Source: Carcharhinus amblyrhynchos (taxonomy: Eukaryota). From it: a stretch of 64,000 nt of DNA. A program made the position numbers and the translations under genes. The stretch covers positions 9,424,001-9,488,000 of the forward strand of contig CBDIYR020000003.1 of NCBI GenBank assembly GCA_965287045.1, in the 5' to 3' direction. The notes below the pieces were generated by a model. The model was given only the letters and a program-made list of their open reading frames with translations, searched no databases and was not told where the DNA came from. Of the stretch, positions 1 to 64,000 are shown piece after piece (position 1 is the stretch's first letter; each line of letters begins with the position of its first letter).

Positions 1-12875: not shown

Positions 12876-13494
12876 TGCCTATTCGAAGAAATGTTCCAAT
12901 GGCGGTGGACAGAAGGGGAGAGAATCTTCGTTATTCATTGGCCTCGCCTGAGAGTTTCCTTTTGTGGCTCAGTGGAGTTTTGCCGGACTGATTAAGATGC
13001 CGAGCAGAAAATCAGGTTCTGAATCGTTGAACTAAATATTGGAAAAAAAGTAAAGCAATTACAGGTGAAAAGTGGAAACTGGAGGCAGGAAGGGACAGAG
13101 TGGAAAAATAAATTGAAAGGAACAAGGACAATTAACATGTAAACAATTAAGATTCCACAGATGTACTTGTGGGATCTATTTTTAATATGTTGCGAATTGA
13201 AATCATAAAGTAATATAGTTCTAAGAGTGGACCTCACAATCTATTGTTGTGTTTTGTATTATTTGCAGGTTGAGAAAGATCCCTCTGGCTCTCACACCGC
13301 TCAGTGAATTATTGCTGCTCTTCACCGGTGTGAGAGCGCCCTCTGCTGCTCAGTCTCTGGAGTTGTCGCTGTGGAATTTTGACTGGGACCCGCTACATCT
13401 CTGCAGCAGTGTGGGGACTCATGGCATTAAAATACACAGCTGTGTCGGAGATCAGGACATTATTAATCATTACTTCAGTGATCTTGGTAGTTTT

Positions 13495-15045
13495 ACTAAA
13501 CTTTGATTTCAAAATTTGGGCTTGAAGTTTCTTATCCCCCCAAAGTGATAGAGCATGTGAGAGATGGATACTCAGCGAGAGCCTGATGTCCTCGCGTGTG
13601 AGTCGCTGAAAGTAAACGTGCAGTTGCAGCAGGCAGTAAAGAAGAAAAATGATATGCTAACCTTCATAGCAAGAGGATTTGAGTACAGGAATAGGGATGT
13701 TTTGCTGCAATTCTATCGGGCATTGTTAGGGCCATATCTGGAATATTGTGTGTAGCTTTGACGTCCTCATCCGAGAAAGGATGTCCTCGCTATAGAGGGA
13801 TTGCAGAGAAGGTTTACCAGGCTGTTTCTTGGGATGTTAGTTTTGTCATTTCAGTAGAGAATGAATCAGTTAGAATTCTATTTAAAGAGTTCAAAACAGT
13901 GAGACGAGATCTCACAGAAACTAATAAAATTCCAGGAGGATTGCATAGACCCATAGAAGCAGGAATACGCCATTCAGCCCATCGAGCCTGCTCCGCCATT
14001 CATTTGAACATGGTTGATCATCAAATTTAATATCCTGATTCCTCTTTCCTCTCATATGCTTTGATCCCTTCAGTCCCAAGAGCTATATCTATTTTCTTCT
14101 TGAAATCGGAAAACGTTTTAGTCTCAAATAGTGGTAGTGAATTCTATACCTTCACCACCCTTCGGCTGAAGAAATTTCTTCCCATTTCAGTTCTAATAGG
14201 CTAACCCCTCTTTCTTCAAACTATGACCCCTAGTTAGAATCATAAAAACCCTACAGTTCAGAAAAAGGCCATTCGGCCCATCGAGTCTGCGCCGACTACA
14301 ATCCCACCCAGGCCGTACCCCCATATTCCTAATATTTACCCACTAATCCTTCTAACTACGCATTTCAGGACGCTAAGGGCAATTTTTTAGCATGGCCAAT
14401 CAACCTAACCCGCACATCTTTGGACTGTGGGAGAAAACCGGAGCACCCGGAGGAAACCCACGCAGACACGAGGAGAATGTGCTAACTCTACACAGACAGT
14501 GCGAACTACTTTGCTACCATGCCAAGTTCTGGACTCCTCCATCACTCGGAACATTCTTTCTGAATCTTCACTGCTTAACTCTGTTAGGATTTTAAAAGAC
14601 TTTATGATATCCCCTCTCAGCCTTCGAAACTCCGGTGAATACAATCCTAACCGATTTAGTCACTCTTCATATGACAAATCTACCATCCCAGAAATCAGCC
14701 TGTTAAATCTTCGCTGTGCTCCCTCTCGAGGATTAGACAGAATAGATCCAGAAAGAATTTTCCCGATAATGGGGGAGTTCAGAACTAAGAGTGGCAGTTT
14801 GAAGGTTAGGTTTAAACCTTTTGGGACTGAGCTGAGCAGAGATTTCTTCACCCAGAGAGTAGCGAAGTCATGGAATTCACTACCACAGGAAAGTAGTTGA
14901 GGCCAAAACGTTGTGTTTTTTCAAGAAGAAACTAGATGTCGCTCTTCCTTCTGGAGACTTTTTGCCGAGTGATTCCTAAGTTTAGAATCAGATGATGCAG
15001 AAAATTCTCCAAAGGTCAGTTAATGTTGGTGGCAAATCCTGAAAT
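13495..15045. repeat. Left arm of a ~1.55-kb inverted repeat (composite of CR1 LINE and SINE fragments); partner at ~19188-20740
   Basis: ttttactaaactttgatttcaaaatttgggctt..gatgcagaaaattctccaaaggtcagttaatgttggtggcaaatc is reverse-complemented at 20740-19188, with the same nested TE junctions. Confidence 0.9.
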
Positions 15046-16342
15046 CCGAATGGCTTCGAAACTCAAAGCATTTGGAGATGGGCATGATAATCAGTACATT
15101 ATGGATACACGGCGATAGCACGACTCGTAACAAATTCGGCCTCCTGGAGGAGAAATTAAACTAGTTCCACAAACCTGTCTCTTGTCCCCATCAATCTGTA
15201 TCCACATTGCCCCTGCTGCTCCCTCCTGTTAAAATGAGGAATGATACATTCAATTGCATTTTTCTTTTGTTCATTTGAACAACGAAATGTATTCCATGAC
15301 CTTTAAAACAAATTAACATCTGGCAGTGGTGTGATTCGAACACACTCTCCCACAGTTATTTGCCATGCTGAATTTAGTGACATAAACTTGTCATCAGCGC
15401 TGCCAGAGGAAGCAATTGACGTCATATCTGGTGTTGCCAGGAAACAGGTTAAATGGAGTAAGACAAAGTCACAAATCCCATTCATCCTGCTCCACCATTT
15501 AATAAGATCAAGGCAAATAAAGTCACCATAGTCCCAGTTGAACAAATGTTGTTATTTATTCATCAGATAATAAAAGAATAACAGTGTGATATTGGAAACC
15601 TGAAATAAAAACAGGAAATGCTGGATCAACTCAACAAGTCTGGAGAAAAACAGAGTTAACATTTCAGATCTAAACCATCATCCTCCAGGGATATTCACCT
15701 TATTTGTGTAACTTCAGATTAAGATGCTACAGGAAAGTAAACGGAACAGTTTAGAAGTTGAGGACATTCTTATTGAGCAGCTGAGAATGCTCGAGGGGCC
15801 AATTGGCCCCCTTATGACCTTATTTCCCATATTCTAATCAATGCGGTCAAGGCGATGGTTATGGTGATGTGAATGAGTCAGTGTGGCTGGACGATCTTAT
15901 AATTTCAGGTTCTAGTATCTGTGGTGATTCGGCCTCTGCCAAATTTCCAACTGGTTTGCTCTTTGAGTCGTGCTTGTTTCTCCTGAGGCCTCTCCCACTC
16001 TCTGTGTTTGCCAAAGTGACTCAGCTCACCGATGCGAATAAGCTGGGTTTTCCAACACAAACCTGATTCACATTAGTTCAGAAGGTGATGTCAAAACGTT
16101 TCCGATAAAAATAATTAAGATGAAAGACGTGAGAGGAGTCTGTTATGCTTAGAAGGAGCTGCGGTAAAGAAGCGGAAGATATGAATGATGTTAATGATGG
16201 TTGACAGGAATGCATTGGAACCTTGGCGATTTTTTCGATCGAGTACATTTTACACTTTGAAATCAGAATAACGAGATGCCATTTGGAAATGAACATTTGT
16301 TGTCCGCCTATTTTGGGACTCGAAGGAGCGTTGGCACAACAT

Positions 16343-16415
16343 GTCCGGCTAGCTCAGTCGGTAAAGCATGAGACCCTTAATCTCAGGGTCGTGAGTTTGA
16401 GCCCCACGCTGGGCG
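16343..16415 (+). tRNA. tRNA-Lys (CTT)-like, probably pseudogene
   Basis: GTCCGGCTAGCTCAGTCGGTAAAGCATGAGACCCTTAATCTCAGGGTCGTGAGTTTGAGCCCCACGCTGGGCG; matches vertebrate tRNA-Lys(CTT) but has U33->C, a D-stem mismatch and B-box GTTCGA->GTTTGA. Confidence 0.8.
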
Positions 16416-16841
16416 CCATTATTCTAAAACTTTACTGGGTGAACTCCATTCCTCCAGAATGTCACCGCTTAAAATGAGTCGTTCTCAATTTTGCTTTGTT
16501 AATACCTTAATCACTATTTTCTGAATGAAAGGCGCCTCCACTCCTTTGGAAGTCGGACAGTTTTGTGCTGAATTCAGTGAGAAGCTTTTTTTTAATCATT
16601 TAGCACCAGATTTGAACCCAAATCTGGAAATTATTTGTGTCAGTGGAAAAAGTAAAATCTACTCCACCATTAGCCAGATTTTACCTTGCATCATCAGCTC
16701 TATGGTCAGAGTTTTGCAACCTATCACTTGTTCTTGATTACCTGAACATGACATTTTCATCTCAACGCAAAATGGTATATCTGCCTTACTGGTACAGACA
16801 ACTGATTAAATAATAGTTTTTGCATAACAATAAGTTTTTAA

Positions 16842-16913
16842 TTCCCTGACCGGGAATCGATCCCAGGCTGCAGAGATAAAAACACTGAACTCAAACCACT
16901 AGGCCGCCAGGGA
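16842..16913 (-). pseudogene. tRNA-Glu-derived pseudogene
   Basis: Reverse complement reads TCCCTGGCGGCCTAGTGG...GATCGATTCCCGGTCAGGGAA; acceptor stem retained, anticodon arm degenerate. Confidence 0.75.
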
Positions 16914-17534
16914 AGTTACAGTAGCTACTTTCAAAAATCTAATTGATGTATAAAACCTTTGCCTTTTAGTTTTCATTTCAGACATTGTTTTACACCCGAA
17001 ACAGGATTCTGTTTCACAACACCGGGTTAAAGTCCAACAGGTTTATTTGGTAGCAAAAGCCACTAGTTTTCAGAGCGCTGCCCCTTCGTCAGGTGAGTCC
17101 TCAACTGACGAAGAGAAAAACAATATAACCTCAAACTCAGATCAAACTGTTCTGACTGTTATGTGTTCTGTTAGGGTCAACACTCCTGACACCCTCCGCA
17201 GTGTGTACACACGAAGTCCATTTTTCTGCAGCGGATCGATATCAATGAGTGAAGTGCTCGGACATTTTGGGGCGAGTGAAGAGGAACAGCATTTGCTTGA
17301 ATTTGGAAACCCCTTAGGGCAGACCCCTTGAAAAGTGAGCATAGTGAATGCTGTGCCCGCCAGTGTCTCTGGTCAACGCGCCCATCTAATGAGAGCTATG
17401 GATGCAGACACTTCAGGTTCCGTTTGTGCCTCCTGGCTTGTCTTGTGTTATTGGAGTGGTTGCTGCAGCTGTTCCGGAACTGCAACTTGGAGCGAGGTTT
17501 TTGTACAGCGACTGTTGAGTTTTGTCTCAGTGTG

Positions 17535-17971
17535 AGGCTGAGTCGCACAGTAATAAACTGCAGCGTCCGAGTTCTCCGTGTTTTCAATCAGCAACTGGCC
17601 GCGTTTCGCAGTGCTATCAACATTGAGTTCAAAACGACCACTTCGGTCTCTGCCAGACGTCCGCTTTATAATCCACTCCAGTCCCTCACCGGGTTTCTCT
17701 TTGTACCAATGCATCGCATAAAAGTCGGATACCTCGTAACTACAATCTAACTGCACGGAATCCCCTCTCTGGACACTTTCCCAAGCGGGCGATTGAAGCA
17801 CACGGTCCGAGAGACATGGACCTGGAATAAAATTCACATGATGAATCATTGAAAAAACATGAAAATAAAATTAACAATCAATTTTTGTTATTGGGTCCAA
17901 CTCCTGTCCGTACATATTAGCATCAGCAGAATGAGAGGCAATAGATATAATTGCACAATGCAGTACATCAT
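17535..17971 (-). CDS. TCR V gene segment of a different (Valpha-like) family (leader 17971-17914, V exon 17821-17535)
   Basis: Leader MMYCIVQLYLLPLILLMLI with GT donor in phase 1; DRVLQSP..GDSVQLDCSY..MHWYKEKPGEGLEWII..SDAAVYYCATQP. RSS: CACACTG 17534-17528, 23 nt, ACAAAAACC 17504-17496. Confidence 0.92.
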
Positions 17972-18394
17972 TGTATTTGAAATCTCAATAAGAAACCCGC
18001 ACACAGTTCACAGCAGAAGGAAGTGAATGGGGAGGAAACATTGAAATGTCGGCTGATTTATGTCAGTGACGCCCACACAAATCTAGCTCATGTACTTTTC
18101 TCGGCCTCGCATTTCCCGGAAACGGATATTATTGATCTCATGCAAGTACAGCCTTTTTCCATAGTTACTCATTTTACCGGTGGTCCATATTTGAACATAT
18201 GAATTGTCTAAAGAGTAGTCGCGACTTCCCTTCCCGGTGAGGGAAAGTGACGGGAACCACATCCCTTTGTCATCTTGACTGAGAGAAATAGCCAGTCGTC
18301 GAACTCTGTCAACCCCTTTACAGAGTGAATGGATCCTGAGGAACTGTAGTTAAGGAAAGACAAAATACGGAAAATTCAAATAGCTATTTCCCAG

Positions 18395-18665
18395 TAAAAC
18401 TGCTGCCTCACAGTGCCACAGACCAGAGTTCGATTCCCGGCTTGGGTCACTGCCTGTTCAGGGTCTGCACGTTCCCCCTGTATCTCCGTGGGTTTCCACT
18501 GGCTGCTCTGGTTTCCTCCACTAGTCGGAAAGACAAGCTGGTTAAGTACATTGGCCATGGCAAATTCTCCCTCTGCATCCGAACAGGCTCCGGAGTCTGG
18601 CGACTAGGGGATTTACGCATTTGCAGATGTTAATGTAAGCCTACATGTGACACTAATAAATAATT
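18395..18665 (+). mobile_element. tRNA-derived SINE variant
   Basis: ctgctgcctcacagtgcca..gttcgattcccggcttgggtcactg..gcacgttc..tggtttcctcc; tail gtgacactaataaataa (similar copy at 51125-51390). Confidence 0.7.
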
Positions 18666-19187
18666 GTTAAACTTAATAAGGTATGACTGTGAATATACGC
18701 TTCACAAAATAGTCAGCACATCGGGGAAAATTTAATTGCCTTTTTCTTATAAGATGGAAGAAAACTGTGGGAAAGTGCACTCTAAAAATGTCAACGTATT
18801 CAGAAAAACGAGTATATGTGTATTAATTGATTTGAATGAAGCTGCAGCTGGTATCGCATTGACCCAGTGTGTCTCAGTCACACCGTGTGTCCCTGCTCAT
18901 TAAACACTCCAATGTCTGATACCGCCGCGTTCACAACGCTGGAAACGGAATAACTTCCCCTATGGTCAAAATAGTCTGAATCGCCCGTAACTGTTGCGCC
19001 AATATGATCGATTTTGAGCGCTCTCTTAGTTTAGTTGTCTTTACAAGTGCACACCTTAGGTGCCAACGGTGTTTGCAATCAACTTGATTTCAATTAAACA
19101 ATACTGATTATAACTACCACCTCTGTCACATATGAGTGCAAGTTTACCGAACATACTCGCTGAGAGTGAGGTCACATTGCAATGCTG

Positions 19188-20740
19188 ATTTGCCACCAAC
19201 ATTAACTGACCTTTGGAGAATTTTCTGCATCATCTGATTCCAAACTCAGAAATCCCGGCAAACATTCTCGAGAAGGAAGAGCGACATCTAATTTCTTCTT
19301 GAAAACACACAACGTTTTGGCCTCAACTACTTTCCTGTGGTAGTGAATTCCATGACTTCGCTACTCTCTGGGTGAAGAAATCTCTGCTCACCTCAGTCCC
19401 AAAAGGTTTAAACCTTACCCGCAAACTGCCACTCTTCGTTCTGGACTCCCCCATCATCGGGAAAACTTTTCCTGGATCTATTCTGTCTAATCCTCGAGAG
19501 GGAGCACAGCGAAGATTTAACAGACTGATTTCTGGGATGGTAGGTTTGTCTTATGAAGAGAAACTAAATCCGCTAGGATTGTATTCACCGGAGTTTCGAA
19601 GAGTGAGAGGGGGTCTTATTGAGACTAGTAAAATTCTAGCAGAGTTAAGCAGTGTAGATTCAGAAAGAATGTTCCGAGTGATGAAGGAATCGAGAACTCG
19701 GCGTGGTAGCAAAGTGGTTAGCACTGTCTGTGTGGAGTTTGCACATTCTCCTCCTGTCTGCGTGGGTTTCCTCCGGGTGCTCCGGTTTTCTCCCACAGTC
19801 CAAAGATGTGCGGGTTAGGTTGATTGGCCATGTTAAAAAATTGCCCTCAGTGTGCTGAGATGCGTAGTTAGAGTGATTAGTGGGTAGATATTAGGGATAT
19901 GGGGGTAGGGCCTGGGTGGGGTTGTAGTCGGTGCAGACTCGATGGGCCGAATGGCCTTTTCCTGTACCGTAGGGTTTCTATGATTCTAACTAGGGGTCAT
20001 AGTTTGAGGAAAAGGGGTAAGCCTATTAGAACTGAGATGGGAAGAAATTTCTTCAGCCAAAGGGTGGTGAATGTATTGAATTCACGAACACAGAATGTAT
20101 TTGAGGCCGAAACGTTTTCTGATTTCAAGAAGAAATTAGATCTCGCTCTTGAGACTGAAGTGATCAAAGCATATGAGAGGAAAGTGGAATCAGGATATTA
20201 AATTTGATGATCAACCATGTTCAAAATGAATGGCGGAGCAGGCTCGATGGGCTGAATGGCGTATTCCTGCTTCTATGTGTCTATGTAATCCTCCGGAATT
20301 TTATTAGTTTCTATGCAATCTCCTCTCACTCTTTTGAACTCTAATAAATATAATTCTAACTGATTTGTTCTCTACTGAAATGACAAAACTAACATCCCAA
20401 GAAACAGCCTGGTAAACCTTCTCTGCAATCCCTCTATAGCAAGCACATCCTTTCTCGGATGAGGACGTCAAAGCTACACGTCAAAGCTCTGGGTGTGGCC
20501 CCAAAAATGCCCGATAGAATTGCAGCAAAACATCCCTATTCCTGTACTCAAATCCTCTTGTTATGAAGGTTAGCATGTTATTTTTCTTCTTTACTGCCTG
20601 CTGTAACTGCATATTTACTTCCAGCGACTCACACGCGTGGACATCAGGCTCTTGCTGAGTATCCATCTCGCTCATGCTCTGTCACTTTTGGGTATAACAA
20701 ACTTTAAGCCCAAATTTTGAGATCAAAGTTTAGTAAAGTC
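19188..20740. repeat. Right arm of the ~1.55-kb inverted repeat (CR1 and SINE composite)
   Basis: Reverse complement of 13495-15045; ORFs 19372.. and 19551.. mirror ORFs 14405.., 14427.. and 14660... Confidence 0.9.
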
Positions 20741-21629
20741 ATCCCTCAAAGTTTAAAGTCATCCCTTCTACTTCTACCTGAACTCTTGAAGATAGAGATG
20801 GAGCGACACAATATCCATAATCCGCTCTGAAAAGATTGTTGGAACATCTGATGATCGATGATTTGCAACAATGAAAATCAGATTCAATATCACCAGGCGC
20901 ATTCAAAAAGAAGAGAAATTAAAAATATATTTCATACTGAGGAGAATGTACGATCAGCAGTTGTTGGAATCAGAAGTAAAACAGGCTGTTTTAAAGTTAT
21001 ATAGTGTAGTGTTCTTTTTCCACAGGAGAGGGCAGAAGGACATTGCATTAAATTCATTATCGGAGCGAGTGTCTTTATTGAAGAAAATCTGATTGAGGGA
21101 AGAAATGCAGAAACATAATTTTAACACTGATAACAATCTCTTCTTTTAAAATATTCTTATTCGTTTTAAATGTTGCTATTCCTATAGTTATGTAACAAAT
21201 ATTCGATGGGTAGACCAGTTCCCATTACACAAGTCCCCAAATTATCGAACGATACTTTAGGACTAACATCAGGACCTTGTCACACCGGGACTGGTCACAG
21301 TCTGGAATGAAACTTTAGAAAGAACGAGAGAGCAAAATGCACTGCAATTGTTGGATAGTAGAACAAAAGGAAAATTGTAAGCTTTCCCGCAATAAAAGAG
21401 CTATAACAAGGAGGAAACAGCTGTTGTCATTTATAACTATCTTGTGATTGTCATCCAGCTCACTATGTCTCTGTTTACTGTCTGTTATCTCACCACCTGG
21501 GTGTTACGCAGCACCACTGGGGGCAGAAGGTACAGCGCTGAGAACATCTGTAGACAGGAAGCTGATGATAAGGATTAGACTTGATGAAATCAAACACCCA
21601 GCTCCCCTTCTACAGAGTGGACAGCGGCA

Positions 21630-22091
21630 ATGTGGCTGCTCGGTGTGTGGGTAATGTGGGCACCATTTCTGATAGGTAATTATGTGCAAAATACATTGAC
21701 CGTTTGTCATGTTTCCCAAACTTGGTTCCAGATCATTCTTTCATGATCCGCCCGTCTGAACATTTTCTATTTTGTTAATTTCAGATCTGATTCATGGAGA
21801 TTCTGTCACCCAGTCGCTCTCATCAGATGTTAAGACAGAAGGCGAGATCGTGACTCTAACCTGTAACTATCAAACCGCGGAGAGCGACTATAGGCTGTAC
21901 TGGTACCGACGATTTCCAGACACGCAGCCCATCTTTATTTTGCGGAAAGATCCTGATGGTTATGAAGATAAAGCAGATGTTTTTAAAAGTCGGTTCTATG
22001 TGGATCTCCAGGCCTCGAACAAATTCATCAGTTTAAATATATTCGACCTAAGCCTGGCTGATGCTGCCACTTACTACTGCGTGTTCAGACG
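21630..22091 (+). CDS. TCR alpha/delta (Vdelta-like) V gene segment (leader 21630-21675, V exon 21785-22091)
   Basis: Leader MWLLGVWVMWAPFLI/G; GDSVTQSL..LTCNYQT..WYRRFPDTQP..DAATYYCVFR. RSS: CACAGTG 22092-22098, 23 nt, GCAAGAACC 22122-22130. Confidence 0.93.
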
Positions 22092-22179
22092 CACAGTGAT
22101 AGAAAGAAGGCCCACCTTCGTGCAAGAACCTGCTTATATTGGAGTAATGCATTTGAGGATTGCTTAATGGTCAGATGCT

Positions 22180-22309
22180 NNNNNNNNNNNNNNNNNNNNN
22201 NNNNNNNNNNNNNNNNNNNNNNNNNNNNNNNNNNNNNNNNNNNNNNNNNNNNNNNNNNNNNNNNNNNNNNNNNNNNNNNNNNNNNNNNNNNNNNNNNNNN
22301 NNNNNNNNN
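22180..22309. other. Assembly gap (130 N)
   Basis: Run of N in the sequence. Confidence 0.99.
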
Positions 22310-23129
22310 GGTGAAACCACCACCTAACTGTTCCCAGCAGCAGTGGAAAAAACAAACTGCAGAGTCCAATCTGTCAGGCCGATCCAGCACAGAACAAGAC
22401 TCGACTCATTCTTCCAAAAGACAACCATGCAACTTTTGCCGTCTTGCTCTACCAGTCAGTGGAGAGCTGGAAGCCAGTGAGTGGAAATACATCGAGCTGC
22501 GATACAATTAACGTCATGGTAATGTGAATATACCCGTTGTTTGCGACCGCCGTTTGGAATTAATTTTTCACTACAGCGAACTGTTGTAAATTTCACTCCA
22601 GTCAAAGTGAATGGTCATTCAAATCTCGCATCTGTCCGTTCCTCCATCCATCCTACTGTCCTTCCGTTCATCCATCCACCCTCTATTATCCCCTTAAAGG
22701 CCCCATAGTTCATCCCTTGTTTACACATCCATCCCTCCTTCAATAGTTTTGTTACAAAAGTTCGTTCTATTGCTAAAGGACTCACCGATCTTCAGAACAA
22801 GAATCAAAACGAAGGCCCACAAATTCTTTCACAGTTTTGTTCCCTCAAATTTGAAATTCCCACAGACTTTGAACGGTTCCGGATGTCAAGCTAGAATCGA
22901 ACTGTCAGAAACCACCTTAGTATCCCGCTGTTTCGCAGTTAACATCTGTGTTGTGGGTTTGATTTCATTTGATCCTATCAGTCGCTATTTGACTCTGGCT
23001 AATAAGGAGAGTAAACTGAGTCAGCTGCTCTGAATAAAACAGGAAGTACAATTAGTAGGCCAGTGAAGCTGTGCTTCTTACTCAGACAAAGGAGGCGGTT
23101 CTAAAATTGGACACTGAGATTCCAATTTA

Positions 23130-23765
23130 CAGGATTGAATATAAAAGCAGGGAGGTCTTGCTGCAGCTGTATAGGGCACTGGTGAGGCCGCAGCTGGAGT
23201 ACTGTGTGCAGTTTTGGTCGCCGCACTTGCGCAAGGATATTTTGGCCTTGGAGGGAGTGCAGAGGAGGCCCACATGGCTGATATCGGAGTTGAGGAGGTT
23301 GAGCTATGAGGAGAGGCTGAATAGACTGGGCTTGTACTCGTTAGAGTTTAGAAGGATGAGGGGGGATCTTATTGAGACGTATAAGATGATGAAAGGGATG
23401 GATAGGGTAGAGGTGGAGAGGTTCTTCCTGCTCAGAAAGGATAGCAGAACTAGAGGGCACAGCCTCAAGATAAAGCGGGGGGGGGGGGAGCAGTTTAGAA
23501 CACAGTTGAGGAGGAGCTTCTTCACTCAAAGGGTGGTGAATCGCTGGAATTCTCTTCCCGTTGACGTGGTGGAGGCTACCTCGCTAAACATATTTAAGAC
23601 GCGGGTCGATAGGTTTTTGATAGGCAAGGGGATTAAGGGTTATGGGGAGAAAGCAGGAAAGTGGAACTGAGCCACTTCAGATCAGCCATGATCTTATTGA
23701 ATGGCGGGGCAGGCTCGAAGGGCTGGATGGCCTACTCCTGCTCCTATTTCTTATGTTCTTATGTA
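23130..23765 (+). mobile_element. CR1-type LINE, 5'-truncated (ORF2 C-terminus plus 3' UTR), young copy
   Basis: IEYKSREVLLQLYRALVRPQLEYCVQFWSPHLRKDILALEGVQRR..LGLYSLEFRRMRGDLIETYK..RTRGH; tail cctactcctgctcctatttcttatgttcttatg. Confidence 0.92.
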
Positions 23766-24430
23766 GGACGTCGCACTCAGGACAAAGCAGCCCCGTTTGA
23801 TTCGTGCTGCTTGCACCAATATTTACTCACTCCACAAACGATGTATAGTGGCAAACTTCCAGACCATATCCACGATGAAGTGCAGGAACTCACCAAACCT
23901 CCTTTAGCACCACATTTCGGACACAAAACAGATACAATTTAGAAGGCTATGCGAACACTACCACTATCCGGACTTGGAAATATCCTCCGTGCCTTCACTA
24001 TCCCTCGGTCTCGATAAATATACTGGAATTTCCTCCCTAATAGCGCAGTGGGTGTACTTACACTGCAGGGACTGCAACCGTTCAAGAAGGCAGTTTACCA
24101 CCATCTTATCAAGGGCAGTTAGGGATTGGTAATGTCTGCTGCCATCGCCAGCCAAGGTACACCCCTGGAATTAATAATAAAAAAAATCTACTCGACAGCA
24201 AGTAGACCAAGGCATTCACTGCTGTGGGTCGCGGGATGAGTCTCTGTGTTCTGGCTGCCGAGGAGTTTCGACCGAAAGTTCACAGCTACGTTCACCTTTT
24301 AAATTCTTGATTTTAATTTGAAGGATGGGCGTGGCCTAATTTACCAATCCTCGGGTCAGAAGCATTTCAATTCAGCTCTGAGCTCCAGTCTCCCAGAGCA
24401 GTCCAACTCTGCAGTCTCAGCTCCCCGTCA

Positions 24431-24436
24431 TATAAA
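24431..24436 (+). promoter_or_regulatory. TATA box upstream of the NAR-TCR V leader
   Basis: TATAAA starts 29 nt before the ATG at 24460. Confidence 0.45.
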
Positions 24437-24459
24437 CCTCAGTTCCAGGCAGCAGAGCA

Positions 24460-24942
24460 ATGGGAATCCTTCTTGTTTTCACCGTGTGTGCCTATTTACC
24501 CCGTGAGTACCGATCAAAGTAACCCACATTGTGTGGATTGGACATAACGCTGCCCCAATTCCATCTCAGTTACAGACAGTGTGTGGGGTTTTAGCCCCGT
24601 TGTGCAGTTCGGCTCTGCTGGACTATTAAACTCTCTGTGTTTAATTTGCAGGATTTTTTAGTCAGTCAGTGACACAAAGCCCGGCAGCGGAGACCCGGAA
24701 GGAGTGTCAGTCTCTCACCATCAACTGTGTCTTCAGTGGTGTTTATGAGTTACAAAATGGCCATTTCTTCAGACAAACCCAGACCGGGACAGAGCGGGAG
24801 CGGATCTCCAGCGGAGGGAGATTTATTGTGCTGGTGAATAAAGCAGAAAAGACATTTTCGCTGGAAATTAGGGATATGAGAATTGAAGACACCGCCACCT
24901 ATTACTGTAAAGCTCAGCACTGGTACTACGCACATGGAACAC
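24460..24942 (+). CDS. NAR-TCR (IgNAR-like) V gene segment with long germline CDR3 extension (leader 24460-24502, V exon 24652-24942)
   Basis: Leader MGILLVFTVCAYLP; QSVTQSPAAETRKECQSLTINCVFSGVYELQNGHFFRQTQTGTERERISSGGRF..FSLEIRDMRIEDTATYYCKAQHWYYAHGT. It has a VNAR-type short FR2/CDR2, YYCKA, a non-canonical FR1 Cys and no Trp41. Confidence 0.92.
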
Positions 24943-24970
24943 CACAGTGGAAGACAGGAGAACAAATACT
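24943..24970 (+). promoter_or_regulatory. 12-bp-spacer recombination signal sequence
   Basis: CACAGTG + gaagacaggaga (12 nt) + ACAAATACT; no nonamer at the 23-nt position. Confidence 0.85.
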
Positions 24971-25297
24971 TCAATATTTCTGAACAAACGAAGCAATAAT
25001 TTCCAGGACACGGACCATAGATTGCGAGTTCTTGTTCCTATCGTTGCAACATGGTTGAATTTCGTTGAAATTTCCTCCATTCAGTTATCTTCCTTTAACC
25101 TTTTATTCTATTTATACGAAGTGTCCATCTCCGCTCTGTTCTTGGGCCATTTTGCCAAGAGTTCAGAATGTCGCAAGGAACAGTTTGTTTAAATGGGAGA
25201 TATAAAACAATCATTCTTCATTATTGATCTATAAACCCTGAATAATTGATAAACGCTGATTATTCAGTACTTTTTCCCGGTAGTTTACATTGCAAGT

Positions 25298-25336
25298 CAT
25301 TCTTGTACTGGGCTAAGTGACAGCGCTGACACTGTG
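25298..25336 (-). promoter_or_regulatory. 23-bp-spacer RSS of the NAR-TCR J
   Basis: cattcttgt (6/9 match to GGTTTTTGT) + 23 nt + CACTGTG, directly 5' of the J. Confidence 0.82.
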
Positions 25337-25389
25337 GGGAGAATGGAGATTTACAGATGGGTCTGGGACGGTGGTGACTGTCTCAGCTG
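25337..25389 (+). CDS. NAR-TCR J gene segment
   Basis: GEWRFTDGSGTVVTVSA (IgNAR-J-like GxGT motif) followed by a phase-1 donor G|GTAAGT; upstream RSS present. Confidence 0.9.
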
Positions 25390-27592
25390 GTAAGTGACTC
25401 CAAATCCGCCAGTGTTACAGGCGATCCAGGTTAGTTTTCACATTCAGCTCATTCTTGTAATCTGATCACTTCAATCGTCTGTGACTACAAGAGCAACGTG
25501 GGGGAAGGGGGTTCCTGTGGAAGATTTTCAACTGCAGTTTTAGATTTGGGAGCAGAGTAGGAAACTGGAGTCGGGTCCGAGTGTGGGACCAGATTGAAGC
25601 GGTGTGTGACCACCAAATGTGAGACATCGGACGGGGAAGGCAATGTCATTGACCCCATAATGACATTTAATGATTTAGTGGTGGTATTGGATAATACTAA
25701 TAACACGCGGGCTTCCTGTCTCCCAAGTGGTTTCAAATAGCGCACATTGTGAACACTATGGCTTCTGCCCTAGTGTGAACTTTGATTCTCCCTGTGGCTG
25801 TTATGAAAGGTTATCCAGTCTGGAAACGTTGACTCTATTTTCTCACCACATATGCTGTCAGACCTGTTGAGGTTTGCCAACATTTTTCTGTTTTTGGTGT
25901 TGATATAAATCTTTAGCATTATTTTATAAGTTCGTTAATGTACGTGTGGGGAAAATGATTCAGATTAAAGGAACGTTGAATATGATGCCAGTGTGATAAA
26001 AGAAAGAGAAATTGGGCAGAAAGTGGAGTGCGGTGCCACATGGAGTGGTTGCAGTGAATGGCGAAAGGACTTTTTATGACGGTGTGAAAAATCGAGCAGG
26101 GAGAAGGACGCAGTGTTCAGTGTACAAAGGTTTCGTTGGGGATCGAGTGTGAGAGGGGAGTAGGCACGTGTGCCGTGCTGACAAGCGTACTGTGAGCCGA
26201 ATGGCCAATTTCTGTTCTGTACAATCTGTAGAATGTAAAATGCAGAGAGGGTTCTGACTGCAAAACATGGGGAACAATCAACCAATGCATGGAAGGAATT
26301 GAAAATCTCAGGCACATTGAAAAGGCAAATTTCACAGTGACTAATAGTGAACAAGTCAGTCGGGGAAACTGAGCACGCTGATCTCAACTGACATTGGAGA
26401 CTGTCTGGGACAGGTTCTCATGTTGGCAAAAAATCGCAAGCAGTAGGAAGAGAACAACTCAGATTTAGAAATCCGCTGGTATTAACTGTAAATCATTCTA
26501 ATAATATAAATTACAAAATTGATGGACGAAACTGTGTAAAGAGTTAAACTGTATCAAAGTTTGATCTTTGACACATATATGCAATATCAGTTTCACTTAA
26601 TCAGTTTCGCTGGGCGAGTATGACTGTCTTCGCCTGAATCTTGCTGTGAGCCAGGATATAAAAAGGCAGGGTTACCCTCAGTTAATCTACTCTGGACAGC
26701 AATTGTTATAGTGAGAAGAGTGAACTTTCATATAATTTCCTCAGGTTTGGAAATCGCCAAGAAGCAGACACTAAATAGAAAGCATAAAATGAGAAACCAG
26801 AGAAGGGCATCATTCTGGCCAAGTGGCTATTCTTTGCAGGTGCTGCTGAACTTTACATATTTTACCTTCCTGCTCTTTAAAACTCCCGGAATTCTAATCT
26901 GATTCTGGAGATTTCTTCCATTTGCTGTTTTAAAATGACTACTGAATATGTTTCCAATATCACAGCTGGAAAATATCCTACTGAGCAAAATTCGCTGTGT
27001 GATAAAATAAAAATCATCTAAATATTTGCCCCTCGCTCTTTTGCCATTTTTTTCAATTCGTTCTAGGGATGTGGGTGTTCCTAATTGCTTTTGAACTGGT
27101 TGGCTTGTGAAGCCCATTTTAGAAGGCATTTAAGGGGAACCACATTGCTGTGGATCTGGAGTCACATGTACGCAGCACAGATAAGAATAGCAGATTTTCT
27201 TCCCTAAATGACCTTAGTGAAACAGATGTGATTTTAACGACAAGGGACAATGGTTTCATGGTCATCATTAGACTTTGGTTCAACTATTTTTGTGCAATTC
27301 AAATCAAGATTGAATTGAAATTCATATTTCACCATCTGCCGTGGCACCATTCGTTCCTGTGTCCCCAGGGTATTCCATGGATTACTAAATCTCTGGACTA
27401 ACTAATCCAGTGATAATATCACTATGCCACCCTCTTATCAATTATAGTTAATAAATGTCGAAGACCCTTCAATGAAATAATTGCGACAAAATGGTCAGCT
27501 ATTGACGCGATTATGTTTCCCCGGGCAAACTAACATGCAACGCAGGTAATGGCATCATAGAAATATTGTGCATTATTTTATGTGTTCGGCAG

Positions 27593-27898
27593 AATCCAGT
27601 TCATCTGTGTCACAGACCCCGTCTCTCCAAACCCGTGCTGCTGGCGACACCATTACTTTAACCTGCGAATATCAGGGATTTTGTCAACACACACTCGACT
27701 GGTACCGTCACTCGCCAGGACAGAGCCCAAAATACCTGCTTAAGGGATACACATCAGGCGAGGAGAACAAAGAAAACGCTGCCGGGGCGAGAATTTCTGC
27801 TTTTATCGACCCAGTCGAAAAAATCAGCCGGTTAAAGATCTCCAAGCTGCAACTGAGCGACTCCACTGTGTATTACTGTGCACTGAGTCGGCGCACAG
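27593..27898 (+). CDS. Leaderless 'supporting' TCR Vdelta of the NAR-TCR cassette
   Basis: AG acceptor at 27591-27592 in phase with the J donor (G+AA=E); ESSSSVSQTP..LTCEYQGFCQHTLDWYRHSPGQSP..SDSTVYYCALSRR; extra Cys in CDR1. Perfect RSS: CACAGTG 27899-27905, 23 nt, ACAAAAACC 27929-27937. Confidence 0.93.
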
Positions 27899-28441
27899 CA
27901 CAGTGATGCAGAATAGGGAGAGAGCTGTACAAAAACCTAGACGTGGTGAGGATTTCAGAGACAGTGATACAGAACAAGGAGGGAGCTGTACAAAAACCTG
28001 GACATGGTGAGGATTTCAGAGACAGTAATACAGAACAAGGAGAGAGCTGTACAGAAACCTGAGCATGGTGAGGATTTCAGAAACAGTGATACAGATCAAG
28101 GAGAGAGCTGTGCAAAAACCCGATATGGCGAGGATTACATACACAGTGATACATAAAAAGGAGAAGCTGTACGAAAACTTGGACATGGTCAGGTTTTCAG
28201 ACAGTGATGCAGACCACGGAGAGAGCGGTACAGAAATCTGAACATGGTGAGGATTACAGACACAGTGATACAGAACACGGAAAGAGCTGTGCAAAAGCCC
28301 GGACATGGTGAGGATTTCAGACACAGTGATACAGAACACGTAGAGAGCTGTACAAAAACCTGAACATGGTGAGGATTGTAGACACGGTGATAGAGAACAC
28401 TGGGAGAGTTGTACAGAAACCTGAACATGGTGAGCATTACA
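27899..28441 (+). repeat. Tandem array of nine ~61-bp units, each a 23-RSS (heptamer-spacer-nonamer) plus a ~22-nt linker
   Basis: Heptamers start at 27899, 27960, 28021, 28082, 28142, 28200, 28261, 28322 and 28383; each is followed after 23 nt (22 in unit 5) by an ACAAAAACC-like nonamer. Confidence 0.95.
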
Positions 28442-28620
28442 AGAATCTGTAATTTATGTTCAGGCTTTTATTCAGCTCTCTGTGTTCTGTATCACTATGT
28501 CTGTAATCCTCACAAAGCTCAGGCCTCCGTCTAGCTATTTCCCCATTTGAAATCTCTATGCCTGTAAACTTCACCATATTCAGGGTTATGTACAGCTCTT
28601 TCGTGTTCTGTGTCACTGTG

Positions 28621-28926
28621 CTGTGCGCCAACTCATTTCACAGTCAGAATCAGCAGAGTCGCTCAGTTGAAGTTTGGAGACCTTTAACCGGCTGATTCAG
28701 ACTGAAGATTGGATAGAAGCAGAAATTCTCCCCCTGACAGCATTGGCTTTATTCTCCTCTCCTAAAGTGTGTGTCTGAAGCACACATTTCGGAGCCTGTC
28801 CTCGGGTCTGACGGTACCATTGTATTGTGTACTGACAGAGACCTGAATATTCATAGCTTAAAATAAACGTGTCATCGGCAGCACAGGTTTGTACAAGGGA
28901 ACGTGGTGACACAAGTGAGCTGGAAT
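28621..28926 (-). pseudogene. Inverted pseudogene of the supporting Vdelta
   Basis: Minus strand: SSSLVSPR..ILSYEYSGLCQYTIQWYRQTRGQAP..GEENKAN..RISASIQSSV*ISRLKVSKLQLSDSADSDCEMSWRTAQ; Cys23 lost, in-frame stop, YYC degraded. RSS CACAGTG at 28620-28614 plus degenerate array units down to ~28460. Confidence 0.9.
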
Positions 28927-29034
28927 CTGCACTGTAGAAATAAAATAAATTGTTTGTTTATCACCGTTTATCCCGGAAACTTGTCAACCGGGTGAATACC
29001 TATCGGTTGCAGCAAAATGTTTAATTGAATTTAG

Positions 29035-29302
29035 GGGCGGCACAGTGACGCAGTTGCCAATGCTGCCTCACAGCGCCAGGGACCCAGGTTCAATTGCAGA
29101 CTCGGGGCACTGTTTGCACGTTCTCTCCGTGTCCGTGTGGGTTTCCTCCAAGTGCGCTGGCTTCCTCCCACAAGCCCAAAGCTGTGCAGATTTCGTTGAT
29201 TGACATTGACCCCAATGTGAGAGGGAGATTAGAAGGGATTATGGGACTAGGGACTGGGATTGGGTGGGCTGTGGTTTGTTTCTGTACTGTAAGGATTCTA
29301 TG
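29035..29302 (+). mobile_element. HE1-like SINE
   Basis: gggcggcacagtg..tgctgcctcacagcgccagggaccc..gggtttcctcc..actgtaaggattctatga. Confidence 0.75.
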
Positions 29303-32300
29303 AATTTATTTCAAAATGCATTGATTATTGGAGGACAAAAAGAAGCGTGGCAGATCGTCCAACTTCTTTTTCAGGGAGATTTGCAGTGACCTGAATGCCT
29401 TGCAGAATGGGTGGCGCTGGAAGCAGGCTTAACATTAATTTTAAAACGGTAATTGAGGGGGAGAAACTTCTGGGACAGGACAGGATTCCAAGGGGGACGA
29501 AAGAAGAGCGAATGGGTACATTGGCAGCACCTTCAAATTCTGCCATTATTGACAGAATTGTGCTATTTTTTGCTGAGTATGATTCTATTTTTATTAAATA
29601 TCTACGAATCAATATATTGGTGAAGTGCGAACCAGAAAACTAAATCGTAAATCTCACTCTTCTCTTCAATGAATCAATTGTTGTCTAGATTTAATTGCCC
29701 GAAGGAAAATCAGCAGTCTTGTGACCCTGTAAATATCAAGTTTCAGCACAGAACAGAAATTTGCATCCGCACCTATTATACCGAAATAACAATGTATACG
29801 CGTGGGTCAAAAAATGACCTTCGGCCGCAGTTCAACACTGCAAGGTAACTCCTGTCTGCCATTGGGCTATTTATCTCTTTCAATCCATCAATTCTACATA
29901 TTAGCAAGTTGATTTCATTTTATTTCTACATCTGAGTTGTTTTCTGTCTGTTCATGGCGGTTTCTAACCGTCATGAAAACTTGCCCTAATTCCTCTCAGT
30001 TGTCGGTTGGTTCAGACTGTTCAGTTTCCGCAGTGGTTTAACTGTTACTCACTGGGAACTGCCTTCAGGGTTTGTGAGAATTTCAATCTCTTTAGTCTAT
30101 TGGCTGGTTGTTCCTGTCCTCTCCAAACAGAATAGTTCACAACATTCTACTCTTTCCACTTAACACCAATAGGCCACTTGGTCCAGCTGGTCGAAGCTCG
30201 TCTTCGTACACCCTTTCTCCACTGGAATGCGAAATGACCATTTACACCCTGAATTCTGTTTCTACTTACTCCTCTCTCCCGCCCGTATTTTTCAAACTGT
30301 GCCATAAATTCATCACGCTGTTTCTCCAAAGATCGAGTTTCACATTCTGAAGTGTCTCCGTGTAAATACACCCGAATGTTTCTACCTCTTCTGATAGACA
30401 TTTCACATTTCATATTTAATGCCTAATTCTGCCAGAGACCAGGGATCCTGGTTCGAATCCCGCCTTGGAAGTTGATGGAAGTTGACTTCAAATTTAAAAA
30501 CATTATATCAGATCTAAACATACCTGAATTGCACAGCGGGTCCCCAAGGTGGATTAGTCTACCATATTTAATTTAAAAATTTAAAAATTTGAAGTTAGGT
30601 ATCTGCTGGTGACTGTGAAACCATTTCCAATTTTTAGAAAAATGTGATAGACAGTAATGGGATTGACTCTCAACTGCCCTTAAAAATGGCCTAGGCAGCC
30701 ATTGATTTGAAGGGTGATCAGGGATACACAGTAAATGATGGCCAGCCAGCGACGCCATGTCACCCGAATGAATTAAAGGAAAAAAATCAGCTCTCTCACC
30801 GAAGGACTAGTTTGTGCAATGGAGCTTCTTGGAACTACAACATAATGTTCGGTGTTTCTTTGCCGTTTTTCATGTCTTACCGGCCTTCGAGAGCCAAAAG
30901 TCAAAGTTTTTCCAAACTTTCGATACCCATACACATTATAGATTATTTATAACCTCATGAGTGTAATAAACTCACGCTGATAAAAAACAGATAAGAAGTA
31001 AATGTCAATGAGGTACTGGGACAGGCAATCCAAAATTGCAGCTCAGATCAATACCTGCAGTGACAGGAAAACGGGTACATGACACAAATAGCTTCAAGAT
31101 CTAATTTTATAGTTGTAGGTGACATAAAATAGAAATATGGTACACTAATCCACCTTGGAGACCCGCTGTGCAATTCAGGTATATTTAGATCTGATCATCT
31201 ATCTAATATTTTTGACATCGACAAAAAACATAATGCAAAAAGATTTGTCCACCACCAGCGATCAATATGTGGAAGAGAATGCAATTCAAACTTTTTGCAA
31301 TTCTGCCAAAATGATTGTTTATAGGAAGGAAATAAAGCTATGCGCTGCAAAGGGTCGTGAATTTATGGAATTCGCTGTCCCATAGAGCGGTGGTGTCTGA
31401 GCCGTTAAACGGTTTCAAGGAGGTGATGCATGCATTTCTAATGTAAAAAGGGACAAGGGGAAAAAGAGGGGAGGTGAATCTCAGGCCAGGGAGAGATCAG
31501 ACGTGATGTGATTGAATGGCAGAACAGTCTCGAAGGGCTGAATTTTTATACTTCTGCTTCTGATTCCAATGTCCCTATGTTCTAGTTTTTTTTGGATATG
31601 TTCATCAGTAACCTCTATCACACTCTTCAATGTTCTGATCGATCATTCCAGGTCTCATCCTCTGATGTGACTTGTCCAGCCATACAGCAGCGTGGATCAG
31701 AACAGCATTTACAAGTCACCAAGTCCATAGCACCATCCATGCTGCAAAGCCCCCTGTGAAATTCAGAAGCTCATCACTTCCACTCCAATCCAGTGCAGGG
31801 TACTTCCAAACACATTGGAACAGAAATAAAGGGTATTGATAATTTATTTGACTTCAATCAAGATACCGAAGTATTCTGGATGTAACATGCATCCATACAC
31901 TTATCTTTTGCAGTGGGATGCACATTTACCTCGTGGACCAAATCAGGAATACTGGAATCACAGCAGGGAATGTGGTTTGTGTTGTCAAGAAAGCGTTCTT
32001 TCGAAACACAAAGGGTGCATCTTTGCTTTCCTTTTTTTTGCAAACTGAACGCCGTATTATCCATACAGGAAGCAGCTTGCTGCCATCAGACCCAATACAG
32101 GAAGACACCAGGGCTCCTTTGCACTCATGCAAATAATTTCGGCTCTTTTTTACTAAAAGTTACACGAATTGGAAAGAAGCCTATCTCATTCCATGAATCT
32201 GTTGTGAACTCATTGATTCAGATTGATTGCTTTTATGAGAGAACAGCTTTACTGTTGCATCATGCAACTATCAGACGAAATTTACGATTTAGGGACAGTG

Positions 32301-33121
32301 GAGAAAAGATTCTCCTCACAGTTGAAACATTGTAACGATGTATTTGTGAATTAATATTTCCAAATGTGTACTTTGGTTAGCTTCGTTTTATAATTTTCGA
32401 TAGCCCTGGACATTTAGGCATTATTGGTCAATATCCCTAATGGAAGATAAAGTAAAAACAAAAAATGCTCCATAACCACAACAGTTCTGCCAGCAACTCC
32501 GAATGGAAAAATAAGAAAGGTCATGTGATCTCGAAATGTTCACGCTGTTTTTGTCCTCATAGACGTAGCCGGGCCAGCTGTGTTTATTCAGCATTTTATG
32601 TTTTTACCTTCACCTTCGCAGTACTTTACTTCTTTTATGGAAGCTGAAGTAGTTGCCTTTAGTCTTTGTCCATTGTCCTGTGTCAAATCCTCTCTTCTAT
32701 GTTTGTGGGCTCAGGAACCTGGACGTGGAAAGGTGCCTCGTCCGCAGAAGACAGAGTTTGAGGACAATCTTTAATTAAATTTCAGCGGATTTTCTATCAT
32801 CGCGGTTTAAATGATACCAAAGCAGGATATTTATATTCCTTCTATAATCTGGTAAACCAGTGACAGGTAATAATCGGACTCTCTGTCTCCACGTGAATGT
32901 AGAGTAAGCCTAAGGGCTTCCTGGAAAGCGCCTGACGCCTGATGGTCAGACAATGGATTGCAGATTAATTGGCAACAGATGAGACAAGTTATGCTTTATT
33001 TATTACATATCGTGCCCGAGTATACCACTGTGGACCTGGGAGGGGATGCGTTGCTTACATAGACAATTAGGGCTACAGTTAGATATTAATATGCAAATCA
33101 CTTTGGATTACATTGAATTGA

Positions 33122-35709
33122 TTAATTAAATAATTTGCCAATGAGTGTCAGGGGATATTTTACCCCATTCTTTAATTCTTTTCTAAATTGACTCTGGGTC
33201 CCTGCATAAATAAAAGGATTGATGCAGGAACTCAAAAGCTGAAGCATAGTCCCACTTTCATCCAGCATGTATGCTAAGTTGCTGGAATCAGAAACTGAGG
33301 GGTAAGTAACATTCGCAAGTCGAACGTAGAGAATGGTTATAAAAAATAACAAATACAACAGGATGAAACTCCCCGAGATACAGAAGAGTAAAACAATAGA
33401 TTTCCTCCGTTTCTTCATCTCTGGGTCACTCTGATTCTCTCCATTGCTCTGGGCCCGGAGTCTCCTGCGGGCTCTATTGGCCATTGCAATGTGTCTGACG
33501 GTCAGCACATTAAGCAATAAAATCAGAATGAATGGGAGACAAGGTGTTAAAATGATAAGAGTCCAGTCAAATACGATCCATATTAGTGACGTATAAAGTA
33601 TTGCATTTCCGTTACAAAACCAAGGCATGCCATCGATGATAAATAACGGCTCATATGTAAAGTACCAGGGGGTGTTAACAACACCACTCAGAACACAAAC
33701 TGTCCCTATAACCCTCATCGCCGTTTTCTTGCTGCAATATTTCGTCTTCAACTTCTGGCAACAAATGGCAACGAATCGATCAAAGGTAAACACGACTGTC
33801 GTCCAGACAGAACAATCTCTGACTGCATAAATTATCACAAAACTGAGACGACAGACCGGAGTGATAGAGAGGAAGCTGAATGGGAAATAGATACGGGCAA
33901 TCCGGTTTAATATCACAGCTGCAATAATGACCATGAAATCTGTGACCGCCATTGATACCAAATAGTAAGTGATACATCCAGAGAGACCGCATCTTCCACG
34001 GGCTAGGATCACAATCACTGCCAAATTTGCTGTATTGTAGACAAAATAACCTCAGTGAATAAGCAAAACAGAAGAATAGAAGAGAAAACCATTAAAGTAT
34101 TGAAGCGTCAGGAAGCAAGTATGTTGAGAGATCAGAACTGGCAATCCTAGTTGAAGAACACTCTAACTGATTAAAAAATCCCCCCTAAAATGCAGCATTT
34201 TTCCAATACTGTACTGAACTGTCAGGAAAAAAAAACATATTGAATGTTAATCTCACTGTTTGATGAATCAGGTACAGGAAATACAATCAGTTAGTGTCTT
34301 GTTCCACCAATAGAGGAGAAAAGGCGCGACCAAGTAATTGGCAAATCCGATGGCCATTAACATTAAATATATATAACTATTAATATAGCAGAAATGCGTC
34401 ACATGACATTCATTGTACAAAAATGCCAAGTCCCTCACAACGCGAGAAGAAAACTGGAAATGCATTTCATTTAGAAGGCAAGAACGTTCTTTGAATTGAA
34501 AATGGTTTGGGACTCCAGATTAACAATTCATTGAAACCATTGAAAAAATGGTTCAGAGTAGTGAATAAAATATCTCCTACTTGCAATGTTAACGTCATGA
34601 TTCAGTCAGTAGGACTGCCATTTGGTAGTGGACTTTAGATCTACTCCAGGAGTTCAGCACAGATGGAGTTTTACATTGGTTATGTTTTCATCTCCGAACT
34701 GAAAACAATAAACTGAGACCCTATCTGAGTAAGATGCTGGCTAAAAGAAAATCAATACCAATCTTTCTCATTGCAAACAACAAAACAATAAAAACAACAC
34801 AAAAAAAACCACGCACATCAGGATAAATTTGTGACTATTCATTTACAGTCTCAACAACGTAACAGAGCTACATTTAGAGCATGGCAATATTCCCAGAGTC
34901 ACAGTGGCAAGTCACACCAGAACTTACTTTAGTATGAGGATAGTGTTGTGGTAGTGCAGCCACGTTACAGCAAGAACAACCAAATGGTTCACCTACAACA
35001 TGAGTTGGGAATAGTAAGAAGGCGAACTTATAAGTTTGAAATGATGAAATTATCTTGGTTAAGGTAAGATAGTATATTGTTAAAGAGGGTAAATTATGTG
35101 GACAGTGTACAGACATCATATTGGCAAAAGTGAGAAACAACACATTTGAATGCGATTCCTTCAATTCATACACAATCATGAGTCCCAAATCGTTAATTAC
35201 TTTGGGAAATTTGCTCCTTACGTTTTAAGTAATAGACATTGCATGTGATGATGCACTTTGTCATTCACTATATTGATACCATCCGCTGCCCTTCTGCCAA
35301 ACTGCCAGAATAATGATACTCATTGGGTTTCCACTCGCCCAGCCTTGCATTATTTTTTCTCTTCACGTTCAATGACAGCACAACTAATTGTATTTCAGCC
35401 ATGCCAGGCAGAGGGAAAAATGTAATGATTAAAATAAAGGATTACAACTGTCATGGTGTGGAAGGTGAATCTCCAGTAAAATGGGACAAATCACAGCAGG
35501 TAAGAAAAAGATTGTCAACTTAACTGAGAAAAAATATCCCGCAATATCAGTACTGTAGAGAAGCATTTTGGGGAAAAACAGAACAGCATGAGGGATAAGC
35601 AGTGATTCTCATAATGAATAATTAATTGTTAGACTTTACCTGGAACTCCAATAGCAGCAATGACAGGATAGTAAATGGCAAACAGAAGACCTTTCGGTGA
35701 TGAGTGCAT
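33122..35709 (-). CDS. Class A orphan GPCR, GPR139/GPR142-like (exon 1 35709-35640, exon 2 34029-33122)
   Basis: Exon 1 MHSSPKGLLFAIYYPVIAAIGVP + G|GT; exon 2 ANLAVIVILARGRCGLS..YLVSMAVTD..FTFDRFVAIC..TPCLPF..LSSCINPFIY; seven hydrophobic segments; splice phases match. Family call from remembered motifs. Confidence 0.88.
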
Positions 35710-37299
35710 TTCGATCAAAATCCCCAATTGTCTTCTCCGCTGTACTCAGAGAATACCACATTTATCCTTGGTGTCAGGCTCCAGGGAGATAATTAAGTGA
35801 TTAGGTTTGTTTGGATTGTGCTAATCGAAACAAACCCATTGGCAAAATTACTCCGCACCACGTGTTTAAGTTGTTTTTTTCCCCATAGGTTCTGATGTGT
35901 TTTCCACAATTAGAGTGTATAGTATGCTCCCTGTTAAATTATTCCATAAAAAGTAATGAGAATTACAATAGTGGATAGTTTAAATAGTGAAATGAGCATT
36001 GTACAAAAACAATGAATAAGTTTAATCGGTTAATGCTGAGTTAAGTAGTCTCTGCACCAAATAATAATGGACAGTGCTGTTCAAGTCGAGAATGAAAACC
36101 CTGCCTAATTCTCTCTCATTGTCAATATTAAGTCGACATGATGAGGAATCATGTTCCTACTGCTGGAAAATCTCTGTGACTGTGCAGTTTATTATGCATT
36201 CATTGTGGAAGTATACAGGTCAACACACTTACATGCCGTGAGCCAGATCCTGCTTATATATTTTAATTAAATATGACCTGATCCATTTCAGTATAGTTGC
36301 ACTCGCTGTTCAGTTCAGCGCGCTTATATACAACAGGCAGATTCAATCCAACAAGTTTGTAAGCAGCAAGAAGAACAGAGGAATCCGGAAAAAACCCAGC
36401 ACTTCTGCTAGCAGTTGTCAGGAGAGAAACACGGATAATCTTGTGCCCTTGATACTGCATCAGGAATAATTCGATACATTAATTGTGTCTCTCCCTTTAT
36501 AGATGCTGGCGATTATTTGGTGATGCCGGTGTTGGATTGTGGTGGACAAAATGACAAGCCACACGACAGTGGGTTAGAGTAAAACAAGTTTATTTGTAAT
36601 CGCGATCTTTTGAACTGTTGCTCCTTCAGCATCTTGAAAGCTTCTGATTCCAATAAACCTGTTTGCTACAACCTGGATTCGTGTGAACTCTCATGTAATA
36701 GATACTGACTGACCTGCTATGTTCTGTCAGATTCCTCGGGTCTTGTTTCAGATTGCAGTATCCGCGATATTTTGCTTAATTTAACCTGAAACCTGGATGG
36801 GTCAGGCCCACATCAACATGCATGAATTCGTGTAAACAAGTCTAAACCATTAACGTTATTTATAGCACTGATGCATCGAATTCCCACCCAAGCTGGTGAC
36901 AGTGAAAAGCAAAGATTTAGTTCAGCACAGTTAATATCAGCGTAGACAAACCCATTTGAAAAAAAAGACTGGAAATTGTCCAGAATTCAAGATTTCCTAC
37001 TTTGGACGGCCAGGACAAGTTCACTGACAGTACATTCAATTCAATTCGGTCCAGCAAAGTTGCTTTCAGCGTCTACGGGTTCAGATCAGCTTTGTTCATC
37101 ACACAATCTCTATGCCCCACTATCAGCCATGGGAATATTTGAGGGTCTTGTTTAATTGAGTGAAGAACCATCACTCACCAGACTGTACCAGACTGAACGG
37201 GTTTCCATGATGAGCAGGGTAACCAACTCCACTCGTTTCTTCAAATAAAAGTGATTGCTTTGTACAGGCTCAGCAGTTCCAGTTTTTAGTGGGAAATGG

Positions 37300-37870
37300 A
37301 ATTATCAATGCTCCAACCCTACCCAGGCCGTCACATTCACCTCTTTCCCCAATACATAGATGGTGGTATCCGTGTCGTTTCCTGCTCACTGACTCCAACT
37401 TATTTTCTTCGATTTAAAACCCTGCACTTCTGATGGTTTTCATTTAGTCCATATTGGGTATTTATATTCCCGTATTGCACTTTGATGTGTACATTTCTGA
37501 TGATAATTTATTGTCCAATATGCATTGTAAACACACTAACTCAAGCAATTATCTTGAACAGAAGGTGCACCCTGTTTTACTGCAGTGGCTCCTTTCAATT
37601 CTTCATTGTTTCCCAATTTCTTTTGCACTTGTTCAGCCAGTTCAGCAATGCAGATTGGTGGATTCTGTATTTATTTTGCTAATCTGCAACTCACTGTTGT
37701 TGATGGAGAATGGAACAATGGTTGCTAACATCACCGGAATGTTGCTTTCACCTCATTGTCCCTCCCAGAAACAGGATAGAGTTCCACTTTTCCTCACCTT
37801 GCAAACACCGACTCGCAATCATTGGATCATCCTCTGCATTCCAAGCAGACAAATGTGATACCGCAACTAA
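37300..37870 (+). mobile_element. Degenerate Penelope-like retroelement fragment
   Basis: Remnant peptides (K.T.S..YL...S.HP; QDRVPLFLT) resemble the Penelope RT-to-GIY-YIG linker; heavily decayed. Confidence 0.45.
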
Positions 37871-39911
37871 GCTTATCTAATTGTTCTTTTCGCCTTCAGT
37901 CGAAAACCGGAAAGAAAGAATTTATTGATGCCTTTTACAGACTTCAGATGTCCGAAAGTACTTTCTAACCCAAGGAAGCTCATTTCCGGTGTTGTCGCTG
38001 TGGTGATGTTAAAAACTTTATTCACACAGAAAACAGTGGGAATGTTTAATTGTGTGTCAGACAGGGTTGCCCACTGACCCTGGAGTAAAGAGATTGCGGA
38101 GTCCAGGTATTTTCCGGTTACTTTGAACTCACACACACACACACAAGTACACGCACACACTCCCCCTCAGTCTCTCACTTTATGATTCATTGAGGAACCA
38201 CTTTGATTAGAAACATTCTGCTGAACGTCATATTCAGATTACTCAGTGACATTGAAATGCAATTATTTCTATAGTTCATTCGCTAAGTCTCCCTTCTCAT
38301 CCTCCTGGTGCATTCGCTGAGGTGGCACTGGTTGACCAGAGACTTATAATAGATTGGTGCTTGATTACGCCAGACAAATTCCTGCAGTGGTTTCCATTAA
38401 CCCGTGCAAGATCGGTGACATTTAAACTCACCGACTCTTACCACCAGTCATTGGGCATATTGTAAAAAAATTCCAAGCTGATAATCCAGTTGTGTGACCG
38501 GCCCGGAAACACTGCTTCTGTGGTCATAAAACACCGAAGTGCGATTGGATCCCAGACCTTGTGGTCCGGAAGACCTGTTTCTACGCCCAAGCGTCTGAAA
38601 TTCACATATAGACCCTTGCCCTAAACACACTGTGGTTTGTGGTGTGAAGATATTTCCTGTAACTCCAGCTGTCACCTGTGACAAGGTGAACTCACTGTTG
38701 TGCAAAAGACGAGGCCTTGGGACGTCATCTGTGAAAAAAAACACTCTCAGTGTTGTTAACATTGCTGCGTGATATTGCAGGGTTTTTGTGTAGCAGATTA
38801 CTGTGGGTTTTATTACTTTAATGATACTGCGACTGCATCTGTTCCCTACTTATTATTTTGAATTTGTTGCATTTGATGTTTAGTATTGATATCAGAGCAT
38901 TTGTGTCGTTTCCTGTTCAGGCGAGTAGAAGGATGAATCTTGCTTAATGTGCTCACAAATCCACGACTGATAAGTCTGGATTGTTCATTTCGAAAGACGT
39001 GAACGCTCACTAATAATCAGACAAATATACCAACGGAACAATGGTTTCACGGTCATCAGTAAATTCTGAATTCCGGGCCTCTTGAACATTAACTGAGTTA
39101 CTGGATTAATCGTCTCGCGATAATACCACGGGGCCACCCCCTCTTTATTTATGATATCACCTGATTTTTACTCTGTCTATTACACTCGGTTCTTTTCAAT
39201 ATTGATCTCTGTTTCAACACTTTCCTCATTTTCAGTCCATTCCTTCTACGATGACTTAAATTTCCTCTGTCCTATTTTCCAATCACTCAGTGTAGTTTAC
39301 ATGCTCCCTCTTTCCTCTGACTGCTTTCGTGAACCCGGAGTGAAACCACTCTCGCATTGCGGATGTACCGACACCTCAAAGAGTGCAGAGGTTCAACAAA
39401 GACAGATCACTCCCACAAAACATAAATTTCAGTTATGAGAACTGACGTCTTCACATTGCTCCGTGAGTTTGTGTGTCCCGGATTGATAGTAATAGGCGTG
39501 TTGCTAGCTGAGTCTATTCTGCATCGCATTTGTTAAGCACGACAGCAGACTTCGATCCATTCTGCATTTCTTTACAGGAACGAGTGCCGAAGATTTGTGG
39601 TCCGTTGGCTCACCTGAGTTGGAAATTCTGGAAGAACGACCTTATTTTTCTGCTATATTAACTCCAATTCTTTGAGCTTCCTTCTGCACAAAGTTAGATT
39701 TTCTTGTTTTAAATACATTTTATAAATTGCGGCACGGAGATTAGTGTCAATATTTTCCAAAGTTCTACTCTGCCGAAAAGACAAAAAAAATGTTCTGGAA
39801 TTAGATCTGACTGCTTTCCTGAACCTGGGGTCAAACCACTCTCGCAGAGGGAGGGCCGTAAATTCTGGCTGAGGATTTTGTGCGGCGTTTTACGTATGAT
39901 CTATCGCTGTG

Positions 39912-40383
39912 CCTCACTGCATAGTAATAGACCGCCCCGTCCTCCACACTGAGGGCGTTTATATTCAAGTAACCGTTCAGCTTCGACTTGTTAGCATGCG
40001 CCAGATATCGTCCTGAAACTTCATCTGTCTCCCGTGCTAAGCTTTTGGTAATAATCCACGTCAGTGGCTGTGCCGGTTTCTGCTGATACCATTGCATGAA
40101 GTCCATACCCTTGTTTGTATATGTGCAATCTAATTGCACCGAATCCACTGCTGAAGCAGTTACTGCCACCGGTGTCTGATTTACTGGTTCTGCGCACAGT
40201 CCGCCTATGAAGATAGAATAAAATTTCAAGAGCATTTGTTTGTATTTGCGATAACTTGCGGAGCCTCCCATCTGCACTTTAAGTGGATATTTCTGATCGT
40301 TAATTACATTGCGGTGTAAGTGGCTTGGTGAGCGTTATCCAGTACTTACTGTGCAAGAGTCCCGCCAGGATGAACAGAAACAT
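39912..40383 (-). pseudogene. TCR V segment (Valpha-like family), open frame but Cys104->Tyr (leader 40383-40350, V exon 40204-39912)
   Basis: Leader MFLFILAGLLH; AEPVNQTP..SVQLDCTY..MQWYQQKPAQPLTWII..EDGAVYYYAVR. RSS: CACAGCG 39911-39905, 23 nt, ACAAAATCC 39881-39873. Confidence 0.85.
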
Positions 40384-42571
40384 GTCTGACTGAATCTCTC
40401 TCAGTGAATGCGAATGGAATGAGTCAGAGACTGAGAAAGAGAGGGAACCTGAGCTCTGCGCAGCTGATTGCAGTGTGAGTGAATGTGAGTCTACGTGTGT
40501 CTGTGGAAGGGAGGGCTTTTATTGTGCCATCACCAGCCTACTAGCGACGCAGATTTCATTGATAATGTCCGTGAGATTGCGAGGCCCAGCTTGAATGTGG
40601 CGCCCTCTGCTGGCAAATGTTGCTTAATGCACGCTGGAATTGGACTGCTGAGTGGAATCAGGGTTTACTGCAACACATATGTCACAAATGCATCCCAGAA
40701 ATCTAAATTATAGCTTGTTAGACAAATGACGTATTTATTGTTGATGATTATTGTGGAAATGATGCAAAATCTGCGGTAACCATTCCTGGAGTTCTTTTTT
40801 TCAAATCCTGGGTACGACGAAATCGAGAGAACGCAAGACTTTGGAGAAAGTGCAGAGGTGAGAAATCAAGAGAGTGCTTGGGGTTAACAGTTAAATTTGA
40901 TTTTTATTGTTTACAACCAAGAAGGTTCAGAAGCAAATCAATTGATATGTTCATTATTTTTCCCTTTTCGGGGAGAAAGATGTCATGTTGTAGATGCATT
41001 TTAAAGCCACGCTTCTACTTCTGTCGTAACTGTTGAGGACAGTGGCTGGTGACAGAATCTCCGTGGCCAATAGAATGTAAAAGGGTTGTTTTTGATGGGC
41101 GAAGGCCCTCTTTCTGCACTGTAGGGTTCTATGATTCTACATATATTGTAGCACACGCGCTTTGTTCTCAATTTGGAAATCAACTGTTATTCTCTCTTCC
41201 GTAAATTTTAAAATAAACGTCTCTGTAAAATGTCAAAATAAATCTTGAAAGCATAATGAACATATCATCGTTTTTCCAAACTAATTTCCCCATCAGGCAA
41301 AATGCATATCCATCCTTGGGTCCAATCTGTGCAAAAAAACAAATCCCTCGGAGTAAAATATCTCTCTATTCCCCACCGCACGAGCCACCCTGTCCAAGTA
41401 TAAGAATCTCCCACACCACAGCGCAGTCCTGTGCAATCTCTCAGGGAGAAGTGGAACAATGAGACACAGAATTAGAAAAAATACCACCAGAGGGCGGTTC
41501 GGCTTTACTAGAGTTTCAGCACTGGGACATTGACTCGCTCTCAGTGAATATATGCCAGATAATTACCTATGTACTGAACAAAAATAGACATTAATGATTG
41601 CAACCCAGTTCAGTGCAACCAAATATAGCTACTTGAATCGACATCTACGGAACTATGGCCCAAAGTTCCTCAGCAACAGCACTGGCAGGCAGCTCAGTCT
41701 CGATGTTGACATTCTCAATAAAACATTTCCCTTTAAAACATTTTCAACATTGAGATCAGAACGGTAACACACACTGGGGTATTTTACCTATAGTGAGGTG
41801 TGATGCGACAATGACCATGCTCCAATGTCAACTGCAGGTTCCTTTTACATGTTTTTAAAACATTTTTTTGCCTGAATATCATAAGACCCTAAAATCCTGA
41901 ACCTGCACCGATTCCCCAACAACAATCCCACACAGGTCATATCCCCGGAGCCCACATATTCAACCCGCTAACCCTCCTAACCTATACACATACCTAAGGG
42001 GCAAGTTAGCGTGGCCAATCCACCTAACCTGCACATCTTTGGAGTTTGGGATGAAACCGCAGCACCTGGAGGAACTTTGCACTAGTGGAAAAGTTAGATA
42101 TGTTACACATCCTCTTTCTCCATATCAATAGTTCGGAAAGACCACAGCAGTTTAAGAAGGCTGCGCACCCTCTCTCCTTCTGAAGGGGAGAATGGAGTAG
42201 AAAACTAGACTTTACAGCAACTCTGACATTACTCCATGTATTAATAATAATAATTAAAGCCCTTAAGAGGAATTTCACTGGAGTCATGGTTATCACTACA
42301 CTGGCAGTGGAACCAAATCCGTGAAAACAAAGTGGCAAATTCATTCAAAAATTATTTACTTTCTTTGGTACAATTCTGGTGAAGGTGTTCCTTCCCCGAC
42401 TCTGCTGTGTAACCCGGGAAGCATTTTCTCTGTAAGAATAGTGACTGGAATGAAAAGCAAGGAAGTGAGGTGAGAACAGCCTGAGACACGGCAACAGATA
42501 ATTAAGGGCGGGGTTTAGAAAGGGTGGCTAAATATCCAACCCTCTCCCCTTCCACAGAGAGGACAGAGACA

Positions 42572-43026
42572 ATGAGGCTTCTCAGCATCTGGGTTGTGTG
42601 GGGAACATTTCTGACAGGTAAATGTGGATGCGCTCTTTCATTCCCCAAGCTTGGTTGGAGTCAAATTTCAATCATCCACGGGTCTAAGCTTTTTCTTATT
42701 AATATACTATTTTCCAGATCTGAGTCATGGAGATTCTGTCACCCAGCCTCTGCCCTCAGATGTTAAGGCAGAAGGAGCAGCGCTCGTATTAACCTGTAAC
42801 TATGAAACTACACAGAACAACTATGCATTACACTGGTACCGACAACTCCCAGGAAACCAGTCCGAGTTTATAGTGTGGAGAAATACATATAATAATGAAG
42901 ATAAAGCAGATTTTGCCAAAAGCCGTTTCTCTATAAATCTTCAGACCTCGACTAAATTCACCAGTTTAACCGTTTCGGATCTGCAGCTGACTGATGCCGC
43001 CGTGTATTACTGCGCTTTCCAGCCAT
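42572..43026 (+). CDS. TCR alpha/delta (Vdelta-like) V gene segment, apparently functional (leader 42572-42617, V exon 42718-43026)
   Basis: Leader MRLLSIWVVWGTFLT/G; GDSVTQPLP..LTCNYET..WYRQLPGNQSEF..DFAKSRFS..DAAVYYCAFQP. RSS: CACAGTG 43027-43033, 23 nt, ACAAAAACT 43057-43065. Confidence 0.95.
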
Positions 43027-45499
43027 CACAGTGGTGGAACGCAGTCTCACCCCTGTACAAAAACTGCCTCTGGGTTGTTGGTGCGAGCTCCGTTCTGTTG
43101 AGCTTTAAGTAGGACTGCGGTTGCTGCAAAGCAGCGGCGCTCGCAGGCGCTCAGATACACACCGAGAGGAAACCAAATTAACCTCGGATCAAACTGTCAC
43201 CCAACAGTTAGCAGGAGAGACTGAGAGAATGAGCTGCACAACTGCAGTGGAACAGAGAAACATCACATCATCATAACTGAAGCCAGCCGTTAAAATCCCC
43301 GCCCTCAATGATCGGCGGTTCAGACTATTTTGACCATCGGGGGAGTTATTACATTTCCAGCGTTGTGAAGGCCGCGGTATCAGACATTGGAGTGTTTAAT
43401 GAGCAGGGACACACGGTGTGACTGAGACACACTGGGTCAATGCGATACCAGCTACAGCTTCATTCAAATCAATCAATACACATATACTCGTTTTTCTGAA
43501 TATGTTGACATTTTTAGAGTTCACTTTCCCACAGTTTTCTTCCATCTTATAAGAAAAAGGCAATTAGATTTTCCCCGATGTGCTGACTATTTTGTGAAGC
43601 GTATATACACAGTCATACCTTATTAAGTTTAACAGAGATACTTAACCTTCATCTAGATCGCGCGCTCTGATGCAAAGTTAAAATATCCCATGGTCGCCAT
43701 TTCAAGAATGAAAAATGAACATTCTCCCCCACGTTTCTGGGCCACAGTGTATAATTCACTTCTCACAGTTGAAACACGTGTGTTTTTTTTATATCTTTAC
43801 CTCAAAGTTGTCTAGCTCTGCACAAACTGGTCTTGGACAGGAGTGTTATTGGAATGGTATTTTTGATCATGAACCTCTCTAAATAATGGTCAGCTCACAC
43901 AGTGTGAAACTAATAGCAATTACGCCTCACTCTGGGCCACTGGGGAAGAAGACGCCACAAATGTCCCCAAAATAAAACATTTAAAAATAATTTTACCGAG
44001 CTTGCCTAGTAAAGCATTTATGGCACTTTCCTAGTTTCCTTTGGTGGCGGTAGTGTTGGGACGGCATTGTTACAGTCAAGCTGATATTAAGAAACGCCAG
44101 CTGTGAGTTGCAATGGGAGTTTCACTGTCTTGTCATTAAAATAACACAATGTCACCATCGGCTGGTGGCTTTCATTTACTGCAAGCGCTGGCCATTGTGT
44201 GTCACAGAGAAATTCAGTCAGTCGCTGGCTGGACCTGGGACCGGGTTGCTAAAGTGTGAATATTGTACAACACTGTCAGGGATGGAAATTTTCAGCAGGA
44301 GGTCGGGTGGCGCATTTGCCCTTTTGTCATCATCCACCCTCTGTGAACTTTGTTCCCCATTACCCATGGGAGATATTGTTTGGAGATTGCAGTTTGGGAT
44401 TAATGTATACCACTTAGTGTAGTTATCAGATGTTAATTCCATCCAAACTTGTAGCAGGTGAACGTTGCTGCCTTTTGATGTATCAAGCTCTTTGGAAATT
44501 AAATTGATCATGATATCTGGATCTGGATCTGGATACTATTAGTGGGCAAAAAAAAACTGACAGATTTTTGTCAATTATTTTTATCGAAATCAATCTCTGT
44601 TTGCATTGACCCGTGCAGAATAAATGATTTTGGTAAAAACATTTTGCCACCGCCAACAAAGAATTACAGGATTCTCACATTGATGAATTGTTATGTCATC
44701 AACTGATTATTATTATGCCGAATAACATATGCTTCATTTCAGGTAACTATAAAGAAGAAATAAACGCTATCCTTGCTTTAATTCTTGATAGTTAATTCTG
44801 TTTATTCAATGTGCACGCCATGAAGAATGAATGAAACGTACTCACATCAGCATGAAACTTTGCAGAGTGCAACTGTTAACCTTTTGTTGTGCTGCACGCA
44901 GAGGGAAAATATTTTGTCCCATTCTTCCCTAAGCTAAGCATTTTGTTCTAACCTTTGCATTTTCAAACTTACCTGTGAAATGCGGAAATATTTTTGCTAC
45001 TATTAACAGAGTATTTTTAAGGTGAATTTTTGAAATGACATTCTCAGGCCAGTTAGATTTTCTAAACTCTGCATTTTCATGACACTTCGAAAAGAACGGC
45101 AGGACGATAGAGACAGAGACCAGAAGAAAGAAGGTTCACACACAGAGTGCACGGAATCTGTTGTCACTGAGCCCACATCTGGTGATGACTTAAGCCTACC
45201 TCTGCCCAGTAACACTGACCATACCTGCAACGGATGCTGAAGTTGCACACATGGCAATTGTTCAAGGATGCACAGTGCCCACACCTTCAGAATCGCATGC
45301 ATAATCTGTGCCAGCATTTGTCATGATGGGAATTTCACAGAAGCTAATCAGGTCACGCGTGACACCATGGATTGTGTGGCGTTAACAGCACCCACAAGTG
45401 GGCCTACTGGCCCAAGTGAGGAATTGAAGTGGTGCTGGGTCTATGCAGCCAATGACATCAATCTGTTATTCTTTGCTCTTTCCAAACCCCATCTTCGAC

Positions 45500-45845
45500 T
45501 GATAGATATGGAGCGGGCCATTATGGTGACGGATGAAGAGGCAGAGGTGGTGGATCAGGAGGTGAAGGATGTGGTGAGACTACCGCAGGAGCAATTAACA
45601 CCAGTCCCTCCGGAAGGAGGGCAGGGGGCTGCCGCTGAGGTCCTGGAGGTGGGTGAGCAGTCTCCGAAAAGGGTGCACAGAAGACTGAGGTTGCAGTGGG
45701 GAAGGAGGTACAGGACCCGGAATTTATTTGACACTGTCTCAGAGGCGACATGTCGCCGCTGGCTGCGACTGTCCAAGAGTATAGTGCGGCTCCTATGTGA
45801 GGTGCTCATACATCTGAAACCTCAGGGGAGGGGCGGACACTGCCA
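45500..45845 (+). mobile_element. PIF/Harbinger (HARBI1-like) transposase N-terminal fragment
   Basis: RRYRTRNLFDTVSEATCRRWLRLSKSIVRLLCEVL..LKPQGRGGH resembles the Harbinger transposase N-terminal helix region; truncated before the DDE core. Confidence 0.55.
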
Positions 45846-46079
45846 TTCTACTTACGTTTTATTTGCTAAATTTGCTTTCTCAAGGTTTTTTTTGTAATCC
45901 TCAGGAAGTTGAAATCTAAACACTCAGGTAAGTTTAGGAAATTCCCCTATTGATCGTCATTTATCGAAATTCGGGGGGCGGGGGGAGTGGGAGGGAGGAG
46001 CGGGGTAAAAGCAGCTGGCTTTCCAATTACAAGAAAATTTGGCCGGTGGATAACAGGGTGCTTGAGTGTCTTGGGTTAC

Positions 46080-46360
46080 AGGAAAATATAGGCGAGATGG
46101 TCAAATGCTCAGCTAAGTGGAAGATGGAATTTAGCCCTGAAAAGGTGATACACTTTGGGAGGATGGGTTTGACAAGGAAGTATGCTATGAAAGATATGAC
46201 ACTAGGAAGTTCGGAAGAACAAAGGGATCTTGGCGTGAGTGTCCATATTCCTCTGAAGGCAGAAAGGCAGATTCACAGGTGGTGAAAAAGTAGGAGACAC
46301 ACTCGACTTTATCAGTTGGGGTCTAGAGTACAAAATCAGAGAGGTGATGATGGAGTTATA
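46080..46360 (+). mobile_element. CR1 LINE ORF2 fragment, degenerate
   Basis: KWKMEFSPEKVIHFGR..LGSSEEQRDLGV matches the CR1 RT thumb region (W.M.FN..KC.V.H.G..RDLGV). Confidence 0.7.
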
Positions 46361-47030
46361 TTGGAATTGACAACAGAATCACAAATGTTGCATGGTCACA
46401 GGATGCTGATATATGATGTAGAATAGAAGTGAAGTTGAGGCTATCATTGTATTGGCGGGAGAACTCAGAGTTGATACTGCTGTCCAGTGACCGTGAAATT
46501 GATACTGACCTGCCTGTAAATAATGTTATTTAATCCATGGCCTCTTTAAGGGCAGATGTCATTATTTTGACAGGTTTGCATCACGGGTACAGGGAAGAGA
46601 CCCGTCAGAAATTTGGGATAGTTGGAACTACACTACTGGATGTATGGCGTTCAACGTGGAAAACTAACCTCATTTATAGGGGAAGGTCACTTGTTAGAGA
46701 ATTGGGGTCCTTGTATCCTTGTTATATGAAAAAAAATTCTGGGCACAGTAAGACGTCTCACAACACCAGGCTAAAGTCAACAGGTTTACTTGGCAGCATG
46801 AGATTTCGGAGCACCGCTCCTTCCTCACCACTCACCTGATGAACAAGACATGGCAAAGTCACATTTACTTTCTTATTTCTACACTTCAATGGGTGGTGAT
46901 TACGTTAGAGGTAATAATTCTCAGACATTGACATTAATTAAATGTTAGTAATTTTTATTTTCAAGCCTGAACTGGTAAGAAGTGAAACCATTGACTAGAT
47001 TTAATGAAGAATTATAAATATTGGAATGCA

Positions 47031-49861
47031 TTACTTTCTCGGAACAATTATTTTAGTAATATGATTCAGTGGACAGTGGAGAGCATTTTTCAACTCTTCT
47101 CTGAATTTCTTCTGAATGGCTGCGTAAATAAAGGTGTTGGTGCAGGAACTAAGAAGCTGCAGCATGTTCCCGGATTCCTGGAGAATAAATTTGGGATCAC
47201 TGAAGCTTTTAATGTTATAACCGTTGATGATTCGTACATGCAAGAACTGTATAACATACGTCATCCACAACAGGATGAAACTGCCAGAGATTGTGAAGAG
47301 TAAAATGATGGACTTTCTCCGGCTCTCCATCTCGGGGTCAGTCTGATTCTCTCTGCCTTTGTCTGTACGGAGTCTCCTCCTGGCTCGGCTGGCTGCTAGA
47401 ATGTGTCTGACGGTCAGAGCATTGAACAGGAGAATCAGAAGGAACGGAGCACACGGGGTCAATAAGCGGTCAAACCAGTCGTATGCTGTCCAGAAGAGTG
47501 AAGTGTACCGGATATCCTTCAGTCTGCAATACCAGGGCACATTGTCAACTACGTAAATAGGCTCGTGGATAAAGTACCACGGAATATTTGTTAAACAGCC
47601 CAGAGCACAGACAGTTCCTATCACAACAGCTGCAGTTTTCTCGGTACAGTATTTTATTTTCAGCTTCTGGCAGCATATTGCCACAAAGCGATCAAAGGTA
47701 AACATGACTGTTAACCAGACAGAACTCACTCTGGCTGCGTAAGTTAAAGCAATGCTCAGACTACAGAGTGGAGTGATGGACAAGAAGCTGCCTGGAAAAT
47801 AAATGCCACTGATGCGATTTAATATCACAGCGGTGATAATGACCAGTAGATCCGTCACATTCATGGAGATAAGGTATCGAGTGATACATCCCGAAAGACC
47901 ACATTTTCCTCTCGACAGAATCACAATCGCCACGAAATTAGCTGCATTAAAGAGAAGGAGAATTAACTTGCACAGGAAAACCACACTAATATAATCGCAT
48001 TGACCAAAATGCATGGACTCTTATTTTCTGCGTCTGGAGAAATTTTCTGGGAGTGAAGAAACAAAAGCAGATTTAATAATGTGAAGATGGAAGACATCAC
48101 GGATGGAAGAAGTGTGTTCTTAATCATCAAAATTGATTATCCAGTTTCTCCAGTTTCCTCCATCATTTTCCCTGTCACCACACACATGTCCTAATCAGAT
48201 GATAAGTCATAAAATGAGGACAACTGGAGAAACTGAACTGATCTTGCAGGAAAAAAAAATTCTGTGCTGCGACAATTCGAATATAAACTTGAACATAAAA
48301 CACAAATATTATTGTAAGAATTGGAATAAAATCACAGATAAACCCTGTATCGTATATGGGCACAACGCGAAGGCTATAATACCTGTTGAACATGATGAGC
48401 ATTTTCCTCAGTTTAGTTCACTTAGTTCAACTTTAAATTATCTTTCGAAATTTATTCTTCCATCTGCACTGATTAGGAGGTAACTTACCTTTGTCAAGAC
48501 ATTTTGATGTGTGACTTTTTACACTGCATTTCTCAGCCAATTATAGTTCGGGCCAATCGTTGATGTGCCAAACGAATCCTAGCAAGGAATGACCACACAT
48601 ACCCTTCGATTTCGAATGGTTTCTCTTGTCTTTGCCCTCTGTGTAATATAGCTTCGCCAATTTCACAGAATGGCAAAATTATTACAATTCAGCACGATCC
48701 CATTTCAGCAATTGTGATTGCACTGTTTCTCTGAATGTACTTCTCACCGAGAGTGTTCCACTATCCTATCCTCCTAACATTCCACATTCATCCATCCAGA
48801 CAACTGTACAGTTAGTTTCTGAATTGTTCAATAGGATTTCTCTTCACCACAATGTCAGGCAGTTTATCACAAACACCAGCCATTTGCAGTGTAAAAAGCA
48901 TTTCCTTAAATCAATTTTGCAGATTTTACGAACACTGTTCCCTTTATTGTGCGATGTTTTTGCTAGTGGAAACAACTTCTCCACATCCAGTAAGTCCAGA
49001 ACCCTTATTACATTGAAATTTAGTCCCAAACATTTATATACGTTTACTTCAATTCCGAAACCTTCACCTTGAAGTGTCATGCACTGTGTGGACTCTAATC
49101 AAGCTTTTTTTGGTGAACTCCATAACAAATAACTCCTATAGATTTTAAAAGCACATTACTGCAGATGCTGGACCCTGAAACCAAAAGACCTGCTGGAAAA
49201 TTTCAGCAGGTCTGGCAGCATCTGGATGACGAGAAATAGCTGACGTTTCGAGTCCAATGACCCTTTGTCAAGGCTGTTTCTTTATCAAAGCAAACTCTTT
49301 ACCGATAAATATCTCCGTCTCCAACACTTTATACACTGCTTCATTGAGTCAAATGAGGTTCGTCCAGGATGACTTACCCTTTAGAAAAACATATTCTGAG
49401 TTATTTCACCCCTTCTGCCCCTTGCTCTGGACATCTCTACCAGAACAAACTGTTTCTACCCCACAGATCTTTGGAACCCTTCACTAATTTTCATCAAAGC
49501 CCTTAACTAGTCCTTTAATCTTATCTATGGAATGTACAGCAAATGAGATTTAAGTAACCGTACCTGAGTATTTACTATCGAAGTCTTGGTATCGTTATGG
49601 CGAATCTACATTCCACCATTTTTGAAACGCCAAGTCTATACTTCATACGGTGACATGGCAGAAAAAGAATATATTGCTCCGAATGGGCCCAACCAGAGTT
49701 GTATACAATGTCAGATATCTTATATCCTTTTGTGCACAGTATCCTTGAGATACGTTCAGTAGACAACAAACAATTTATTTCGATGCCTTACCTGGGACCG
49801 CGATGACAGCAAGTGTAGTGTAGTAAATGGCGTATGGTAGTCCAGTAGGTGGAGCGTGCAT
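47031..49861 (-). CDS. Class A orphan GPCR, GPR139/GPR142-like, paralog of 33122-35709 (exon 1 49861-49792, exon 2 47941-47031)
   Basis: Exon 1 MHAPPTGLPYAIYYTTLAVIAVP + G|GTAAG; exon 2 ANFVAIVILSRGKCGLS..FTFDRFVAICCQKLK..LTPCAPF..LSSCTNTFIY; same 70-nt exon 1 and phase-1 intron as the first copy. Confidence 0.88.
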
Positions 49862-52629
49862 CTTCTGTGAGACGCAGTAATGTCTAACCGAGAATCACTT
49901 GTGCCTGCTCGACGTTCAAATAATACTCTCTTATACCTGGTTTTATCCCCCTTAGGCGCAATTAGCTCACAATACCAATAATGTTACTTACACTCACTGA
50001 ACAAACATCATTAATTAAACAATGAAACATGGTGGATTGTATTCCTTGAGGAAGCACTTTGATATGTTTTTTTTGCTTCGGCGTTGATGCATGTAATTTA
50101 ACAGAAGTGACATGCTGATTTTCACACTTAAATGCACTTTCAATCCGACAATGAAGTTGTTAATTGCTAACTGATATTCTAATTAGGCCAGCATCAATTT
50201 CATCTATATGAAAGGCCTGGAATTGAATAACGGTATGAAAATAAAGATGGCCTATCGGCAAGAAACTTGTACAAATGACCATGAAAATCAAAGGAACATC
50301 AAAACCTGGCGATTCTTCTATAATTATGCTCGCAGGCTCCAGAACGTCGACTCATAGAAGCATGCAGCACAGAAGAGACCCTTTGGCACATCGATTTCGC
50401 ATCAACAAAAATGCAATAAAACTAAACTAATCCCACGTTGAAGCACTTGACCCATCGTCTTGACTGTGATGAAATTTTATGTGCTCATCAATGTGCTTTT
50501 CAAAGTTTGTATGTTTTCGTGCCTCTCCAGTCCTACCAGGCAGTGCATTCCGGGCTTTCAACTCTCCCTGTGAAAAAAAAATGTTTCCTTAAATACCCTC
50601 TAAGCCTCCTGCATCTTACCTGCAAATTATGTCTTTTTTCTATTGATCCTTCAACAATGGGGGACATCAATTTTGTCCCTATCCTGTCCATAAACTTCTT
50701 GACCTTATCCGATCCAATTAGGTTCCCTTTCTGCCTCCTCTGCTCGAAACAGCACGATCTTATCCACCCTCTCTTCATATCTAAAACTGTTCATCTCAGG
50801 CGCCATTCCGGTGAATTTTGTCTTCAGCCTCGCCAGTTAAATCACATGTTCCCTTAAATAGGTCTACAAGATCTGCACACAGTACTTCCAGCTTTTGCCT
50901 TTCCAGAGTTTCATACAGTTCCAAAGTATCCTACCTGCTCTGCTTTCTGTTGACTCTATTGATGGGCGGGATGAAGGAGTGAGCTGGGTATTAATAAGAA
51001 ACAAGTGGAAAAATGGAAGGTTTTTTGAGACAAAGCTGATTTCCCCGATGTCCCCCCCCCATCAAATTGAGTTAGCGATACCCCCATTTACCCCGTGTTC
51101 CCCCCAAATACATTTTCCCCAATGTCAGCATGGTAGTACAGTGGTTAATACTGCAGCCTCACTGTGATAGTGACCTGTGGGTCATTTTCACGCTTTCCCC
51201 GTGTCTGTGTGGGTTTTCTCCGGTTTCCTTCCCCATTCTGAAAGTTGTGCTGGGTTAGGGTGCATTGGGCCGTGCTTAAATTCTCCCTCAGTGTCACCCG
51301 AACAGGAATGTAGAGACCAGGGGAATTCTCACAGTAACTTCATTGCAGTGTTAATGTAAGCCGACTTATTAGTGACACTGATAAATAAAATTAAACTGAA
51401 GGTCAAGGTGCTGCTGTGACAATGCACCCTTTTGTTTAAACACTCTGCAATGCTGAGACTGGGGAGAGGAGTGAACAACAGGGAGCAGCATTGCAGCTTC
51501 TCTCCCCCCATTGAAACTGGGATTGTTGCTCCATCTGCTGCACCTTCCCCACCACATCCACTGGGGGCAATCTGGACAATGGGCTGCAGGCAGACCTCAC
51601 TGCGCCTGCGTCACAATCACTCACCGCCGGCGGCCATCTTGCGTTGCCAGGGGAGACGGCGCCCCGCGCGCTGCACTCTGGTTGAAATCCCCTCCCGCAC
51701 ATGCGCCCAGGCAGTTCTATTTTAATCTTTTAATATTTTGAATCTTGATGATTATTATTCACATCTCACCCGTCAGACTTTCGGTTCCTTCTCCATTCGG
51801 GAACATCGTTTCTGTTTTTTATTGCGTCTGTTTTTCAATCACCCCCGCGCGATGCGCTCTGGGAAAATACTACAGCACATGCGCGGTTCCGCCACCTGCC
51901 GCTTTATAAAAATATGTATTTTATTTAATTTTAATTCCGCTCCTGGCGGGATTTCTGGGTAGGAATTTCTCTCATTTTCTGGATTTCTGAACCGTCGCTT
52001 TCTCCTTGACGCGGGGGGAGGGGGGCGATGGTGACATCACGGCAATATGGCGGCTAGCCCCGCCTCTCTTCAAGTCCCGGATGTTCCGCCAACGAGCAGC
52101 GGCTGGGCCGGAGTCGGCAAGAGGTGACACTGGTCGGTGCAGCGCCTGGGCATGTTACAGCTACCCCTGGTGGCCAGGAAGGGAAATAGCAGCAGGACAG
52201 TCTCTGCCCAAAGGCTTCCTCAGTTCAGCTGCTCAGAGACACTGGGAACCTCTTCAACTGGAAACTTCAGCTTCTCACATTCACCCCCTGTGTTCAGTCA
52301 TTGTTCAATAGACAAGGTCTGTAGTGAAATCAGAAACAACTTGTTCACATTAAAGGGGATGGGAATCTGAATTATTCTGCTCAAAAAGCTCTGCTTGCCT
52401 TGAAATTTCAATGGAAATGTTCAAGATGAGAATTTATAGGTGTAAGTCATGTTGCATGTGGAACGCTCATGATGCAACAATAAGATCAGTACCGATATCT
52501 CACAGGGTTGTGTGACTGGAGAGATGTCAGAGGTGGAATCGTTAAATATAGAGATATAGGGGCTGAAGCTGGTTAGAAATTGGCAGTAAAAAGAACAAAG
52601 AAAATTACAGCACTGGAACAGGCCCTCCG

Positions 52630-53100
52630 GCCCTTACATGGCGAAAAACTGCAGCATGCGACGGTGCAGAGGGACCTCGGGGTCCTTGTGCATGAGTCGC
52701 AAAAACCCAGCTTGCAGGTGCAGCAGGTGGTCAGGAAGGCGAATGGGATGCTGGCCTTCATAGCGAGGGGGATTGAATTTAAAAGTAGGGAGGTCTTGCT
52801 GCAACTGTACAGGGCACTGGTGAGGCCGCAGCTGGAGTACTGTGTGCAGTTTTGGTCGCCGCACTTACGCAAGAATATTTTAGCCTTGGAGGGAGTGCAG
52901 AGGAGGTTTACTAGGCTGATACCGGAGTTGAGGGGGTTGAACTATGAGGAGAGGCTGAATAAACTAGGCTTGTACTCGTTAGAGTTTAGAAGAATGAGGG
53001 GAGATCTCATTGAGACATATAAGATGATGAGTGGGATGGATAGGATAGAGGTGGAGACACTCTTCCCATTCAGAAAGGACAGTAGGACTAGGGGGCACTT
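52630..53100 (+). mobile_element. CR1-type LINE ORF2 fragment, young
   Basis: QRDLGVLVHES.K...QVQQVVRKANGMLAFIARGIEFKSREVLLQLYRALVRPQLEYCVQFWSP..RTRGH; very similar to 23130-23670. Confidence 0.92.
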
Positions 53101-53804
53101 CGGTCATGCAGGTCAAGTACTTCGATCATACACTTCCCTCAGAGATATTCACCACCTGCTGTCTTTACCTGTACTCTGTGCCTCCTTGAACACCTCTCGG
53201 CCCCTCACTCCAATATGCTAATTATTTACTTGATTGCACTTAACATTAACAATTTTCACAGATTACATTGCTGGCTTGGACTTTCCTCTGGGACAGTAAA
53301 TAATGTTTATCAACAAATGAGGTCTAGAGTTGACCAGGGTCCAATGCGCCCTAATCTCTCTGTAACTTATCATCTCAGCTCATTCCATAGACCACTGCAA
53401 CAACAGAAAGAAACTGTGTCCAGTTAAAACCATATTTGTCTATCTGAGATCTCGGACCATCCATCCTGTTGGTAATATCCCGGTAGAGAATGTGCCCCTT
53501 CAATATCCCTTCAACACATTGATTAATTTCAGTGGGAATCTAACAGGAAGCGCCATTCTGCTGCATTGAAACAAATGAGAAAGTGGTTAATGACAAGACA
53601 GAAACTTTTTACTCGACATGCAGCCCTGGTTCTGTGACGTTGCCCGTCGTTACAAATCTCTTGTGCAGTCTATTTCGAAATTTCAGAGCGGACCTGCTGC
53701 ACTAACATTTATATTGAAATAAAACTCATACCTATCGTTCGGGAGACTTTATTGGACGAATAAAGTCTCCCTAACGAAACTCATGTGCTCAAAGCCACTC
53801 CCTA

Positions 53805-54135
53805 AGGGCGGCACGGTAGCACAGTGGTTAGCACTGCTACTTCACAGCTCCAGGGACCTGGGTTTGATTCCCGACTTGGGTCACTGTCCGTGTGGAGTTT
53901 GCACATTCTCCTCGTGTCTGTGTGGGTTTCTCCGTGTGCTCCAGTTTCCTCCCACAGTCCAAAGATGTGCGGGTTCGGTTGATTGCCCATGCTTAAAAAA
54001 TGCCCTTCGTGTCCCGAGATGAATAGGTTGGAGGGATTAGTGGGTAAATATGTAGGGGTAGGGCCTGGGTGGGATTTTTGTCGGTGCACATTCGATGGGC
54101 CGAATGCTCACTTTCTGCACTGTAGGGTTTGTATG
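53805..54135 (+). mobile_element. Full-length HE1-like SINE
   Basis: gggcggcacggtagcacagtggttagcactgct..gggtttgattccc..tcccacagtccaaagatgtgcggg..gatgggccgaatg..ctgcactgtaggg. Confidence 0.85.
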
Positions 54136-56161
54136 AATAGTGGGGCGAATAAGGAAGTGGCGGAGGTGGAAGCATTTTGGTTGAATCACAAGTAAAAACC
54201 GATTTCAAAAGTTGAGGTTTTGTGCAGAGCAGGAAGAAGAACAGTAATGAATGTTGAGAGAGCAGCGACACCCATGTGACCAGCGCGCCCTCTAGTTGAT
54301 GTCGTGGCAAATTTTTCACCGCTCTGATACCAGAAATAACACAGAAAATCGAATTATCACTGGGATTGCCTTCAGTGCCTCATTACCAGGGAATAATCCG
54401 CAACATATTAAAAATAGACTCCACAAATACAGCTGTGGAGCCATAATTATTTTATCTTAAGTGTCCTTGTTAATTGTTTTATGCTAATTGTCCTTGCTCC
54501 TTTCAATTTATTTTCCTACTCTTTCCCTTCCCATCTCTAGTTTCTACTTTTCGGCCGGAATTGCTTCACTTTCTTCCAATATTTAGTTTAACAATCCAAA
54601 GCATTCATCTCTGCTTGGCATCTTAATTCAGTCCGGCAAAACTCCAGTGAGTCGCAAAAGGAAATTGTCAGGCCAGACCAATGAATAACCAAAGTTTATC
54701 TCCTCTTCCGTCCGCCGCCATCGGAACACCTCCGAATATCCACCAGCGGCGGCATGGTGGCACTGCTGCCTCACAGTGCATTGGCCTCGTGTCGCTATCT
54801 GTGTGGGGTTTCCACGTTCCCCCTGTGTCTGTGTGGGTTTCCTCCCGGTGCTCGGGTTTCCTCTCACACTCCAGAGATGTGCGGGTAAGGTTAATTGGCC
54901 ATGCTAAATTGCCCCTTAGTGTTGAGGGGGGCGGAGGGGGTGTGGGGTGGGGAGAGGAATGGCTAGCAAGATAAACAGATGGGATATTGGGGGAAAGGTG
55001 GAATTCTGGTCAGCAGACTTGATGGGCCAGATGGCCTGCTTTTGCACCGCAGGGAAGTTATGATAAGTTGAATGTTTCAACCCAATTTGTCTCAATGTTT
55101 TGTAGAAGATAAAGCGATCAATTATCACCACAAAAGCAGCTGCATGTGGAAGGATTAGAGACTGATCTTGGACAGAGGGGAGAGAGAGTGAGAGAATGTT
55201 TGTCTGATGTGGAAAATCCACTTTGAGAGCTGCTTCCTGAATTGTTGCACTGTAACCATCTCAGCACTACCCTCATTTTTTTTAATTTTTTGAGTAGAAG
55301 TGACATTGAATGGTTTTCCGAGCCGGCTGGTGTTGAATTGTAGTTAATGAGAACTAGCTTTACCTATCGCTGGGGACTGTCAACTTGCCCTCTGGACTTC
55401 CCTCCCGAGCTTTGAGCTCATGAGTTTCGAGTTACAGGAAGTGCTGACATTATTCTGTCTTAAACAAATTCCAAACACCGAGGATTATCGTTTATTTAAT
55501 AAACGATTGCGAATGCGATTGAAGTGAATAATTTTAAACCGAGGTGCCATTGCATATATTAGTGGAAGTGTTTATACTTTAAGACTGTGCAACTGAATGC
55601 ACAGTGACAGCTGGTGTCTTTGCTCGAAAGTGTTCGGGCATTTTTATCAGGCATATCGTCACAAAAATATGTTCTTTCCTTTGAACTATGGTGAGAAGGA
55701 TTCCATAACTGACTATCAGATAGTTGAACGGCGGTATAACCGCTCCTTCCTTCTCCAACAGATCCTCACTCTGCTCTTGAATTGGGAGTTTCTCTTCGAA
55801 CGCCAGGGACGCTGTCAATGTGTCACAAGACGGTCTGGCGCTTCAATCAGCCACTCCGACATAAAATGCAAAAAAAAGTTCAATAATTGGATCAATGACT
55901 AATGAAGGTAATTACGCAGTCACGATTGAGCCACTCTCCTGATGGTAACACTTAAATAAACAGACTGATCCCTGAATGAAACAAACCCTGGAGCAAGCCT
56001 GAGTTTGACGGTCACATTAACCAGAGTCGGATTTAACAGTCACCATCTGGAAAAGGGAAATATTCTCCCCATTCGGTACTGACTGTTACCCAGCGCTGAG
56101 TATTTCCAATCAATGACAGCCAGCTCACCGGCCTGTCTATTCACACTGTCACTGGGAACAC

Positions 56162-56240
56162 CAGGAAGTGAAGTGAGAACATCCTGAGGCATCAGCAGGT
56201 TACTGGGGGCGGGGTTTCGAACTGGGGGCGGGGTTTCGAA
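56162..56240 (+). promoter_or_regulatory. Conserved V-family promoter: ETS site (CAGGAAGT) plus GC box, here with a 19-bp tandem duplication
   Basis: caggaagtgaagtgagaac..(actgggggcggggtttcga)x2; the same arrangement lies upstream of the leaders at 11435(-) and 42572(+). Confidence 0.6.
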
Positions 56241-56290
56241 CCGGTGTCTTCAAAATCCCCAACTCCCCTTTTACAGAGCGGACAGAGACA

Positions 56291-56733
56291 ATGCGGCTGT
56301 TCAGCATCTGGGTTGTGTGGGCAGCATTTCTGACAGGTAAATGTGGACCAAACACATTTCAACTTTGTTCGACAATTTTGAAACAGTCATCGGTCAGCTA
56401 TTTTTATATTTGAATTTGTTTTTCAGATCTGATTCATGGAGATTCTGTCACTCAGTCACTGTCTTCAGATGTTAGGACAGAAGGAGAAGCGGTGACTTTA
56501 AAATGTAACTATGATACTACATTAGGCTCCTACTCTCCATACTGGTACCGGCAGCACCCAGACTCAGAGCCTGAGTTTATTTTGCGGAAATATTTGAGCG
56601 GCGGTGAAGAAAAAGCCGATTTTGCTAAAAGCCGTTTCTCTGTTGAGCTTCAGACAGAGACTAAATTCACCAGTTTATCCATCTCGGGTCTGAAGCTGAC
56701 TGACGCCGCAGTGTATTACTGCGTTTTCAGGCA
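56291..56733 (+). CDS. TCR alpha/delta (Vdelta-like) V gene segment, apparently functional (leader 56291-56336, V exon 56427-56733)
   Basis: Leader MRLFSIWVVWAAFLT/G; GDSVTQSL..LKCNYDT..WYRQHPDSEPEFIL..DAAVYYCVFR. RSS: CACAGTG 56734-56740, 23 nt, ACAAAAACT 56764-56772. Confidence 0.95.
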
Positions 56734-58212
56734 CACAGTGATATAAAGCAAGCTCAGCCCTGTACAAAAACTGCCTTTCACTTCAGTGTGCAGCTGCTGT
56801 CTGTTGGGGTCTGTGGAGGATTGCAGTAGATGCAGCCGCAATGTGCAGCGACAGGAAACCAAACTCACCTCGAATGAAACTGTTCCCAGGAGAGACTGAG
56901 AAAACAAGCTTTCGAATTCAATCCGACAAACAGATCATTGCAGGATCGCATTTGAAGATACCCGTTCCAAGTCCCTCCCTTAATAATTTGTTCAGTTCCC
57001 CTGGGATGTTCTTACCTCACTTCCGTGTCTGTCTCTGGTTCTCTGAAGCCAGTTGGTGGTGATCTGTGTTGACATTGAAAGAGAAGTATCCGAGCCTGGC
57101 TACAGTCAGTGACCTGACAGGGGAATGGCCGGACTTCCAGAGACTGGGGAGGAGGAAGGGTGGCCGGGGAGTGTAAGCTTGGCCTGTAGATTGTCATCAG
57201 AAAATTCTGATTGTTAGTGTTGACAGGGACCTCACCAAGACAGGCGGTGAGTTACTCCAAGCAGTATTCCCAGACTCTGACTTGGTCTTGTAGCTATTGT
57301 GTTTATGTGTGGTGAGTCCAGGAGAGTTTCTGGTCAATGGTAACCCTAAGGATGTTGACAGTGGGGAATTCAGTGATGGTTACACCATCACTTTTGCTGA
57401 CAAACAAAAAGCTTTCATCTCTCTCTCTCTCTCCCTCTCTCACTCTATCTCTCTCCCTCCCTCTCTTATGTCTCATCTCGGTCATATTCTTTCCCTCCCA
57501 TTCACTCTGTCGTCCTTTCTGGAGGAGACTGCAATCAATTTACCCGCAACACAGCATCTGCCAACAACCCATCAGGTGAAACCTTCCCTTCCTCAAATCC
57601 CTCTTTCCTCCGTGTTCTTCGCTGTCTTTCCGCAAGGAATCGGGTTGGAAACTGATGGGAACAGATTTGCAGGGCTGCAGTGACAGAGTGGATGGGATGG
57701 GACCGGTCAATTGCTCTAGCAGAGAGACAACATGGGCTGAATGGCCTCCTTGATTTTCAGTCATTTTTCAGCGATGAGGAAGTTTACGAAAAGGAGAGGT
57801 TGGGATAACAGAGAAACAGAGGCAATGAGACAGGGTTATGAAGAAAGTCACATGAGACACAAAACTAAACAGAAAACGCGATTCTTTACAGCTCTCATTT
57901 ATTGGCGGGGAACATCCATCAGTCCCGGCAGAGTAGCCAATCCTGTCCCTGGGAAATGCCCCTCAGTTTCTCAAAAATTAAACCAGATTATAATCGGGGC
58001 TATCCTTTACACTAGTTTGGAATCATTGGCAGAATTAGAGCATTCTGTTACTTTCTATCGAGATCTATACACCGAAACCATCTGATCCCCAAGCTCCTTA
58101 CTGATAATAATGATCTTGCTGCCCGGCGGGTCCATTAGTAAATGGTAACAAATGGTCAACAATGGTTATTTTTAAACCCTGACTTTTGAACCAATCTGTA
58201 TTTGTGTGACAG

Positions 58213-58499
58213 GAATGTGTGTCATAGCTTCAGTGTTCCAGGCTCATTTCCAATTAACAATTCGGGAAGGACACTGTGAACTGGACTGCTATTACTTGAT
58301 AACCAACTCTACTCTGGTACATGCAGTATTCTGGGGAAGCTCCGAGATGTTTGCCGAAGAAATATAGCTTCGGGGGTTCCGAAAAGGTCCCCAAACCGAG
58401 GTTCTCTGCAGATTTGCAGAAGGGAGACAAAACAATTCCTTTCTATCTCGCGGGGGCTCTTCTGTCGGATACTTGCATGTACTTCTGTGCGATGGAGCG
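58213..58499 (+). pseudogene. TCR V pseudogene (frameshifted)
   Basis: After the AG acceptor: ASVFQ..ELDCYY, then a frameshift to WYMQYSGEAP..PRFSADLQ..LSDTCMYFCAME; degenerate RSS CACACTG 58500-58506, ~24 nt, ACGAAACCA. Confidence 0.8.
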
Positions 58500-59720
58500 C
58501 ACACTGGTACAGAGATAAAGCGGATCCAGTACGAAACCACCCCAGTTGTGTTCCAGTTGGTGCCCAGAAGATGGCGCTGTCACACCGATAGATAGGGGCA
58601 AGAATTAAACCCAGTGAAAGTCACAGAAATCTTCCGAAAAGAACAAAACATAACGCCCCATAAAAACAGGTGATGCACACTTGCGGAATTGTATCATTTG
58701 ATTTTACCGCGCGTTCATAATAAAACTCGCATTTATAAATCTATTTGATCTATGTGGTTCACTTAGTGTTTTGAAGCTGATTCCATGCCTGTATCATTAA
58801 ACAAGTCTTCTTCGTCTCCCCTTTTAGATTTCTGCTCGAGACCAGTTCTCTGGTCTTATTTGATCAGAATATGTTGTTGGGTCAGAAACAGTTTATGAAA
58901 AATGGATAGATTTCAGAACTCATTGACTTTGATCATTCAACGGAATTTCACAATGTTTCCCTAGCAGTAGTCAAATATTCATCTGATTTACAGAAACAAG
59001 GAGCAGCGAGAAACAGATAGACAAGCCGGATATGATAAGAAGTTTGATGCTACCCTGGTATTAGGTGGAGACGGCCAGGGAGAAGTGGAAATTGGCTGCT
59101 CTGAACTTCGGATTTTTTTAGAAATCAAACCTTATGAAATGTGTTCAGGATGTGCAAGCTGTCTCGAATGTAGCAATAGTGATCAAATAAACGCTCTCAA
59201 CGGCTCACCCTCAAAGGCCCCCAGAAACTGATAAGGGAGATACAGAGAGGCGTGTTCAATATGAGAAGCAGGCACGGAAAAAGAAGGAAAGGACAAATCG
59301 GGACACCGGGATCAGGTGACGTGTTACACAAACATGGAGAACTGTCCGTCTGCTGTCTGTGTGGCTCTTCACCGCCAGGATTGACGGATGTTTGGGATTT
59401 TATCATCCAGGTCTGATTTTAGAGGAATACAGAGTTGATTAGTAGCAGAAGCGACAATTTAATTGACACATTCATTATGTGATGGACTTGTCGGCCTAAA
59501 ACGATTCTGCAGTTTGTTTTCTCGGCCTCTCCTGGAAACAGTTGGGTGACACTTGATCCGAGGTGAAAATGGTTTCCTGTCGGTTTGTGTTTGAGCGGCT
59601 GACAGCGCCACTGCTCATTGTGGCTGCATCTGCCAGAGGTTCTGTACAGCAGCGAGGAGCTCTCACTTATCTTGTTGAGACAGTTTTTGTACAGGAGTCA
59701 GACTGTTTTCTATCACTGTG

Positions 59721-60178
59721 AGGCTGAAAGCGCAGTAATACATGGCCGCGTCAGACAACTGCAGATCCCAGATAATCAAACTGATGGATTTCTTCCAGGT
59801 TTGGAGATTAGTCGAGAAACGGGTTTTAGCAAAATCTGCTTTATATTCACCACCCCCCGAGTACTTCCTCAGAATGTATTCGGGCTGGGAGTCTGGATGC
59901 TGTCGATACCAGTATAAATTATAGCCGGTTTCTGCAGTTTCATAGTTGCAGCTTAATGTCACCGCGTCTCCTTCTGTCTTAACATCTGAGGGCAGCGGCT
60001 GAGTGACAGAATCTCCATGGGTCAGATCTGAAAAATATGTTCAAATAGATGAAGAATAGAGTGACGTGTTCTCAATAGTGAGATTCAACCAAGTCCTAGA
60101 AATAAGAAAACAAAGGTGATGTCCGGAAATACCTGTTAGAAATGCTCCCCACACAATCCAGATGATGAGTACCCGCAT
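59721..60178 (-). CDS. TCR alpha/delta (Vdelta-like) V gene segment, apparently functional (leader 60178-60133, V exon 60027-59721)
   Basis: Leader MRVLIIWIVWGAFLT/G; GDSVTQPLP..LSCNYET..WYRQHPDSQPEYIL..DAAMYYCAFSL. RSS: CACAGTG 59720-59714, 23 nt, ACAAAAACT 59690-59682. Confidence 0.95.
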
Positions 60179-61744
60179 TGTCTCTGTCCGCTCTGTAAAG
60201 TAGGAATCGGGTATTTGAAGACACCCATTCTAATCCCCACCCTTAATAATCTGATGACGTGTCTCAGGATGCTCATGCGTCAGTTCATTGTCTCAGAACA
60301 GTGGCACCGTGTGATTGGTAATTGCTCAGATGACTGTCAGTGAATGGAAGCTCCCCAACTTCTACTCGATTCGGTGTCCCTGTTGGGAGAAGTGTTCCGC
60401 TTTGGAAATGGGATGTCAAGAAAAAAAACCCTTCATTTTGTCATTCGAATGGCGGAGTAAGGAGTTTTGATGGATTTGGTGGATTTTCAATCAATGTTCT
60501 GTGCACATTCTCTTAGCTTTAGCATCCGAGCATTAGTGCCTGAGGCTCAGCGAGAATCTAGAGAATGTGGAGGCTAAGGGTCACAGAATAATTTTAAAGC
60601 TGAGTTAAACAAACATTTTAACTAAAATTTATGTCATGGTCCATGAGAATCGAGGCAGAAAAGTGGATTTAAAAGGACGATCAGATAAACTGCAATCTGA
60701 CTGAATGGTAGACCAGATTTGCAGGAGCTTAATTTTTATGTTCGAATGTTCAGATATCGGTGGATGGAATGTGAGATACTTTGCAATCGTCGTTTCTTTA
60801 CTAAAGGAACAGGGAAATCGATCAGTGAACTCTAGTTGCGTGCTTATTATTCCTGAGATAATATAACGTGTACTGTGGATGCTGTACCGAAAGCTGACCA
60901 TGACTGAAATCAGTAGGGTTAGGATATCAAATTGTTATGGTGCAGCTAATTATGACATCTCGTTTTCTTCAAAGGTCCACTCAGGGACAACAAGATGCAC
61001 TTTGTAGTTGTGGCCCCCTGTCATATAATATTCTGGGAAGAGTCAACTTCAAGGACTTCCGCTTTCTCTTCTTAACCATTATCAACATGGGGTCACTGGA
61101 AAAGTAGTTCACGGACCCAGGATGATGCTTTGAGACAAGCAGTTCAATCCCATCATATCAAGTGGTTACATTTAAGTTCGATTTTGGAGAAAAGTATTCA
61201 AAATTCTGCCCCGGCAGCTGGTTAAATTTAAATGTGATTAATTGATATTAAAAGCTAGTCGCACTGATGGTGCTCGAACGCTGTCACTGCAGATCCACCT
61301 TATTCACTAATCCACTTTGTGGAAGGAAATCTGCCTTCGTAGCCTGGCCTGGTCTGTATGTGACAAGAATATAACTAACTCTCAAATAGCCCAGCCCGTT
61401 TCGAGGATAATTAGTGATCGACAAAATTTTGGTCTTGTGACCGACGCCCAATTTTTTTTTAAAGAGTTGTCATCATTTGACTAGTAGTAATCCTAAATTA
61501 CAATAGTCAGGAGAACAGCATATTCTTTACTTTTAATTGGGAAGGAAACGCGAAGTGAAAATGTGACATATTGACCAGTAGAGGTCCGCTGTCCTTTTTC
61601 TTCCTTCTCCCGAATCTAACGCTGCAGTTCAGGAAATGTTCTCCCGCAGTGGAAATACAGATTCAGACCCCACAACGCCCGTTGCTCCGCCCGCATTCCT
61701 GATACAACAAGTGCCAAACAAGCAAATCGACAGAACTGTCTTCA

Positions 61745-62050
61745 TAGAATCATAGAGTCCCTATAGTGTAGAAGGAGGCCATTCGGTCCATTAAACCTGC
61801 AGCGACAACAGTCCTACGAAGACCCTTTCCTCATAACCCCATGTGTTTACTCTCCTAATCACCCTAATACTAAGGGACAATTTCCCATGACTAATCCACC
61901 TAATCTGCACATTTCTGGACTGTGGGAGGAAACAGGAGAAAACGCACGGGTATAACGTGAAAACTCCACACAGACAGTTACCCAAGGCCGAAATTGAACC
62001 TGGTCCCCCTTTGCTATGAGGCAGGAGTGCTAACTACTGTGCCACCTTTC
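61745..62050 (-). mobile_element. HE1-like SINE
   Basis: catagaatcataga..agaaggaggccattcgg..ggactgtgggaggaaac..aaactccacacagacag..gctaactactgtgccacc (reverse complement of the SINE). Confidence 0.8.
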
Positions 62051-62271
62051 CGTTCATTTAGTAATGCAGGGCACATGGGGTGAACCAGAGAGAGAGAGGG
62101 AGCAGAAAAATGGGACTGCTGATGTTACTGCCAATAGCAACGGTACGCTAATAGAACCATAGGTTTTGTTGCCATCATTTCAAGTTGGGAGAAATATATA
62201 ACGACTGCGCCCTCTGACGGTGACTCAGGGTACGTGACATTGTCGGCAAGCACAAGGTTGTCAATGGAAGT

Positions 62272-64000
62272 AAAGAGACTTGTATAGAATTGTAAACAGT
62301 GCGGTCATGCTGCAGTTCTGGAACCAGTTTTGCAGAAATAGAACTGTGGTCATTGACACACTAGTTTAGAAGATATTTAAGTGCTGCTGTCTTAGTCTCT
62401 GTAGCGCAATGCGTCAGCGAGTTCGGCTGCTAACCAAAAGGTTGGTGGTTCAATTCCACCCAGGGACGGAATTGTACGATCTTTTCACCATCAGCATGCA
62501 TAGGCAAACAGTTGTGGGTTGGCAATGGATCTGTGGGCGTCAATAAAATAATGCTCTCAATTGTTACCGGCTGTACTGTTATCTAATGTTACCAACATTA
62601 TTTAATGATGAACGACTTCAAACATATCACATACAACATTGTATACACGCTTCCATTATACCATTAAACTTAAAAATTACAATCGAAACATGAACTTGCG
62701 GCTGAGCATTTGTTCCAGTTTCATATCCCTGCTTCCATTCATTTCTGGATAGATCATAAATCTGTCCAACCCGAACTCAATTGTGTTCAGTGGTGAACAT
62801 CTATAATCCTCTGGAGTAGAGAATTCCGAAGATTCACGAGCCTTTGAGTGAAGCAATTTCTCCTCATCGCAGTCCTAAATTATCAGAGCCTTATCCTGAA
62901 ATTGCACCCCTGTGTTTCAGGTTCGCGGATCAGGAAAAAAATAATGTCTCAGTTTCTCAATGATATCTATTCTTTCTCGCTAAAGCTGTTGAAATTTTCC
63001 AGCATTTTCAGTTTTTAATTCAGATTCCAGCATCGTCCGATTTTGCTTTTATTCTGTCTAAAATGCGGGGATCCAAACTGCACACAACTGTGGACTCAAC
63101 AAAACCCTGAATTACTGTAGCAAGTCTTCAAACACTTCAAAACTTAACTCCATGCTCAAAACTGGAAGGAGAGCGTGACAGTGGGCAATTGGCACTGTGT
63201 ACATTCCTGTAATCAGTAACTGGGTCAGGAAGATGGGATATCTGTGTCTCTTTGTACTGTCATCTCTAAACTCCATCTCCTCTCAATGCCGTGTATCACA
63301 CATTCGCTTTCCCTGCTTTCCAAGTAAAGCTCCGGTTCACCAACTGTCTGTGTCTGTATCAAACAGCTAATTGGCCCTGGGAGCTGAGCAGCCAGAGGGA
63401 GCTGGAAGAGAGGCAGCAACAAAATCAGGAAGAGAAGAGACATGGTAGAGTTTCGTACATGATTTGTGTCAGTTGCCCTCCGTGATGAATGCCTGTGTTA
63501 CCTTGTAAGCGTCACAGAAGCCACAGTGATGAGTTTGGTGGGTTTTGGAAATTGAAGGTGTCACGTGAGCAGCTTGCGGGACTATTTCACCTCACTGTCA
63601 ATTTCATGTTCCAGCCAACAGGAGTCGCTGTTTTCATTGGCTGATTCAGTCACTTGTGTGCAATCTAAACATGACAATTTGAAGGAGAAACTTGCCTTTG
63701 GTGAAAACAAAATTTGAAATAGAAATAGAAAGCAGATGGTGCATGGCTAAATTATTTTTTTAAAGAGCTTCCACCCACTTCCCTGCTGGTTTTGATTCGG
63801 CGTTCTCACTATGGGTCCGATTCCCATTCAAGGAGTTAAGTTTTGTTGCTGTGTAACATCCCTGTGTTACTTCCCGGTCAGCAGCAGTTCTGTCGGAATC
63901 AGTGTAAGGGAGATTTCCCCTTTTGCGTCTAAAAAGGCAACGTCGCATTTCTTAAACAAAGAAACAGGGAGCGACCGGCTGCAAAGCGCTGACGATAGAA
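62272..64000 (+). repeat. Segmental duplication copy B of 5717-7503 (runs off the window end)
   Basis: Colinear direct similarity, including the tRNA-Asn paralog and a truncated tRNA-Glu remnant at ~63780-63835. Confidence 0.9.
62395..62468 (+). pseudogene. tRNA-Asn-derived copy with anticodon changed GTT->GCT; probable pseudogene
   Basis: GTCTCTGTAGCGCAATGCGTCAGCGAGTTCGGCTGCTAACCAAAAGGTTGGTGGTTCAATTCCACCCAGGGACG; mismatches in the D stem and anticodon stem. Confidence 0.8.

Follow-up and report, generated by a model that had tools for sequence, protein, structure and literature searches.

The window, that is, the whole 64-kb stretch of DNA analyzed here, contains a NAR-TCR cassette that is probably best explained by an inherited fusion of V and D, likely made as a RAG joint in a germ cell, and that is predicted to need only one further cut, from V-D to J. 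Germline joining is held to be a trait of antibody genes, and a 2023 account names marsupial TCR-μ as the only TCR with a germline-joined V (PMC7615758). Provisionally, we found no description of a V-D-joined but still rearranging TCR gene in the open-licence literature. Retention of a TCR segment with fused V and D in more than one shark genus would mean that germ-cell recombination reshapes TCR genes as well and is able to fix a portion of a binding loop.

NAR-TCR is the doubly rearranging TCR-δ of cartilaginous fish (Criscitiello 2006, cited in PMC1845163, PMC5931798 and PMC12227049). As described in PMC1845163, its V segments are marked by a leader, a Cys in the a-b loop, the absence of the Trp of WYRK and a leaderless supporting V with a Cys in CDR1. 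The V segment in the window, which the sequence-only reading had assigned to NAR-TCR, has a leader, an a-b loop Cys (RKECQ) and no framework-2 Trp (GHFFRQ). Its top matches among solved structures are VNARs (E 1e-18), and its nearest database proteins are NAR V and V-δ models, the nearest named relatives coming from Mustelus asterias, which points to a carcharhiniform shark as the probable source. The leaderless supporting V-δ, with CDR1 Cys and its own 23-RSS, is located 2.2 kb beyond the NAR J, and no NAR-type leader motif was found between the two. The assignment to NAR-TCR is thus upheld. The positions of all parts are given in Table 1.

The 23-RSS of the supporting V is repeated in a tandem array. 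Several repeats are near-consensus, and similar repeats lie behind other supporting V segments; they could be alternative cut sites or decoys. An inverted supporting-V pseudogene accompanies all four fused copies described below.

Table 1. Parts of the fused cassette and its surroundings in the window, contigs from other sequencing runs that span its junction, and examples of fully joined cassettes elsewhere in the genome.
Feature	Position	Strand	Remarks
Leader exon	24460..24502	+	43 nt, phase 1, GT donor; 149-nt leader intron kept
NAR-TCR V exon, frame open	24652..24932	+	a-b loop Cys (ECQ), framework-2 Trp absent
V-encoded 3′ end, KAQHWYYA	24909-24932	+	part of NAR-TCR V exon
Germline junction and D remnant, ~10 nt (HGT)	24933..24942	+	copy L004 retains TGGG D core
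12-spacer RSS, D-3′ type	24943..24970	+	nonamer ACAAATAC, same as split cassettes
D-J spacer, no heptamer	24971..25297	+	homologous to split-cassette D-J spacers
23-spacer RSS of NAR J	25298..25336	-	heptamer 25330-25336; nonamer 3 mismatches
NAR J segment GEWRFTDGSGTVVTVSA	25337..25389	+	phase-1 donor GTAAGT
Leaderless supporting V-δ, CDR1 Cys, frame open	27593..27898	+	CEYQGFCQ; 23-RSS
23-RSS of supporting V as 61-bp tandem array, 8.9 copies	27899..28438	+	
Inverted supporting-V pseudogene with stop	28620..28924	-	belongs to duplicated unit
Contig of run X1	24908-25190		
Contig of run X5 (organism A)	24888-25099		
Contig of run X6 (organism B)	24888-25500		26 differences
Contig of run X7 (organism C)	24902-25500		21 differences
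Joined-exon cassettes, examples	L046-L048 (C39:6396999-6417098); L039-L041; L068-L070		

The NAR-TCR V of the window runs for 34 nt past its second Cys (24909-24942, KAQHWYYAHGT) and is followed by CACAGTG-12-ACAAATACT at 24943-24970, the sole 12-RSS with at most two mismatches in the window (chance expectation 0.07). The remaining V segments of the window carry 23-spacer RSSs and stop 9-19 nt after the Cys (10 parseable segments). No heptamer with at most one mismatch was found in 24971-25297 on either strand, and the J, which bears a 23-RSS, is 394 bp away from the 12-RSS with no D between them. The sequence-only reading had reported the 34-nt extension, the 12-RSS, the 23-spacer signals of the other V segments, the stretch free of heptamers and a 23-RSS J at ~395 bp, all of which our measurements bear out. 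It had also set the V end against the other V ends of the window, given as 8-18 nt; these are indeed shorter, but they are the wrong yardstick for a NAR-TCR V.

A search of the genome assembly for NAR V segments gave at least 75 matches (150 of 403 candidates scored), and the DNA was inspected at all 75: 61 are NAR-TCR-type V, 13 are IgNAR-like V and one is an unrelated V. Of the NAR-TCR-type V segments listed (at least 61), 27 are split (V-22 RSS, 12-D-12, 23-J), five have V and D fused, and the other 29 are fully joined. The V ends 16-24 nt after the Cys in all 27 split cassettes among the matches listed. Measured against these NAR-TCR V ends, the surplus of the window V is ~10 nt, not ~20, and a natively long V end is rejected. 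The split V-D-J layout of these cassettes also implies that a 12-RSS behind a long V departs from the norm. A separate D had been taken to be the normal layout, and the 27 listed cassettes of the same genome agree with this; conversely, the counter-scenario that all NAR-TCR V segments are natively long, with a 12-RSS and no D, fails on them.

With the RSS removed, the DNA between the 12-RSS and the J of the window was compared with the spacers of split cassettes (25 of the 27 cassettes; two were not parsed): z is 5.1-10.3 for their D-J spacers and -0.6 to 2.1 for their V-D spacers. The spacer and nonamer of the RSS match the D-3′ type as well. Therefore, the V-RSS, the V-D spacer and the D 5′ RSS have been lost, while the D 3′ RSS and the J are retained. 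This agrees with the earlier proposal that V was fused to D, leaving the 3′ 12-RSS of the latter, and that a single join to J is left for the outer domain, where the 12-RSS faces a 23-RSS without a D between.

A different explanation would be that the family of this cassette never had a D, either as a primary V-12/23-J design or after remodelling of the V signal from 22 to 12. In its favor, the lineage is old: leader intron and V are 82-87% identical to those of split cassettes and the D-J spacer just 57-60%, and no split member of the lineage is present among the matches listed. However, 27 of the 32 listed leader-bearing NAR-TCR V segments are split with a D, and both the D-3′ type of RSS and the D-J spacer downstream of it speak against such an origin, which we regard as very unlikely. 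Retroposition was rejected because the leader intron is retained. Because a parent split cassette is missing from the assembly (among the matches listed), the exact trimming and the added bases cannot be read off directly.

The first 22-24 nt after the Cys resemble the ends of unjoined V segments: KAHYKYYT in the same genome, KARYWYYT, which ends the V of Chiloscyllium punctatum P0006 before its heptamer, and KAQYWYW from Mustelus P0018. By this match, the aromatic HWYY is V-encoded, and the contribution of the join shrinks to ~10 nt (24933-24942), about three codons (HGT). The suggestion that the whole of 24915-24942 is D plus junctional bases is therefore not tenable. At the junction, copy L004 has TGGG, and the base concerned is identical in runs X6 and X7. 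A TGGG core is found in 21 of 25 free D segments and ATGGG in eight of 24. On the simplest reading, a V end of 24 nt would be followed at the junction by one added base and a D trimmed at its 5′ side.

P bases together with complete loss of the RSS have been taken as signs of RAG in shark germ cells, in which RAG-like joining has been published for Ig (PMC2193156). Clear P bases are absent from the fused junction, and its freedom from RSS remnants is not clean: the bases following a 22-nt V end also align, with a 4-nt gap, to the V heptamer start (CAC) and the start of the V spacer (ATGGG). This alignment would suit an ordinary deletion in the germline, in which a break inside the V heptamer was joined to D and four more bases were lost afterwards. 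The join could then lie at the TGGG common to V-RSS spacer and D core, and selection for a usable gene would place breakpoints in the same small windows. Such a deletion needs two events, whereas a single one suffices if a D with ATGGG was joined to a 24-nt V end with one base added. It is also opposed by a second, independent and putatively germline V-D join (L063, C39:4416644-4416949, minus strand), which shows no RSS remnant at C39:4416949. This join has 24 nt after the Cys with the D-like end TGGGACGAT, a standard D-3′ 12-RSS and a spacer ~95% like those of split cassettes. Its intron is ~99% identical to the nearest split cassettes, its V exon just 88-91%; the frame is open, and it is a single copy among the matches listed. 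Together with at least 29 VDJ-joined exons, it indicates that germline joining is recurrent in this gene family. We consider ordinary deletion unlikely. The earlier claim that RAG fused V to D in the germline stands for the germline part (see below); RAG is the likely agent, with ambiguous hallmarks at this junction.

The V-D fusion is almost certainly present in the germline. At least four fused copies exist on C40, with diverged flanks that are 91-99.6% identical. Copy L002 differs from the window by 17 positions in 4.08 kb and may be its other haplotype; L003 and L004, 91-97% identical to the window, are paralogues. A single contig spans V end, RSS and spacer in all four sequencing runs compared (three labelled organisms), which are unlabelled or presumed to be DNA, and one label of which may denote the species of the window itself. 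The same junction and J are found in two automatic protein models of Mustelus asterias (XP_078058109.1 and XP_078059010.1), which read KAQHWYYAHGTPQ, i.e., through the heptamer into the J. Window and Mustelus agree fully in the junction peptide, their V segments are 92% identical, and the supporting V segments are reciprocally closest (79-81% vs at most 68%). The Mustelus V groups with the four fused copies (SH-aLRT 96) in a quick tree of 88 columns without bootstrap, in which C39_9353755 is labelled joined but is split. We also considered a real PQ-FTDG splice in Mustelus, from a GT in the heptamer to an AG in the J; such a splice would also preserve the frame in the window, but in view of two poor sites we dismissed it as a model artefact with very little chance of being genuine.

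Another protein, P0002, has a V 76% identical to that of the window, the same junction and a read-through fitting a 12-RSS. A second V family with this fused junction and an unlike spacer is seen in run X6 (record 23), run X7 (record 28) and run X1 (joint 24969-25326); this P0002 type was not found in the genome assembly of the window.

Blood is a frequent source of shark assemblies, and a lymphocyte rearrangement might have been caught in the assembly. The sequence-only reading had named this possibility, with separate V and D in non-lymphoid DNA, as one that would overturn its view. The junction is, however, shared by four loci with the above flanks, by four other samples and by Mustelus, which excludes somatic capture for all practical purposes. 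Judged from these sequences, the fused junction is old and common to more than one shark genus.

We propose that in an ancestral germ cell, a 24-nt V end was joined with about one added base to a 5′-trimmed D. In thymocytes, pairing of the 12-RSS with the 23-RSS of the J, which the 12/23 rule permits, would delete 394 bp. Since V-D and J joined flush would not be in frame (34 + 1 nt), trimming or base addition would still be required, and one junction would vary rather than two. The supporting V would join D/J-δ by inversion and thereby bring a C downstream: the nearest D-J-C unit lies ~78 kb away on the opposite strand and is reachable in cis (C, five J and two D at C40:9.522-9.544 Mb, minus strand). 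The product would be a three-domain TCR-δ, the outer CDR3 of which begins with the fixed KAQHWYY(A/T)HG, followed by one variable junction before (G)EWRF.

In all four fused copies, as in the two Mustelus models, leader, V, J, supporting V and splice sites are open. These open frames and splice sites suggest use, and on this ground we think it fairly probable that the cassette is active. Alternatively, it could be an inactive relic that was spread by segmental duplication and is neither rearranged nor expressed. No rearranged product of the fused cassette was among the protein matches from two longer-homologue searches, which miss much and returned, besides gene models, two cDNA-like proteins that belong to other V families (P0046 and P0047). 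None of the datasets listed as containing this stretch is of RNA, which has no bearing on expression. The J nonamer is weak (three mismatches), copy L004 has no downstream same-strand C exon among those found, and expression of germline-joined H chains was not detected in horned shark, as given in PMC2193156. Against a relic stand the open parts listed above and a junction peptide that is identical in the window and Mustelus although the V segments differ. Loss of function is thus rather unlikely in our view, and an active cassette is preferred.

The fully VDJ-joined NAR exons, at least 29 in number, lie in nine cassettes on C39 with one to six in each at ~2.1-kb spacing (examples in Table 1). 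They follow a leader-bearing NAR V-D-J and precede the supporting V in the eight cassettes where it was reached. All 29 have an AG and a phase-1 GT, no stop, four Cys (one of them in CDR3) and no leader motif, and 28 retain the leader-intron motif, which indicates joining at the DNA level. The 29 exons group as a single clade (SH-aLRT 97, quick tree), and full joints of this type are also present in runs X1, X5 and X6. The gene models P0007 of great white and P0009 of horn shark contain two tandem joined domains. The CDR3s of lamniform models resemble the joined exons of C39, hinting at a very old join. As predicted from their sequences, the C39 arrays would encode TCR-δ chains of up to eight V domains, in which the CDR3 Cys may bond to the a-b loop Cys of the preceding domain in a disulfide daisy chain. 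The gene models P0007, P0009, P0012, P0013 and P0019, which come from great white, basking and horn shark, appear to contain joined NAR domains.

With a shark C domain as query, 22 C-δ-like exons were found, 19 on C39 and three on C40 (59 of 59 candidates scored); Pfam PF09291 had no match in the genome assembly or in controls. In the six C39 clusters examined, the supporting V is followed at 0.3-0.5 kb by a J, with no D signal detected. By analogy, the C39 order of NAR V-D-J, supporting V, J and C recalls a TCR-μ-like cluster organization of TCR-δ. Such TCR-μ clusters with their own C have been described (PMC3457774, PMC7615758).

Some further observations concern C40. An IgNAR-like V at C40:2715006 (L104, minus strand) is fully VDJ-joined, and at least 12 split IgNAR-like V segments lie at C40:1.1-2.3 Mb. 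The near-identical blocks L001/L002 and L005/L006 and three D-J-C-δ units fall at 6.17-6.37, 8.53-8.58 and 9.42-9.55 Mb of C40; such blocks are either recent duplications or an uncollapsed haplotype. The supporting V segments of L005 and L006 have a stop at the position of the CDR1 Cys.

The ligands of NAR-TCR are unknown (PMC7615758). A nearly fixed CDR3 would define one single-domain receptor that can be made and screened, which renders the ligand question testable. The three states found in one genome (split, V-D and VDJ) form a series for dating germline RAG activity. Taken together, a wider picture can be put forward tentatively, which we hold to be possible rather than probable: sharks would have used germ-cell RAG repeatedly, on the one hand for an old semi-invariant V-D-fused receptor across carcharhiniform genera, and on the other for TCR-μ-like clusters that have C exons of their own, in which a single rearranging NAR domain tops one to six invariant, Cys-linked NAR domains, giving up to eight V domains.

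Wang and Miller reportedly described in 2012 a partly germline-joined VH of the opossum, in which V and D are fused and still recombine to J; that gene belongs to a mammalian antibody heavy chain, whereas the gene in the window is a TCR. For shark Ig clusters, VD-J and VDJ germline joins have been described (PMC4279169, PMC6795676). The VD-J IgH clusters and joined Ig L genes (PMC2193156, PMC4279169, PMC6795676) resemble the present case in having V and D fused beside split paralogues, a retained intron and several independent events. In contrast, the window gene is a TCR segment shared between genera, and the Ig genes are reported to be expressed early in life.

The V-μ-j of marsupial TCR-μ likewise is a germline-joined V in a three-domain TCR, and its clusters have their own C, as on C39. 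Unlike the window V, which is outer, partly joined in DNA and has kept its RSS, V-μ-j is inner, fully joined and probably retroposed; a gene of the V-μ-j type was rejected for the window, with its outer, partly joined V and retained leader intron. One earlier record of fully joined NAR-TCR exons seems to exist: table S1 of PMC12227049 (2025) labels the great white gene LOC121270133 ‘NARTCR V(gj)V(gi)V’. In this label, which the table file leaves undefined, ‘gj’ appears to stand for germline-joined, and the main-text passages of PMC12227049 searched contain no discussion of the ‘V(gj)’ gene. LOC121270133 matches P0007 by name and species, and the CDR3 of P0007 resembles the fully joined exons of C39; the label thus refers to fully joined exons and not to the V-D-joined form. 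The closest counterpart is NAR-TCR itself, with its IgNAR-like outer V (leader present, Cys in the a-b loop, Trp absent), its own J and a leaderless supporting V-δ with CDR1 Cys. The published form is described as undergoing two independent V(D)J rearrangements (PMC5931798), whereas the outer V of the window is already fused to its D and one of its junctions is fixed.

Follow-up and report, generated by a model that had tools for sequence, protein, structure and literature searches.

The window, by which we mean the whole 64,000-nucleotide stretch of shark DNA analyzed, contains a NAR-type V(D)J followed by a supporting Vdelta gene, behind which lies a tandem array of recombination signal sequences (RSSs) that abuts the inverted array of a second, decayed V. 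The features, in order along the window, are:

24460 to 24502, + strand: leader exon of the NAR-type V (ATG, hydrophobic codons, GT donor)
24652 to 24942, + strand: NAR-type V exon, an open frame in translation, without the W of WYRK and with a Cys in RKECQS
24943 to 24970, + strand: 12-RSS behind the NAR V-D, from the RSS scan
25298 to 25389, + strand: NAR J with a 23-RSS, the signal on the - strand (25298-25336) and the coding part at 25337-25389 (FTDGSGTVVTVS)
27593 to 27898, + strand: supporting Vdelta exon (open frame, CDR1 cysteine, splice acceptor, Pfam V-set E 6.5e-15)
27899 to 27959, + strand: unit 1, the V's own 23-RSS with consensus heptamer and nonamer, a 22-nt linker, and an in-frame TGA
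27960 to 28141, + strand: units 2-4, heptamer CAC lost
28142 to 28260, + strand: units 5-6; unit 5 has a 22-nt spacer and keeps CAC, unit 6 has lost CAC through a 2-nt boundary deletion
28261 to 28444, + strand: units 7-9, none of the five critical RSS bases lost; unit 8 is a consensus 23-RSS
28445, one base, no strand: fusion centre; the arrays on both sides end 0-2 nt from the next heptamer position
28446 to 28620, - strand: three more units of this repeat, all decayed, behind the pseudo-V
28621 to 28920 (far end approximate), - strand: inverted supporting-Vdelta pseudogene with a stop codon, a decayed second Ig cysteine motif, and 71% identity to the upstream V

The identity of the V as a NAR-TCR supporting Vdelta, proposed in the initial annotation, holds up: a NAR-type V and J with RSSs of their own lie 2.2 kb upstream of it, it carries the extra cysteine in CDR1 (GFCQH), and no intact leader was seen on reading positions 25390-27592. 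These hallmarks (a leaderless V with a CDR1 cysteine behind a NAR V-D-J), and those of the NAR V itself, are given in PMC1845163. Hydrophobic, leader-like codons ending at a GT, with no in-frame ATG, occur at ~26800-26841 and may be a dead leader that once belonged to the supporting V. A PDB search returned only generic antibody V matches. The NAR V (24652-24970) was likely joined to its D in the germline already, since a 12-RSS follows it; an unjoined NAR V on contig C40, by contrast, stops sooner, at an RSS of its own, and its D stands apart and carries a 12-RSS. Ordinary TCR V segments are found on the + strand (23-RSSs at 2795, 22092, 43027, and 56734) and on the - strand (8211, 10972, 17534, 39911, and 59720), several of them lying in inverted duplications.

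The array (27899-28444) consists of nine head-to-tail units of ~61 bp, each comprising a 23-RSS and a 22-nt linker and starting at 27899, 27960, 28021, 28082, 28142, 28200, 28261, 28322, and 28383; TRF reports a period of 61, 8.9 copies, 81% matches, and a score of 681. Most of what had been called from the letters alone, namely nine ~61-bp units with their heptamer/nonamer pairs, the RSS nature of the units, the 22-nt spacer of unit 5, the loss of CAC in units 2-4 and 6, and the in-frame TGA of unit 1 (translation RRTAQ*), is borne out; the end had been placed at 28441, and the array in fact runs to 28444, where it is fused to the inverted array. Eight near-consensus 23-RSSs fall within 543 bp, compared with none in each of 300 base shuffles. 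Across the genome (2.92 Gb), an exact pattern of two near-consensus 23-RSSs spaced 5-35 nt apart matches at ten places, every one of them within this gene family, and the reversed control pattern has 0 matches. About 18% of sites differ between one unit and another. The array qualifies as a minisatellite: its units stand head to tail and fall within 10-100 bp, their copy number varies, and their history is mosaic. We counted a 23-RSS as functional if it has CAC, nonamer positions 5-6, and a spacer of 23+/-1: a rule of five critical bases only, as these are defined in PMC212687. Units 1, 5, 7, 8, and 9 of the window satisfy it and units 2, 3, 4, and 6 fail it, so that by this rule the former could be cleaved and the latter could not. 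A donor-like splice motif (ATG|GTGAGG) is present in each linker of 27899-28444 and is not conserved above its neighbours.

Every other V in the window had been thought to carry a single RSS, which the inverted pseudo-V with its three decayed units contradicts. The linker of unit 9 and the pseudogene's third linker are joined over a single base, each ending within 0-2 nt of the next heptamer position, and this tail-to-tail junction is common to all four clade A loci (defined below) and is bridged by contigs of two runs (X7 and X23). The fusion does not fit 12/23 pairing: one such reaction cannot join two ends of the 23 type, and producing it would take a fold-back through a hairpin, a NAR-D intermediate of the 12/12 kind, or a violation of the rule. 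We consider it a likely fossil of germline RAG cutting at distal RSSs. As between a hairpin duplication and a join of two different V arrays, upstream homology is not diagnostic, and grouping clade A with the pseudo-V in a single clade remains acceptable under the AU test (p=0.185).

We searched the genome for further members of the family with a protein query, scoring the best 150 of 770 candidates at a threshold of at least 60% identity, so that all counts are lower bounds, and obtained at least 29 supporting-V matches and at least 4 inverted pseudogene matches. An array of 3-10 units is present at 14 of the 29 listed supporting Vdelta genes, as well as at the pseudo-V, and is absent from the other 15; it is therefore not unique to the copy in the window. 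The genes fall into four clades:

Clade A: at least 4 loci on C40, including the window; 9, 10, 8, and 8 units
Clade B: at least 2 loci; in-frame TGA in the V; 6 units, an insertion with 10-nt direct repeat flanks, 1 full and 1 partial unit
Clade C: at least 8 loci on C39; 3 units
Clade D: at least 15 loci on C39; no array

In the V tree, clade D is sister to clade B (98/93), and C, the pseudo-V, and A lie outside. Because the array-less genes nest inside array-bearing clades, the array is, on this topology, ancestral, and its loss in clade D is confined to genes whose V was fused to a D; among the listed loci, no lineage lacks it except where joining deleted it. In clade D the end of the V runs into the 3' end of a Ddelta, whose 23-RSS now serves the fused gene, an arrangement that we read as a germline V-D join through unit 1. 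Five of the 15 listed clade D loci (L026, L034, L035, L037, and L041), scattered over the tree, are missing an identical 10-nt stretch ahead of the D heptamer, a repeated or converted deletion and perhaps an open-and-shut RAG event. Not all array ends lie at a heptamer, that of clade B being mid-spacer. Across the listed genes, the five-base rule is satisfied by 14/14 first units and 25/57 distal units.

C39 (e.g., 10612001-10652000 and 2035001-2075000, loci L056-L059 and L063-L066) contains many compact NAR-TCRdelta clusters among Ig-type C1 exons, with at least 23 supporting V adjoined by D-J homology and an open Cdelta exon in two of three clusters inspected; the TCRdelta there is of the cluster type, in part already joined in the germline, and calls to mind the TCRmu clusters of marsupials. 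Two clade C clusters on this contig (C39:4308600-4315000 and 2036900-2041400) contain pre-assembled NAR domains: 3-4 NAR V exons in tandem whose in-frame joint to J is already present in the germline. On C40 we find at least three D-J-Cdelta cassettes (9.52-9.54, 8.53-8.55, and 6.32-6.34 Mb) with 4-5 J each and IgH-like V nearby, the three intact cassettes all being on the - strand. Cdelta was located by cross-cluster comparison; the best 150 of 1024 candidates in a C1-set scan included no Cdelta, and a J pattern search with a consensus 12-RSS gave one match, on another contig (C2).

Clade C carries what appears to be the trace of a join deep in the array. At all eight listed loci, the third linker directly abuts 13 nt that match a Ddelta (C40:9539463) at 10/13 (chance 1e-4), a match that includes microhomology and is 6/9 (chance 0.01) beyond the shared TATA, after which come the 3' 23-RSS of this D and a J. 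Measured against a full-length linker and the intact D, each side is 2 nt short, with a 4-nt (TATA) overlap, and the D's 5' 12-RSS is absent (5/28 identity there). The junction thus has the properties of a coding joint: both RSSs are gone, the ends lie a few bases from the cut sites, and there is no N addition; little N addition has also been described for shark Ig germline joins (PMC2193156). Given the 12/23 rule and the lost 12-RSS of the D, we infer that this paired with a 23-RSS standing where a fourth unit would lie, with a heptamer position that follows from the array period. Clade C is therefore likely to preserve a germline RAG coding joint at a distal RSS. The V exons are open in 8/8 listed loci, and the unit-1 signal shows 0 changes in 16 columns, where 2.3 would be expected at the flank rate; of the two clusters inspected, one still has a J together with an open Cdelta exon, and the other has lost Cdelta. 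Two array ends, then, coincide with the point at which a distal unit, since lost, would be cut, and the fossil evidence amounts to two events. Further germline joins in the locus are the clade D V-D and the pre-joined NAR VDJ.

We compared the window with 4 of 23 runs, one from each of four labelled organisms and four studies, all of them contigs. Pieces of the array were found in 4/4 runs:

X5: 28008-28271, 8 differences, no gap
X7: 28049-28267, 9 differences; 28326-28980, 28 differences, bridging the fusion centre
X13: 27790-28076, 44 differences, V end and three units
X23: 28356-28599, 31 differences, bridging the fusion centre

Among the matches listed in the 4 runs, no single piece spans the whole stretch. 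The array is present in independent runs and, as shown above, at other copies; neither outcome that the initial annotation named as refuting it was observed. As the V-region pieces are about 4-8% different, the four runs look like other species. The letters of the clade C junction occur, as loose ends, in three of the four (X5, X7, and X13). Contigs of X5 and X13 matching 27749-28358 represent a further array-bearing supporting V with ~5+ units, a different second unit, and no clade match here.

We examined how the units evolve using a unit tree of 53 distinct of 71 units, with pseudo-V units left out and the last four columns of terminal units masked. Distal units of L022 and L024 differ at 5/224 sites vs 45/424 in the intron (p=7e-5), and those of L024 and L025 at 11/224 vs 6/430 (p=0.017); such mosaic likeness among paralogues fits gene conversion as its probable source. 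Between clades, the distal spacer-plus-linker distance (0.11-0.20) is about one-third of V dS (0.36-0.55), and the 22 nt past the nonamer show 2-7 differences in 8 between-clade pairs vs 8-18 in 15 ordinary-V pairs (ungapped; the control leaves out the V at 2795, whose frame was not recognized); selection on the whole unit explains this closeness as well as conversion does. A 3' gradient of synonymous similarity in the V exons, as would mark conversion spreading from the array, is not seen over the few sites available. In a column test of low power (61 columns, weak tree, conversion), changes in the distal units number 25 over 16 signal columns vs 71 over the 41 columns of spacer and linker (p=0.73), and no better conservation of the binding motif than of filler is seen in them; first units have 2 changes in 16 signal columns vs 19 in 41 (p=0.085), and the contrast between unit 1 and the distal units is not significant (Fisher p=0.15). 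The 23-nt spacing, which had been taken to be specially kept, shows no such preference: by eye, distal units at open V genes have 2 spacer indels vs 3 linker or boundary indels. Beside open V genes, 15/47 distal units keep the critical bases, vs 10/10 in the pseudogene clade B, and 12/12 of the open V genes have a dead unit 2, which hints that live neighbour units are costly, on the strength of few independent mutations.

Taken together, these sequence comparisons suggest that the locus probably carries a cleavable, concertedly evolving passenger array whose spare signals have at times been cut by RAG in germ cells, the spare units most likely being tolerated passengers rather than a selected device. 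The array would have begun as an old minisatellite formed from the supporting Vdelta's own 23-RSS and 22 flanking bases, its copies likely being kept alike between genes by unequal crossover and gene conversion. Unit 1 would make the productive V-to-D(J) join, and the CAC-intact distal units (5, 7, 8, and 9 in the window) would compete for RAG. A join at a distal unit would retain unit 1 with its in-frame stop and be non-productive, leaving unit 1 free for a J 12-RSS; such a join in the germline would have given rise to the eight listed clade C genes, in which rescue through unit 1 to J would still be possible. More speculatively, RAG breaks in the array may feed the homogenizing conversion. 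The window V would have to reach the D-J-Cdelta cassettes of C40 by inversion, since the three intact ones are all on the - strand; other D segments may exist. Should the array merely drift, it would still be a notable fossil record, not a new regulatory system. We think it unlikely, if worth stating, that the array goes further and renews itself, with germ-cell RAG breaks expanding and homogenizing it and the distal signals serving in thymocytes as spare non-productive cuts that allow a second-chance join via unit 1. If true, a doubly rearranging receptor would have a built-in editing or throttling device for its second rearrangement.

A selected decoy or second-chance device, in which purposely non-productive distal joins lower or delay use of the V and unit 1 is kept for a later V-to-J join, seems to us improbable. 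The eight listed clade C genes are the intermediate that it predicts (a V, intact unit 1, two units, and a Ddelta), with every V open, the unit-1 signal unchanged, and a J and Cdelta exon kept in one of the two clusters inspected; furthermore, the array persists wherever a lineage did not delete it by joining. A device of this kind is nevertheless hard to reconcile with distal CAC columns that are not conserved (5 changes in 3 columns), a unit 2 that is dead beside every open V gene, and critical bases that survive less often beside open V genes than in the pseudogene clade, even if few independent events underlie that difference. The decoy or serial-editing reaction suggested in the initial annotation is thus possible, as the eight germline genes indicate, and evidence for a selected function did not emerge. 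Ranking behind it is a selected RAG landing pad, whose cleavage-dead nonamer units next to unit 1 would raise local RAG occupancy and boost the rearrangement of a promoterless V. RAG1 does bind the nonamer according to PMC212687, units 2-4 mostly keep a usable nonamer without CAC, which unit 2 lost separately in clades A and C, and the between-clade likeness of the units exceeds neutral yardsticks. Against this, the conservation test proposed together with the landing pad goes the other way: the distal nonamer changes at the pace of the linker (16 changes in 9 columns vs 37 in 18, p=0.67, in the low-power column test), positions 5-7 included (6 changes in 3 columns), clade C distal units outpace their flanks (34/118 vs 268/1845, p=1e-4), and the number of units ranges from 3 to 10.

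The lack of motif-specific conservation in distal units would also suit an inert minisatellite, never cut at these units, whose junctions at heptamer positions arose as microhomology deletions or fold-backs. The 4-nt overlap at the clade C junction and the compatibility of a fold-back inversion with the AU result both agree with it. We nevertheless hold it quite improbable, and the least probable of the readings that accept the array as real: the clade C deletion ends a few bases from RAG cut positions on both sides and removes the 12-RSS of the D exactly, V and D lie about 24 kb apart in clade B cassettes, and unit 8 is a consensus RSS. That the array is an assembly artefact is hardly credible. 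Tandem repeats are prone to mis-assembly, and two near-identical clade A loci, L022 and L023, are one unit apart; but the divergence between units, the recurrence of their variants by position in paralogues, and the matching contigs of independent runs, above all the X5 piece and the shorter X7 piece, refute it as regards the existence of the array, if less firmly as regards the exact number of units.

In the literature consulted we came across no account of true RSSs arrayed in tandem at the V of an antigen receptor; key nurse-shark and NAR-TCR papers and their supplements, outside that scope, may bear on novelty. A V-gene RSS array is absent from the parts consulted of PMC12227049, PMC6795676, PMC3964593, PMC9248892, PMC2996982, and bioRxiv 10.64898/2026.09.05.749481, and the elephant-shark supplement text, possibly not the relevant supplementary note, mentions neither NAR-TCR nor RSS. 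The gene itself resembles the NAR-TCR supporting Vdelta of cartilaginous fish in being leaderless, in its CDR1 cysteine, and in its place behind a NAR V-D-J, as laid out in PMC1845163; unlike here, an RSS array is not mentioned in the texts consulted on it. At mouse TRBJ1-7 and TRBJ1-2 and human TRGVB, recombination can use a second RSS farther out, and the coding joint then retains germline DNA together with the first RSS (PMC6857471), as proposed here for distal joins; those alternative signals are single, dissimilar, and cryptic, whereas here a true RSS is repeated 3-10 times, family-wide and across organisms. In the germline-joined Ig genes of sharks, likewise, RAG-like joins that were trimmed by a short length and gained little N sequence became fixed in germ cells (PMC2193156); here the joins are in TCRdelta, and one lies deep in an RSS array with three RSSs left inside the joint. 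RAG can also reinsert RSS-bearing signal-circle DNA beside an RSS (PMC1820826), and the idea that the unit came from a V-D signal circle, or through reintegration of one, was considered and rejected, the units being only 61 bp long with no 12-RSS remnant and no signal joint.

The RSS array is thus apparently a variant of known parts, undescribed so far. Ordinary GC-moderate minisatellites likewise vary in unit number and undergo unequal crossover and conversion between copies; the shark array differs from them in that its unit is a recombinase signal. It therefore offers a natural substrate for how RAG picks among adjacent signals, and it adds TCRdelta cases of germline RAG activity, including a probable non-proximal join older than the split from at least three other labelled organisms.
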